Assembly (NCBI RefSeq): GCF_006345805.1
Contig: NC_043000.1
Location: 36,766,001-36,830,000 of the forward strand
Direction of reading: 5' to 3'
DNA from: Octopus sinensis
Taxonomy: Eukaryota
Length of the DNA: 64,000 bases
Below the pieces are notes generated by a model. The model made no database searches. It was not told the DNA's origin and saw only the letters and a list, made by a program, of their open reading frames with translations. Position 1 is the stretch's first letter, and the number at the start of each line of letters is the position of its first letter. The position numbers were made by a program, and so were the translations under genes. This document shows, piece after piece, positions 1 to 64,000 of the stretch.

Positions 1-17
1 TAGTAGTAGTAGTAGTA

Positions 18-460
18 AGGCGGCGAGCTGGCAGAATCGTTTGCACGTCGGGCGAAATGCTTAGCGGTATTTCGGCTGCCGTTACGTTGTGAGTTCAAAT
101 TCCGCCGAGGTCGTCTTTGCCTTTCATCCTTTCGGGGTCAATAAATTAAGTACCAGTTAAGCACTGGGGTCGATATAATCGACTTAATACCTATGTCTGT
201 CCATGTTTGTCCTCTCTATGTTTAGCCCCTTGTGGGTAATAAAGAAATAGGTATTTCGCCTGTCGCTACGTTCTGAGTTCAAATTCCGCCGAGGTCAACT
301 TTCCCTTTCATCCTTTCAGGGTTGATAGATTAAGTACCAGTGAAACACTGGGGCCGATGTAATCGACTAGGCACCCCCTCTCCCCAAATTTCAAGTTTCG
401 TGCCTTTTGTAGAAAAGATTATTATTATTATTATTATTATATTATTATTATTATTATTAA
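18..460 (+). mobile_element. tRNA-derived SINE family A, dimeric form with (ATT)n tail
   Basis: A-box-like TGGCAGAATCG and B-box-like GAGTTCAAATTCC. Body CTTTGCCTTTCATCCTTTCGGGGTC...AAGTACCAG occurs twice (about 18-185 and 251-418) with a linker, then (ATT)n at 418-459. Confidence 0.85.
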
Positions 461-1494
461 TATAGACGTCGCACAGTATAAAATATCGTGAGGTTGTTGA
501 TTGAAGATATCGTATCTACTGGGGGTTTGCCAATCCACAAGGACTTCAGACAGACAGTACTTTACGCAATATACGTGCAGTTCCAAGTAATGCCGATTTT
601 TGTAATACACCTAGATTGTAGGGTATTTCTAAGGTTTTCAGAAGTTTCTTTCTTTTTTTCAGATTGGGTCATATTGAACTCAATGCTCCGATGACAATAG
701 GGATAACCTTTATGTTTGACTCTCGTAGCTGGCACATCTTAGCAATCTCAATTCTCAGGTCTCCATATTTATCAACCATTTCTCTTTCTTTCATGATGAT
801 ATGTTGATCTGGCACTGCCACGACTATTATTAAGCACTCTTGTTTGTCCCTCCTAAAGGTTGCTATATCCGGCCTTCAGTGCTCTAACACTTTGTCTGTC
901 TGGAAATCAAAGTCCCAGACGATTTTTGCCTTCTCCTTTTCGTCCATTACATTTTCTGGGGTATGTTGGTACCAAGCACCCGTAACCACATAAGCATACT
1001 TACGGTATGTATACTTAAGCTAGTAGAGGTTTTTGGGCTACGGTGTCGTGTCTACGCTTATACTCTTTCTGCGCAAGCACTAACAATGTGAGTCACACTT
1101 TTGACTCTCTTCCCACATATTCTGCAGAGGTCCGATGCACTCGTGTGGAATATATTCTTCTTCACCGAATTAGTATTCAATGCCTGGTTCTGAGCAGCGA
1201 CGGTTAGGCTTTCAATATTCCTTTTTAGGCCACCCTTGTTGAACCACCGCCATGATGCTTCCTGGTCTTTTAATTTGTTGGTTTCACAGTTGAACTGACC
1301 ATGTAATTCATACAGAGTAGGGTTTCTTCTCGCTTGTAGACTGTTCTCGATTGGAATTCATGAGAACTCTCAAGTCTATATCTGTTAACTCCTACACTAG
1401 CAGCATGCTTTTGCTAGTCTTGTTTGCTGTTTAACAAATAGTCTGCCAGGTTTCTTCTTTCACTGTTGATCCACTCTCGTATGCTAATCAGCCC
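461..1494 (-). pseudogene. 3' fragment of an R4/Dong-type non-LTR retrotransposon (zinc knuckle plus restriction-like endonuclease), decayed
   Basis: Manual minus-strand translation: GLISIRE; ELHGQF; GGLKRNIESLTVAAQNQAL; CRICGKRVKSVTHIVSAC..AQKEYKRRHD (CCHC); IVWDFDFQTD..RPDI..CLIIVVAVPD..KERE..KYGDL (PD-(D/E)xK-type); LQKSALLGTARILRKVLSV*, stop at 546-548. Contains stops and frameshifts. Confidence 0.88.
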
Positions 1495-1727
1495 AAGGCG
1501 ACGAGCTGGCAGAATCGTTAGCACGCTGAACGGAATGCTTAGCGATATTTCACCCGTCGCTCAGATCTGAGTTCAAATTCCACCGAGCGAGGTTGACTTT
1601 GTCTTTCATCCTTTGGGGATCGATAAATTAAGTACCAGTTGAGTACTGGTATCGATCTAATAGACTGGCTCCTTCCCCACAAATTTCAGGGCTTGTTTTA
1701 ATAGTAGAAAGGATTATTATTATTATT
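1495..1727 (+). mobile_element. SINE family A
   Basis: AAGGCGACGAGCTGGCAGAATCGTTAGC head, GAGTTCAAATTCC, conserved body, GATTATTATT tail. Confidence 0.85.
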
Positions 1728-1739
1728 GTTGCTGTTGTT

Positions 1740-1968
1740 AAAGCGGCGCGTTGGCAGAATCATTAGCATACTGGGCAAAATGCCAAATGAAATTTCGCCC
1801 ATCGCTGCGTTCTGAGTTCAAATTCCACCGAGGTCAACTTTGCCTTTCATCCTTTCGGGGTTCATAAATTAAGTACTAGGCGTCGATGTAATCGAGTAGC
1901 CCCTCTCCCACCAAATTCCAGGCTTTGTGCCTATAGTAGAATGGATTATTATTAATATTATTATTATT
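1740..1968 (+). mobile_element. SINE family A
   Basis: Same head, body and tail; starts directly after the previous copy's tail. Confidence 0.85.
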
Positions 1969-2185
1969 AAGATGGTGAACTGGCAGAATGCCTTTACTTA
2001 GTGGCATTTCATCTGTCTTTACGTTCCAAGTCCAAATTCCGCTGAGGGGTCACCTTTACCTTCTATCCTTTTCCGGTCGATAAGATAAGTACCAGTTGTT
2101 TACTGGGGGTCGATGGAATCGGTTTAATCTCTCTGCCAAAGTTGCTGGTCTTGTGCCAAAATTTGAAACCAGTATTATCATTGTT
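1969..2185 (+). mobile_element. SINE family A (more diverged)
   Basis: GGTGAACTGGCAGAATG head, CAAATTCCGCTGAGG, AAGTACCAG..TACTGGGGGTCGAT. Confidence 0.75.
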
Positions 2186-2265
2186 ATTTTTGTTATCATT
2201 ATTAATCCTTATCATTCACGTTATAAAGTTTTTATAGGCTATATTAGTTAGCAGGGATGTCGTGA

Positions 2266-2296
<31 letters not shown>

Positions 2297-2299
<3 letters not shown>

Positions 2300-2726
2300 T
2301 TTTAATTGTTTCAGTCATTTGACTGCGGTCATGCTGGAGCACCGCCTTCAGCAGAGCAAATCGACTCCAGGACTTATTCTTTGTTAGCCTAGTACTTATT
2401 CTATCGGTAACTTATGCCGAACCGCTAAGTTACAGGGATGTAAACACACCAACATCAGTTGTCAAGCAATGGTGGGGAGACAGACAGAAAAACATACATA
2501 TACATATACACACACATACATATATATACATACACACACACACATTATATATATATATATACACACATACACGACGGGTTTCTTCCAGTTTCCGTCTACC
2601 ATATTCACTCACAAGGCTTTGGTCGGCCCGAGGATAAAGTAGAAGACACTTGCCCAAGGTGCCACGCACTGGGACTGAACCCGGAACCATGTGGTTGGTA
2701 ATCAAGCTACTTACCACACAGCCACT
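2297..2726 (-). mobile_element. SINE family B (CORE-like, internal microsatellite), near full length
   Basis: Minus strand: AGTGGCTGTGTGGTAAG..GGTTCCGGGTTCAGTCCC tRNA-like head, CCTTGGGCAAGTG CORE-like motif, central (AT)n/(GT)n, 3' module ending GCATGACCGCAGTCAAATGACTGAAACAA. Confidence 0.9.
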
Positions 2727-2877
2727 AATATCATTTACTCCTAATACTACCGCGGAGACAATGATTTGCTGCGTATACAGATGTAGGTTATATATCTTAT
2801 ACTGAATGTAAAGAGACAGTGGACACTTCATCCAACATAGCAATAAATTGGAATTCTTGAAATGATTTACTGATATC

Positions 2878-2921
<44 letters not shown>

Positions 2922-3269
2922 GATATCGATATATTGATATTATATTATCTAGTCTCCAATCAAACTGTCAGCCATTTCTCAATCTTAAGTACGAAATATG
3001 AAAATCTAACTTTCACGACTGGCAAAATTGGTGTGCACTTTATGCTAAAGTATCAACACCCACCGAAGTGGGATCAGTTCCTGGCACCAAACCGTTTTAC
3101 ATCGCCAACTTCTTTGGATAAGGCATGAACGCTGTCACAGTTGTTGTGAAACCTCTTAAAGAGAAGTGAACAGATCACCAATAGATCGATGACTACGGTC
3201 ACGATTGATCATCTGATAACCTTCGATTGACTCAGGCGAAGTGGTATAAATAATTGTATTCTCTACTGC

Positions 3270-3450
3270 TATTTGTTTCCATCATGGAACTGCAGGCCAT
3301 GCAGGAGCACCGACTTGAAGGGGTTTTATTCGAAGAAAGCAACCCCAGTACTCATTTGAGCCTGGTACTGCCAGTCTCTTTTATCGAAACACTAGGCCAC
3401 TGGAAGTAAATAAACCAACACCAGTTGCCAAGCAGTTGGAAGACACATAT
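3270..3450 (-). mobile_element. SINE family B, 3' module, diverged
   Basis: GGCCATGCAGGAGCACCG and TAAACCAACACCAGTTGCCAAG match the family B 3' half. Confidence 0.6.
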
Positions 3451-4022
3451 AACACACAACCATGAAGTAATATTAACAGAAGCACATTTAAGGCAGATGG
3501 AGAGATTTTGGCCAAACGATTAAATACAAGTTGAACAAATATGATGCTACCAGCGTTCGAGTGTTCCATCTTGTCTCAAAACAAGAAATTTTTTCAATCA
3601 AGAAATTTAGTTGAAAACTTTATCTAAAACAAAATAGTCAAAGAAATTGCAAACAGATTACCCTCCTACGATTAAAGGGAGAAACACGTCGTTTAAACAT
3701 TAAAGGCGTCAGATGTTCTAGAAATTTCTTAAATACTGTAATTAGTGAGGCAATAAGTTGAGTGTTCAATCAATGTAAAATCACAAGTGACAAATCAATG
3801 ATTGTTTGACAACGTCAAGAATATGGCAACAGCCTCATCAGTGAACTCAAACCCAATATAAGTACGACTTCTTTTTAGATAAAGATTTATAAAGAGCAGA
3901 TATCATTTCAGATATAGAAGACGTATTACCTGTGTAGGTATACATAAATAGGTTAGTTAATAGTGGAACAAATAGCTAAAGAGGTAGAAAAGTTGATAAA
4001 AGTTGCAATGTACACGGATATA

Positions 4023-4552
4023 TTGGGTTTTATTTCTTGCCTTTCTGAGTTCTTCGAATGACTTTCTAGAAGAATCCCTTTTGTATCGCATCAGAGCTGC
4101 GCGCTTTGCTTCGATAACTGGTTCCAACTCTGAAAGCCCAGCACTTATTTACCGGGGGCTGCCCAGCTTGAGGTGGGCAGTAACTAACCAGTGGAACACG
4201 AGGGTCCCTCCCATTTCCAGAGGTAACCCGTAGCGCCTATATCCTACGCCAATAAGAATGGATTTACCACTCGTGACTGCTACCTCAATGATTTTTCTAC
4301 CACTTTTTACAGCAGCACTGAAGTGTCCTCTCCAGTTTTGTGCAGGCCTGAAATAGATGTAAGAAAATCCTGGGTAGTCCAATCGGCAGGATTCCTCTCT
4401 CGACCTTGCTGACGTCCAAAGGAGTGTAGAGCATTACGTTTGGTACCAGCTTGGTTGCAGGAGCTGCCGGAAGAGTGTCGAGTCGAACAGTAAACCGCCA
4501 ACGGGGCTCCACTCCGGATTTCTTTGAAGGTTGTCTCCTACAAAGTTACTCT
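4023..4552 (-). mobile_element. Inverted 5' segment of RTE element 1 (putative 5' UTR joined to a mid-ORF piece)
   Basis: Minus 4140-4023 encodes AGLSELEPVIEAKRAALMRYKRDSSRKSFEELRKARNKTQ, which overlaps the start of the plus-strand ORF at 4553. Segment 4552-4141 is GC-richer and non-coding; its RTE 5' UTR identity is inferred. Confidence 0.75.
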
Positions 4553-6210
4553 AAGAACTCAGAAAGGCAAGTAATAAAACCCAACTGACTGCCAGATGCT
4601 GTGCAAATATGTATTGGCAGGAAATTTGTCAGAGTATCCAGTCAGCTGCTGACAGTGGCGACAACAGGTTTGAGAATAGCCTTCGGTCCATCCGCAACCA
4701 AGTTAGCCCCTCTGAAAAAACTACTGAAGATCTCATCAAAGACCAAAGCAAGCAAATGGATAGATGGATGGAGTACTACCAGGATCTCTACTCACGGGAG
4801 ACCATGGTTGCTGAAGCTGCAATCGAAGGGTGTCGAGATCTTGTCAGCCATGTGCAAACTTGACAGTCTGTCGTCCATGCCAGATCTCACCAAGGCTATT
4901 GATTCCTTAGCAAGTAACAAGGCTCCGAGAAAAACCAGCATCCCCTCACAGATCATCAAAGCCGGCAAAAACACCGCTCTGCTTCAGCACCTTCATGAGC
5001 TTCTGTGTCAGAGCTGGGAAAAGGGTACAGTCCCTCAGGATATGCAGGATGCTAACATCATTACCCTTTACAAAAACAAAAGTGACCGTGGTGATTGTAA
5101 CAATTGCCGTGGAATATCTCTTCAATGCACCGTTGGAAAGACCTTTGCTCGCGTTATCTTGTCCAGGCTACAACTGCTTGCTTCTCGAATTTATCCAGAA
5201 TCGCAGTGTGGCTGTAGAAGAAGCAGATCAACTATTGACTTGATATTCTCTATACGTCAACTTCAGGAGAAGTCCAGGGAGCAGAAAATGCCATTATATA
5301 TGGCCTTCATTGATCTGACAAAGGCCTTTGAGTTGGTTAGTAGAAAAGGCCACTTCATCCTGCTCCAAAAAATCGGAGGTCCACCAAAGCTGCTGAGGAT
5401 CATCAAATCTTTCCATGATGATATGCAAGGCACCATACAGCACAATGGTTCAACATCAGCCGCCTTCCAAATAAAAAAATGGGGTAAAGCAAGGTTGTGT
5501 CCTTGCTCCTACATAATTTGGCATCTTCTCGCTGCTGTTGTCACATGCCTTTGAGACATCAGATGATGGAGTGTTTCTGCACAGTAGAAGTGATGGGAAA
5601 CTGTTCAATCTCTCGCGTCTGCGTGTCAGTACTAAAATCAGAAGCGTCCTGATCAAGGAGATGCTATTTGCTGCTGCTGCTGCTCTGGTATCACACACAG
5701 AAGAAACCCTGAAAAGGCTCATCAACTGTTTTGAGCAAGCATGTCGTGACTTTAACTTAGTTATCAGCCTCAAGAAGACCAACATCATGGGTCAGACTAT
5801 ATCGGACAACCCAAACATACATATTGGAGACCACAGACTACAGGAGGTGGAGAAGTTTACTTATCTTGGCTCTACCGTCACCTACAACCTATCCCTTGAT
5901 GCCGAGCTCAATATACGCATTGGCAAGTCAGGTGCTGCGATGGCCTAATTCTCCAAACGGGCATGGGACAACAATAAGCTGACCAAAACCACAAAAATGA
6001 AGATTTACCAGGCATGTGTACTTAGCACTCTACTGTATGGCAGTGAGACCTGGACACCATGCACACGCCAAGAGCGTCACCTAAATATCTTTTACCTGCG
6101 CTGTCTCCGGAAAATCCTTGGCAGCAAATGGCAGAATCGTGTCACCAACAAAGATGTCTTCAAGCAAGCAGGGATACCAAGGTGTTTGCACTCCTCATAC
6201 AAAGACGTCA
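4553..6210 (+). pseudogene. RTE-clade LINE reverse transcriptase, frameshifted, 3' end lost
   Basis: ORFs 4609-4863, 4601-5554, 5538-5948 and 5997-6251 give NKAP, RGISL, PESQCG, FIDLTKAF, MLFAAAAAL (FADD mutated), FTYLGS and LLYGSETWT. Confidence 0.93.
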
Positions 6211-6660
6211 ACAGTAGTGTGTCTGACCCCCTCCTTTCTGAATTACTTTAAAGACACGCCATTTCGTGCTTCCAGTTAACTTCTGCGGCAGATCAAGTGG
6301 AATCGCTTCCCCAGGCGTTCTTTATTGCCGTTTGATATTGTTCATCAACAGGTGAATACCGCTTGTCTTCGCTGTGCACAACATTCGGGCGATATCCTCA
6401 GGCATTCTCTAAACGATTAAGGTCGGGACTTCTTGCTGGCTATGGCATAACTTCAATCCCATTTGCATGGAGGAAATCCAAAACTGCCTTCGTTTTATGA
6501 ATGGGACATTCGATCTGTTGATATATGAAGTTCTCGCCACTGAGCCTTCTTTTTTCTTCGACAATGTGAACCCCGTCCAACATATCGATGTATCGTGCAG
6601 CATTTAAACGACCATCAGATAAACTCTTGAGTGACCGGACATTAAAGTTTGCGTTCGTTT
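6210..6660 (-). pseudogene. Tc1-family transposase C-terminal fragment
   Basis: GRLNAARYIDML..FIYQQIECPIHKTKAV..IEVMP*PARSPDLNRLENA (WPARSPDLNPIEN motif) ..RVFKVIQKGGGQTHY. Abuts the RTE directly; no TIR seen. Confidence 0.82.
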
Positions 6661-6666
6661 TGTGCA

Positions 6667-6668
<2 letters not shown>

Positions 6669-6706
<38 letters not shown>

Positions 6707-6727
6707 TGTGTGTGTTTGTGTGTATGT
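6669..6727. repeat. (GT)n microsatellite
   Basis: Direct reading. Confidence 0.95.
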
Positions 6728-7440
6728 GTGGTTAGTGACATATTTGTATCTTATTCAAATGAGGTATGAAATACATAAATTATGGTTTGCACAATATCGA
6801 CGTTGGTGCTATTAAGCCAATGCGTTTGGATTGATTGTCCTATCAAAAGTGAAGACACGCGACAGAGACGAGTTGCTTTACGTTTTGTGCCATAGACCTA
6901 GTTAGTGGTGTGATGCTTGGACAACACTTTCAACCAATTCTATTCGTACTTTATACAAGTTCTCCATCACCACTGGGTTGGGCATCGGGAGGCTGATGCA
7001 CATACGTAGGATTTTAAAATACATTTGATACTTACACATCTGAAGTATCCTACCAACACATGACCCCTTCATTGTTGTTTTATCTCATTGCGAACCCTAT
7101 TTTATCGTACCTGACCATTTCTATCCTCCTACGTGTCATGTCTATATTCTAATGAATCCTGTAGAAGGTTCCTATGACGAACTGCTGGGGTTCACCATCC
7201 AGTTGCACTACGAAGAAGCAAACGATCACAATGGCGATACCTCCGTAAGGAACATACAATATAAGCTGCAGCTTGTGTTTGTCATAATTTTTCTTACATT
7301 TACTCTGTACAACCGCTAATAATACTAAGGACAGTGGTAACGACACCGTTATACAGGAAGAAGACTAGAGGATGATACGCCAAGTGATGCTCTAAATTAA
7401 ACAGTAGCACTCGTGCATCTAACCCTACACACGATGTAGC

Positions 7441-7444
7441 TATA

Positions 7445-7501
<57 letters not shown>

Positions 7502-7708
7502 TTGTACCCCCCATCACCGCTTGACAACCTGTGTTGGAGGATTTAAGTCTACGTAACCTAGCGGTTCGGCTAAAAGGGTCCAATAGAAGTACCAGGCTTC
7601 ACCAAAAGTACTAGGCTTAAAATCAATCCTGGGGTCGATTTGTTTGACTAAAACCGTTCAAGGCGGTGCTCCAGTATGGCCGCAGTCAACTGACAGAAAC
7701 AAAAAATA
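7441..7708 (+). mobile_element. SINE family B 3' half starting at (AT)n(GT)n
   Basis: CCGCTTGACAACC..GCGGTTCGGC..CCTGGGGTCGATTTG..GGCGGTGCTCCAGTATGGCCGCAGTC. Confidence 0.8.
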
Positions 7709-7718
7709 CACACACACA

Positions 7719-7762
<44 letters not shown>

Positions 7763-9279
7763 CATATGTATGTGTGTACATGTGTATGTGTATATATATA
7801 TATATATATATATAAATGAGATAGGGAGAGGGTATGGTGCCTGCGTATGCCTGTTAGTCAGATGGATAGGCAAGCAGGCGGACAGATAGACAAGCGAATA
7901 TGTGGATATAAATTGGAAGATAATTAATGAGAGATGCTAGAAAACACAATGGCACGACAAGGAAGAATAACTAATGGGTAATTTACCGAGAAAAGCAAGA
8001 CTGTTAGCAACTGGAAGTCTCCCACAATTGATAAACTATTAATGAAATTACTGCAGAGAGGCCAGAATCAATACTTCACGTGTTACTGAAGGGAAAACGA
8101 TATTTATTCCAAGAAACAAAAATACCAGCTACCCACAAAATTATAAACACATAATTTGTTTATGACCAATAAATAGTAGCCAACATGGATAACGTGAAAG
8201 CGTTTTGTCAGTTCTGTTGTGTGTAATGCAGAGATGAGGGAGTATGATTAGTTCTACATATACAATGAGTAAAACATTTGCTCAATTATTGATATAAATT
8301 TAATGGGAGTTTGGCATGTAAGGACGACAACTCCAGAGATATTTCGGTACTGGTATATATCCTCAGATAAGCATAGCCTTCACAGTGATCGCCAAGCTTG
8401 GGATGAAAATCGTACAAAAGATGACCGTTTAGTTACTGCGATCATATTGTAATTATAAAAATTGCCGTCGTAGGAATTTACAGACTTCGACAGACGCGAA
8501 GTACTTGAACGCTGTAAATAACAGCATGTAAATAACGAGTTAAAGGAAACCCTTCGTATACAAAATGTTGACAAGGCCTCCCTACGCAAGATAGCTTGTG
8601 CAGACATGAGAATATATCATAACGGTGTAGATTATTATTTTTTAAATATGATTTCAGAAATGACAGAACACATCTCTAGATATATTTTACGAGTTTTTAA
8701 TCGCATCAGAAAAGTACAGTAACTTAATATTTAACCACAAAAATCTTCCCTAGTGTGTACGTGTTACCAGAAAAATCTTCTCTGGAGATTACATGTCCTC
8801 TTACAGTCGTCTCTCTTCATTTTTAATTCTACCAAAGCATACATTCCATCAAACTGCTAGTAGTTATAAATATGCTATGGACAAGACAATGAATCATCTC
8901 CTCTAAATAATTTATAATTCTCAGTAGAAGATAATAACCAGTTGGGCAGCTACTAAAAGCTGTTTGGTAGATTCAGTAACGATATAAAAATATGAGAGAA
9001 GAAAAATATGAAAATGTGTAACACCTATGGAAAAAGAAGTAAATGACTTAACGCGTAGAAAATGAAGATTGATTTAGGCGCTAAATTTAAGGAAAAAAAA
9101 AGTAGTATCACCCATACATGTATTTAACAGTGGACGAAGCAGGTAAGATACATGACCATACTAAGGAGATAATTATAAAAAATAGTGTATTATAGAGGCG
9201 TCCAACAAAAAGCTGAATTTAAAAAAGAACAAAATAAAGAAAAAAGTAAGATTGTAAATATTACAATTTATTTTTTATT

Positions 9280-9458
9280 GATTTCAAGTTTTTGGCACAA
9301 GGCCAGCAATTTCAGGAGAGGGACGAGTCAATCAGATTGATCCCAGGGCTCAACTGATACTTATTTTAAAGACTCCGAAAGAATGAAAGACAAATTCAAC
9401 CCCGGCAGCATTTGAACACCGAATGTAAAGTCGAAATAAATGCCGCTAAGCATGTTGT
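9280..9458 (-). mobile_element. SINE family A, diverged
   Basis: Reverse complement of the family A body and tail (GGCACAAGGCC..AATTT; GAAAGAATGAAAGAC; CCGCTAAGCAT). Confidence 0.7.
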
Positions 9459-10754
9459 ACTTAATTAGTTCCCCCATTAATGAGTTTTAGAGTTATGAAA
9501 TGGAGATTAAGTAGACTGAAGAACCTCTGTTGGAAATTATGAGGATTGAGCCGTGTCTAAATAATTCTTACTGAGCACACAGAACAGCGATGATCCAAAT
9601 CATAACAAATCTAGTCATTCTTCATCTGTTCTGGTAGGTTCAAATATGAACGTCCAATCACTTTTGTTTTTCGTCGATTCACCGGCATTGGGGAACTTAG
9701 AGACACCGTGGTGTTTCGATCTTCATGTGTGTCTCTTGAGTCAAAGCTAAACCACCAAACCGATGAATTTCTTGAGAGCACGTGCTTTGCTTGTTGGAAT
9801 CAACAAAACAAATTATTTACTGATGTTTACTGATATCTGCCGGATTGAGAAAAAGAAAAATTATGAGGTGCATGCAGAACATGAACTATCCAAACGGTAA
9901 CATGTTAACTCATTCTTAATGTCCGTGCTAATCGCTGTTGTTCTCCGTCATCGGAAAACGCCTAAATTCTCAAACTGATTCAGATATGACATCCTACAAC
10001 ACATCTAACTAAGGAGGTTAGTTACATAAAGAGATAACTTTAGTAATGGAGATAGATTAGTTTAATATGAAACGGAAAAGCAAGATGGACACGTCGTCAT
10101 GTAACAGTAGGACAATAAAAATGTCTGAAAAGAATGTTGAAACAGGAAAATTGCTAGAAAACTATATTTGCAAGAGGGCACAGATTGACAATACGTAAAG
10201 CTGCAATAACTTTAAGATATATTTAATTATACATAGATACCAGTAATTACCTGTGCGCAGGAAGATCAAATCAGTTAACTGGAGCCTAGTAGAAGGACAG
10301 CTTTTATTTTATTGACGTGAAAATGATACAAGATAACGATGAAGATAATCTCACTGGACTTCAAAATCTTTACATTCCAAATATTAAACAAAATATATTT
10401 AGCCCACGGCTGAACTGCTTTTTGTCGTCTGCCTAGTCATCAACTACCTCCCGTCTCCGATTATGGCCATTTTTAGATTTTCCTTACAATAGAAGGGGTT
10501 CAGGAGGGAGAAGGCTATCCCAAACCACACGACTCTACGGAATATTTCCTTAAAGGTATCGAGGAAATAGGTGATGGTAATGTTGTGCTAGGGAATGGAT
10601 GAAAGTACTTTTGTTTACTCCCAGATAAACGCCAGCATATTGATGCACAAAGCTTATCCGGGCATGACAATCCACTACCTTTTCTATAGCAGGGGCTATG
10701 TCCTCCAATATATTCTGCTTTATGTGAGTGAGTAGGGGAAGTCATGGCGGTCTG

Positions 10755-11100
10755 GTTAAGAAGTTCATTTGACAACCATGTGGTTTCGGGTTCAGCTCCT
10801 CTGCGTAGCATCTTGAGCAAGTGTCTCCTACAGTAGCCACGGGCCGATCAATGCTTTGTGGTAAAGAGGAAACTGCGTGAAAGCCCGGTGTGTGTGTGTG
10901 TGTGCCTTCGTTTCTGCGTTTGTCCCTCAGCTTAATATCCAAAATTTGTCTCCGTTCCTGTAACATAGTGGTTCGGCAAAAGATCAAATAGAATTATGTC
11001 CAGAGTTTAAAGATACGTAATGGAGCGTATCTGTTTGACGATATCCCTTCAATGTAGTGTTCCAGAATGGTTTCACTCCAGTGACTGAAATAAGTGAAGG
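10755..11100 (+). mobile_element. SINE family B, diverged
   Basis: AACCATGTGGTTTCGGGTTCAG..TTGAGCAAGTGTC..(GT)n..GGTTCGGCAAAAGA..GACTGAAA. Confidence 0.65.
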
Positions 11101-11646
11101 AATTTATGTAAGTCGTCAGGGTGTGAATGTCAGGAAATTTAGCTGCTGTTTCTTCCGATTTAAATCACAGTGTAAAGGTACCTTTCTGAAGGTACCTCTA
11201 CGTTAAGGTTAGCCGTGGATATTCCTACCAACGACACATTCTTTATATTCTAGTTGCTTGTGGAAACTATGATCGTATTCATCGATCTGGATTTGGTTGG
11301 TTGGTTGTTTATTTTTATTTTCAAGCATGCAATTACCAAAGCTTTGGAAGATTTCTGCTGCGTAGAGCAAATCCGTCCAGTGTGTGGGCGTTCTCAGACA
11401 GTATATTATAAAGAATTGCAGCCAAACAAGAATTACCAATCCTTCAAGCAAGTCTTCTAATATTTGTGTCATCAATCGATCAATCACCGAGTTTTTTCTT
11501 CGGAAATAAGACGGTTCTCCTGAAACATCAACTCGAAATACAAATCAATAATTGACAAAATATCGATATATTGTGGCCAGATAAACCTGTGCACACATTG
11601 ACACATCTACATAGGTGTCTCCGTTTGCTTACTCAAATGCTGAATA

Positions 11647-11650
<4 letters not shown>

Positions 11651-11723
<73 letters not shown>

Positions 11724-11733
11724 GAGAGAGAGA
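11651..11733. repeat. (AT)n followed by (AG)n microsatellite
   Basis: Direct reading. Confidence 0.95.
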
Positions 11734-12877
11734 GACGCTGACACACTCGTGCAGGTGCGTGTATAAATAAAGTGTGCATATGTGTGTGGATGTCTATGTG
11801 TTTATCTATATATACACTAATTAGATATTATCTCCTTTCCTATTGTACTCCGTTTTGAAAATTTATATACACACGCACGCTTGTGCAGATCATATTATCA
11901 TAAAAATATATTTTCTTTCTTTTGTCCATGATAAATTTCCCAAGATTTTTTTCTTTTTGTTTATATACATACATAAATACGTGTGTGTGTGTGTGTGTGT
12001 GTGTAGTGAACTAACAGTACTTAATATAAATAGATTATATATATATATATATATATATTGATGGTGATCCAGCATGGCCTCAGTCTTTGGACTGAAGTGC
12101 ATAAAAGAATATATATGCGGCTCATGCCTCAAGAATTCGATCGATGTCCATACCACTTATTTAGAGGAAGAAATCTAAATATGTGGTAATAATGAAGAGG
12201 AATACAGTAACGATTTATTTGTGAATGTTATCAACAAAATAACTAAATCCAAATGGCTAAGTTATGAAATTAACAATAAGAAATTGCAGCTTGACCTTTC
12301 ACATTTAATAATTCCATTTCAAGATTGTTTATCTGCTGGTACAGGCATCTTTTAAATCTCAACTGACAGGTCTGTTTGCTTATTATTGCTGTTGGTGTCT
12401 TCGTTTCAATGTAAGCTTCCGATATTTAATCAAGTTTCTGTTGGTAGAAGCGACACCAACGGCAATCACTGACTTAAAGGCGACTTATTTCAAGGCTAAA
12501 ATAGACGAACAGATGATGCTCACCGCTGAACCGAATGCCTCTGAGTCATATTAAAACCAGGAGGCTTGTAGCATTCTTTTCTCAGTCACCAAATTCTGGC
12601 AAGTAAAATAATTTTGCCGTAGAAAACATGGATTATGTGTCAAGGAGAGGTTGACAGGAAATTAGCGCCTTTCTCTACAGGAATGCAATTTACTTGAACA
12701 ACTGATCAAAAATACGTGATTTATACGCTTAATATAAAAATTAAAGTGAAACTCAAAATATCACGTTATTGATTAAAACTCGTGTCGTTTCGTTACGAAA
12801 TCGTGTCTCGTTTGATACCGCTTTATACAAACGCAGATGCTACTATAACCTGATCCTTGTAGTGTTACTTCGCAGAG

Positions 12878-13264
12878 GGTGGAGGCGCAATGGCCCAGTG
12901 GTTAGGGCAGCGGACTCGCGGTCATAGGATCGCTGTTTCGATTCCCAGACCGGGCGTTGTGAGTGTTTATTGAGCGAAAACACCTAAAAGTTCCACGGGG
13001 CTCCGGCAGGGGATGGTGGTGATCCCTGCTGTACTCTTTCACCACAACTTTCTCTCACTCTTACTTCCTGTTTCTGTTGTACCTGTATTTCAAAGGGCCG
13101 GCCTTGTCACTCTCTGTGTCACGCTGAATATCCTCGAGAACTACGTTAAGGGTACACGTGACTGTAGAGTGCTCAGCCACTTACACGTTAATTTCACGAG
13201 CAGGCTGTTCCGTTGATTCGGATCAACCGGAACCCTCGTCGTCATAACCGACGGAGTGCTTCCC
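12878..13264 (+). mobile_element. tRNA-derived SINE family C, full length, 11-bp TSD
   Basis: Head GGCGCAATGGCCCAGTGGTTAGG..GTTTCGATTCCC. TSD ACTTCGCAGAG at 12867-12877 and 13265-13275. Confidence 0.92.
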
Positions 13265-13921
13265 ACTTCGCAGAGTAACTTCTCCGAGTCCCACACATAC
13301 CCCTGTCTCATTTGAGTTTTAACTGACTTGTTTTATTCGGAGACTAAATCTTCTGTATTCGCTGTTAAACTCTTTGTTTATGGATGTCATAGGCGTCAGA
13401 AGTTAAGCCCATTATACTATCTTCCAGAACCACAGCAGAACCCCAGAGCTAAACGTCCCTGAAGCCACACAAAAGCTGATTCTAAGAGTGAGTTATCTTG
13501 ATCACATATAGTATACATAGCACCCTATTTCCGGCACACCGGCCTGCATACCCCTTAATCTGTAAAGTTTACAGAAATTTGAAATTCCATTGACTGCCAG
13601 TGTAGTTGAATGAGCGACCACGGGTGACGCTGTATTTATATGCATCATTTACCCCGAGCTTGTTAGTGGTGATACTAAAATCATGTGGGACTCTGCTTAT
13701 TTCGTTCAAAGTTGCCCTTAGCTATGGCTACTACGCTAAGTGATACTGTCAAGTGTAATCACAGATCCAATTTTCTGTTAAGTTTCGAACAGTTCACGGT
13801 ACTTTAGACGCATGGCAGGTCCATAATTAGTAGGTTAGGGGTCTGTTGGTGAACTATTATTGCCTGACCATGTGGTCCGGCAAAACAGTTAATCCGTCAA
13901 GGCTTTGCAAGTGTATCAAAT

Positions 13922-14326
13922 GTTGGTGTAGGCGTGGCTTTGTGGTAAGAAATTTGCTTCTCAACCACATTATTTCGAGCTAAGTCCGACTGCGTGGCAC
14001 CTTCTACTATAACCCCGGGCCGACCAAACCCTTGTCAGTGGATTTGGAAGCCGTAAACTGAAAGAAGGCCTTTATATGTGTGTGTATCTTTGCGTCAGTG
14101 TATGCCCCCTTCCACTAGTGCACTTCTAAACTTTTAAAGCCTTTGAAATATGTTTTAACGTTGACAACCAGTCCCCATAACAAAGTCGTTCGGCAAAAGA
14201 GACCGATGGAATAAATACCAGGCTTAAAACACAAAACGTACACAGAATCGATTCGTTCGACTAAAAATGCTTCAAGGTGGTGCACATGCATGACTGCAGT
14301 CTAATGACTAAAACAAGTAAAAGATA
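13922..14326 (+). mobile_element. SINE family B carrying a 44-bp foreign insert
   Basis: GGCGTGGCTTTGTGGTAAG head to GACTAAAACAAGTAAAAGA tail; insert at 14119-14162. Confidence 0.8.
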
Positions 14327-14615
14327 ATGTAGAAGTTAGAGTCCTGAAGTTTGCAACTTTTAAAGTTTGCAGTTAAATTCATAGATTACATTGGTCTTCG
14401 TTTGTTCCTGGGTTGACATGTTTGAGTTACGTTGCTGATAAAAAGGTTTTGGTGTATTCGTAATATATTATCGGGTTATGATTAACAGTTCGTAAGATTT
14501 TGCTGCATTGGATTCGTGCGTTTTATCGAATGTATTTTCTCATATATTCGTTGTATTTTCAACTGTTTTCTGCTAAAGCTCAGTCTACTCGACTGTTGGA
14601 ATAAAGCAACCAATA

Positions 14616-14978
14616 GACGCAGGCGTGGTTGTATGGTACATGGTTCCGGGCTCACTGCATCGCATCTGGCCAAGTGTCTTCTACTATAACCTCGGTCCGA
14701 CCAAAGTCCCATGAATGTGTTTGGTAAATGGAAAATGAAAGAAGCCCGTCGTATATATCTGTGTCTCTGTGTTTTTACCCCCATACCCACTTGACAAGTG
14801 GTGCTGGTGTGTTTACGACCCTGTAACTTAGCGGTTTTAGCAAAAGAGACTGATATAATAAGTACCAGGCTTTAAAACACATCGGTACGGGGGTCGATTC
14901 ATTCGCCTAAGAATTCTTCAAAGCGATGACCCGGAATGGCTGCAGTTTAATAACTGAGACAAGTGAAAGAATAAAAAT
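14616..14978 (+). mobile_element. SINE family B
   Basis: GCAGGCGTGGTTG..GGTTCCGGGCTCA..GGCCAAGTGTC..CTGAGACAAGTGAAAGAA. Confidence 0.8.
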
Positions 14979-17249
14979 TAAACCTCGATTAAGGATTACT
15001 TTTTCTTTCTCCTAATGCACCGATTGTGATTGTGGACGAGAATAGAAACGTTTTTCTGAGAAGTGATTTTACCACCGTCCTCTTATTGTGTGAGCATTCA
15101 CAGTCCACGTGTAGGTGTATGTATTTGATTGTCTGGTATATATTGACGCTGTGTATATATTACATAAAATCTAAGTATACATCGTTCGCAGTTATACAAA
15201 GAATTATTTTATTAAGCAAAACAAATTAGTGAGGATGCTCAGCACAAATGGAAAAATCTAAAGCTTGCAGCTGTTAATTAGTAGAAGCGGGAAAACAATC
15301 AGCAACGAATTTACAAAATTGAGTAAAAGGACGGTAGATATTTCATTCCTTTTCCATTAAATGTGGTTTTCCCCTCTCTCACTATTACAGCTAATTGATA
15401 GCTCCAAGCTTGGTATTTTTTCATTGTTATTGAGCACTCACTCTAATGTGTCTTCATATTAAAATAATTCTTGTTAAAATATGTTCTCTAACATAGATTT
15501 TTATTCCCTTTTACGGGTTGTTTCTTAATTTATATTAGTTTGCTTTCAAGTATATACATATCCAATAATATTATAAAAGTATATCTAATAATATTCAAGT
15601 TAATTTCTTGGTTATCAAAAGTATTTTCGCGCCTTATATTAATTGCAATCAACTGTAAATGAGAAGAGGAGATAACATGGGGAATAAAGAATTTTCTTAG
15701 AAACTGAAATGCCATGAAGGAAAACGCACTGATTGACTGGAAAGAGGAACTGTGGACACACCGTTTTGTTTACAGCGGTCGTCATCTTACTTCAGATGAA
15801 CAAAATTTCAGTAAACCAAGAGAATGTATTGTTTTGTGTTGTTTAATACACATCTTGATGTCTTTACTAGACACAGTCATGCCACACGCCACAAGAGCAG
15901 CATCTCTTATTCGGTCTCGTTTATGTATAGGAAAGAGTGTGTGGAGGAGAGAATAAGGAGGGCTAGTGATGGAGAAAGAAGGAGACGTGAGCGACAGTGA
16001 GGGAAAAGAGTTAGAAGAAAGGGTGGGGAATGAAAAAGGAGAGGTGAAGCGTACATTTGTGAACTCGTTTGAGTCTGAGTACGGTCTTGTGTGTGTGTTG
16101 CATGTTTGAGTATATAGGTTTCGGTTGTGTGTATTGTGTGATGCTGTGTTGTGAGTGTTGCGTTGTGCGATGTGAGGGTCGTTTCTGTTATTGTGTATGT
16201 GAGAGTGTGCTTGCCTGGGTGTGTGTATGTGCGTTCTTGCGAGAATGTGTGTAGGTGGTGTGTAAGCATTTGTGACGTGAGGAGACTGTGTGTGTGTGTG
16301 TGTGTGAGCGCTTGTGTTCTCAGTGAGTGTCAAGTGTGGAAGAGTTGTTCGATGGGGGATTGTACCTGTGGAGATATTGTGTGTGTGAGCACAGATGGGT
16401 GTGGGGCTTCTTACGCAGGAGATAAGTTAGCACAAGGTTAGTATGCTGGAGGAAGTTCAAATTCTTAGAAATCCAATGATTTAAGCTGAATTAATTACTT
16501 CACAAACATAGGAATTGGTCAGCGGTACAGATTTTCAAACAAATTACGTTCGTTTATGTGCTTCTCAGCAAAATTACCTTATTTCGTCTACACAAATAAC
16601 GGCATGACAGTAACCGTAATTCACGGGATGCGTCGAAACAGCTGTAAAGAATGCTTTAATCGGGTAATATTTCATAACAACACATATATTGGATATATTC
16701 TATACCCATATAATTGTTAATTTGTTTCCTTAATATATGCGCGCATGCGTACTAGAAAGAGAAAGAATTCCAATCTCTCGGACAATGTGAGTTCCAGTTC
16801 TTCTCTTTTTTTAATATCGCATAAGTCACTGAATAATTCCTCAGATACGTGGTTCACTACAACAAAAACAGGGAACATAAACATGATACAGTGTGACCCT
16901 TTAGATCCTCAAAGCTTAGGTTTCTATCAGGATGCGGTAAGGGAGAGAAAGAGAAAATACACTTGCTCAAGATGGAATTAAGTATGCTCTTCGCAAGAGC
17001 TCCTTGATTGTAGATTTAAGCATTCAGCTATGTGTGAATGTGTGTGACACTATATATTAATGAGTGTGTGGTGGGGCAAAAGTAGGAGTACAACTGCTTA
17101 ATATGAATAGAATGTGCTTTTTATTTTTCTACTTCTTTTTAGAATTCGATGATCCTATGTTCTTTTTAACTAATTCTTCCCATAATAAGAAAATTATTCC
17201 TAATTTCATATATTTATCAAATGGCTGGAAATTTGTTCAACAATGAATG

Positions 17250-17450
17250 AAAGTGTATCATCAGAGAGTTGCGGAAAACAGAGAATGTTGAAAAGGTTGG
17301 ATAGAAATGGACTGAAGAATTTCAAAGACCAGCTCCATCACGATTAACAGTTTATAGAATACGTGACAAATTTGAGCAGACTGGTTTCATCTGCAATGTA
17401 CAGGTCAGTGTTACCACAGTGTTACCGGTCAGTGTTACCACTGAGGAAAA
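17250..17450 (+). pseudogene. DUF4817-type HTH fragment of a Tc1/mariner-like transposase
   Basis: Manual translation ENVEKVG*KWTEEFQRPAPSRLTVYRIRDKFEQTG..SVTTEEN resembles the P.R.TI.RI..KF..TGS pattern; recognised from memory only. Confidence 0.5.
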
Positions 17451-18045
17451 TTAAATACTTAAAGTCCCCCAAAATATAAAAAGAGGGCTTCCAGCGAACT
17501 AGGCATCTCCAGCTGATCTCTTAGTCGACTTATGAATCACTTAGACATTTCACTCCTATTAAGCAATTGCATCCCTACTTTTGCCCACGCCTGTATAATA
17601 CATATATACTTTTTACTCGCTCTGTGGTCACTAGAAGTTTTTTTGGGTTTTTTTTTTGTTTACTTCGCAGTGAGACTCTCCACGGATATTGGTACAGACT
17701 AATGACGGATACCAGTTCAAAAATATAATAATAATATATTCAGTAGATCGTGGTTAATTAAAACGCATATTAATTTATCGCTTTGACTCGTCAAATAATA
17801 AACTCAAACTAATGTTTTGTTCATTAACGCAAATATTAATTGAATTCTGTCTGCAGTTGAGTATATGTGTGTGGGAGTGTCTGGCTGTCTGTGATTGCAA
17901 TGGAATATGTATGAGCGGGTTTACGATGGTTAGTAAATATGTGTGTGTGTGTGTGTGTGTGTGAGTTCTTATTGAACGGAGCAGATTTCATGTTCTTTCC
18001 AAGCCCCGCGAGATCTTTTAGATCGACTCTGTGAACATCAATGTT

Positions 18046-18101
18046 CAGCAGTTAGCGTGACGTGTCTGGGTTTGTTCTTAGACACATCACGCTAACTGCT
18101 G
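18046..18101. other. 22-bp hairpin with 12-nt loop
   Basis: CAGCAGTTAGCGTGACGTGTCT (18046-18067) and AGACACATCACGCTAACTGCTG (18080-18101) pair at 21 of 22 positions. Confidence 0.9.
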
Positions 18102-18140
18102 CACACATGTATGGTGTGTGGAAGTTGAGGATGGATCAGC

Positions 18141-18460
18141 GAAAGCGTGCGACTTAGTGATTAAGACATTTGTTTCAAGAGCGTTATACCGCGAGTTCAA
18201 ATCCAGGCGCCGCATCGTGTTCTTGGGCCAAACACTTTATTTCTCATTACTCCAGTTCATTCGGCTGACAAATATGAGTTGTATTTGCAATTCAAAGAAG
18301 CCAATTCTGTGACACTGTGTACCTCGTTCAATCACTCCAAGTATTACATGAGGGGTACGCGTGTCTGCGGAGAGCTCAGCCACTTGCACGCTAATTTCAT
18401 GAGTAGGCTATTCTGTTAATCGGATCAATTGGAGCCCTCGCCGTCATAACCTACTGTGCC
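18141..18460 (+). mobile_element. SINE family D (different tRNA head, CORE-like middle, 3' tail shared with family C)
   Basis: GAGTTCAAATCC B-box; GTGTTCTTGGGCCAAACACTTTATTTC; tail GCTCAGCCACTTGCACG..CCCTCGCCGTC as in family C. Confidence 0.7.
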
Positions 18461-18630
18461 GGTTTTAAAGGATGGATCAAGATTAGCGTGGACATAATTG
18501 TGGGTTCGTGAGCGTCCGCTTACATGCGCGTGTGTGTGAGGGCTGTTCTACGCGTGGACTCCTTAAAATTAATTACACATTCTTTACAATAACATCGCTT
18601 CACTATTCAGTTACTTATGTGTTTCTACCA

Positions 18631-18789
18631 ACATTACTTTTTTATTTTCCCCAAAAGATTGCTATAACAGTTAATGGTTTATCATCTTGAAATATTTTTA
18701 ATAAACATTACTTTTTTATTTTCCCCCTTTTCCCCCCAAAAGAATACTATAACAGTTAATGGTTTATCATCTTGAAATATTTTTAATAA
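18631..18789 (+). repeat. Tandem duplication, units of about 74 and 85 bp
   Basis: CTATAACAGTTAATGGTTTATCATCTTGAAATATTTTTAATAAAC occurs twice; units start at 18631 and 18705. Confidence 0.9.
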
Positions 18790-19184
18790 ACTCATATTAG
18801 TTTTGCTAATTGTCACACCTCCATTAACTCAACGTTATTTCGAAAAGTGCTGTGGTGTTTGTTTCACTAGTGAGGACACAATAAAATCGAAACTTCGCCA
18901 GATATGTCTCATTTAATATCCGGAATAAACAGAGTAATATTTGTCATTGAGCTTGGGGTTTTGGTTCACAGAAATATTATGAAACATATTAATAACTAAC
19001 ACGAATAAAATATATACATAGCATAACATATAGTTCGATTTGGTTCATGAGAGCCCCTAGGCTACCTCACTTTTGAGGATCCACGCTGAAAACACATGAC
19101 AACGTTAAAAAGGTATCCTTTAGAAGGAGGTACACTAGATTTCGAGGCCTTGAGGCTTCTGCCTGACAAGCCTATATGTAAATC

Positions 19185-19390
19185 AGGCACAGCATACGGC
19201 AGAAGCGTTACGGTGCCCTAATATGTTATGATCCCAGTTCAAATCCGTCAGACGCTATTTTGCCTTTCATCTTTCTGGTGTTGATAATGTAAGCAAAATA
19301 CAAATAAAATAATCAGTACTGGGATCGATATTATAGATTACCTAAAATGTGTTGGAGTTAGGATGTGCAGCCGTGGCGTTGAAATTCGCA
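19185..19390 (+). mobile_element. SINE family A, old copy
   Basis: GGCAGAAGCGTTA..AGTTCAAATCC..TTTGCCTTTCATC..GTACTGGGATCGAT. Confidence 0.55.
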
Positions 19391-20162
19391 GGTTCTCACC
19401 CTTTTGGAATTAATGGCATTGATAGTGAAACAGAACTACAATTGTTCCATATCTTAAAGAATAAAGACGTCTCAGAGCGATCCACCATGTCCAAATATTG
19501 GAAACGAAATAAATCCCACAAAGTCAACCACAACCAACATGGTAGATGTAAAATTTGAGGGCTTTTTTTTCTTTGAATTCCAATCGCAAACATGTGAAAG
19601 CAAAAAACACATGCATACACACACACACACATACACGTCTGTGTATATAAATGCTCACCAACCAGCTAGCCTTGTTTAGACTATTATGTAAAATACTTCT
19701 CTATGAACAGTCCTATCATCATCATCATCATCATCACTAACAATGGTGAACGTCATCATCACTCTGAAGACACTGGTGTCGCCAATCTGTGTGCTATGGC
19801 ACTCAGAGTGTTTGCCTCCTTTCACTTGTCCTGATATGTAAAACGGTATCGATATCGGACATTATGGAAATATCCGTGGAAAGTCTTATTAGCAGCTTTA
19901 TGAAGCATTTACAGAATGGCTGAGACAAAATCTGCCAAAATATAATCCGTTTCACAGTTAAACAGCGAAAGACATCTCTCGTTGTCCAGAACGTGACTCA
20001 CACAGAGACGTTTATATTACAGCTCCTGTCGTATTAGTCAAGTTAAAACGGACGTCCAAAAATCAGAAAGAGAGAGAGAGACAGAGAGAGAGAGAGAGCT
20101 GATATAAATTGACTACTGACGTCAAGACCTCACACGTCACAACAACCACACACACCTGTGTG

Positions 20163-20194
<32 letters not shown>

Positions 20195-20220
20195 TGTGTC
20201 TGTATATATATATATATATA

Positions 20221-20585
20221 CTGTAGTACTTCGCAGTACGAGTGCCCCATTATACGAGCTATTTGCATTACTAGCCGCGACTCGTGCAAATTTTTGTCTT
20301 GAAGTACGAGCACACAACTTGTCCCATCTTTAAGGTAATTCAGTTAATAAAACCAGTTTACATATTTCTTTTGCATTCTTTTTGGCAAATGTCATTTTAC
20401 TTGTAACTACGAATTTTCGGTTTGAAAACTCATAAAAATTATTGCTGAGTGGTTTCGGGGGGCTGGAACGGATTAATTATATTTTAGTAAATTTCAATGG
20501 AGTAAAAATTTATTTGTAAAACGAGTAAATCGTAAGATGAGCTCGGTCTTGGAATGAATTAAACTCGTACTGCGTGGTATTACTG
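20221..20585. mobile_element. pogo/Tigger-like MITE
   Basis: TIR-like ends CTGTAGTACTTCGCAGTACGAGT and ACTCGTACTGCGTGGTATTACTG (19 of 23 match), flanked by TA on both sides; 365 bp, non-coding. Confidence 0.75.
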
Positions 20586-20689
20586 TATATAAATACACGC
20601 ACACACACACATTATTCCCTTGTTGTTAGGATCGTTAAAAGAATTACTCCATCCAGCGAAGAATACATATTAATAAACAGAGGATCTAA

Positions 20690-20985
20690 ATATGAGCTGC
20701 TATAAGTTTCATGTCTCATTTCGATAAGATAATTCGAGAACGGAGCGGAGTGAATGATATGATTGTAGAGTATCGAACGCACGAGTTCTGTTGGGTCAGA
20801 CATGTCACAAGATTCTCAGTCAACAGCTGGAGCCGTGCAGGTGCCGAGTGATACCCAAGAGATCGGAAAAGACCACGACTATGGGAAGGTGATTTATTTA
20901 AGCAATTTCGATCAAGAATGACGCAATCAAAACAGAACCGGAAGCGCGTCGTGACGAGCGGCGTATAACAGCATCTGATAATGTG
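20690..20985 (+). pseudogene. RTE-like LINE C-terminal fragment
   Basis: IRERSGVNDMI..CWVRHVTRFSVNSWSRA..YPRDRKRP resembles RWAGHVAR..DNRW..WYPR..KRP. Confidence 0.6.
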
Positions 20986-21576
20986 GTCGATACTGTGATA
21001 AGTGTCATGTATTGTTATGGGATGAGCTGGTACAATGCACGCTGTACAATCTCGTCCGATCACGATACTGTCCGAAAATGAAACTAATGGTAGCTCATTT
21101 ATATCGTGTTTAATGTATATCCGTATGAGACGAATTCGTGTAAGGCGACTAGAAAAGTGAAAAGCTTAAAATAAATTTCAAGTTTCAGTCTAAAAGTAAT
21201 GCATCTAGTATTTCCAAAACGAGGGAACGCAACGCCATTTATGCTGAGCTACATAAACAGTAACATTAAACGTAAAAGATCACTGAAGGGGAGGTAATCG
21301 TGAACTATCAAACAAGGAAATCGGGTGGAAAATCTAAAAGGACACTCATGAACCTACACCGCCGTATCAGATGCTCTGGAGTTCCCTTCAAGCAATAACA
21401 CTAAGTCCGCAAAACACCAACTGAATTTAAATAAGGGGCTAAAATGCTATACTCCAAGCTCATGAGAAGGTTTTTAATAATTTTAGAGCAAGAACACAAT
21501 ATATTTTTGAAATCAGCCCTACCTTCATCGGAAAAATTCAAATATATAAGAAAAGCTAATAGATATATATAAAATC

Positions 21577-21897
21577 TGGCACTCCGTCGGATACGACGTT
21601 CAGGGTTTCATTTGATCCGTTCAACGGAACAAGCTGTTTATGAAATTAATGTGTATGTGGCTGAGGACTCCGCAGACACGTTTCCTCTCAACGTAGTTCC
21701 CGGCGATTCAGCTTGATGAAGAATGTGACAATGTCGGCCCCTTTGAATTACAGGTACCACTCATATTTGTCAGCTGAATGGACAGGAGCAAGGTGAAATA
21801 AGGCGTCGTGTAGAAGGACACAAACCGCCGCCTGGGATCGAACTCACGACATTCATCCAGGAGCCGAATACCGTTACCACTAAGCTACGAGCCTTCA
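21577..21897 (-). mobile_element. SINE family D
   Basis: Minus: TGAAGGCTCGTAGCTTAGTGG..GAGTTCGATCCC head, CORE-like middle, family C-type tail ending CCGACGGAGTGCCA. Confidence 0.75.
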
Positions 21898-22123
21898 TTA
21901 CAGATATCACACACACGCAGCTGTAAACATATGGTCCAATACTTAAAATGAAGCAAGCACTCTTAACCGAGAACATTGTCGACGAATATCATATTTAAGT
22001 AGTATTTATAGAAAATGTAAACTGTGCTTTCTTTCTTTTCATTTGGCCGTTTGTATATTTATATATTGTTTTGCATGTGGCTATCCTGTTACACTGGTGC
22101 TTCTTAACATTTATGAAAAGCAG

Positions 22124-22505
22124 CATGAAGGCGCAATGGCACAGTGGTTAGCGCAGCGGACTCGCGGTCGTTAGACCACGGTTTCGATTGCCAGACCGTG
22201 CGTTGTGAGTGTTTATTGAGCGTAAACACCTGAAATTCCGCTAGGTATCGGTAGCGGGGGGTGGCAAACCCTGCTGTGTTCTTTCACCACAACTTTCTCT
22301 CGCCCTTTCTTCCTGTTCCTCTTGTACCTGTATTTCAAAGAGCTGGCCTTGTCACTCTTTGTTTCACGCTGAATCTCTGAGAACTACGTTAAAGGTACAC
22401 GTGTCTAAAGAGTACTCAGCCATTTGCACGTTAATTTTACGAGCAGGCTGTTAAGTTGATCGGATCAACTGTTACCCTCGTCGTCGCAACCGACGAAGTG
22501 CCACG
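22124..22505 (+). mobile_element. SINE family C, full length, 11-bp TSD
   Basis: TSD ATGAAAAGCAG at 22113-22123 and 22506-22516. Confidence 0.9.
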
Positions 22506-22962
22506 ATGAAAAGCAGAAAAAAATGTTGAGTCTATGACAACAACAAAGAATTTTAACTTAGAAAAGATAGATTTCAGTATTTTAAATCGAAAATATTTTT
22601 CGATGCCTTAAAATTTCAATGATGAATATTTACTTTTTGATCTCTGATTTTTTTCTTATTCTCTTGCCTGTTTCAATCATTAGACTGCGGCCTTATTTGT
22701 GCGGTTACCATGTTTGAATTTTCTGACAGCGGAAGAAATATTTGACAGACAAATTATAATGAGCGTACTTATCAAAATAGTGTAAGAACATATTGAGAAA
22801 ATTTCTATGATTCTTAGGCGAAGGAAGGCATCGTGCTCATTAATATATTCGTACGTACATATCATTTGATGAACACACTCTTGTGTTTGACATGAAGTTG
22901 TATTTATATAAACAATTTAACATTAAACTAACAGATTACTTAATACTTTCAATAATGTACAC

Positions 22963-23170
22963 CAGTGATTCTCAAATTTTTTTTTTTTTATCAATGGACC
23001 CTTTTGATTAATTTTACTCTGGTGGACCTCCATAGCCGATTGACGTTCCCTCAAAAAACTAGTGGTAATAAAACTAGTTCTACAAACGCATTAAAGATAA
23101 TAACCTAGTTTTCTTTCGCAATAAATACATCTAAAGCAAAATGTTTTCCTTAATCCCTACCGGTGTACAC
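22963..23170 (+). mobile_element. Possible hAT-like non-autonomous DNA transposon end
   Basis: Begins CAGTGATTCTCAA..ATGGACCC, similar to hAT/Charlie-type termini; no partner TIR found. Confidence 0.25.
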
Positions 23171-23788
23171 GTAAATTAAATTTCGAAGACCTATCAACCT
23201 TTACTTTGTAAAAGGTTTAATCTCTCTCCTCTATATAAGACAGATGGATTCTCGATTGTTACAATTGTTTCGTTAGGAGTCTTTATAATGATGTAGAAAG
23301 AATACAATTATTTGTGTAACATTTAATGCAATACACCAAAAACCTCCAAAGCTCGTCAGGTAACTTCCCAAAACAGAGTGACACAACGAATCAATCGATT
23401 CACCGCGGGATTCTGTCTAGCCAATTAGTGGCGTGATTCACATAGGCTTCGATTCTTTACAGATCCTATAATCGAAATATATGAATTGGTAGAGTTAGTC
23501 TCTTGTTAATCTAAAATCCGGCAATGGGTACATCATGGGTTCCACGAAAATCCCTACAAAAAATTCCTAATTCTCAACTACTAAGATTGTTGCTATTTGA
23601 CCAATCTTGCTCAAACCTAATCTAAATTGATGCAATAAATAAAATTGCTGTATTTGTCTCCCATTTTCTTTTCAATTCAGTTTGAACCATTATCATCACA
23701 GCTACTCCGTCATACAATTGCCTTAATAATTTATTCTTTAGCGCTGCTTAACGAATTTACCACTTGTATCAATATCATCAGGCAATTT

Positions 23789-24003
23789 AAGGCGGCGAGC
23801 AAGCAGAGACGTTAGCACGCCGGACGAAATGCTTTGCGGTATTTCGTCTGTTGTTACGTTCTGAGTTTAAATTCCGTCGTGGTCGACTTTGCCTTTCATC
23901 CTCTCGGGGTCGATAAATTAAGTACCAGTTGCGTACTGGGGTAGACCTAATCGACTGCCCCGTCTCCCAAAATTCGGGCTTTGTGCCTAGAACAGAAAAG
24001 ACA
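23789..24003 (+). mobile_element. SINE family A
   Basis: AAGGCGGCGAGC head to GTGCCTAGAACAGAAAAGA tail. Confidence 0.85.
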
Positions 24004-24142
24004 GTTTTCGAAAGCATTTTCACATTACTTCCGTCGTAAAATCTTAAAAATAATGTTGCATTCAGCCACACAACAGGCGGCAGTAAATTATGAGCTTTTG
24101 TTACACATTCGGTTGCTTTGTCACCTTAATCCTTTCGTTATC

Positions 24143-24365
24143 GAACTTCTATGGCAGAATAGTTGCCATGTCGGACCAAAATGCTTAGCAGCATTTCTTC
24201 CGGCTCTCTTTGCTTTGAGTGCAAATACTACCAAGATCGATGTTGCATTTCATTTCATCATTTCGGACACCATGAAATAAATGCAAATTGAGCCCTGGGG
24301 CCGATATAATGGGTTAGACCTTCCCCTCAAATTTCAGACTTTGTGCGTTTCGTAAAAAAGAAAGT
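24143..24365 (+). mobile_element. SINE family A, diverged
   Basis: TGGCAGAATAG..AAATGCTTAGC..GCATTTCATTTC..CTGGGGCCGAT..CAAATTTCAG. Confidence 0.6.
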
Positions 24366-24869
24366 TTCAGTTAAAACTCACTGCCACTTTTTCAATTAAG
24401 CTTTAAAATATGGAAAATAATTTCATTAAGCTTGTGTGTGGAATATTAAATTAGCATAAAATTTTAATGGAATATTTTAATTTACTTCACTTTAAAACAA
24501 AACGTTTATTTATAGAACCAGGGTCGGTCTGAAGGGGGTTAATATTAAAAAGAAAACTTGAAACAGTTCCTCAGTTTGAATTCCCTCACATATTGCGCTA
24601 TCAATTGTAAATATGTCGAGTTGTGTTGTACTTCGAATCCTCAAATAATGTTTGGAGACTTCTTTGGTGGAAACCATCGATGAAAAGCTGTTATTTATTT
24701 CAGCAAAACAATTCGATGATTCCTGTTAGTTATCTTTGTTTAATCAATTTTTTGCTCCTCCTCTCAATGACAGATATTCTTTGCGAAGACGTAAAACTGG
24801 CATTTATAATTATTTAGTTTCTACTTGTTTCAGCCACTGGATTGCGACTATGCAGGCAATGAGTAAAGG

Positions 24870-24871
<2 letters not shown>

Positions 24872-24911
<40 letters not shown>
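24872..24911. repeat. (CT)n microsatellite
   Basis: Direct reading. Confidence 0.95.
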
Positions 24912-24914
<3 letters not shown>

Positions 24915-26539
24915 GTGAGAGAGAAAATTCCTACAATAGACCGAGAAGAGCTTCAGGAGAGGAGGTGGATGATAGAATAGTTATGGAAAGAATTATACAA
25001 AAGAGGAATTTGTTTAATTTAATTTTAATTTATTAAATATTTATCATCTGAAAATTAATTTTCACTTTGGTATTTTGTATTAATCTCATAAATTTTGGTA
25101 AAAGTTAAATTTTATTTACAGTAAGGATGCCATAATTCTTGATTTTACACATAGTGGCAAAAGAATACTAGCAAAGACATCCGTCCGCGATAGAGCAACA
25201 AAAGCTTGGCACAGGCAAAACTATAGCTCGTACTGTTTCACCTTTATATATATATATGTGTGTGTGTGAGTGTACCGGTATTTTAAGTTCCCCTTTCAAG
25301 TGTACCCTTTCAAGTGTTCCCTTTCAAGTTCGTATTTTAATTTAGTATCAGCCTGGCTAATTTTCACACTAATCAGTAAAAGTTTTGTTTACATATTCTA
25401 TACAGGGAACAAAGATTCTCGGTCAGAACACCTTGGTTATTCGTCCCTGGGGAGACTAAATTATCGTAATCCTCCAGCGTTCTCATCGAAGACCTGAGTT
25501 TCTTTTTAACACCCAAGTCTCTTTGGGAGGTTTTGCTAAGACCAAAAGTACTGCAACTAGCGCTATTCCATTCTTTTATACACACCAGTTTGTGTATATG
25601 CGTGTGTGTCACAGAGTATCGCAGGCGGACAAAAACATTTATACGAAAAACGAAACGACATCACAAACGGACGGTTGAACAAGACGAAATAGTGAAATGA
25701 AAGTTAGTCTGTACTCTTATCAGAAAATATACAATACAAAGAAATAGGTAGATAACATAAATGGTTTTCGATCTTGATAAATAAATATCACATGCAAAAT
25801 GACACTTATTGATATATGGATATGTGAGTCTTGGGTCACTTTGTACCCTTTTGTGCCTTCAATTGTGCTAAGACTAGTAAAGGTACCGTCGTAACCTAAA
25901 CCAAGTGTAGACCAATTTTCCCCAGTATTTCTAGAATGAGATGAGAAAAAACCAGCCAGTATCAACTGTGTTTGTGTGTATAGTGTGATATCAATAAACA
26001 CAGCAACATTGACAATATAGACAAGTTGAAAGTGTAACAATAACATTAGAGTAAAAGTACATTGTTGCATTATTAAACATGTTGCTGCTTCCTGTCCGAA
26101 GAAATCACCATCATGCATATATATATATATGCGGACTGTTATAAATTCATACGATTGTGGCATCTGTGTGTTTGTATAAGCCTTGTGTGTAAAGATTTGA
26201 ACATCTTTGGATAGTGTATTTTAATGTGTCTGTATGTGTTTGTGTGTGTATTCAATCGAGACAGTTCTTAATAGCAGTCTCAATCTTAATGAAGCGGAAC
26301 TGTGCCATCGTGAATATATCAGCTTTTCTTTGGCTCAATGGAGCTCTTTTACTCCGCCTCACAACTTGTATACACTTCGCTTTTCACCTAAATTACACAA
26401 ATGTAATGGCTCTATTGATGATTATAGGATCTAACCTAAATCTTGCTCAGTTTCATACACTTTGCTTAAATTATTCCCAGGAGAACAGCTTTGGTGATCC
26501 GAAATGTTATACTCTGTGAAAATTTTATGTTGCATTTAG

Positions 26540-26720
26540 ATAGTCTCGATCGTTCTATGAAATCAATACAGCAGAAACCGAGTGTTAATTCTCTCTTCGT
26601 ACAACATTGTCCAATCTTTAATATTCAATTGATCCAGGCATTGCTGTTAAACTAATCCGTCATCAGAATCATGTTGAGTCGAAATTTATATAGAACTGAT
26701 TTATTGCGACTCCAATAAGA
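26540..26720 (+). repeat. Unclassified interspersed repeat (second copy at about 32985-33155)
   Basis: Shared GTTAATTCTCTC..TACAACATTGT..ATATTCAATTGATC..CTAATC.GTCATCAGAATCAT.TTGAGTC. Confidence 0.75.
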
Positions 26721-28704
26721 TCTCATTTTTTTTTCTTGTCCTTTAGTCTCTCGTTTCATGACGAAATAGTCACTCCTAGAACCGGTCACAAACGTCATAT
26801 TGTGGATATATAATCACATCTACAACTGAAGCAGAAGACCTGATCGTGACGCCATTTTTATATTGAAGGATATAATTTAATTTTCCGAAATAATGTGAAT
26901 AATTTAGAATCTATCAAACTCGACAACTGGCTATGTAGTATGGTTTTCTATTAAATTCTTTTCCCGTATTAATTTAGAATTAATCATAGATTTTCAAACA
27001 CGTTTATCTAATATATTTCTCATGCCATGGATATTTTAATTGAATGCACATTTGCCTTTCCACAAGATATTGGATTCACTTGGAAGCTTCTTTAATTAAG
27101 AACTGTAAAGTACGCTGGAATAGTTGAACACGGTTATTTCCCTTTCTATTTTAGACTGGTGTTTACTCGTCGCGTGTTCTCAGGTTGTTCGCAGTGAGAG
27201 ATAAGACGTGAATGTCTATAGACGATGACAACAGGGAAATTTGTGTTTCCAAACATTTTATTAACCTCCATCGTTATATTTAGAAACCTACATTCAATAT
27301 ATTAATGGATCAATGTTTAATGAACAGAAGGGCTGGTAATTTTCTGTGTATAACTTGCTGGGTAATATAATGAAAGTAATGCAAGGAACTTAATCACTGC
27401 TTTATAATCAATATGTGTTACTGGGCAATGCAAATATGGGTTAGGAATTTTGTTGACTCTGACGTAATTATGTTGCTTAAAAGGGAGAGGTTGAGTGAGA
27501 AACTTGTTGAGGCAAGCGACATTGATCCCCAATGATGCCTGCGTTTTTCTAGTTATGTTAGATAAGATTAGCTTATTATATCTATTAGCAATCCTTCTGG
27601 ATTTTCGGCCAAACAGTTTGGCGGGAAAACTTATCAGCCATAACAAGTCAGGCAGTGTTGATTGGTCGAGACATGAAGTTAATTTTTAATACCGTTTATG
27701 GTGAAGCTTTTCCTTTTTATAGAAAGATATTAGTTCGTGGTAAAATTTGAGAACTATGGTTCAAATTTCAACGAGGAGGTGGAGTGTCTCAGTACAGTGT
27801 CATCTGATGCATCTAGAACATGTTGTTGTTCTTACAAAATGTTTATCCACTAAAAATATATTTCTATTCAAACATTCTCTTTCACTTAAGTTATATAACT
27901 TAACTGGTTCTTACAGTTAGAATATAAGCTGTATCTACATAATAAATTTACTTTTCAAATAATAAAAAGTTAATAGTGAGAGTAAGTACCCAACATGCCT
28001 AGAAACGTGACGTCACAACAGTCCCATGAAAGGCAACTCCAGTCACTTAAACGAACGATACCTTACGGTCGGGTTTTATTCTAAAATCGTTGAATAGAAA
28101 TTTCCAGTAAAGTAAAAAGTTCGATAGTAAGCATTGAATCGTTCCCGACATGCTTAGCAAAATTACGTCACAGCACTTCCATGAAAGACGACTCCGTCGC
28201 TTTAATGCGTGGCTGTTGTTACACTCTGCATTTCTTTTTCCGCTATATATTCCACTTAAATGTCTCCAAATGGCATTTATTTTTGATTTATTGCATTCTT
28301 TTTATGTTGCACTCCTAAACTTTTAAAGTCTTTGAAATATGTTTTAACGTTCGGATCACGGTTACATTGAAAGTAATGGTTGTAGCTTTGCTGAGTGTAT
28401 TTTATGTGTTGCTTTAATTTCGCTTTCCTGCAGATTCAATCGTTATGTGATAGTTCTCCTTTTATTTGCGCCTGAGACAGCTCTTGACATTGTTCAAGGA
28501 TATATGTTGAATAATATCAACTATATACAAGGTACGATGAAAGAGGTTATATAAGTAGACATAAACGACTTTTTAAGCTAACATTGAAGCATAAATCTCA
28601 GTTTTTAGAGGAAAATTCACAGAACAGAACTGCCTAAAAGGGATATAACATTGGAAACGGTGATGCCCTAAACACAAAAGGTTTAAAAGCATGTTACGCA
28701 ATTC

Positions 28705-28888
28705 TTTTATCTTTTACTTGCTTCAGGCATTAGACTGCGATCATGCTGGAGCACCAACTTGAATTTTTAGTCGAACGAATCGTCCCTAATACTAGGGTAG
28801 TTCTTCTATCGGGCTATTTTGCTGAACCGTTAAGTTACGGGGTCATAAACGCCGGTTGTCAATCGGTGGTAAGAGGAACAAAGACACA

Positions 28889-28944
<56 letters not shown>
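28705..28944 (-). mobile_element. SINE family B 3' half ending in (AT)n at 28892-28944
   Basis: TTTTACTTGCTTCAGGCATTAGACTGCGATCATGCTGGAGCACC..CCGGTTGTCAA. Confidence 0.8.
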
Positions 28945-28947
<3 letters not shown>

Positions 28948-28980
28948 GAAAGAATTGAGTTGAACGACGAATTAACAAAA

Positions 28981-29079
28981 TTCCTTTATTCTCGACATAT
29001 GTTTCGAAGGCTGCATATTCCTAATTTCGAAGGAATAAGGGGTGCATTATGCCGCCTTCTCATCAGGAAAAACAAGGAA
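28981..29079 (-). ncRNA. Type I hammerhead ribozyme (PLE type, palindromic helix III)
   Basis: Minus: UUCCUUGUUUUUC-CUGAUGA-GAAGGC..GCCUUC-GAAA-CAUAUG-UC/GAGAAUAAAGGAA. All core nucleotides present; GUC triplet; predicted cut between 28994 and 28993. Confidence 0.88.
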
Positions 29080-29663
29080 CTTATGTCAGCATCAAGATGA
29101 ACAAAAACTTTTAGATGACTGCCCACACGGAGCCCATAGCGATAATGAGTGTTTCTGTAAAATAATCCGTTATAAGCAGTGACGTCAAAAATGGTTGAAT
29201 GTAGAAGATTCTAGAAGGTTCAAGGGTTCAAACAAGGTTGGAGGAGAGAGGTCTAAGAATAGGAAGGTGACAGGGTGCAAGTCATATGAATGGTGATTTG
29301 TTGTTGTTTTCTTTTGTGATTGAGTGCCTATGTGTGTGTATGTATATAACTGCATTCATGTCTATGTGTGTGCGTGATTGTGTGTGTGGTTGGGTAGATG
29401 CCAAAAACAAACAGTGGTGAAGTGACAGATTTGTGTCTGTGTGTTTGATTGTGCTTACGATAGAGAGAGGGACAGAGAGAGAGAGAGAGAGGAGGGCGAG
29501 GTAGAGAGACAAAGGTAAAACATACCTCAATGGATTGGGTAGTAGTCCTTTATGAGTATAAAAATTGACTATGGGGGTGATGTATAAATGGAACTAAATT
29601 ATTAAAATTCAAGGAGGTTATCTATATTAATCATCATTCATATGAGGGAAAGGTGTGTTTCTG

Positions 29664-30113
29664 CTAGTGCATGCACCTATAGGATTTTTCGACCATTGTA
29701 TTTATTAAAAGGACTTTGGCGAACAATATATGGAAAAGTTCGGAATTACAGACGCCACAAAATTTTCTGCCCTTATCAAACGAAAAGGATACAGACAATA
29801 TGGACCATTCCAGCTTGAAAGTTGTATTGCTGTCTTTAAGACGCCAAACTAATTTACTTAGTCCTGTGCTTTGTTGTTTTCTCTTATCTCGGAAAGTTGA
29901 ATAATGATTGGAGATCCTCTGGGCTAATTTAGAAGTAGTTGCCCCAATGTAGAAGAAGACATCGGCACCGGAAGAAATTTTACACTGGTAAATGGAATTT
30001 CTAATTTTGGAATTGCTGGATAAGAACTTTAATCTGTTAGGGTTTACCTCCGAGACTAAGACGGAGTTTTTATTGTTATGATTGCTGTTAATATTATTGC
30101 TAGCATTGACCAC
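29664..30113 (-). CDS. Penelope-type GIY-YIG endonuclease domain, no internal stop; frame open upstream to 30188, no in-frame ATG upstream of the domain
   Basis: SIYQCKI..FYIGATT (GIY-YIG), QRISNH, STGLSKLVW.LK, CGVCNSE, LIN..E..CMH. Confidence 0.85.
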   Translation of the reverse strand: MVNASNNINSNHNNKNSVLVSEVNPNRLKFLSSNSKIRNSIYQCKISSGADVFFYIGATTSKLAQRISNHYSTFRDKRKQQSTGLSKLVWRLKDSNTTFKLEWSILSVSFSFDKGRKFCGVCNSELFHILFAKVLLINTMVEKSYRCMH

Positions 30114-30139
30114 AATACTATTCCTATCATTATCATTAC

Positions 30140-30325
30140 TATTAATTGTACTATCATCGGCAATTTCCCTGACTATAGTCCCCGTATCTTAGCGGTTCGG
30201 CAAAAGAAACCGATAGAATAATTACTAGGTTTACAGAAAATAAAAATCCTAGGGTCGATTTGTTCGATTCAAGGCGATGCTGCAGCATGGCCGCAGTCAA
30301 ATGACTGAAACAAATAAAAGCATAA
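30140..30325 (+). mobile_element. SINE family B 3' half
   Basis: GTCCCCGTATCTTAGCGGTTCGGCAAAAG..GCATGGCCGCAGTCAAATGACTGAAAC. Confidence 0.8.
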
Positions 30326-32675
30326 AAGAATATATTGTCCACTTATCCCGACTCTCTCTCTCTTCTTTCTTTCTCTCTCTCTCCCTCTATTTTTCCTTCT
30401 CTGTATCTGTCTCATTCTCACACTGTGTGTGTGTGTGTGTCTATGTGCTTCTGTATGCGATTTATAGTTTAGATTGAATGATAGCTATTGATACATACAT
30501 ATATATATTCGCATCTCATATATATAAACGCGCGCGCATATATGTGTGTGTGTATGTATATATATACATATATATATACACAACGTAACATTTGACAGAA
30601 AGGCGACAGAAGCACTGGGGAAGATTTGAGAGGGAGAGGCGATAGAAAGGCAACCAGATAGAAAGGAGGAGGGGGGAGAGATATTAAGAGAAACACAAAG
30701 AGTGGGAGGAAAGAAGAAAAAAGCACTTAGATTACATATATCATATTCATAGAATTGGAAAAGTGAAATCATAGGTGATCGATAGATCAATAATAAACCT
30801 AAAATAAAAAGAGCACAGATAGGAGGTAGGTAGAAATTAGAGCGTGAGTGTGAGGGAGAGAAAGGGACTGGTTGGTGGTGGCGGTAGAACATGAATAGAA
30901 AGATATCGACAAGGCAAGGAAATGAATGTGTGCGTGTATGCATTTGTGTATACATGTGTGTGTGCATATATTTTTATATGTGTGTGTATGCGTGTATAGG
31001 CACATAGACACACACGAATTGTAAAGTTCCGCGTATCTTTCCATTTACATAACTCCATTTTATTATTGTACTCAAGTTCTGAATTTGACGTAATTCTATA
31101 TTAAGTTCTGCTTCGTTGAGCTCTTTTAGAACTAGAATGTTCTTCTTTGTCTTCTTGATATTATTATTAGAGAAGTTTCTGGATATTTACTCAAATCGTT
31201 TGAAATAGTAGATACATATCTCTGTCATATCACACCATTCCGTCTTAAAAATAAAAGGGAAGGTTTGAGTAAAGTCATCGAACTTATATTAAAGAATTGA
31301 TAACAACTGTAGCCGATAATCGCAAAAGTCACCTGATCGAGGTGGATCTGGAAGTAGATAAAAAAAACAATAACCCAATGTAAGAAATCGCTTTACTAAT
31401 TCCAAGAATGTCAGTCGCGATTTGCCTTGTTTATATATATCCTCGTTTGGTACGGGTTTTGAATTCATGAACCCTCTGCACGCACGTTGTAAATGGAACG
31501 AGAGAGAGAGAGAGATTCATTGGCACCAAACTTGTTGTCCACAACAGTAAAGCCTTTCACTTTAACGTACTTCGTTGATCCTTTCTAATTCTTCCCGTAG
31601 AGAATCCATTCATCTGCTTTGTTGGTCAGGATCAGGCACCTTCTTATTTTTCGGTTCACTGGTTCTATGTTGAAAGTAACAAATAGATAAACCCGTTTAA
31701 AGATTGTGCAGCCTTTCGGTACGATGATGTATACATAAGTGATAGTCGATGCATTCTGGGTTAGTCGAAGATTAAGGCGTGGTCACTGGTTTGTGTGTTT
31801 GCAGTGCAAACGGAATCATCGACTGAATGCTAACCCTTATTCTCACAGATCAATCCGTGGTAAGAGTAGCAAGGTTCAGAATGGAGCGTATCCTGTTATC
31901 TCGCAACGGTGACGAATAAATTATGGTTAAACGTGTCTACATGTATTTCTTGTGGGATGGATTCTTTATTCAATATTATGAGTTTACCTCCAAGGTTGTG
32001 TACAGAAGTTTGATTCGCAATTGCTCGCAGTTTGGGATTCAGTCTTGGCATTTTAAACAAATGTCTTTTCTAACACCGTGTACGTTTCACTAAAGATTTC
32101 TGAGAGAAGTCTTTACTTCTTGGAATCTCACGAGAGATATCGTGCTTGGTTCGTATACCTGATCCATTACGTAGTTTAATACACACGTGATAGTTTGGAG
32201 TCATTGCCAAGGGTAGCAGAACTACAAGAATTTGGTCCAAGTCTCCAGCCTGAGGATAAATTCTTCTCAGCATTCTCAGTGACGCTGAAAAAGGTCTCGG
32301 ATTCTGTAATTCCACCACTGACAAAGCCATAGAAGATAATTAAAAGAATTAATAAATAAAAATGTGCCTGCTTGTTTGGCAAGGTTTCGAATTCTGTAAT
32401 AGCATTTCTTTATCAGAAGATATCCAAGAAGCCATTTGATGATAAAACATAATTTAGACTTGATAGATTTTAAGTCAACTTGGATGGGAATTGAACCTAG
32501 GCTACAAAGGAACGTAGTCTGAATACTACCAGATACTGGGCCTTACACGCTTTCCAGTCTATATTCTTAACCCCCGTGGATCCTTATCAAAAACTACATC
32601 CCAGGAAAAACCCTGTCAGCATATTTTTCATTCTTTAAAATAAAGTAAATCCCTGTTTGATATGAAGTTTAATAT

Positions 32676-32722
32676 GTCATCAGGGCCAAGAGTCATCAGG
32701 GGCCAAGAGTCATCAGGGCCAA
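32676..32722 (+). repeat. Triplicated 16-17-mer GTCATCAGGGCCAAGA
   Basis: Units at 32676, 32692 and 32709. Confidence 0.9.
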
Positions 32723-33164
32723 AGCGGTTCGTTGTCTCGGCAGTTTGAGGGAAATGAATAGCAAATGTCATTTCAACTATAAACATGGTGTCGTCATATT
32801 TAGCGCAGTGATAAAAAGAAATATAATTATTTAACCATAATTATTTGGTGACAAAGACAACATATCATTTTGATGCTTTTCACTTGTTTCCCTTATAGGA
32901 CTACGGCCATGTTGCGATGTCGCTAATCACCTTTAAGGGGTCAGGGGAACAAAAGTCTTCTGCTAGAATCCTGAGGCGACCAATTTAAAGTTTCGCTGGT
33001 TCTGTGCAATCAATGCAGCGGAAACCATTGTTAATTCTCTCCATACAACATTGTTCCAGCTTTGATATTCAATTGATCTCGTGTTACACTAATCTGTCAT
33101 CAGAATCATATTGAGTCACAGTTTATACAGCACTGACCTCTTGTAACTCCAATGAATAAATTTG

Positions 33165-33392
33165 AGAAACAGAAACTGTGTGCAAGTCCGTTGTGTGTGT
33201 GTGTTCCTCTCCTTATCTGACAACCGCTGATGGTTTGTTTACGACCCTGTACCTTAGCGGTCCGGCTAAAAGGAATTGTAAGATAAGTAGCAGATTTAGG
33301 AAGATGTACTGGTGTCGATTGTTTGACTAAACTTTCAAAGCGATGTCCCAGTATGGCCGCAGTCCAATGGCAAAGAAATGAAAGACGAAAGA
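33165..33392 (+). mobile_element. SINE family B, mostly 3' part
   Basis: AGAAACTG..(GT)n..TGACAACCG..CTTAGCGGTCCGGC..GTATGGCCGCAGTC. Confidence 0.7.
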
Positions 33393-33538
33393 TTACTGAT
33401 ATAATATATTCAGAGATAATATCTCCACAATAAAGAAAACCAACTTACTCTGTTCATAATTGATGTCGGGAGGAAATTGACTTCAGTCAGGTTGAATAGG
33501 GGAGAAAACTTATTTATTTCTTTATTGGTTGACTTCCT

Positions 33539-33745
33539 TAAGACGGTAGTGAGCTGGCAGAATCGTGAGCGCACAGGACAAAATGCTTTTCTTCAAGATC
33601 ATTACGTTCTGAGTTCAAATTCCGCCGAGGTCAACTATTACTTTTATCCTTTCGGGGGTTGAGAAAAATAAGTAGCAGTCAAGTACTGGAGTTGATGCAT
33701 TCTATTAATTCCCTATCCCTTTAGTATTTCAGGCCTGGTGCCAGA
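33539..33745 (+). mobile_element. SINE family A
   Basis: GAGCTGGCAGAATCG..GAGTTCAAATTCCGCCGAGGTC. Confidence 0.75.
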
Positions 33746-34296
33746 TTCATACATTTTCAACAGTTGCTTCGTAATCATTACTAATGTAGGTGAACAGATT
33801 CGTAAGAAGGAAATTGCACACCAACCAAGCGCTACGTCGAATGACTGCTGTCAGTGACGACGCCATATCGAAGTTTATTTTTCATAAGCCGTACATGAAT
33901 GCTTAAACTCGCTACAATGTTTCAGGCTTTGTTTGTGTTGATTGGTAAGAAGACAATCTTTGTTATTCTTGAAAAGTCGTGATACCTAACACCTTTAAAT
34001 ACCTCATATCTTCGGTAAGTTTGCATCTTACATTAGCTTCTTGCAGATAGCATATCTTACTGATGTGAATAATTTGTCTAAGGTTTCTGTTTTCATGTTC
34101 ATTGCCACCGAAACGTTGCACACAAATCTCATTATTCTGGTGCTGGTGCCATCATCAGTGTTCTTTGTGCAGTTTGTTTTTTCTTTATAATTCTGGGTTA
34201 GGAGTTATCCTCATTAGATTGAAAACTTTTAGCTTTATTTCGTTCTTATTTCACACATATTACATCTCTCCGCATCATCTATCTATCTAGATCTAC

Positions 34297-34343
<47 letters not shown>

Positions 34344-35344
34344 CAGTTCGAGGTCTACTTATTATATCTCCCTCGTTTTTTCTCTTTTTCTCTCTCTCTC
34401 ACGAAACGGCTGCGTAAACATTGTATATGTATGTGTTCCTTCTACGAATCTAATAAATCACATCACACATGTATGCGAGACACTCTCTTTCTCCCTCTCA
34501 TATATATATATGCCGATATGTGAACGTAATTATATATAACAGTTGTTTACTTATTTGTTTATTTGTGTGGGCGTGTGTGTGTGTGCACATACACTCATAT
34601 ATGCATTATCAGGAATAGAGTTTGCCGCCGAGGAACACTAACTGTTCTTCTCTCTCCTTAGAGTCTATATTTTCTTCAGTTCGTAGTGAATTTATCAGAA
34701 ACGAAACTGCAGCTAAATTTAGCAGTCAGCCATCATGTCTTCGCCTTTTCCAAAATAAAACATCCCCAAACCTAATCACGGTTGGACAAACACAGTTATT
34801 TCACATCAATTGGCCAACGAGCATTCAACATTATTCACAAAGTTTTCCACCAAAATATATCCGAACAGAAAATCCATCTTGTCATAGTATTTCATAAAAT
34901 ATTAGCCAGGCTGTAAATCTGTTGTTTTGCTTTTCTTTTATTCTTTAATAATCTCTTCTTTTTTTTTTCACACAAAAGAACATTCCCACAATTGATTTGG
35001 ACAAAGGAAACCGTTTTCAATTATAACATACTCTGGGAGCCATGTCTTAAGTTGTTGCTCACCGAGTCGTATCCGAAATACTGTGTGTGTGTGTGTGTGT
35101 GTGTGGGTGTAAATCACTTGGATGTAGTGAGTACATATCGAACACTGAGGTTTTCAACTTCAAATGCAAATTCAATCTCTGCTAACTAAATATCTCGACA
35201 TTCATTCAGGCGAAATAAATATACTGCTACAACTGCAATTTCGTTTCCTTGAACTTTAGGACTCATAAGGCCGGCTGCTCAGTTTCCATAAGCGACCATG
35301 ATCACAACATGTTTCCCTGAAAGGGACTTCGATTTGCTGCAGAT

Positions 35345-35522
35345 TTCAAGGCCAACAGACATCGATCGCAGTTGTTGGCTAGTACTTAATTTCATCGACC
35401 CTCAATGGGATGAAAGGCAAAGTTGACCTTGGCGGGATATGAACTCAGAATGTAAAGACCCGAAAGAAATATCGCTAAACGTTTTTCCAACGAGCTAACG
35501 ATTCTGTAAACTCGCCGCCATT
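35345..35522 (-). mobile_element. SINE family A
   Basis: GGATGAAAGGCAAAGTTGACC..GAACTCAGAA..AACGATTCTG..CTCGCCGCC. Confidence 0.75.
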
Positions 35523-35906
35523 AAATAATGCTATAAAACCCTAAAAATGAAAGGCCCCATTAGATGTGGTTCGAGATAGGTTTTGTCTTAGCTTCAGGGA
35601 ACTTGACCATAAATATGATTGCTTAGAAACATCTTAGATTTAAACAACAGCGACTATATTCACTCAACTCTAGCCGTCACTTCCTCCTTCACATGACTAC
35701 CACAAAGTAAATATTGCCCAACTATTTTCCCCCAAAACACTTGCCCATCATTATCCTAACTCAGTCATCAATAACCAAAAGAAAAAAAATACAAAACGTT
35801 TTCTTATATGTACTACGAAATAAGCTAACGATGGAAATCCAATGACATTACAATCTCCAGTATATTTCTGGACAAGTCTATATACACACGCAGTATATGC
35901 AGTCAA

Positions 35907-35936
<30 letters not shown>

Positions 35937-35938
<2 letters not shown>

Positions 35939-36150
35939 CCCTTCTGTCTGGCAGTCGCCATGATAGATCGTTAGCCACTACACACATTTTTCTCTCCTTA
36001 TTTTTTTTTGTGTCCCTTTCTGTAGAAGAGCGTAGGCACGAAACGTAAAAGACATTTTCTATTCCTGAGCGTTATACAAATACATATGTTTGTTTTGTAC
36101 ACCACCTGTCTTCGTGCTTTGTTTTTTTCGTAAACTCCCCCAATATATAA
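35937..36150 (+). mobile_element. PLE pLTR-like mini-fragment with a decayed minimal hammerhead (36010-36055)
   Basis: Starts at (AT)n; CTGTAGA-AGAGCGTAGGCAC-GAAA-CG-TA. Confidence 0.5.
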
Positions 36151-36171
36151 TGTGTGTATGTATGTATCATA

Positions 36172-36408
36172 TATTTTGTCTTTCGTTTCAGTCATTAGAC
36201 TGCGACCAATCTTGGGCACCGCTTTGCAGAATTATAGTTGAACGAATCGACCCTAGTGCTCCTTTTTTATTTTCAAGCCTGTTACTTATTCTATCAGTCC
36301 TTTTTGCCTAACCTCTAAGTTACGGGGATGTAAACACACCAACACCTGTTGTCTTGCAATGTTGCAGGATAAATACCGACTCAGTCACACACACATACAT
36401 ACATACAT

Positions 36409-36449
<41 letters not shown>
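36172..36449 (-). mobile_element. SINE family B 3' half plus (AC)n
   Basis: TTTCAGTCATTAGACTGCGACC..TAAGTTACGGGGATGTAAACACACC. Confidence 0.8.
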
Positions 36450-36450
<1 letters not shown>

Positions 36451-38329
36451 GAAATTAAAATAACTCTTCTCGTCTTGTCGCTTTCGCTTTCGATCAAGAA
36501 TGCCAGTAAAGCCATCTTCTGTCCATGTACAACTACGTATCTCTACGGAAAGCGCGAGTCGTTGCAACTTCCCTGTCACTCGACTTGCTAGAAATATATC
36601 ATTAATAAATATAAAAGTGGTGTCACGTGGTGTTGCGAATAAGAAGTTCGGCTCCCTTTAATGAGATCGTCGATTCAAGGACCGCACCGAATGGCAATTT
36701 GTGTCCTTAGTGCAAAGTGCATCATTTCACATTGCTAAAGTTTGTTCAGCTGAAAACGAGTCTCCTCGTGCCGGTGCAGCGTACAGTTATCGCATCTTTG
36801 ATAGGAGGCTGAGACAATGTCTGTTTTTGTTCGCGATTACAAAGGAACCTAAAACAGCTAATGAAAATGTAGTACGTGCTGTCGGGTCGTTTTCGCTTGC
36901 CGAAGGACAGCAGGGAAGCATGATAATGAGGGAGTTTTTATTCAGTCATTCGGCTTGCTAATAATATAACGTTTAAAAGAGCTCGGTAGTGTTTGTGGTA
37001 CATATGCGTCAATCAAATCTACCTGAAATCCCACATTGTCCTCAATAAAGAATAAATTAAACTACGTAACCCATTACTTGTAAAAAAATGAGATGGTCGT
37101 GATTAAAATTATTTCGATTATTGATCAGCTGGATCAGGGTTTGCCTGAGATTTAAAAACAAACCTGGTTCTAAACAATTGCTTAACACAAAAAAAACGCC
37201 AAAAGTAAGAATCTTTCCTGTCGCTAATCCTGTATTGAGTACAATAAAACAAATCTAAAATATCCAATATGGGAAAATCAGAAGGGAGTTCATTAAAGAT
37301 CCATCTACTCGGCTATACTTTTCAAATTACTTCTGAAGAACTCTTCTGTAACAAACATATAAATGAAAGTGGCTTCTATGAAATCTATTTAGCATTTTGC
37401 TAGCAAGTCCAACCAAAGTTATATTTCACACAATAACATACAAAGACACAATATTAAGAACTACATTTCTACAGGGTTCCGAACATATATCGAAAACAAA
37501 GCAGACATCTATAAAAGGATGCACATACATCTTTTAGGCCACACAGACACCGTACGAGCCTAAAACAAACAATATTTTGTGTCTACCGTGACTTCAATTT
37601 CTGGACCAAAAGTCAAAACAAAAGATGCTACTAGAGATAGACTTGTGTTCTAATAATTGTAATGGCCATACATTTTATTCTCTTGAAATATTTCTTGTCA
37701 TTTCGTGATAAAAAAGATCATCACAGCTGCAAGATTCTTGTAATTCTCACCTGGCAGCTTAGGTTCTATTGTAAGACCGTTCTGTGGGAAGCTTCCTCGT
37801 AATATTGAAACTATTTATACTATATGTTCGCACCCTGTAATAGACTTGCTGTGTTTGTTTTGTCTTGCCGTTAGGTCGGCGGTTAAGTTGTAAAGAAAAC
37901 ACTAAAAAAAGCCAGCAAATTGTTATTCTTTTGCTAGGTATTTCTCAGATATGGCGAACATCGGCTGCGTTATAATGGTTTTTATTTCTCCAAGAATCGA
38001 AGTTAGTTATAGTTTGGGCTTGGGTGTTTAGTTCATATGTAGTAACCACAATAATAACTGATATAAAATATTGAAAGTGTATATATTTTACATTCTGGAT
38101 TTTTAAACTTTGAATGTCGTCCTTGCAATTTTCCCACATTAACATCAAGTGGGGAAAATTATTTCCATTATGGTGGTACTTTTTTGTTACATCCAAACAA
38201 GTTTGGAAAATAAAAATGGTCTCCAAACAGGTTTGGATACCGTTTTTATTTTCAGTTTTCACAAATACGTATTAAATCTCGTATCTTCGTTTTAATATTT
38301 TTATTCGTGATTTTGTTTCTTCTAAGGAC

Positions 38330-38762
38330 ATGTTATACCAATCTTTTACGTGACAGAAACTTGAACAATGTTCAGAACAGTAGAAAAAAAAGATAAATGG
38401 CTTTGAGATGTAAATTTTTAGAAGATTGAGCAAAAAAGCTTGGAAGACGAGGTAACAACTGCTGCGGTTCTAGAAAAGTTGAAAGTTCAAAGACACCTAT
38501 TGTTGAGAATCAAGTCCACAAAACTATCACATTTTGGACATAAAATGTGCCGCGAGCCCAAGACCATTCTGTCAGGAGTTGTGAAAGAGAAGAGAGTAAG
38601 AATCCGTCAAAAGACGTTTGTGGACTGATGCCATCAAAGAATGGACTGGAAACAAGAGCCTGACTGACTGTATGCATGCAGCACAAAGAGAACTGGAGAG
38701 TCTTGCCAAGTCAACTCCTTTGGACACAAGGAGGATATCTTGGCGGGTGGCTGATGATGATA
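38330..38762 (+). pseudogene. RTE-like LINE 3' end with (TGA)n tail
   Basis: KINGFEM..VTTAAVLEKL..LLLRIKSTKLSHFGH..ILSGVV..WTDAIKEWTG; ends TGATGATGAT. Confidence 0.65.
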
Positions 38763-39431
38763 CTGCGAAAATATTGTCTCATAGTTAGCAATAATATGCC
38801 TCATATGATGTTAGATCAATTCTTTGTGTGTCTCTATATAATACCTACTTAGGATTCCTTGCTGTTCGAGTGCGTGTCCTTGACCTTCAAGGTGAGTTAT
38901 AGATTTATCGCTACACCATGATAGACTTTAGATGTGCTTATTCCCACCATGGTCTCTATTTACGTTTAGAGTCCCTACCTACTACTCCCTGACTGAATCG
39001 GAATTCTATTTGTTTTTGTTGACGTCTTATACAAGATTTTCTACAGTACCTGGGGGAGAATTCGTTGTCAGTTTTCATTCAATGGTTCTCCTTAATTTTA
39101 TTAATTATCCTAACAAGTTTATTTTTTTATCACTTTCATGTTTGAGTAAAATTAGTCACTGAGATCTCTTCTCAGCTGGAGATGTTGGTTTATTATAACA
39201 ATCTCGAATTAATATTATGTTACGACAGACTTCGTGCCTCGCTCACCTCCCTTGCGTAGGAAATATAATCTGTCAGCACCGCCACTGGCGATGAAAGAGT
39301 TTGGTTTTGGCTTAGTATTCGTTAGTTTAATGAGAACCTGCAATTTGGCTCAGGCAAAATACTTCAGGGAAATGTAATATACTGAGATTATCCATGCAGT
39401 TAGTTGAAAAAATCTCCCTCTAATCTGTATC

Positions 39432-39805
39432 TTATCTTTTACTTGCTTCAGGCATTGCACCGCAAACATGTTGGAAAACCGTCATGAAGGGATTTAGCCG
39501 AACGAATAAATCTTCCCCAGTACTTAGTCTTAACTTGGTACGTACTGTGTCGATATTTTTGCCGAACCGCTAGGCGACGAGGACATAAACACCCGTTGTC
39601 AAGCAGTGTAGGAACACACACACACACACACACACAAATAACATACATATGTAGACGATGGGCTTCATTCAGTTTCTATCTACCTACTTCACTCACAAGG
39701 CTTTGTTCAATCAAAGGCTATAGTAACACACCGCTGCCAAACGTGTCGTGCAGTGGAGTTGAACACGGACCATCTCATTGGGATAAAAATCTTCTAACCA
39801 AACAC
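39432..39805 (-). mobile_element. SINE family B, diverged
   Basis: TTTTACTTGCTTCAG..CCGAACCGCTAG..(AC)n..ACTCACAAGGCTTTG..GCAGTGG. Confidence 0.75.
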
Positions 39806-39937
39806 CTACGCCTGACATTTTTGTGTATCCTTGAAACTCCGAGTAAAGACCATGACTGTCTTTACAACAAATATATACTCTACTTGACGTATGGCGCACA
39901 CTTTTCTATGACTATTCTCTGACACGTAATTCTCTGG
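39705..39937 (+). repeat. Left arm of a 233-bp inverted duplication (right arm 41534-41767)
   Basis: ORFs 39711-39899 (-) and 41572-41754 (+) give nearly identical peptides; the shared part extends into non-SINE flank. Confidence 0.92.
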
Positions 39938-40060
39938 GCTACCACTTTAAAAATTATGCCGCGAATATAGTTGGCAATAATATACACAATAACTTCAGCA
40001 CGTTTGAGTGAATAATTATAGCGCGCGCGATTGCGTACACACACACACATATAAGTGTAT

Positions 40061-40278
40061 ATTCCTTTCTACTCTAGGTACAAAGCCTGAAATTTTGGAG
40101 GAGTGGGGCCAGTCGATTAGATCAACCCCATGACGCAATTGATACTTAATTTATAGACCCTGAAAGGATGAAAGGCAAAGTCGGCCTCGGCGGAATTTGA
40201 ACTCAGAACGTAGCGGCAGACGAAATACTGCTAAGCATTTCGCCCAGCGTGCTAACGATTCTGCCAGCTCGCCGCCTT
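40061..40278 (-). mobile_element. SINE family A, well conserved
   Basis: Ends GCTAACGATTCTGCCAGCTCGCCGCCTT, the reverse complement of the family head. Confidence 0.9.
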
Positions 40279-40674
40279 AACAAAGTGTGTATTATACAGG
40301 TAATTGGTGTGTATGTTAAAAACACTTTTTGCTTCAATTTTCTTGGTATCTCTTTTATAAATTCTATTTATCTTTATTTTAACCCTAATACTATTTATAT
40401 CCTCTATATCACTTTAAAATTCCAATTTCCTTATCAATTTTATGTGTTAAAGCCTTCCTCTTTCTCATTATTCAAAGTACCTTTTAATTATTTCCCTCTA
40501 TTTAATTTCTCTTCTTGCCGTAATATTACAACACTGCTTCATTGTAGAAGGTTCATTTTGTACCCCTTCAAATGATGCTCGGTCATAGTTTAGAATTCCC
40601 ACCCCCACCCCACCTTTATTCTATTATCTTTCAAAGTCTTCCTCTGCTAATATTACGGTAATTAGTAACGGTTC

Positions 40675-41065
40675 TTTATTTTTTCACTCATTTGACTGCG
40701 ACCATGCTGGAGCACCGCCTTTAGCCGAACAAATCGATCCCAGGACTTACTTTTTGTAAGCCTAGTACTTATCCTAGCGGTCTCTTGTACCAAACCGCTA
40801 GGTTAATGGGACATAAGCACGCCACCATCGGTTGTCAAGCGATGGTCGAGGGGGAGCAAACAAAGATATACAAACATGCATACACATATATATATATATA
40901 AATATATACGACGGGCTTCTTACAGTTTCCGTCTGCCAAATAAACTCACAAGGCTTTGGTCGGCCCGAGGCTATAGCAGAAGACACTTGCCCAAGGTGCC
41001 ACGCAGTGGGACTGAACCTGGAACCATGTGGTTGGTAAGCAAGCTACTTACTAGACAACCATGCC
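40675..41065 (-). mobile_element. SINE family B, full length
   Basis: Collinear with 2297-2726; explains the MWLVSKLLT-type ORFs. Confidence 0.9.
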
Positions 41066-42074
41066 TGTTGGTCACCCTTCTTTCTTTTCTCTCCTTATCC
41101 CCTCCCCTATTCCTTACTTCCTTGTTACTACCCTTTGCCATGTCGACTTGTGGAGATAAAGCTTGCATGTAGATTCCATCACAAACGACCTTGATAATTT
41201 AGTAGTGGGGGGGGAGCGACCTGATCACAAATCGTTTTCTTACTACTAAAGCAACTCCCTAATAGATGAACCTAGACTAAGGGAGCTGCCCCTCCTCTCT
41301 TGTTAGAAGTAAAAATAAGTGGGTCACTGGATTTTGTTATTGCTAGCCCCTCCTAAAAGCTCTACCAACCTCTAAATCTCTTTCCCTGATCAAATATTCC
41401 GGTAACTTTATTCTGTCAACTGTAAATGTTCGACTGTCCTTTTATGGATTCATCTGACGAAAACAGTTTCTTTACAATGATGTAATGTTTTAATTAATTA
41501 AGAGTCGTTAGAAATGGCTGCACTGGTTTAACACCAGAGAATTACGTGTCAGAGAATAGTCATAGAAAACTGTGCGCCATACGTCAAGTAGAGTATATGT
41601 TTGTTGTAAAGACAGTCATGGTCTTTACTCGGAGTTTCAAGGATACACGAAAATATCAGGCGTAGGTGTTTGGTTAGAAGATTTTTATCCCAATGAGATG
41701 GTTCCGTGTTTAACTCCACTGCACGACACGTCTGGCAGCGGTGTGTTACTATAGCCTCTGATTAAACGTACTGTTTATATATATATATATAGTTAGATAT
41801 AGTCTCTTAATTATTTTAGTCGAACGAATCGACCCTAGCCTTTTTTTTTTATTTTGCTACGCATGGTATTTATTCAATCCGTCACATTTGTTGAAGAACT
41901 AAGTTACGGGGATGTAAACACATGAACACCAGTTGCCAAGTGGTAGTGAGCGACAAACGGACAAAAGGACGTGTGTATGTGTGTGTGTGTACATATACGA
42001 GGGATGTATGATAAGCCTAAAAAAAAAAAAACATGGTATACGACTTCTGATGAAGGTACAAGATTTCAAGGCTC

Positions 42075-42325
42075 AAAGGCCGACCAAAGTCTTGTGAGTG
42101 GATTTGGTAGACGGAAACTGAAAGAAGCACATTGTCATTTATATATATATATATACATGCCTGTGTGTCTGTGTTTGTCTCCCGCTCCCGACCATCGCTT
42201 GACAACCGATACTGGTGTGTTAGAGTAAGTATTAGGCTTATAAAGAATAATCCTGGGGTCGATTTGCTCGACTAAAGGCGGTGCTTCAGCATGGCTGCAG
42301 TCAAATGACAAACAAATAAAAAAAT
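42075..42325 (+). mobile_element. SINE family B, partial, opposite a minus-strand piece at about 41815-41990
   Basis: GGCCGACCAAAG..GACGGAAACTGAAAGAAG..GGCGGTGCTTCAGCATGG. Confidence 0.75.
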
Positions 42326-42779
42326 AAACCTCTCATAACTCCACCTATAATAACTGCTACTTATTCCCGCTCTTTGTCTATGATACCGTTTTTGCACTCA
42401 TCCTTCAACCATTAACTCTCTCTCTCTCTTTCTCTGTATCTTTCACTTTCACTTCCTCCGTACGATTTTAAGCGTGACTGGAGAATTGAACCAATCAACG
42501 AGCCAGCATTTATATCGTATACATGATGGACTCTCCTGTCGAAGACAACATAGGGGTGTCCAGCTTTTGCCGAACGATCCCGTACAAATGATTTGCTTAT
42601 AGTAATCAAAGGTGCTGTGAATTAGCTCACTCCCTCCTCCATCAAATAGACTTTACCTGAACAGGTGCATGGTGTACCAAGCGTCAGGTGCCCAAGTGAT
42701 CGGAGAGCAAAGCGACATGAAGTGTTTGGATCAAGAACACATACAGTACATGTTTTGTGTGTGTGTGTGTGTGTGTGCG

Positions 42780-42990
42780 TGCGTGAGCGCGTCTTTGTCT
42801 CTCTTGAGAACCGGTATTGGTGTTTTTACGTTCCAGTAACTTAACGGTTCAGCAAATGTGACCGATTGAATAAGCACCAGGCTTTATGTAAAAAAATAAA
42901 AGAAAAAAGACCAGTACTAGGGTCGATCCATTCGACCAAAAGTTCTTCGATGCAGTGTCTCGGCGTGGATACAGCTTAATGACTGAAAGC
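42780..42990 (+). mobile_element. SINE family B 3' half after (GT)n
   Basis: GAACCGGTATTGGTGT..GTAACTTAACGGTTCAGC..TAATGACTGAAA. Confidence 0.65.
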
Positions 42991-44663
42991 AGTGAAATAC
43001 ACACATCGAGAAGTACATTAACATGTCTATATACATGCGTGCATTCACATACACACACAGTTACAGACGCTAAATAGCACGCCCCTCTTCACAAACTGGC
43101 CTACGTATACCTATAAGCTCACACACGTTCTCACACGTATTATACGCAAACACACACACACATCTACAAAACGAACACAGGCGTATATACCGACCGAATA
43201 GTACTCTGGCGCGCTTAAGTCACACGCTTATAGAAAATGTTGCATACACATACACACATATATACACACTTGTGTGTATATTTTGACTAATCTATTTTGT
43301 ACAGCTCTTCAAAAGGTATTAGAAACACGTTTCGTCTCTGTTACAAGCGGTGGCGATGTTGTCTTAGCCAAAACTACTGAACACTTCTCAAGATTGAAGA
43401 CCTGTGAAGATGATAAGTGGAAGACCGTTTCTATCGCTTTACTTTATCATTTATATGTGTGTTTAAACATATCATACATGTTTCGGCTTGTGTGTGTATG
43501 TATATATATATATACACATATACATCTGTAGATGTTCGTTTCTACTTTCTAGGTGTTATATTTTCTTTTTCTCCTCCCCCCCCCCCAATTTTTTTTTCTC
43601 TCCAGCAGCTGGCACGAACACAACTCTTTTTATAGCAATCAGCTGTAATTTTCATCATAATATTATTCGTTCTGCTAATTTCTTTCTTTGTTTTTAGTGT
43701 TTTTTTTTGCTTCTTCCCACTTTTCTTCTTTTTCATTATCATCACTGCTCCCGCCCCCCCCATCCGATTCTTCCCCCCCTCTTTCTATTTGAGGCTGCGT
43801 CCAAACCATGTTGGAGACTTTTTCATTAATCTAATATGTGCAATGCATATTTTTACACATTTATATGCATATATAAAATTTGCAACTCTAATATAATGAC
43901 AAAATGATTATTAGAGACACGCCAACTGTCACTAACACCCACCGCCACCACCACTTAAAGAAGACCATAGTCTAGAGCTAACACTGTGGATTAGTGGACC
44001 AGATAATAACAGTCAAACGAATAAAAGGTCGATCATATTGCAAGTGTAGTGTGGAAATTGAAATAGAATCTATCAAACGGTACGATAATCTAGACCTGTG
44101 GAAAGAGTGGCAAAGGAAAAAGAAGTAGATACTAGGAGAGAGAGAGAGGAAAACAGGGAGAGAGAGTGAGAGGGGGAGGGAATTGGGTAGAAATCATTCA
44201 GATTACGTCGCATTACAAGTGATGTAGATAGATTATAGTAGATTATCGGTAAGCAGGTTAGAGATCTATGACAGAAGACAGCTACAAAGGGAGGTAACAT
44301 AAGCATATACTAAGCTTAGTGGCAGACAACGAGTTGAGGAACGCCCCCCCCCCACACACACAGTGAGAGAGAGAGAAAATCATAGAGACAAAGAAAGTAT
44401 GAGAGGACTTATGCAAATGGGAAACTTGTTTCGTTCATCTTTTACTCGTTTCGGTCATTACACTGTGGCCATAATGGAGCATCGCCCGAGAGAAACTTAT
44501 TTTTCAGTCGAAAGTGAATCTAGTAATTTTTTTGTTGTTGCCTGGAACCTATTCAATCGGTTCCTTTTTGCCGAACCACTAAGTTAGGGTACGTGAATAA
44601 ACCAACAAATAAATTTCAATAAGTGTATGATGAAAATTTGTTTTTCAACAAAATATTATTTTA

Positions 44664-44861
44664 TTCTTTTACTTGTTTCAATCATTTGGCTACTGCCATG
44701 CTGGAGCATCGCCTTTAGTTGAGCAAATCAACCCCAGGAGTTATTCTTTGTAAGCTTAGTAGCTAATTCTATCGGTCTCTTTTGCCGAATAAGTTACGGG
44801 GATGTAAACACACCAACATCAGTTGTCAAACGATGTTGGGGAGACAAACACGGACACACAA

Positions 44862-44959
<98 letters not shown>

Positions 44960-45130
44960 CACACACACACACAGACAACGGGCTTCTTTCAGCTTCCGCC
45001 TACCAAATCCACTCGCAAGGCTTTGGTCGGCCCGAGGCTATAGTAGAAGACACTTGCCCAAAGTGCCACACAGTGAGACTGAACCTGGAATCATGTGGTT
45101 GGTAAGCAAGCTATTTACCACACAGCCACC
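44664..45130 (-). mobile_element. SINE family B, full length, expanded (AC)n(AT)n centre
   Basis: Collinear with the other B copies; microsatellite at about 44855-44975. Confidence 0.9.
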
Positions 45131-45147
45131 CGGCGCTTCAGCAAAAT

Positions 45148-45480
45148 TGTTCCGGGTTCAGTTCCACTGCATGATATCTTATGACAGTGTCTTGTACGAT
45201 AACCTCGGACCGATCAAAGCCTTGTGAATTCAATTTAGCAGACAGAACTAAAAGAAGCTTGTCATGTATATATGTGTGTGTGTGTCCACTTGACAACCGG
45301 TGTTACTGTGTTTACATCCCAGCAACTTGACGGTTCAACAAAAGAGACCCATAGACTAAGTACCGGGCTTTAAAAAAATACTAAATATTGGGTCGATTCA
45401 TTTGACTAAAACAATTCCTCAATGCAGTGCCCCAGCACGGCCGCAGCCTAAAGACTGAAACTAGTAAAAGATAAAAGATG
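45148..45480 (+). mobile_element. SINE family B, head-to-head with the previous copy
   Basis: GTTCCGGGTTCAGTTCCACTG..CACTTGACAACCGG..GGCCGCAGCC..GACTGAAAC. Confidence 0.75.
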
Positions 45481-47214
45481 TGGAAATATGTTATATAGGC
45501 CAGCAAATTAGGTAAATTACAAATGAATATAATTTGCAGTAGTATTTTAATTAAAATTCCTTATGAATTTGTCCATGACGGTGAGGCCGACGTTGTTGGC
45601 CTTTCATATTTCGCGGTGGTTCATGGGTGTCAGTGTTTGATACAAAAAGATAAAAGGTTGACAGATGCTAAAAAAAAGATGAATGACCTAGATAAATATA
45701 TGTAGCAACAGCATTCACGATACGAACAATTTATCATCACAACATATATTGAAGAAATATCTACAGTTCCTGTAATATACATAACAAACGTTGACTTTGT
45801 GGTGTGGGGCCCGGAACACTACATTTTTTTAAAGCTCTAACTCGGCTTCTAGAATCTTCGGCCAAATTGAATGGCCGGAAAACTCGCTTTGTTAATTTGA
45901 AAGTTAGCCAGCGTTGATTTTTTAGCATAGACACAGGGGAGAGGGTTAATGCATTTTATGGGACACTGTCCCTTTTATGGAGATATAGTAGTTCCGTGTT
46001 TCTTAACCAGGAAACCCGAGAGCTATGGTTCAAATCTCATCTGAGATTTCGCCATGCATTAAACTCCGTTTTACCATTTTTTAGAATACTCGAACTATTT
46101 CCGTTTACAGTTGGGTTCCTGTATGGTTAATACAAGCAAGTAGCTCCTTTTCTTTTACTCTCAATGTGGGGGAAACCTCTGGAGAGTTAAATATAATACC
46201 AATACCCTTCATGGCAAATAAAGCCATTCGATATTTCATGGATTTTCCTCTTCCACATTAATAGTTTCACGAAAAATTACAAGGTTATATCAGACTGGTC
46301 TAAGAAAAAAATAAGGGATTTGTTAAGGAAATGAAGAGTTTAAAAAATGGTGGTGGAGGAGAGATAGAAAACTAACTGAAATAGATAGACGGACTGACAG
46401 ACAGAACTATTGTAAACATTTAGCCGCGTATATGAAAAGTTCAGATAGAATAAGACTATCAAACTTTGTAGAAATGGTGTAGCGTAGATATTATATAATA
46501 TACACCCCCGATATGTGGGTAAAGTATAAACACATACACACGCACACATACTGGCATACACATGCACATGTATATATACACATGCAAAAGCATATGAACA
46601 CATGCATAGATACATGTATACATACTCATATGCACATGCTTATACAAACACTTTCAAAGACACACACACATATATACACACTGTGTGTATGTGTGTGTAA
46701 GATCTACTTTAAAACGTTGCACACATAAGATTGTGGAGAATGTAGGTGGTAAGAAGATGAGAGAAGTTTTCGACAAGTAGCATGGGGTGTGGTATGTCAA
46801 GTGTTGTCGACGTGTTTGAGGAATGGGGACAGCTATTTAGCAGTTAGGAAGAGAATGTGTATTTGTGACAGCTGAGAGAGAGAGACTGACGCTGAAGGAG
46901 AGAAAAAGAGAGACAAAGCAAAACTGCAAATCACGCAAAAGATTCACTCGTTGGTTTGTGTTACACATTAAAGATAATACAAGACAAACTATTTTATTGT
47001 GAGGAAATGCTTTGATCAGCTTTTGTTCGATCCGAACTGACCTGGGGCTAAACAACGACAACAGAATTAACAGTGAAATGATCACACGCACGAAAAAATT
47101 TCTCTCATCTAAGTTAAACGTTCTACAAGAAATGGCATCCAATACCCAACTGAAATTACACTCCGCCACATTTAAAAAGTACACAATAAATATAGTCAGT
47201 TACAACTATGAGGC

Positions 47215-47773
47215 GTGTGTATAGGCGTAGGAGTGGCTGTGTGTAAGAAGTTTGTTTGGTCCCGAGTTCAGTGCTACTACGTGGCACCTGGAGCAAGTGC
47301 TTTATAGTATAGTCTAGAGACGACCAAAGCCTTGTGGGTGGATTTGGTAGACGGAAACCGAAAGAACCCATCGTGTGTGTGTGTGTGTGTATATTTAAAC
47401 AATATTTTATAATTACAAGCATAATTATAATTAGGGTTCAGCAAAGATTTGCTTTACCACATACCGAAGTTTAGAAATAGCAGCCAAAGAACCTTAGCTA
47501 TTTCTTCTACTATAAGAAGAGACTCCCGGACAAAATAAAATACTCGAAATAACCCGGAAGTCTCTTCTTATAGTAGAAAAAATAGCTAAGGTTCTTTGGC
47601 TGCTATCTCTATGTGGTAAAGCAAATCTTTGCTGAACCCTAATTATAATTATACTTGTAATTATAAAATATTGTTTAAGTTTACCGAAAAATGGTCCTTT
47701 TTCATGCCGAATTCTACTTGGTGGAATTATTAATTACTAGTTAACTGATTAATTTTACCCTTTATTATTATTG

Positions 47774-47811
<38 letters not shown>

Positions 47812-48003
47812 GAAAATGAAAACAAATCCAAGGCAGGACAAGCTTATTAAATCATTTAAATTGTTTTAATTATTATAAGGGTGAATCGAAGTAAGCAAAA
47901 GTAAATAATAATGTCTTACGGTTGTTTCTGGGATATCTCAGGTTATGAACCTGTGTGTTGATCCTCAGTTCCATATACTGGGTATTCTGTCATCGGAGAC
48001 ACG

Positions 48004-48036
<33 letters not shown>

Positions 48037-48305
48037 ATATATATACTAGAAACCTCAGTGTGTATGCGTGTGTGTGTTTGTCTGTTTGTTCCCACCACCA
48101 CCACCACCACGCCGCTGCTTGATAACCGATGTTGGCGTGTTTATGTTCCCGTAATACAGCGTTTCGTCAAAACATGCTGACAGAATAAGTACTTAAGCTT
48201 ACAAAGAATATAAGTATTGGGGTTAATTCATTCGACTATCAGTTCTTCCGAGCGGTGCCCCAGCATGGCCACAGTCTAATGACTGAAACTGGTAAAAGTT
48301 ATAAG
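47215..48305 (+). mobile_element. SINE family B split at its central microsatellite (5' half 47215-47390, 3' half about 48060-48305)
   Basis: GGCGTAGGAGTGGCTGTGTG head to (GT)n, then about 660 bp of other repeats, then GTTTG..CTTGATAACCG..GCATGGCCACAGTC. Confidence 0.75.
47395..47678. repeat. Foldback: arms 47395-47529 and 47554-47678, 24-nt spacer
   Basis: 121 of 125 aligned positions pair; the left arm has a 10-nt extra (47463-47472). Confidence 0.95.
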
Positions 48306-49259
48306 ATGGTTATCTTAATCTAATACTGGTAATATTTCGATATAGCGGATTTTATTCAACGGGGCAGCTAATTGCCACATCAGTCATTTTTCAATTACTA
48401 CTTTCCTACATCAGTAGCGACATATTTCCTCTTAACATGCCGTTGATTGTGAGTACATTCTACTGAAGAGATTCAACAAGGCAGATATATGTATCTACAT
48501 TCTCACCAGATCCAGATTCTGTTGGACGATTTTAATTCTGCTTCTGACTCATATCGCATATATAAGAGATACTATATCCGGTAGAATGCCACAGTAAATT
48601 TGCATATTTCCATTGAGTATGATACACTGATACACACACACACACAATATATATATAAAACATTGATTAGTGAACGATCAAATTCGGGCCAACGACTTAA
48701 TATAACACCACGCTTTCATACATTTCAGCATATATAAACATTACAATGGCCTTCAACATATAAAAGGATTACATATGTAAAAAGAACAGAAGGTAAAATA
48801 TATATATGCACATATAAAATACCAAATATATACAAAGGCCGGTCAAGAAAAGATATATACAAATCGACAAAAATAGGTAATCAAAATGAATTACTAAAAA
48901 ATATCAATCGACTACGAAAATGTTTTTTTACCACTTAATTAAGAATATATGAAAATAGTTCGCTTTTTAAAAAAAGCAATCCATGGTAGGTCGGAGTCTA
49001 AGGAGAGTAAGATAGTTCCCAAAAATCAGGTCAAAAACACACCTATGGCCATTTCGGATATGTAAGTATATATATATATATATATGAAAAAAATTACATT
49101 TAATTGTTTTCCCTGCTTACAATTGAAAAAGTCTCAATGACCGAAACCAATCCTGAAATGTTTTTTTATAAAATCATTTTAGCATTTTCTACCTTGACTT
49201 TTTTCTATATATATATATATATCAACTCCTGAGTTCCTTTACAACCTTCTACACACACA

Positions 49260-49352
49260 CATACATACATACATACATACATACATACATACATGCATGT
49301 ATATATATATATGTATGTATGTATGTATATATATATATATGCATGTATATAT
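49260..49352. repeat. (CATA)n/(AT)n compound microsatellite
   Basis: Direct reading. Confidence 0.9.
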
Positions 49353-49777
49353 ATATATATACTTATTAATCAATTTTTTTGGTTTAATCGATATGCGGGT
49401 ATTCTATTTCAGATAATACAAAAATAACTTATTGAATATATCTGACAGTAAACTCATGGTATCAGTTTGCACATCACGAATTAATACTTAAAGGATATAA
49501 CCAAAAATTACCAGCAGGGTATATAATATACTTCGTTAATTATATCCTACTTTAGTTAATACTCATATTTATTAAATATGAAGGAACTACACGTGTTTGG
49601 AAGATTACAAGATATATATATACACAACTGTATACCTATATATATATATATCAGCCGAAATTGCGAAGATGATCCGGTTCTTGACTGATGATTGAGGGCT
49701 TCGAATGTCCCATCCGTGTTCTTTGTGTCGTCTTCTAAATGTTTCACGTTCTTGTCCCAGTTTGTATATTTTTTTAC

Positions 49778-49823
<46 letters not shown>

Positions 49824-51282
49824 TTGTATATACACACACACACATAACTATATTTACACACACTGCAAAAATAACAATACAGACCGAGATGGTAAAATTC
49901 TCGATAAAATGCCAAGTCGTCAGCGATGAAGGTGCAGCTCAAGTGTGATCGTTTCATCGGACGCCAACAGGAATTCATGACAATTTTGATAACTGAGCTG
50001 AGATAATATCATTCATTAAATTCGCAGGAATAGAGAGGTGCGTGCGAGAAAGGCGATGAACGACGAGGAGAAAACGGAGAGAAGTAATTAGAAAGCAACA
50101 CATTTAGAGCGGAAAAAATACAAAATGAAAGAAGCGATCAGATAATAAGAGAGCGTCTTAGGATGGAGGAAGCGAAAAGTGCATCGTGTGTAGGCGCTTA
50201 GGAAACAGAAAGAGAAAAGCTAGCGTTGGATCATTGGGAAGTAAAGGATGGGGGGTGGGTGGAAGATTAGAGTTGAAGCGGAAGTAAAGCAGGAAGTAGT
50301 AGCAGGGATGGGGGCGATGAAGTGTGACATTATTAGAGAGAAAGGAAGGGGAGGGAACGAGAAAATCTGCAGAACTAGTAATAGGTGAGAGAGAGAGAGA
50401 GACGTGGATAAACAGATAAAAGCGAGAGAGAGAGAGAGAGAGGAGAAAGAAAAAACGAAAAGCGATAAAAGACAACTGGATGTAAAGTGGGAATATATGT
50501 ATTTTACATAATGTATATTTAATACGCGTGTAATGTCCCCGCTTTTTGCCATAAACAACATTTCTAGATACAGAGATCGTATGGAATAATATACATTCCA
50601 TTATCAACGAAATAGCGATAACTTTGAAATCATATTTTTTGTTATTTTGTGTTTTTAATTCAGTTACCTAGATTTATTAAGGAGTTGAATAATAGCTGAA
50701 AGTTCAGCGAAACATATTCAGAGATATCTGATATGAAAGTGCGATAACATTCAGCTGACAGAAACCTATCACTGCCTACGTTAGTGAGCCGAAGATAAGA
50801 GATGGAGTACTCGGATTCCTTAGCAAGTGGCAGATAACAGAAATCGTATTTTGTTTGTTTGTTTTTTTTTCAATATTCGCCAAGCATTGCAATAATGTAA
50901 ATATGATTTTACCTTAATCGTGGATTAATGTCTGATTATTTAGAGATGCAAAAATATTCGTATCGAGAGATGGGTTAACACGAATCTTGGAGCTGAGAGT
51001 TTCACATGATGGAGGTTGACGAAAATAAATATATGGTACGATTATATTCGGATATAATCGTAGGAAACTGAGATATAAACATCACTGTTATACGTCTGGC
51101 CATGTTATACAACAGTTTGATTATGCCCGGGCAGCAAAAGATTCCGCTCCTCAGCTTCGCCCTCATCTTTATCACAATACAATTTCAGTCTCTCGCTATT
51201 TTCAATTGAAGCAATATTAATTCAAAATAGACATCTATCTATCAAACCTAATATGCGCGCGCACACACACACGTTACCTATA

Positions 51283-52205
51283 TTGGGTCTTTTCATAACT
51301 AATGCGGTAATTTCATACTTATTTTACAAAATTAAGGTAAACAAAGTTATTTTTTAATCTAAAAATATACTCTCCTTCCTATTCTACAATGCTCTTCCAT
51401 CTATCTGGTAGACTTGCCAATCCCCTCTTCCAAAATTCACTTGTCCGTCACGAAAAATACTCCTCCACTACTGTTCTGACCTCTTCTACAGAATTCATAT
51501 TTTTTCCGTCCAAATGATTTTGAAGACTGCAGAATAAATGATAATCAGATGGGGCATATCCGGTGAGTAGTGTGGGTGGGGCATCGTTTCTCATTCAAAC
51601 TGCTCGAGTTTTTGGAATGTCATTTTCGCTGCATGTGACCGAGCATTATCCTGATGGAAGAACCTCTTTCGTCTTGAAACCAACGATGGTCGTTTTCCGG
51701 CGGCACGCAGCTGTCGATGAATGCTTGAATGGCCAAATTCAAGCTTTACTGCTAGTTTTTCAACAGTTACTATGAGATTTTGTTCCACCGCGGTTTGCAG
51801 GACATCCTCATCGAGCTCTAAAGATCTTCCGGTACGAGGCTCCTCATTTAGGCTGTAGTTTCCGGCTCAGAATTTCTGGAACCACCATTGACACCAGCTT
51901 ATTTTTATTGTCCGATCCCCATATACTGCATTAATATTCCTCGTACTTTCCATTGAGTTGTTGCCTTTATTGAACTCATAAAGCAAAATATGCTGAATAT
52001 GCTCCTTCGTTACTTCCATTATAGCTTTGAAAAAATAACTGTTGAAATCGAACAGCACTCTTCAAAACTTGCACTAAGAATAAGCACACAAGGCAAAATA
52101 AATACCTGCTTTTATAGCAAGTTGATGCAAGTAGTTTATCAGCCCCACCCCCAACTTTTAGTTCATGCAATTGAAACAAAACCCATTATTTATGGGATGC
52201 CCCTA
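51283..52205 (-). mobile_element. Internally deleted mariner element, 923 bp
   Basis: Degenerate TIRs (TTGGGTCTTTTCATAACTAATG vs TAGGGGCATCCCATAAATAATG) with TA on both sides. Confidence 0.88.
51354..52019 (-). pseudogene. Mariner (D,D34D-type) transposase, deleted and stop-interrupted
   Basis: MEVTKEHIQHILLYEFNKG..WFQKF..EPRTGRS..; RQLRAAGK fused directly to RPSLV..FHQDNAR; HPHYSPD..SDYHLF..EGEYILD*. The WxPHEL/TGDEKW region is absent. Confidence 0.88.
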
Positions 52206-52840
52206 TATGTGCATGTATGTGTACTCTACTGAAAGGGGTCGATTCTTTGGTTTTTGTCTGAAAGAAAGACTCTTCATAGATATGTCTTAAAAACAGAATA
52301 TATATCGGAGCGCTAACTCACGAAAACTTCTGTTGTATTTCGACTTGCTTCGACCTTGCCAATAATGTACAAATTTATCAAATGCCTAAACGAAATTCGT
52401 CTCCGATATACAGGAAGCAGTGACTAATACATTCACTGAAAATGCGGAAAGCTTTCTGAGATGTAAGAAACATCGGTGTACCCAATAGAGATATGGTTCC
52501 ATCAAACTGGCCATCTGTGTCGGAGGGAGAAATTTCATTTAGACATGTTTCGATGTAAGCAATATGTTTGTTTCTCCAATATATTCGCAGGCAGAAAAAT
52601 AATGAAAAAAGGAAAAGGTTACATGACAAGATTCACACTTACTAGAATTTAATAGCGATTGTGTGCACCCTGTTCATTATAGAGCAACTATTATTGCAGT
52701 GTTAAGACAACAAAGTGAACCCGTTTGCAGATCGAAGTTTGTTGTCAGTTAACATGAATACTGAATCCCTGGTGTGTTAATAGTACTTTGTTTCTTTAAT
52801 AGATATCTTCATTATAGTGCATGTGTGTATATACATACAT

Positions 52841-53201
52841 GTAGAGGCGCAATTGCCCAGTGGTTAAGGCAGCAGACTCGCAGTCGTAAGATCGCGGTTT
52901 CGATTCCCGGAGAGGGCGTTATGAGTGTTTATTGAGCGAAAACTCCTTAAGCTCCACAAGGTTCCGGCAGGGCTTTCACCACAACTTTCTCTCACTCTTT
53001 CTTCCTGTTTCTCTTGTACCTGTATTTTCAAAGGGGCCAGCCTTGTCACACCCTGTGTCACGCTGAATCACCCCGAGAACTACGTTACGGGTACACGTGT
53101 CTGTAAGGTGCTCAGCCACCTGCACGTTAATTTCACGAGCAGGCTGTTCCTTTGAACAGATCAACTGGAACCCTCGTCGTCGTAACCGACGGTGTGCCAC
53201 G
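52841..53201 (+). mobile_element. SINE family C, full length, 10-bp TSD
   Basis: TSD ATACATACAT at 52831-52840 and 53202-53211. Confidence 0.9.
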
Positions 53202-53374
53202 ATACATACATAGAGAGAGAGAGAGAGAGCTAAGCACTGAGGAGTTGCATAAATAAGATTACATGTTTTAAGAGTTATGTGATCCTGGCAGTTAGTCTCA
53301 CGAAACGCAAGTTTTATAAACGTAAGATTCTGTATATATTATCCGAGTCCTACTTCTACTATATATCTATATAG

Positions 53375-53725
53375 ATACGCGCAGGAGTGATTGTGTGTTA
53401 ATTAACTTGCTTACCAACCATATGGTTCCAGTTTCAGTTCCACTGATGGCACTTTGGATAAGTATCTTCTACTATAGCCCCGGGTCGACCAAAGTCTTGT
53501 GGGTGGATTTGGTAGAAGGAAACTGAAAGAAGCCCACCGTATGTCCCCTCAACATCGCTTGACAACTGTTGCTGGGGTGTCTACTTCCTCGTAACCCTAG
53601 CGGTTCGGCAAAAGATACCGATAGAATCAGAACTAGGCTTACAAAGAATAAGTCCTGGGGTCGATTTGCTCGACTAAAGGCTGTGCTCCAGTATAACTGC
53701 AGTCAAATGACAAATAAATAAAGGA
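53375..53725 (+). mobile_element. SINE family B lacking the central microsatellite
   Basis: CGCGCAGGAGTG head to GCAGTCAAATGAC tail; GAAGCCCACCGTATGTCCCC junction. Confidence 0.85.
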
Positions 53726-53734
53726 ATAAATCTA

Positions 53735-53823
53735 TATTCTTTTACTGGTTTCAGTCATTTGGGCTCGTTAGTCGAAGAAATCGGTTGTCAAACGATGGGG
53801 TGAGAGACAAACGCAAAGACACG

Positions 53824-53862
<39 letters not shown>

Positions 53863-54020
53863 CGGGCTTCTTTCAGTTTCCGTCTACCAAATCTACTCAA
53901 AAGGCTTTGGTCAGCCCGAGGCTATAGTAGACTGCACTTGTCGTAAGTGCCACGCAGTGGGACTGAACCCGAAACCATGTAGTTGGGAAACAAACCTCTT
54001 ACCACACAACCACGCCCCCG
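53735..54020 (-). mobile_element. SINE family B, internally deleted, tail-to-tail with the previous copy
   Basis: TTTCAGTCATTTG..ATCGGTTGTCAAACG..(AT)n..GACGGGCTTCTTTCAG..CCACACAACCAC. Confidence 0.85.
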
Positions 54021-54087
54021 CATATATATGTGTGTGTGTGTAGAAGGTAGAAAAGTAAAACACAAATTGATATGTATGAATTATGCT

Positions 54088-54157
54088 TAAGGAAAATAAG
54101 ACAAGGTAGAAAATGCTAAAATATTTCAGCATTTTCTACCTTCTCTTATTTTCCTTA
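54088..54157. repeat. 30-bp palindrome with 10-nt loop
   Basis: TAAGGAAAATAAGACAAGGTAGAAAATGCT and AGCATTTTCTACCTTCTCTTATTTTCCTTA pair at 29 of 30 positions. Confidence 0.92.
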
Positions 54158-54321
54158 TAAATGGATCAAACCAGTTCGATTTAAATTCTGTTCTACATTG
54201 GTTTCCAAGCCTCTTATAAGACTTTTCGTCAGACACTAAAGTAAACACATAAATGTGAAACTAAGTGAAAAAATAGTACTCGAATACTGGAGGTAGAGTA
54301 TATTATGCTTTATTAATACAG

Positions 54322-54348
54322 TATATATATATAAATAAATATATATAT

Positions 54349-54402
<54 letters not shown>
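54322..54402. repeat. (AT)n microsatellite
   Basis: Direct reading. Confidence 0.95.
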
Positions 54403-54406
<4 letters not shown>

Positions 54407-55019
54407 CACACAATAAGAGTAGAAATTAATATTATTAAATAATATCAGTTACAACCAGTGGTCAGCATAATTAAAAAAACGTCTGAGGACTATAGATTAT
54501 ATTCAAATATGATTAAGAAGAAAGACCACTAAGTGGATCCCTTGTATGCTAAAAATAGACGTCAAATCGCCTTACCACGAAATCTGTGTTCTCAAGGTAG
54601 CAAGACTCTAGATGTTTACGAGGTAGACAAATGAAACTTCAAATTGCAGGCAATATAAATTATAAACATTGCCAGCGGTGAATTTCTGTGTAATCCAAGT
54701 GTTTTGTCTCGTGAAGCCCCCTCACAGATGGTGACTTTCTGGCAGTTGAAAGGTAGTTATGTCTCCTAGAACGCCAGTGCATTCGTAGTCCCGAAATTAT
54801 ATAAATACTAGTGAGTGGTATTTATATCATTAGAAACAAATATCAAAGAACGAAGTTAGTGTTTGGGTTGGTTTAGAATTGTTTCAGTAGCTCCAATGAA
54901 ACCAATCATAGGATTGACATGTCAACAACGGCTGGTTTATCACCAGGTGCTGTGGAATCATTCCATCATGGTCGATGCCGAAGCCAGTTCCTCTGAAGGC
55001 TGCAAAAAAGAATTCAGCC

Positions 55020-55280
55020 GATCTATGCCTTGCAAGTGAATTTGGTAGGTGGAAACTGTGCGGAAGCACGTTGTTAATGTGTGTGTGTGTGTGTGGTCGT
55101 GTTTGTACCTACCACCACTCGCCAACTGCTGTTGTTCCTGTAACTCAGCTGCTCGGCAAAGGGAACGATAGTATAAGATAATAAGTACCAGAATTGAATA
55201 ATAATTACTGGACTGCGGTCGATTTTTTTGCTGACCAAACACTCCAAGACGGTGTCGCAGCATGGCTGCAGCCGTATGAC
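55020..55280 (+). mobile_element. SINE family B, partial
   Basis: TTTGGTAGGTGGAAACTG..(GT)n..CTCGGCAAAGG..GCAGCATGGCTGCAG. Confidence 0.65.
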
Positions 55281-55682
55281 TCAGGATGCATACCGAAGGT
55301 TAAGGTGGAAGATACTCATGGTTTCGAGCTATGAAATCGAACTCGAAACTCGATTCCGTCTCCATACACCGATGGAAAGCAAACTGGTTTAGAAGGAAAT
55401 TACATCAGACATGAAATAATATAAGCAATAGATGATTTCTAGAAAGGAATCGAAGAAAATGTTAAACATTTTGACATCATAAACCCTCTCGTCTGTCAAC
55501 TCCCAGTGTGTAACAACAGGGGGTTAATATAAAAATGTCTATCAAACAATTTATTTCGTTTCGTTACATTATAAGTGAGAGATTTGCTGAAGTGTACACG
55601 GTGTCAGATTTGATAAGATGTTTGTGTTTACATCTGAAATATTTGTAAATATAAGAACGAATTATTCTCTCTTTCCCACATC

Positions 55683-55729
<47 letters not shown>

Positions 55730-55765
55730 TGTATGTATGTATGTATGTATGTATGTATGTATGTA
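55683..55765. repeat. (AT)n + (TATG)n microsatellite
   Basis: Direct reading. Confidence 0.95.
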
Positions 55766-56369
55766 TTCTCTCTCCTTTTAAACTTTTTAATTCTCTTTGT
55801 CGAGAAAGTTTAGAACAGAAATGAGAGTCGGAACTGAAACAGCAGGAAGAAAATATTCATAAAATAACGTCGACAGCGTTTTTCTTTTTAAATTTCACAT
55901 AATTTTTCAAGTAAATGATTAAAGGCGAGTAAAGAAAGAAAATAGAATTAAATAATGATTAAACATGATAAAGAAATATGTTTACAAAAGAGAAATAAAA
56001 AAAAATTCATACAAGGGTAGCCATGACCGTCTGGAGACCTGTCATGTGTGTGTCTGTGTGCGTGTGTATGCCGCACGACCTTCAGAACAAGATACCCTTA
56101 ATTATTATCCGAGTATAAGACTATTGATAAAGACAATCGTGCATTATCAATATGTTTTAATACAAAAAACAAAACCAATATGAAGTCACGAACCCTTTAA
56201 GAAGTTGAATCTTACGAGCAAGTACAAGCATTTATTTCTATCATCATCAGCAGCAGCCGATTAACGGATGTCACTGTTGTTTCGACACCCGAGCAGCACC
56301 ATTCAATCTGCCGGTTTGGGGAGTGTTTCTTTTGCCGCTCTTATTTTATAATAATTAGTTACGATAGCC

Positions 56370-56950
56370 ATAGGTTTTAAGAAAATTAGTGCAAAGGACA
56401 GTGCTTAGAAGATAAAAAAACTGATTACGATAGAATTGAAGGAGAAAATCATTGATAAACATCGCAGAGGAATGCGTGTAGTAGACATAGCAGATCAATA
56501 CGACAGAAGCACGTCGGAGATCTGCACCATCCTGAAGAAAAAGGACGAGATTAATGCCGTTAGAACAGCAAAAGGTGTCTCTAGGCTCCTCAAGGAATAC
56601 ATATGTGTCCCACGAAGTGGGGAAAAAGATTGCTTCTTCTGTGAATCAACGAGAAGCAACTCGCATGGGATACAATTATAGAGACTATCACCTGCGAGAA
56701 AGCACGAGCGCAGTATGGGGATCTCCCGAAGCAGAGGACAGTGTAACGGAAAAGGCTATCTCGACGAGTGACATAAAGGTAGTGTTGGCAAAGTGTATAT
56801 TTCTGAATTTGTAGAAAAGTATCATCCTGCAAAAGTATATCTACAGGTCGTGCAGTTGCTTTATTTTTTTAATAACTCAGCTCCGACGCATTTTCGTAAC
56901 ATTTTGAAAGGCAGGAAAAAGCAGACTTCTCAATAGAGAAGGTTTGTGTA
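56370..56950 (+). pseudogene. pogo/Tigger transposase remnant: CENP-B-type HTH domains fused to the C-terminus, DDE domain deleted
   Basis: KKLITIELKEKIIDKHRRGMRVVDIADQYDRSTSEICTILK; INEKQLAWDTIIETITCEKARAQYGDL; then ISTSDIK..EKYHP..HFRNILKGRKKQTS. Confidence 0.8.
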
Positions 56951-57493
56951 GGACGAGTCGCACATTTTGAAAAAAAACTAACAACATAAATTTGGCGCAA
57001 ATGTTTGGCATAAACTCAATGAACAAAAGACATGAGGCCTTTCTATTAGAGTTCTATATCGCTTGCCTTTATTGCTTTCGCCCCAGGTGAGATTCCAAAA
57101 GTTCCCAAATGCACACCTGGATAGCAAACCAGAAATTTCTAATTCAGGTGCCTGCACATTATAGATTTCCTGTAATTAGTCAACTGTTGAGTCTTTTGAG
57201 TTCATTTAAGCTTTCACGGATCCAAAAGCCACTACGAACACCCAAACCATCCGACATTGACATGAAGCCGGTTTAGTCACCGGCAGCTCAGTCGTGCAAC
57301 TGGCTGTACGAAGTTACATGTTACTAGCAGTACTTCAAAGTGACCTAATACATCATAGTCTACTAATGAAGCTGCTGAAGACGGTTCGTGAAGTCTTCCT
57401 AACTTTAACAACAGATCATCTTTCGCTACCTTTGATAATCAGATACCAATTTCTTCACTTCGTTTCACAATTATGTGCGCACATGTTTGTTCA

Positions 57494-57570
57494 TATATAT
57501 ATATAAATATATATACACATATATATACACACACACATATATATACACACACACACACATATATATATAT

Positions 57571-57646
<76 letters not shown>

Positions 57647-58072
57647 TATATATAATATATATACACACATATATATATATATATATATATTATATACACA
57701 CATATATAATATATATATATATATACACACATATATATATATATATATACACAACACATATATATATATATATACACACACATATATATACATATATATA
57801 TACACACACATATATATATACATATATATATACACACACATATATATACATATATATATATACACATATATATATACTGATATATATATATACACATATA
57901 TATATATATACACATATATATATATACAACACACACACATATATATATACACACATATATATATACACACATACATATATATATATTTATATACACACAT
58001 ATATATATATATACACACACACACATATATATACATATATATATATGTGTGTGTGTGTGTATATATGTGTGA
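57494..58072. repeat. About 580-bp compound (AT)n(AC)m microsatellite array
   Basis: Direct reading; source of the YI/TH/CV-rich ORFs. Confidence 0.95.
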
Positions 58073-58686
58073 GTGTTATGACAAAATGTAATAGGTTCTG
58101 TCATTTGTACTGTTTCAATATTTTCACGAGAAATATGTCCGAAAGTAGACGTTCAAATTTACACACACACACACACACATTAGTTTTGATTTTATTTTTA
58201 TTCCATGCATGAGTCAGTCGTGGTTATTTATATCCGAGAACCAATATGAGTCAGTGGTTATTCCTAGCCAAAATGAATCATGACATACGTTGCATTCAGG
58301 CCCTTTCTAAACAAGTTCTCTCATATTCCTATTTCTGTGATTTTTTTTGTCTGTTATATAATTAAACAATATTTCAATGAATATTATATTTTCACCTTTT
58401 ATTTTATTGTGTTTCGGTATTATATTTAAATACGGAAATTAAGAACTATTACGGAGGAAAATGTGGGTTATTTAGCTTCCCTAATAATAGCCAGTTCTGC
58501 TTGGTTCTTTATCGTATTTATTTATGTAGCTTTATGAAAGTTTTTGAATGTCAAAAGGGCTGTCGTTCAGTTTGCCATATTAACAGAATAATGGATATAG
58601 TGTAACATTTGGAAATCAACGAACTTATTCAATATACATATATTCATATATACATACGCTTACACACACAGTCATATATATACATA

Positions 58687-58820
58687 CATGTATGTATGTA
58701 TGTATGTATGTATGTATGTATGTATGTATGTATGTATGTATGTATGTATGTATGTATGTATGTATGTATGTATGTATGTATGTATGTATGTATGTATGTA
58801 TGTATGTATGTATGTATGTA
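58687..58820. repeat. Perfect (ATGT)n array
   Basis: Direct reading. Confidence 0.95.
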
Positions 58821-59682
58821 TATGTGTGTGTGTGTGTTATATCCGCATGAAGTGGCTGCGTCCACGGCATTCGCAGGTTCTCTGAAATAGTTAAGTATGC
58901 CATTCTTAATGTTTCTCTTGAGCCGTTGTAAGATAATGAAACAAAGACACCCTGAAGGAACTCTCGAGGGCCTACATCCTGGGTAGGGAAGTCTGGGATC
59001 TTAGACGAAAGGAATGTTTTGATGAGAGGATGGATTAGTGCGCAGATATGAATTTAGCCAGGAGAAGAAGCAATTATTGCAGCCTAGAAATTACAGAGCA
59101 GAGAGGAAGTCCACCTAAGGCAAGAGGATAGATCGTGCTCGGTTGTGGTGGCATTTCTGGACTTGATATGACTGTCTATATGTGCAGCGGCACTACTGTC
59201 GCAAATGTTCAAAACCATTAGGTGTCACCTGAGCTTGGTAGAGTTCCAAAAAGAGTTAAGTCCTGAACTATCTTTCATTTCATGAAAGATAACCCAGTCG
59301 TTGATATGCAGTCCTATATCTATTGAGGATGTGCTGTTAAGTTACAGCACATCCTGATAAGGGTGTACTTTAAAAGATTCGTTGATGATGAAGTCCAACA
59401 CTTAAGTTATTGCGAGGGTCTCATTTGTGTGTTGCTCATGATAAAGAGCGACGTGATGAGATGAAATTATTTTGATATTGGTAGCGCTGATGTTTTCTTG
59501 CTGTTGAAGCAGATAAGATTGGTGGATCCTCATTGATGCTTTCGAAGTCCCTGTTCACGGAAATTGCAAAGGTTTGATGAGTAGTGTCTAGGGTATCAGT
59601 TATGGAAGATCAAAGAAGAATGAAGATTAGTGCCTTATGCACAAAAGAGGGAGTTGTTGAACCTGGTGGCAAGTAAGGTAAC

Positions 59683-59740
59683 TGGCCTTCCGTCGGTTGC
59701 GACGACGTGTGTGCCAACTGATCCGATGAACAGAACAGCT
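59683..59740 (-). mobile_element. Isolated SINE C/D 3' tail
   Basis: Minus: GCTGTTCTGTTCATCGGATCAGTTGG..CGTCGTCGCAACCGACGGAAGGCCA. Confidence 0.7.
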
Positions 59741-60311
59741 TGTTCATAAATAAGATATGGGAAAGGTCATTGCTAAGCAATTTTGATTTGGAGATTCTTA
59801 TGGGCAACTTGATCGAAATCTATGGTGGCTTCGAAGGTAACAATGCATTCACCAAATTTTTGCAATGTCAGGGTCAACTTGTGTAAAAAAGAAAACACTT
59901 CGATTCCGAGATATTTACTGAAGTGAAACTTTTCCCACGTTTCTGTAAACGAACCCGTTAAATATAAAACTACACCTCTTTATTTTAAATAATACTGCTT
60001 AGTACACCTTGAATTAATTTCTAAGTCACAAAACTTTGCATGCACCAGCAAATGTATTATGTTGTTCACGCGATAAAGCACGGTAGTTCCCAGAGGTCTA
60101 TGAACGATGAATTCACAGCTGATAAAACACGTGTGTGTGTGTGAGTATATATATATATATATATATATATTAATTTAGAGATAGTAGACCCCTTCGTCTC
60201 ACCATATAAAAAATAATTTTAATTTTTTGTGAGATCTCTAAATGAAAATATATATTTCTTCATTGAGAATAATTTGAACCCCTGTTATGCCGGAATTTTT
60301 AATCCCTAACA

Positions 60312-60342
<31 letters not shown>

Positions 60343-60514
60343 AACACATGTATATTACATGTATACATAAAGACATATTATATATATATATATATGTATA
60401 CACACACACGTGTATATTACATATACACATAAACACATATATATATATACATACACAGACGTGTATACATACACACTCATACAAACACAAACAAATACAC
60501 ACACACATTGGTAC

Positions 60515-62280
60515 ACTGTATTAAACATATCTCTTCCGGTAAAGCATCTGACAGTGATGCTCTCCTTCCTGAAATTTACAAACAATGATGGCCAGTAGAA
60601 ACAGTATAACCACTTCAGAAACATCTAGAAGGCACGTCGTGTACCACAGGACTTCAAGGATGCCTCAGTTCAACACCTATATAAGAAAGCAACAAAAGAG
60701 TTTGTCTTAATCATCGTGGAATATCGCTTCTGTCCATCGCTGATAAGATACTTGCTCGACTCATTCTTGACAGGATCATCAAACATGTAAATGATATTGA
60801 TCCAGAATCACAATGCGGATTTCGCTCTGGTCTATCGACATGATCTTTTCCTTCCGACAGGTCATGGAGAAGGTACGTGAGAAAAATCAAGAGTTGTTCT
60901 TGATATTCGTTGGCCTTACTAAGACCTTCGACACTGTTAACCGTCAAGCACTATGGAAAGTTCTGATAAAGCTTGATATACCTGACAAGATGCTGAATGT
61001 TATCAGCTTTTTTCATGAGGGAATGGAAGCTGCTGTCGTGTCCGGTGGGGAATCTGCGGCTTCCTTCGACGTTACATACGGCACAAAGCAAGGCAGTGTT
61101 ATGGCTCCTGTTTTGTTTGCACTTTTCTTTTCTTTTCAGTGATGCTGGGGTATGCTTTTGGCGACATACAAAGTGGTGTCAGATTCCAGTTTCGAACAAG
61201 TGGTGGACTATTCAATCATCAGTATTTCAAAGCCAGAACACTGCTACGCACCAGTATCATTCCTGATCTACTTTTTTGTGCAGATGCTGCTGCACTAGTA
61301 ACGACCTCTTTGGAGGAGGCTCAAACTTCTAGACCGGTTTTCTGCTGCATGTAAAGCTTTTGGTTTGACCATCTACAAAAAGATGGAAATAATCCACCAA
61401 CCTTGCCCTACTCCTAAATAAATTCGAGGTGCCAAGTAGAGGCCACCGATCCGCAATTTTCCTGACACTCCTATACAAGTTGATGAGAAAAGCCTTACTT
61501 ATGTGAAGTCATTTACACATCTTGGTAGTAAGGTGAATTTGAGCGCTTCCCATGACGATAAAATCGTCAACTGTCTTGCAATGGCAACCAACGCATTTGG
61601 CAAACTCCGTAATCGCCTATGGAATGAAAGGGCTTCAAACTTGACACCAAAGTACAGGTCTATAAAGCAGCCATTCTTACTACTCTCTTGTATGGCTCAG
61701 AATCGTGGATACCCTATAGACGACACATTAACCAACTAGACATCTTCCACAAAGACTGTCTGAGGACAATCTGCGGTTATTCACTAAAAGACAGAGTTTC
61801 TAATGCCAACTTGTTTAGAAGTGTAAGATTGGTGGAATCGAGAGCTTCCTTATAAATCAAAATTGCGCTGGACTGGCCATGTCGCCATGTACAACCAGCT
61901 TGAGAGTGGTTACAGGAATGTTGGTCGACCATGGCTCAGATATAAGGACAAGCTGAAGAGTAACCAATTAGAGATGAAGATAACTCACAACACCTTTGAG
62001 CGAACAGCATCGTAACGAACAAAATGGAGGTCATTGTGTCAAAATGGCATTAAAAACTTTGTTGTAACCAGCATTAACAGGCTTCGGGGTGCAAAGCAAA
62101 GGAGAAAAGCGGCTGCAAATATGCCACGTGTAATCCTCAAACTTGCAAAATTTGTGGCCTTCTTTGAAAATCGTTGGCGGGTGGGTCTTAAATGTCACAT
62201 CCGACATAAGCATAATGACTGACAAAGTAAGAGTGCGTTGTCGGAGCCTCATACGTCAAAACCGACGGGAAAGTCCATCA
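60515..62280 (+). pseudogene. RTE-clade LINE 2: 5'-truncated RT, C-terminal CCHH finger, 3' UTR, then (CA)n
   Basis: SSGKAS..PEIYK; HRGISLLS; PESQCGFR; FVGLTKTFDTV; KQGSVMAP; LFCADAAAL; FTHLGS; LLYGSESW; LRWTGHV; C..CG..GLKCHIRHKH. Multiple frameshifts. Confidence 0.92.
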
Positions 62281-63817
62281 CACACACACACACTCTTCTA
62301 CAGAAATATATCAGCTGAACTCTAATAGCACATTGTATGTTTCAATATTCTCGTTCATAATCTGCAGATTGGTCGAATGTGGGCTCTATTTTTCAGTGTG
62401 GACCCTATTTTTCTGTGTTGCTTCTATGGGATGAGATAAAGTCTAACGTTTCGAAGTCTAACGTTTGTCGTGAATTTTGGATTAAAGTTGTATGGAATGA
62501 TGACCAGGTAAATATTTAGGGAAATTCGATTTCTCTTCGGCACGAATTGTTTAAAGAAGTAGAGAGGAAAAGCAGAACTACCTATACTAATATCTCTCCA
62601 AGATTCGCCAGAGTCCAATCTATATTGACTTAATCCCTGTCCTTCCTCCTGGCAATATGATCTCTTTTATAGGGATCCAAACAGTGGAGAGGTCAGTTTT
62701 ATTCACATACGAAAGGTGTGGTCTAGAGAGGACAATTAAGGGCCACGTTAAAGACAGGGCCTTCACCACTGTCTCCTATACAGTTTCTACCGACCCAGTT
62801 TCACTCAGCTTGCCTTGTTTGAATCCTTTGATATGACTGGAAACACTCAGTTGCCTCGTAAAAGGCCACAGGATTTCAGAGTTAGCGTTTAACCATGTAA
62901 CCTAGACTTCATCATAAGCTACGAGTAATTGTCAGAAACATTTACAACAGAACATTAGGACTGTTTAGTTTCATTTGACAAGAGTTCCTACAGTAAACCT
63001 ATGCCATTTATTGAATCCTCATACTTCATATGCATTTAAACTATTAATTTCTTTTAAAACCCGCGGCCTTAATTAGGGCTGCATTAAAATATCTCATAGC
63101 CTAATTAGTTTTTGGTCAGAGAAAGGAATCGGTTTACGAGATTTTGATGTCTCCGGTGCTTGCTGGTTGAAATATCTCATGGCATTGTATAACATCATTC
63201 TTTAATTAAAATGATATATTAGTGACGGAGCTGATGTGCTAATGTGTTCTGTAATGGTTGCCCGTACTCAAAGAGAAAACCCTTTTGTTAAATTACTTGT
63301 GCAAGAAATCGATAAACAGCACTAATTTACCTCATTATACGGAAAATAAATTGAAAGTGTAACCTAAAGAGGAAAACGGCCTCTTACACGTGTGCGTGTG
63401 TGTTACTATAGAGTTTAATGATTACTGTTCGCGAAGCTGGTTTACTATCGACGAGAAAGCAATATTGATAGCATGAAATAATAATAATAATAACTGGTCA
63501 ACAATGGATTAGAAAATGTAAAATACTTTCACGTTATGTCATAATATCATAAAATATCAATAACAGATATTAGAAAGAATTATATTTACATATATATGAA
63601 TATGTATCATTTTCTGCGTTTCAACCCAAAGGCAGTGACTGATAGGAACTGAATAGGTACTTATGCACTACACTTGTTTCAAAAGGAGCCCCGAATGCAT
63701 ATCACGCAATTTTAAGGTGTTAATTCTTTAGTATTCTTTCATATCAGATACTTTAAAGATACATAATATGCTTTCCGTGCTCCTTATCAAATATGCGCAC
63801 ATAACTACCAATTCCAT

Positions 63818-63900
63818 TCCTTTCATTTACAGTCGACCTCGGCGGAATTTGAGCTCAGAATGTAAAGACAGACGAAACACCGCTAAGCATTTCGCCCGAA
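63818..63900 (-). mobile_element. SINE family A fragment
   Basis: GTCGACCTCGGCGGAATTTGAGCTCAGAA..CCGCTAAGCATTTCGCCC. Confidence 0.8.
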
Positions 63901-64000
63901 ATATTAAAGTATATACAACCACTGCATGTTCGCATATGTGTATATATGCGATTGTGGAGGTGCATAAATCGTATGTGTATAGAATGATTTTACGATGAAT

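What the first reader, a model, noticed from the sequence alone, without database searches (positions are those of the whole stretch)
28981..29079. Apparently intact type I hammerhead ribozyme in a Penelope-like pLTR, with an unusually extended helix II
Seen on the minus strand: helix I of 5 bp + 2x2 internal loop + 6 bp; core CUGAUGA; helix II GAAGGC/GCCUUC continued by GCAU/AUGC and a distal AUUCCU/AGGAAU hairpin; GAAA; helix III formed by the 8-nt palindrome ACAUAUGU; GUC cleavage triplet (cut between 28994 and 28993); AAUAAA just downstream. Established: PLE pLTRs carry hammerheads whose palindromic helix III favours cleavage as dimers. Inference: this copy is catalytically competent. The long helix I and branched helix II go beyond the minimal form and may define a distinct family able to yield defined or circular RNAs.
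Basis: partly seen in the sequence, partly recalled or inferred. Interest (0 to 1): 0.82.

Follow-up and report, generated by a model that had tools for sequence, protein, structure and literature searches.

The report
Hammerhead ribozyme in truncated octopus retroelement
The motif is a real, sequence-intact type I hammerhead ribozyme at the 3' end of a dead, 5'-truncated Penelope-like retroelement (Hydra clade) in an octopus-like genome. This is a known kind of association, and its only unusual trait is a long helix II shared with sister copies.

Summary
On the minus strand at 29079..28981 there is a complete type I hammerhead: CUGAUGA, GAAA, an A15.1-U16.1 pair, GUC with the cut between 28994 and 28993, a G10.1-C11.1 pair, a 5 bp + 2x2 loop + 6 bp helix I and a 54-nt helix II. 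No shuffled window reproduced it (0 of 200). It is the only such motif in the 64 kb. It lies 584 nt downstream of a GIY-YIG endonuclease ORF whose relatives carry the hallmarks of the 'Hydra' clade of Penelope-like elements (Craig et al. 2021). The element ends in a (TA)n tract, as that clade does. Two paralogous Octopus sinensis copies and one related family keep the ribozyme. It is the best-conserved 100-nt block of the element (94% and 77% identity), and helices I and II carry compensatory changes. Helix II is extended and bulged, not branched. It spans 48-76 nt in the octopus families with an undeleted helix II, against 15-23 nt in two non-octopus Hydra-clade elements. Rfam misses all of them. 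This copy has no reverse transcriptase, no second repeat (so no demonstrable pLTR) and no partner ribozyme. Folding predicts that helix III forms only in a dimer. Catalytic competence and circular RNAs remain untested. Verdict: a lineage-specific variant of a known ribozyme-retroelement pairing, of modest interest.

The parts
28981..29079 (-). Complete type I hammerhead ribozyme motif (99 nt)
   Evidence: Read directly. Unique descriptor hit in the window, with 0 of 200 shuffles matching. The minimum-energy fold reproduces helices I and II. Conserved in paralogues L001 and L003.
29067..29079 (-). Helix I, 5' strand (UUCCUU-GU-UUUUC)
   Evidence: Pairs with 28993-28981 as 5 bp + 2x2 loop + 6 bp. 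L001 carries a compensatory U-A to C-G change.
29060..29066 (-). Catalytic core box C3-A9 (CUGAUGA)
   Evidence: Also intact in L001 and L012, and CUGAAGA in L003 (N7 is free). Mutated in L009 (CUGGCGA) and in the second L001 relic (CCGAUGA).
29006..29059 (-). Extended helix II (54 nt): 6 bp, a G.A mismatch, 5 bp, a 12-nt bulge, a 5-bp distal hairpin and an 8-nt loop
   Evidence: pair probabilities 0.35-1.0. The proximal 11 pairs are 93% paired across 5 sequences, and 4 of them change on both sides. The distal hairpin is not supported by covariation.
29002..29005 (-). Core box G12-A13-A14-A15.1 (GAAA)
   Evidence: Invariant in all five aligned homologues.
28995..29002 (-). Helix III palindrome ACAUAUGU (monomer: 2 bp plus the loop AUAU)
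   Evidence: Monomer pair probability is 0.01-0.02. In the cofolded dimer it forms an 8-bp intermolecular helix.
28994..28994 (-). C17 of the GUC triplet; predicted scissile bond between 28994 and 28993
   Evidence: with the standard hammerhead numbering (established knowledge).
28981..28993 (-). Helix I, 3' strand (GAGAA-UA-AAGGAA); contains AAUAAA at 28990-28985
   Evidence: The AAUAAA is not conserved: it is AGUAAA in L001 and disrupted in L003.
28945..28980 (-). 3' tail of the element between the ribozyme and the (TA)n tract
   Evidence: Shared by the window, L001 and L003 copies up to the TA-rich junction.
28892..28944 (.). (TA)n microsatellite at the 3' junction (insertion target)
   Evidence: The L001 copy also ends in (TA)n. 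Insertion into (TA)n is reported for almost all Hydra-clade families (PMC8557442 section 11).
29664..30113 (-). 149-aa ORF holding the GIY-YIG endonuclease domain (Hydra-clade type: no CCHH; CxxC..E..N..CxH)
   Evidence: Pfam GIY-YIG E = 7.9e-4, below the gathering score. 2141 HMMER relatives. Motifs read. tblastn matches to long RT-EN proteins.
28945..30178 (-). Whole retained fragment of the retroelement (5'-truncated; linker remnant, EN, 3' UTR with the ribozyme)
   Evidence: 80% identical over this span to L001 10416-11693. No RT homology anywhere in the window.

Best explanation
The 99-nt motif is the hammerhead ribozyme carried in the 3'-terminal (pLTR-forming) region of a Hydra-clade Penelope-like retrotransposon. 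It is preserved here in a solitary, 5'-truncated, non-autonomous copy that inserted into a (TA)n tract of an octopus-like genome.

Shown:
- The core, the three helices and the cleavage triplet are intact.
- The motif sits downstream of a Hydra-type GIY-YIG endonuclease.
- Sister copies keep it better than they keep the coding sequence, with compensatory changes in helices I and II.
- The long helix II is a shared trait of octopus families.

Inferred:
- In active master elements transcribed as tandem or read-through RNAs, two ribozyme copies pair through the palindrome ACAUAUGU to build a double hammerhead. It cuts 3' of C17 (GUC|G) and leaves a 2',3'-cyclic phosphate and a 5'-OH.
- The extended helix II was selected in the masters, either for ribozyme folding or as part of a conserved ~190-nt 3' module that the element's protein recognises.
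- In this particular copy the ribozyme is a relic. Without a partner it is probably nearly inactive.
For: Motif and statistics.

Retroelement identity:
- The ORF 29664-30113 has a GIY-YIG domain and 2141 HMMER relatives.
- The long relatives (P0108, P0122, P0107, P0053, P0062) show YRDDGL and ADKT reverse-transcriptase motifs, a CxCX5C linker and an endonuclease without CCHH but with CxxC..E..N..CxH. These are the features Craig et al. list for the Hydra clade, together with short units, (TA)n targets and readily detected hammerheads (PMC8557442).
- Sister copy L003 retains reverse-transcriptase remnants upstream of the endonuclease.
- Non-octopus relatives carry hammerheads at the same place. 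L018 starts at 2373. L021 spans 2022-2075 and is followed by the next tandem ORF with the RWK motif. L019 and L020 have terminal direct repeats implying 2568-nt tandem units.

Conservation:
- The ribozyme block is the best-conserved 100-nt window of the element: 0.94 against L001 and 0.77 against L003. Coding sequence scores 0.82-0.91 and 0.69-0.75.
- 82% of cells are paired, against 37-49% in the slid controls.
- 9 pairs change on both sides, against 1-5 in the slid controls. Only 0-1 of 500 shuffles reach the observed cells paired, double-change counts and covariation score (by hand).

Dimer: the cofold energy is -62.8 kcal/mol against 2 x -27.7, with an 8-bp intermolecular helix III. Published work shows that metazoan PLE hammerheads cleave poorly as monomers and better as dimers (PMC4209133).
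Against: - No Rfam hammerhead model matches this or any homologue, even at E <= 10.
- Only three same-family copies and two relatives could be retrieved. The covariation sample is therefore tiny, and the structure was derived from one of the sequences.
- The distal hairpin of helix II is not conserved.
- Lengthening stem II by even one pair lowered activity in a bacterial hammerhead (PMC3088659), so the extension could be harmful.
- All copies extend about 35-45 nt past the cut site, so the integrated templates were uncleaved there.
- For another PLE, ribozyme-dead mutants inserted normally in vitro, and no RNA-seq ends mapped to the cut site (PMC11167929).
- The conserved block runs from about 29130 to 28940, beyond the ribozyme on both sides.
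Confidence: 0.75

Rival explanations
1. The conserved 3'-terminal ~190 nt, ribozyme fold included, is mainly a recognition or priming module for the element's RT-EN protein during target-primed reverse transcription. Self-cleavage is vestigial or irrelevant, and the long helix II is a protein-binding arm.
For: Conservation of 0.90-0.94 spans 29130-28940, not just the ribozyme. The genomic copies include the tail beyond the cut site. In the anole PLE, ribozyme-dead mutants insert normally and no transcripts end at the cut site (PMC11167929). Naiad elements proliferate without hammerheads (PMC8557442).
Against: The invariant positions are exactly the catalytic ones, and the helix III palindrome is retained as ACAUAUGU, ACAUGUGU or ACAAUUGU across families. 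A protein-binding role alone does not explain this. Fungal and some PLE hammerheads do cleave (PMC4209133; PMC11167929).
Confidence: 0.15
2. The motif is a decayed pseudo-ribozyme. The 28-50 nt expansion of helix II, perhaps linked to the internal repeat of CCUUCGAAA, disabled the loop-loop contacts. The family's hammerhead no longer cleaves, and the intact core in this copy is residual.
For: CCUUCGAAA occurs twice inside the motif, giving an alternative shorter helix II. Several relatives have dead cores: L009 with A6 to G, and the second L001 relic with U4 to C. L012 appears to have lost one strand of helix II. Stem II length is critical in tested hammerheads.
Against: The proximal 11 bp of the extension are maintained by double changes across copies and families. 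The block is more conserved than the coding sequence. Three of three same-family copies keep all core bases.
Confidence: 0.08
3. The motif is a chance match to the hammerhead consensus in AT-rich non-coding DNA.
For: Core plus helix II plus GAAA matches occur by chance in 24% of shuffled windows. Rfam gives no hit.
Against: The full descriptor matched 0 of 200 shuffles. Homologous motifs sit at the same position in paralogues and in other Hydra-clade elements.
Confidence: 0.02

Closest known systems
Hammerheads of Hydra-clade Penelope-like elements (Craig, Yushenova, Rodriguez & Arkhipova 2021, PMC8557442)
   Same: The endonuclease is C-terminal and GIY-YIG, lacks CCHH and has CxxC..E..N..CxH. 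The element inserts into (TA)n. The hammerhead lies downstream of the ORF. The clade is reported in Mollusca. Relatives retrieved here (L018, L021) have the ribozyme at the same position.
   Different: Helix II is 54 nt here, and 48-76 nt in other octopus families with an undeleted helix II. It is 15-23 nt in L018 and L021. The octopus proteins have lost the cysteines of the CxCX5C linker. This copy lacks the reverse transcriptase and any pLTR.
Minimal hammerheads (min-HHRs) of metazoan PLEs (Cervera & de la Pena 2014, PMC4209133)
   Same: Type I topology, a very short palindromic helix III that implies action as a dimer, a larger than usual helix II, and a location in the terminal repeat region of PLEs.
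   Different: Those motifs have a helix II of 6-8 bp, a helix I of 4-5 bp and usually an extra unpaired base after A9. Here helix II is 16 bp plus bulges, helix I is 11 bp with an internal loop, there is no extra base, and G10.1-C11.1 is canonical.
Classical dimer-dependent type I hammerheads of newt and Schistosoma satellites and animal non-LTR retrozymes (PMC7229834; bioRxiv 10.64898/2026.07.22.740005)
   Same: Type I hammerhead, weak palindromic helix III, an internal loop in helix I, and an evolutionary link to PLE pLTRs.
   Different: Those occur as tandem 170-400-bp repeats that give circular RNAs. Here there is one copy in 64 kb, no tandem repeat, and helix II is far longer than the usual 4 bp.
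Rfam Hammerhead_1 / HH9 / HH10 / Hammerhead_3 families
   Same: The same catalytic core and three-way junction.
   Different: No model reaches even E = 10 on this motif or on its homologues.

Membership tests
Hammerhead ribozyme, type I | 5' core box C3 U4 G5 A6 N7 G8 A9 | tested here: met
   CUGAUGA at 29066-29060.
Hammerhead ribozyme, type I | 3' core G12 A13 A14, an A15.1-U16.1 pair, and H17 (not G) at the cleavage site | tested here: met
   GAAA at 29005-29002, A 29002 pairing with U 28995, and C17 at 28994 in GUC.
Hammerhead ribozyme, type I | Three helices around the core, with helix I open and helices II and III closed, and G10.1-C11.1 closing helix II | tested here: met
   Helices I and II are in the minimum-energy fold with pair probabilities of 0.86-1.0 for all but the outermost pair of helix I (0.43) and the last two pairs of the GCAUA/UAUGC segment of helix II (0.60, 0.35). 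Helix III is only 2 bp in the monomer and 8 bp in the dimer. G 29059 pairs with C 29006.
Hammerhead ribozyme, type I | Helices supported by covariation among homologues | tested here: met
   9 of 29 pairs change on both sides, and 82% of cells are paired against 37-49% in the slid controls. This rests on only 5 sequences, so support is limited.
Hammerhead ribozyme, type I | Match to a curated covariance model (Rfam RF00163 and related) | tested here: not met
   No hammerhead hit at gathering score or at E <= 10. The long helix II and the minimal helix III probably cost too many bits (inference).
Hammerhead ribozyme, type I | Tertiary contact between helices I and II | not testable with these tools
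   Candidate elements exist: the 2x2 loop in helix I, and the G.A mismatch and 12-nt bulge in helix II. No structural test was possible.
Hammerhead ribozyme, type I | Site-specific self-cleavage | not testable with these tools
   Requires transcription and cleavage assays.
Penelope-like element, Hydra clade | GIY-YIG endonuclease lacking CCHH, with CxxC and CxH around the conserved E and N | tested here: met
   The window ORF reads ..FYIG..RISNH..FCGVCNSELF..INT..RCMH. Pfam GIY-YIG E = 7.9e-4. Relatives. Definition.
Penelope-like element, Hydra clade | Reverse transcriptase N-terminal to the endonuclease in a single ORF, in a short unit (<3 kb) | tested here: not met
   There is no RT homology in the window, so this copy is truncated. 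The feature is met for the family: there are RT remnants upstream of the endonuclease in L003, L009 and L012, and full RT-EN in L014, L018 and L021.
Penelope-like element, Hydra clade | CxCX5C linker motif upstream of GIY-YIG | tested here: not met
   Present in P0053, P0062, P0108 and P0122. It is replaced by a Cys-free NPNRLKFLSSNSK in the window, P0001 and P0003, with similarly Cys-depleted linkers in P0002, P0004 and P0005.
Penelope-like element, Hydra clade | Insertion into (TA)n | tested here: met
   (TA)n at 28944-28892 abuts the 3' end. The same holds in L001.
Penelope-like element, Hydra clade | Pseudo-LTRs (direct repeats from partial tandem copies) carrying the hammerhead | tested here: not met
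   There is no second copy of the ribozyme region in the window, or in 20 kb of L001 or 7 kb of L003. Tandem organisation is seen only in distant relatives L019, L020 and L021.
Animal non-LTR retrozyme | Tandem 170-400-bp repeats, each with a type I hammerhead | tested here: not met
   There is a single motif in 64 kb and no tandem repeat at the locus.

The most novel reading that the evidence does not exclude
Cephalopod Hydra-clade Penelope-like elements carry a distinct hammerhead subclass. Its helix II has grown into a 48-76-nt structured arm that is kept by selection. The arm either replaces the usual loop-loop tertiary contact or doubles as a docking or dimerisation platform for the element's RT-EN protein. 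Current covariance models and descriptors systematically miss this subclass.
Probability: 0.3. Interest if true: 0.5.

Novelty: new variant of a known kind. Interest (0 to 1): 0.3.

Why it matters
Hammerheads in Penelope-like elements are well documented, so the basic finding is expected. Three points go slightly beyond that.

1. A clear example, with homologues, in an octopus Hydra-clade family.
2. Evidence that a long, partly covarying helix II is a lineage trait. Rfam and standard descriptors miss it, so hammerhead counts in cephalopod genomes are probably too low.
3. Genomic copies that run past the cleavage site. This adds to the published doubts that cleavage at the 3' ribozyme is needed for insertion.

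If the extended arm proved functional, it would give a natural test case for how stem II length and internal loops tune a dimer-dependent hammerhead.

Tried and rejected
- **Rfam.** Searched at gathering score and at E <= 10 on the window, the locus and three homologous loci. No hammerhead hit appeared, only microsatellite-driven miRNA noise.
- **Metagenome DNA scan.** An exact-pattern scan with the conserved 3' half (TGCAGCCTTYGAAACATRTGT) gave three chance hits with no CUGAUGA upstream.
- **Protein-word searches for more octopus copies.** Only P0001-P0005 and two weak hits (P0156, P0157) exist in the database, so no further genomic copies could be fetched.
- **Logan contigs of the P0002 family.** These (L004-L008) are too short to reach the ribozyme.
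- **Supplementary hammerhead tables of Craig et al. 2021.** Not held.
- **Naiad (N-terminal endonuclease) identity.** Considered because Naiads target (TA)n and leave remnants in cephalopods. Rejected because reverse-transcriptase remnants lie upstream of the endonuclease in L003, L009 and L012, and because the endonuclease lacks CCHH.
- **Retrozyme identity.** Rejected because there is no tandem repeat.
- **Palindromic helix II loop (UUCGAA) as a kissing-loop dimerisation site.** Not conserved in L001 or L003, so dropped.
- **tRNA-like scan of the flanking SINE-like repeats.** Found nothing.

Full report
**Observation**

On the minus strand, 29079..28981 reads UUCCUUGUUUUUC-CUGAUGA-[54 nt]-GAAA-CAUAUGU-C-GAGAAUAAAGGAA.

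- A descriptor scan of both strands found this to be the only CUGANGA / helix II >=4 bp / GAAA motif in the 64-kb window.
- A fuller descriptor also required helix III, a non-G at position 17 and a helix I of at least 10 of 13 pairs. It matched once in the window and in none of 200 dinucleotide-preserving shuffles. The core-only level arose by chance in 24% of shuffles.
- The 99-nt RNA folds into helices I and II as its minimum-energy structure: -27.7 kcal/mol, z = -3.3.
- Two details need correcting. Helix II is a single stem interrupted by a G.A mismatch and a 12-nt bulge, not a branched structure. The palindrome ACAUAUGU gives only a 2-bp helix III with a 4-nt loop in the monomer, with pair probability 0.01-0.02.
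- Rfam 15 reports no hammerhead at gathering score, nor at E <= 10 in a 700-nt search.

**What surrounds it**

The ORF 29664-30113 ends 584 nt upstream of the motif on the same strand. It encodes 149 aa with a weak Pfam GIY-YIG match, E = 7.9e-4, below the gathering score.

An exhaustive HMMER search found 2141 relatives at E <= 1e-3. Most are short endonuclease fragments. The long ones (P0108, 690 aa; P0122; P0107; P0053; P0062) carry several features upstream:

- a reverse-transcriptase-like region with YRDDGL, ADKT and FLDV..L..PY.KPN;
- a CxCX5C linker;
- an endonuclease without the CCHH motif but with CxxC...E...N...CxH.

These are the features Craig et al. (2021) give for the 'Hydra' clade of C-terminal-EN Penelope-like elements. 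That clade also has units under 3 kb, insertion into (TA)n in almost all families, readily detected hammerheads, and occurrence in Cnidaria, Mollusca, Echinodermata and Arthropoda (PMC8557442 section 11).

The window ORF shows FCGVC...E...N...RCMH, and the element ends at a 53-nt (TA)n tract at 28944-28892.

There is no reverse-transcriptase homology anywhere in the window. Similarity to the sister copy stops at 30178, where a SINE-like repeat begins. This copy is therefore a solitary 5'-truncated fragment of about 1.23 kb.

**Homologues**

The only close database proteins are from Octopus sinensis. Their loci gave two paralogous, non-syntenic copies of the same repeat.

| Locus | Aligned span | Identity to the window copy |
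|---|---|---|
| L001 | 10416-11693 | 80% over the whole fragment; also ends in (TA)n |
| L003 | ribozyme at 4400-4504 | 76% |

L003 keeps a 377-aa linker-EN ORF and a reverse-transcriptase C-terminal ORF upstream. This confirms the RT-then-EN order.

More distant cephalopod-type families on short Logan contigs also have the motif:

| Locus | Core | Helix II | Comment |
|---|---|---|---|
| L009 | CUGGCGA (A6 lost) | 48 nt | Homologous to the window's helix II |
| L012 | intact | 26 nt | The alignment suggests the 5' strand of the extension was deleted |
| L001 6529-6397, minus strand | CCGAUGA | 76 nt, truly branched | Second Hydra-like relic; helix III palindrome ACAAUUGU |

My covariance model recovered that second L001 relic independently, at 21.9 bits and E = 0.018.

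Two non-octopus Hydra-clade elements from ENA assemblies have ordinary-sized ribozymes at the same position:

- L018 from 2373: CUGAAGA-23 nt-GAAA-CAAUUUGUA.
- L021 at 2022-2075: CUGAAGA-15 nt-GAAA-CAUUUGUU. It is followed at 2217 by the start of the next tandem ORF with the RWK motif.
- L019 and L020 have terminal direct repeats that imply 2568-nt tandem units.

**Conservation and covariation**

In a three-way alignment, the block 29080-28987 is the most conserved 100-nt window of the whole element.

| Region | Identity to L001 | Identity to L003 |
|---|---|---|
| Ribozyme block 29080-28987 | 0.94 | 0.77 |
| Coding region | 0.82-0.91 | 0.69-0.75 |
| Low-complexity remainder of the 3' UTR | 0.52-0.72 | 0.24-0.65 |

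High conservation (0.90) extends about 50 nt upstream and into the 3' tail.

On a five-sequence alignment:

- 82% of cells form standard pairs, against 37-49% when the partners are slid by 1-3 columns.
- 9 of 29 pairs show changes on both sides, against 1-5 in the slid controls.
- Only 0-1 of 500 shuffles reach the observed cells paired, double-change counts and covariation score.
- The proximal 11 pairs of helix II are 93% paired, with four doubly changed pairs.

Examples read by hand are U-A to C-G in helix I (L001), U-A to A-U in the GCAU/AUGC segment (L003), and A-U to U-A (L009).

The distal hairpin of helix II is not maintained. The sample is very small, and the structure was derived from one member, so this is supportive rather than conclusive.

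**Mechanism**

Established knowledge is that metazoan PLE hammerheads have minimal palindromic helix III and cleave poorly or not at all as monomers. They gain activity as dimers (PMC4209133).

Cofolding two copies of the window motif gives exactly the double-hammerhead. It has an 8-bp intermolecular helix III and swapped helix I strands, at -62.8 kcal/mol against -55.4 for two monomers.

I infer that in active, tandemly organised masters the motif self-cleaves 3' of C17 in a dimeric fold.

Several observations limit the claim.

- The window copy has no partner within 64 kb.
- All three genomic copies continue about 35-45 nt beyond the cut site to a shared terminus. The reverse-transcribed RNAs were therefore uncleaved at this ribozyme.
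- In the anole PLE, ribozyme-dead mutants inserted normally, and no RNA-seq ends mapped to the cut site (PMC11167929).
- Adding pairs to stem II reduced activity in a tested hammerhead (PMC3088659).

The chief rival is that the conserved 3' module serves protein recognition, with cleavage secondary.

**Comparison and novelty**

The pairing of a hammerhead with a Hydra-clade PLE is published. The new elements are an octopus family and a helix II of 48-76 nt in three of the four octopus families sampled (26 nt in the fourth, apparently after a deletion). This compares with 15-23 nt in the other Hydra-clade elements retrieved here and 6-8 bp in published min-HHRs. The extension is partly covarying and is invisible to Rfam.

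I rate this a new variant of a known kind, of modest interest.

Noticed in passing
window 29664-30113 (-); L001 9848-10789; L003 2680-3813: The octopus Hydra-like endonuclease family has replaced the cysteines of the CxCX5C linker (CNCWDKDRCPLNGVC in relatives) with NPNRLKFLSSNSK. It also carries a long Asn/Ser-rich low-complexity tract upstream. A similarly Cys-depleted linker is seen in copies only 42-49% identical (P0002, P0004, P0005).
   Followed up: partly
L001 6397-6529 (-), downstream of an EN relic at L001 7768-6965 (-): A second Hydra-like element relic in Octopus sinensis. Its hammerhead relic has the core CCGAUGA, a 76-nt branched helix II and the palindrome ACAAUUGU. The covariance model recovered it at 21.9 bits, E = 0.018.
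   Followed up: partly
window 8622-8728 (-): A weak hammerhead-like relic, AAGUUACUGUACUUUU-CUGAUGC...GAAA-UCAUAUUU, whose flanks resemble the main motif (15.4 bits, E = 0.74). No endonuclease remnant lies nearby.
   Followed up: partly
window 29002-29066 (-): CCUUCGAAA occurs twice inside the ribozyme (29033-29025 and 29010-29002). This gives an alternative 5-bp helix II with the inner GAAA. It may record how the helix II extension arose, or it may be a competing fold; the ensemble strongly favours the outer pairing.
   Followed up: partly
window 30179-30340 and 28800-28891: The retroelement fragment is flanked by two copies, in opposite orientation, of a SINE-like repeat (TTTCAGTCATTTGACTGCGG...GTTGTCAA..GGTGG...GACA followed by a microsatellite). 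The (TA)n target looks like the microsatellite tail of one of them. Many further copies are scattered in the window, and ARAGORN finds no tRNA-like head.
   Followed up: partly
window 4601-5554 (+): A 317-aa ORF that looks like a non-LTR (LINE) reverse-transcriptase fragment. The surrounding 1.7 kb (4534-6208) is 88.7% identical to L001 610-2292.
   Followed up: no
window 39769-39937 and 41534-41702: A 169-nt inverted repeat, 98% complementary, with arms 1596 nt apart. It may mark the ends of a DNA transposon or a recent inverted duplication.
   Followed up: no
L019 1-113 / 2569-2681; L020 1-53 / 2569-2621; L021 2022-2432: Non-octopus Hydra-clade elements in ENA metagenome assemblies appear as tandem units of 2568 nt. 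The hammerhead lies between successive ORFs, and the next ORF starts with the RWK motif. This illustrates the pLTR arrangement that is missing in the window.
   Followed up: partly
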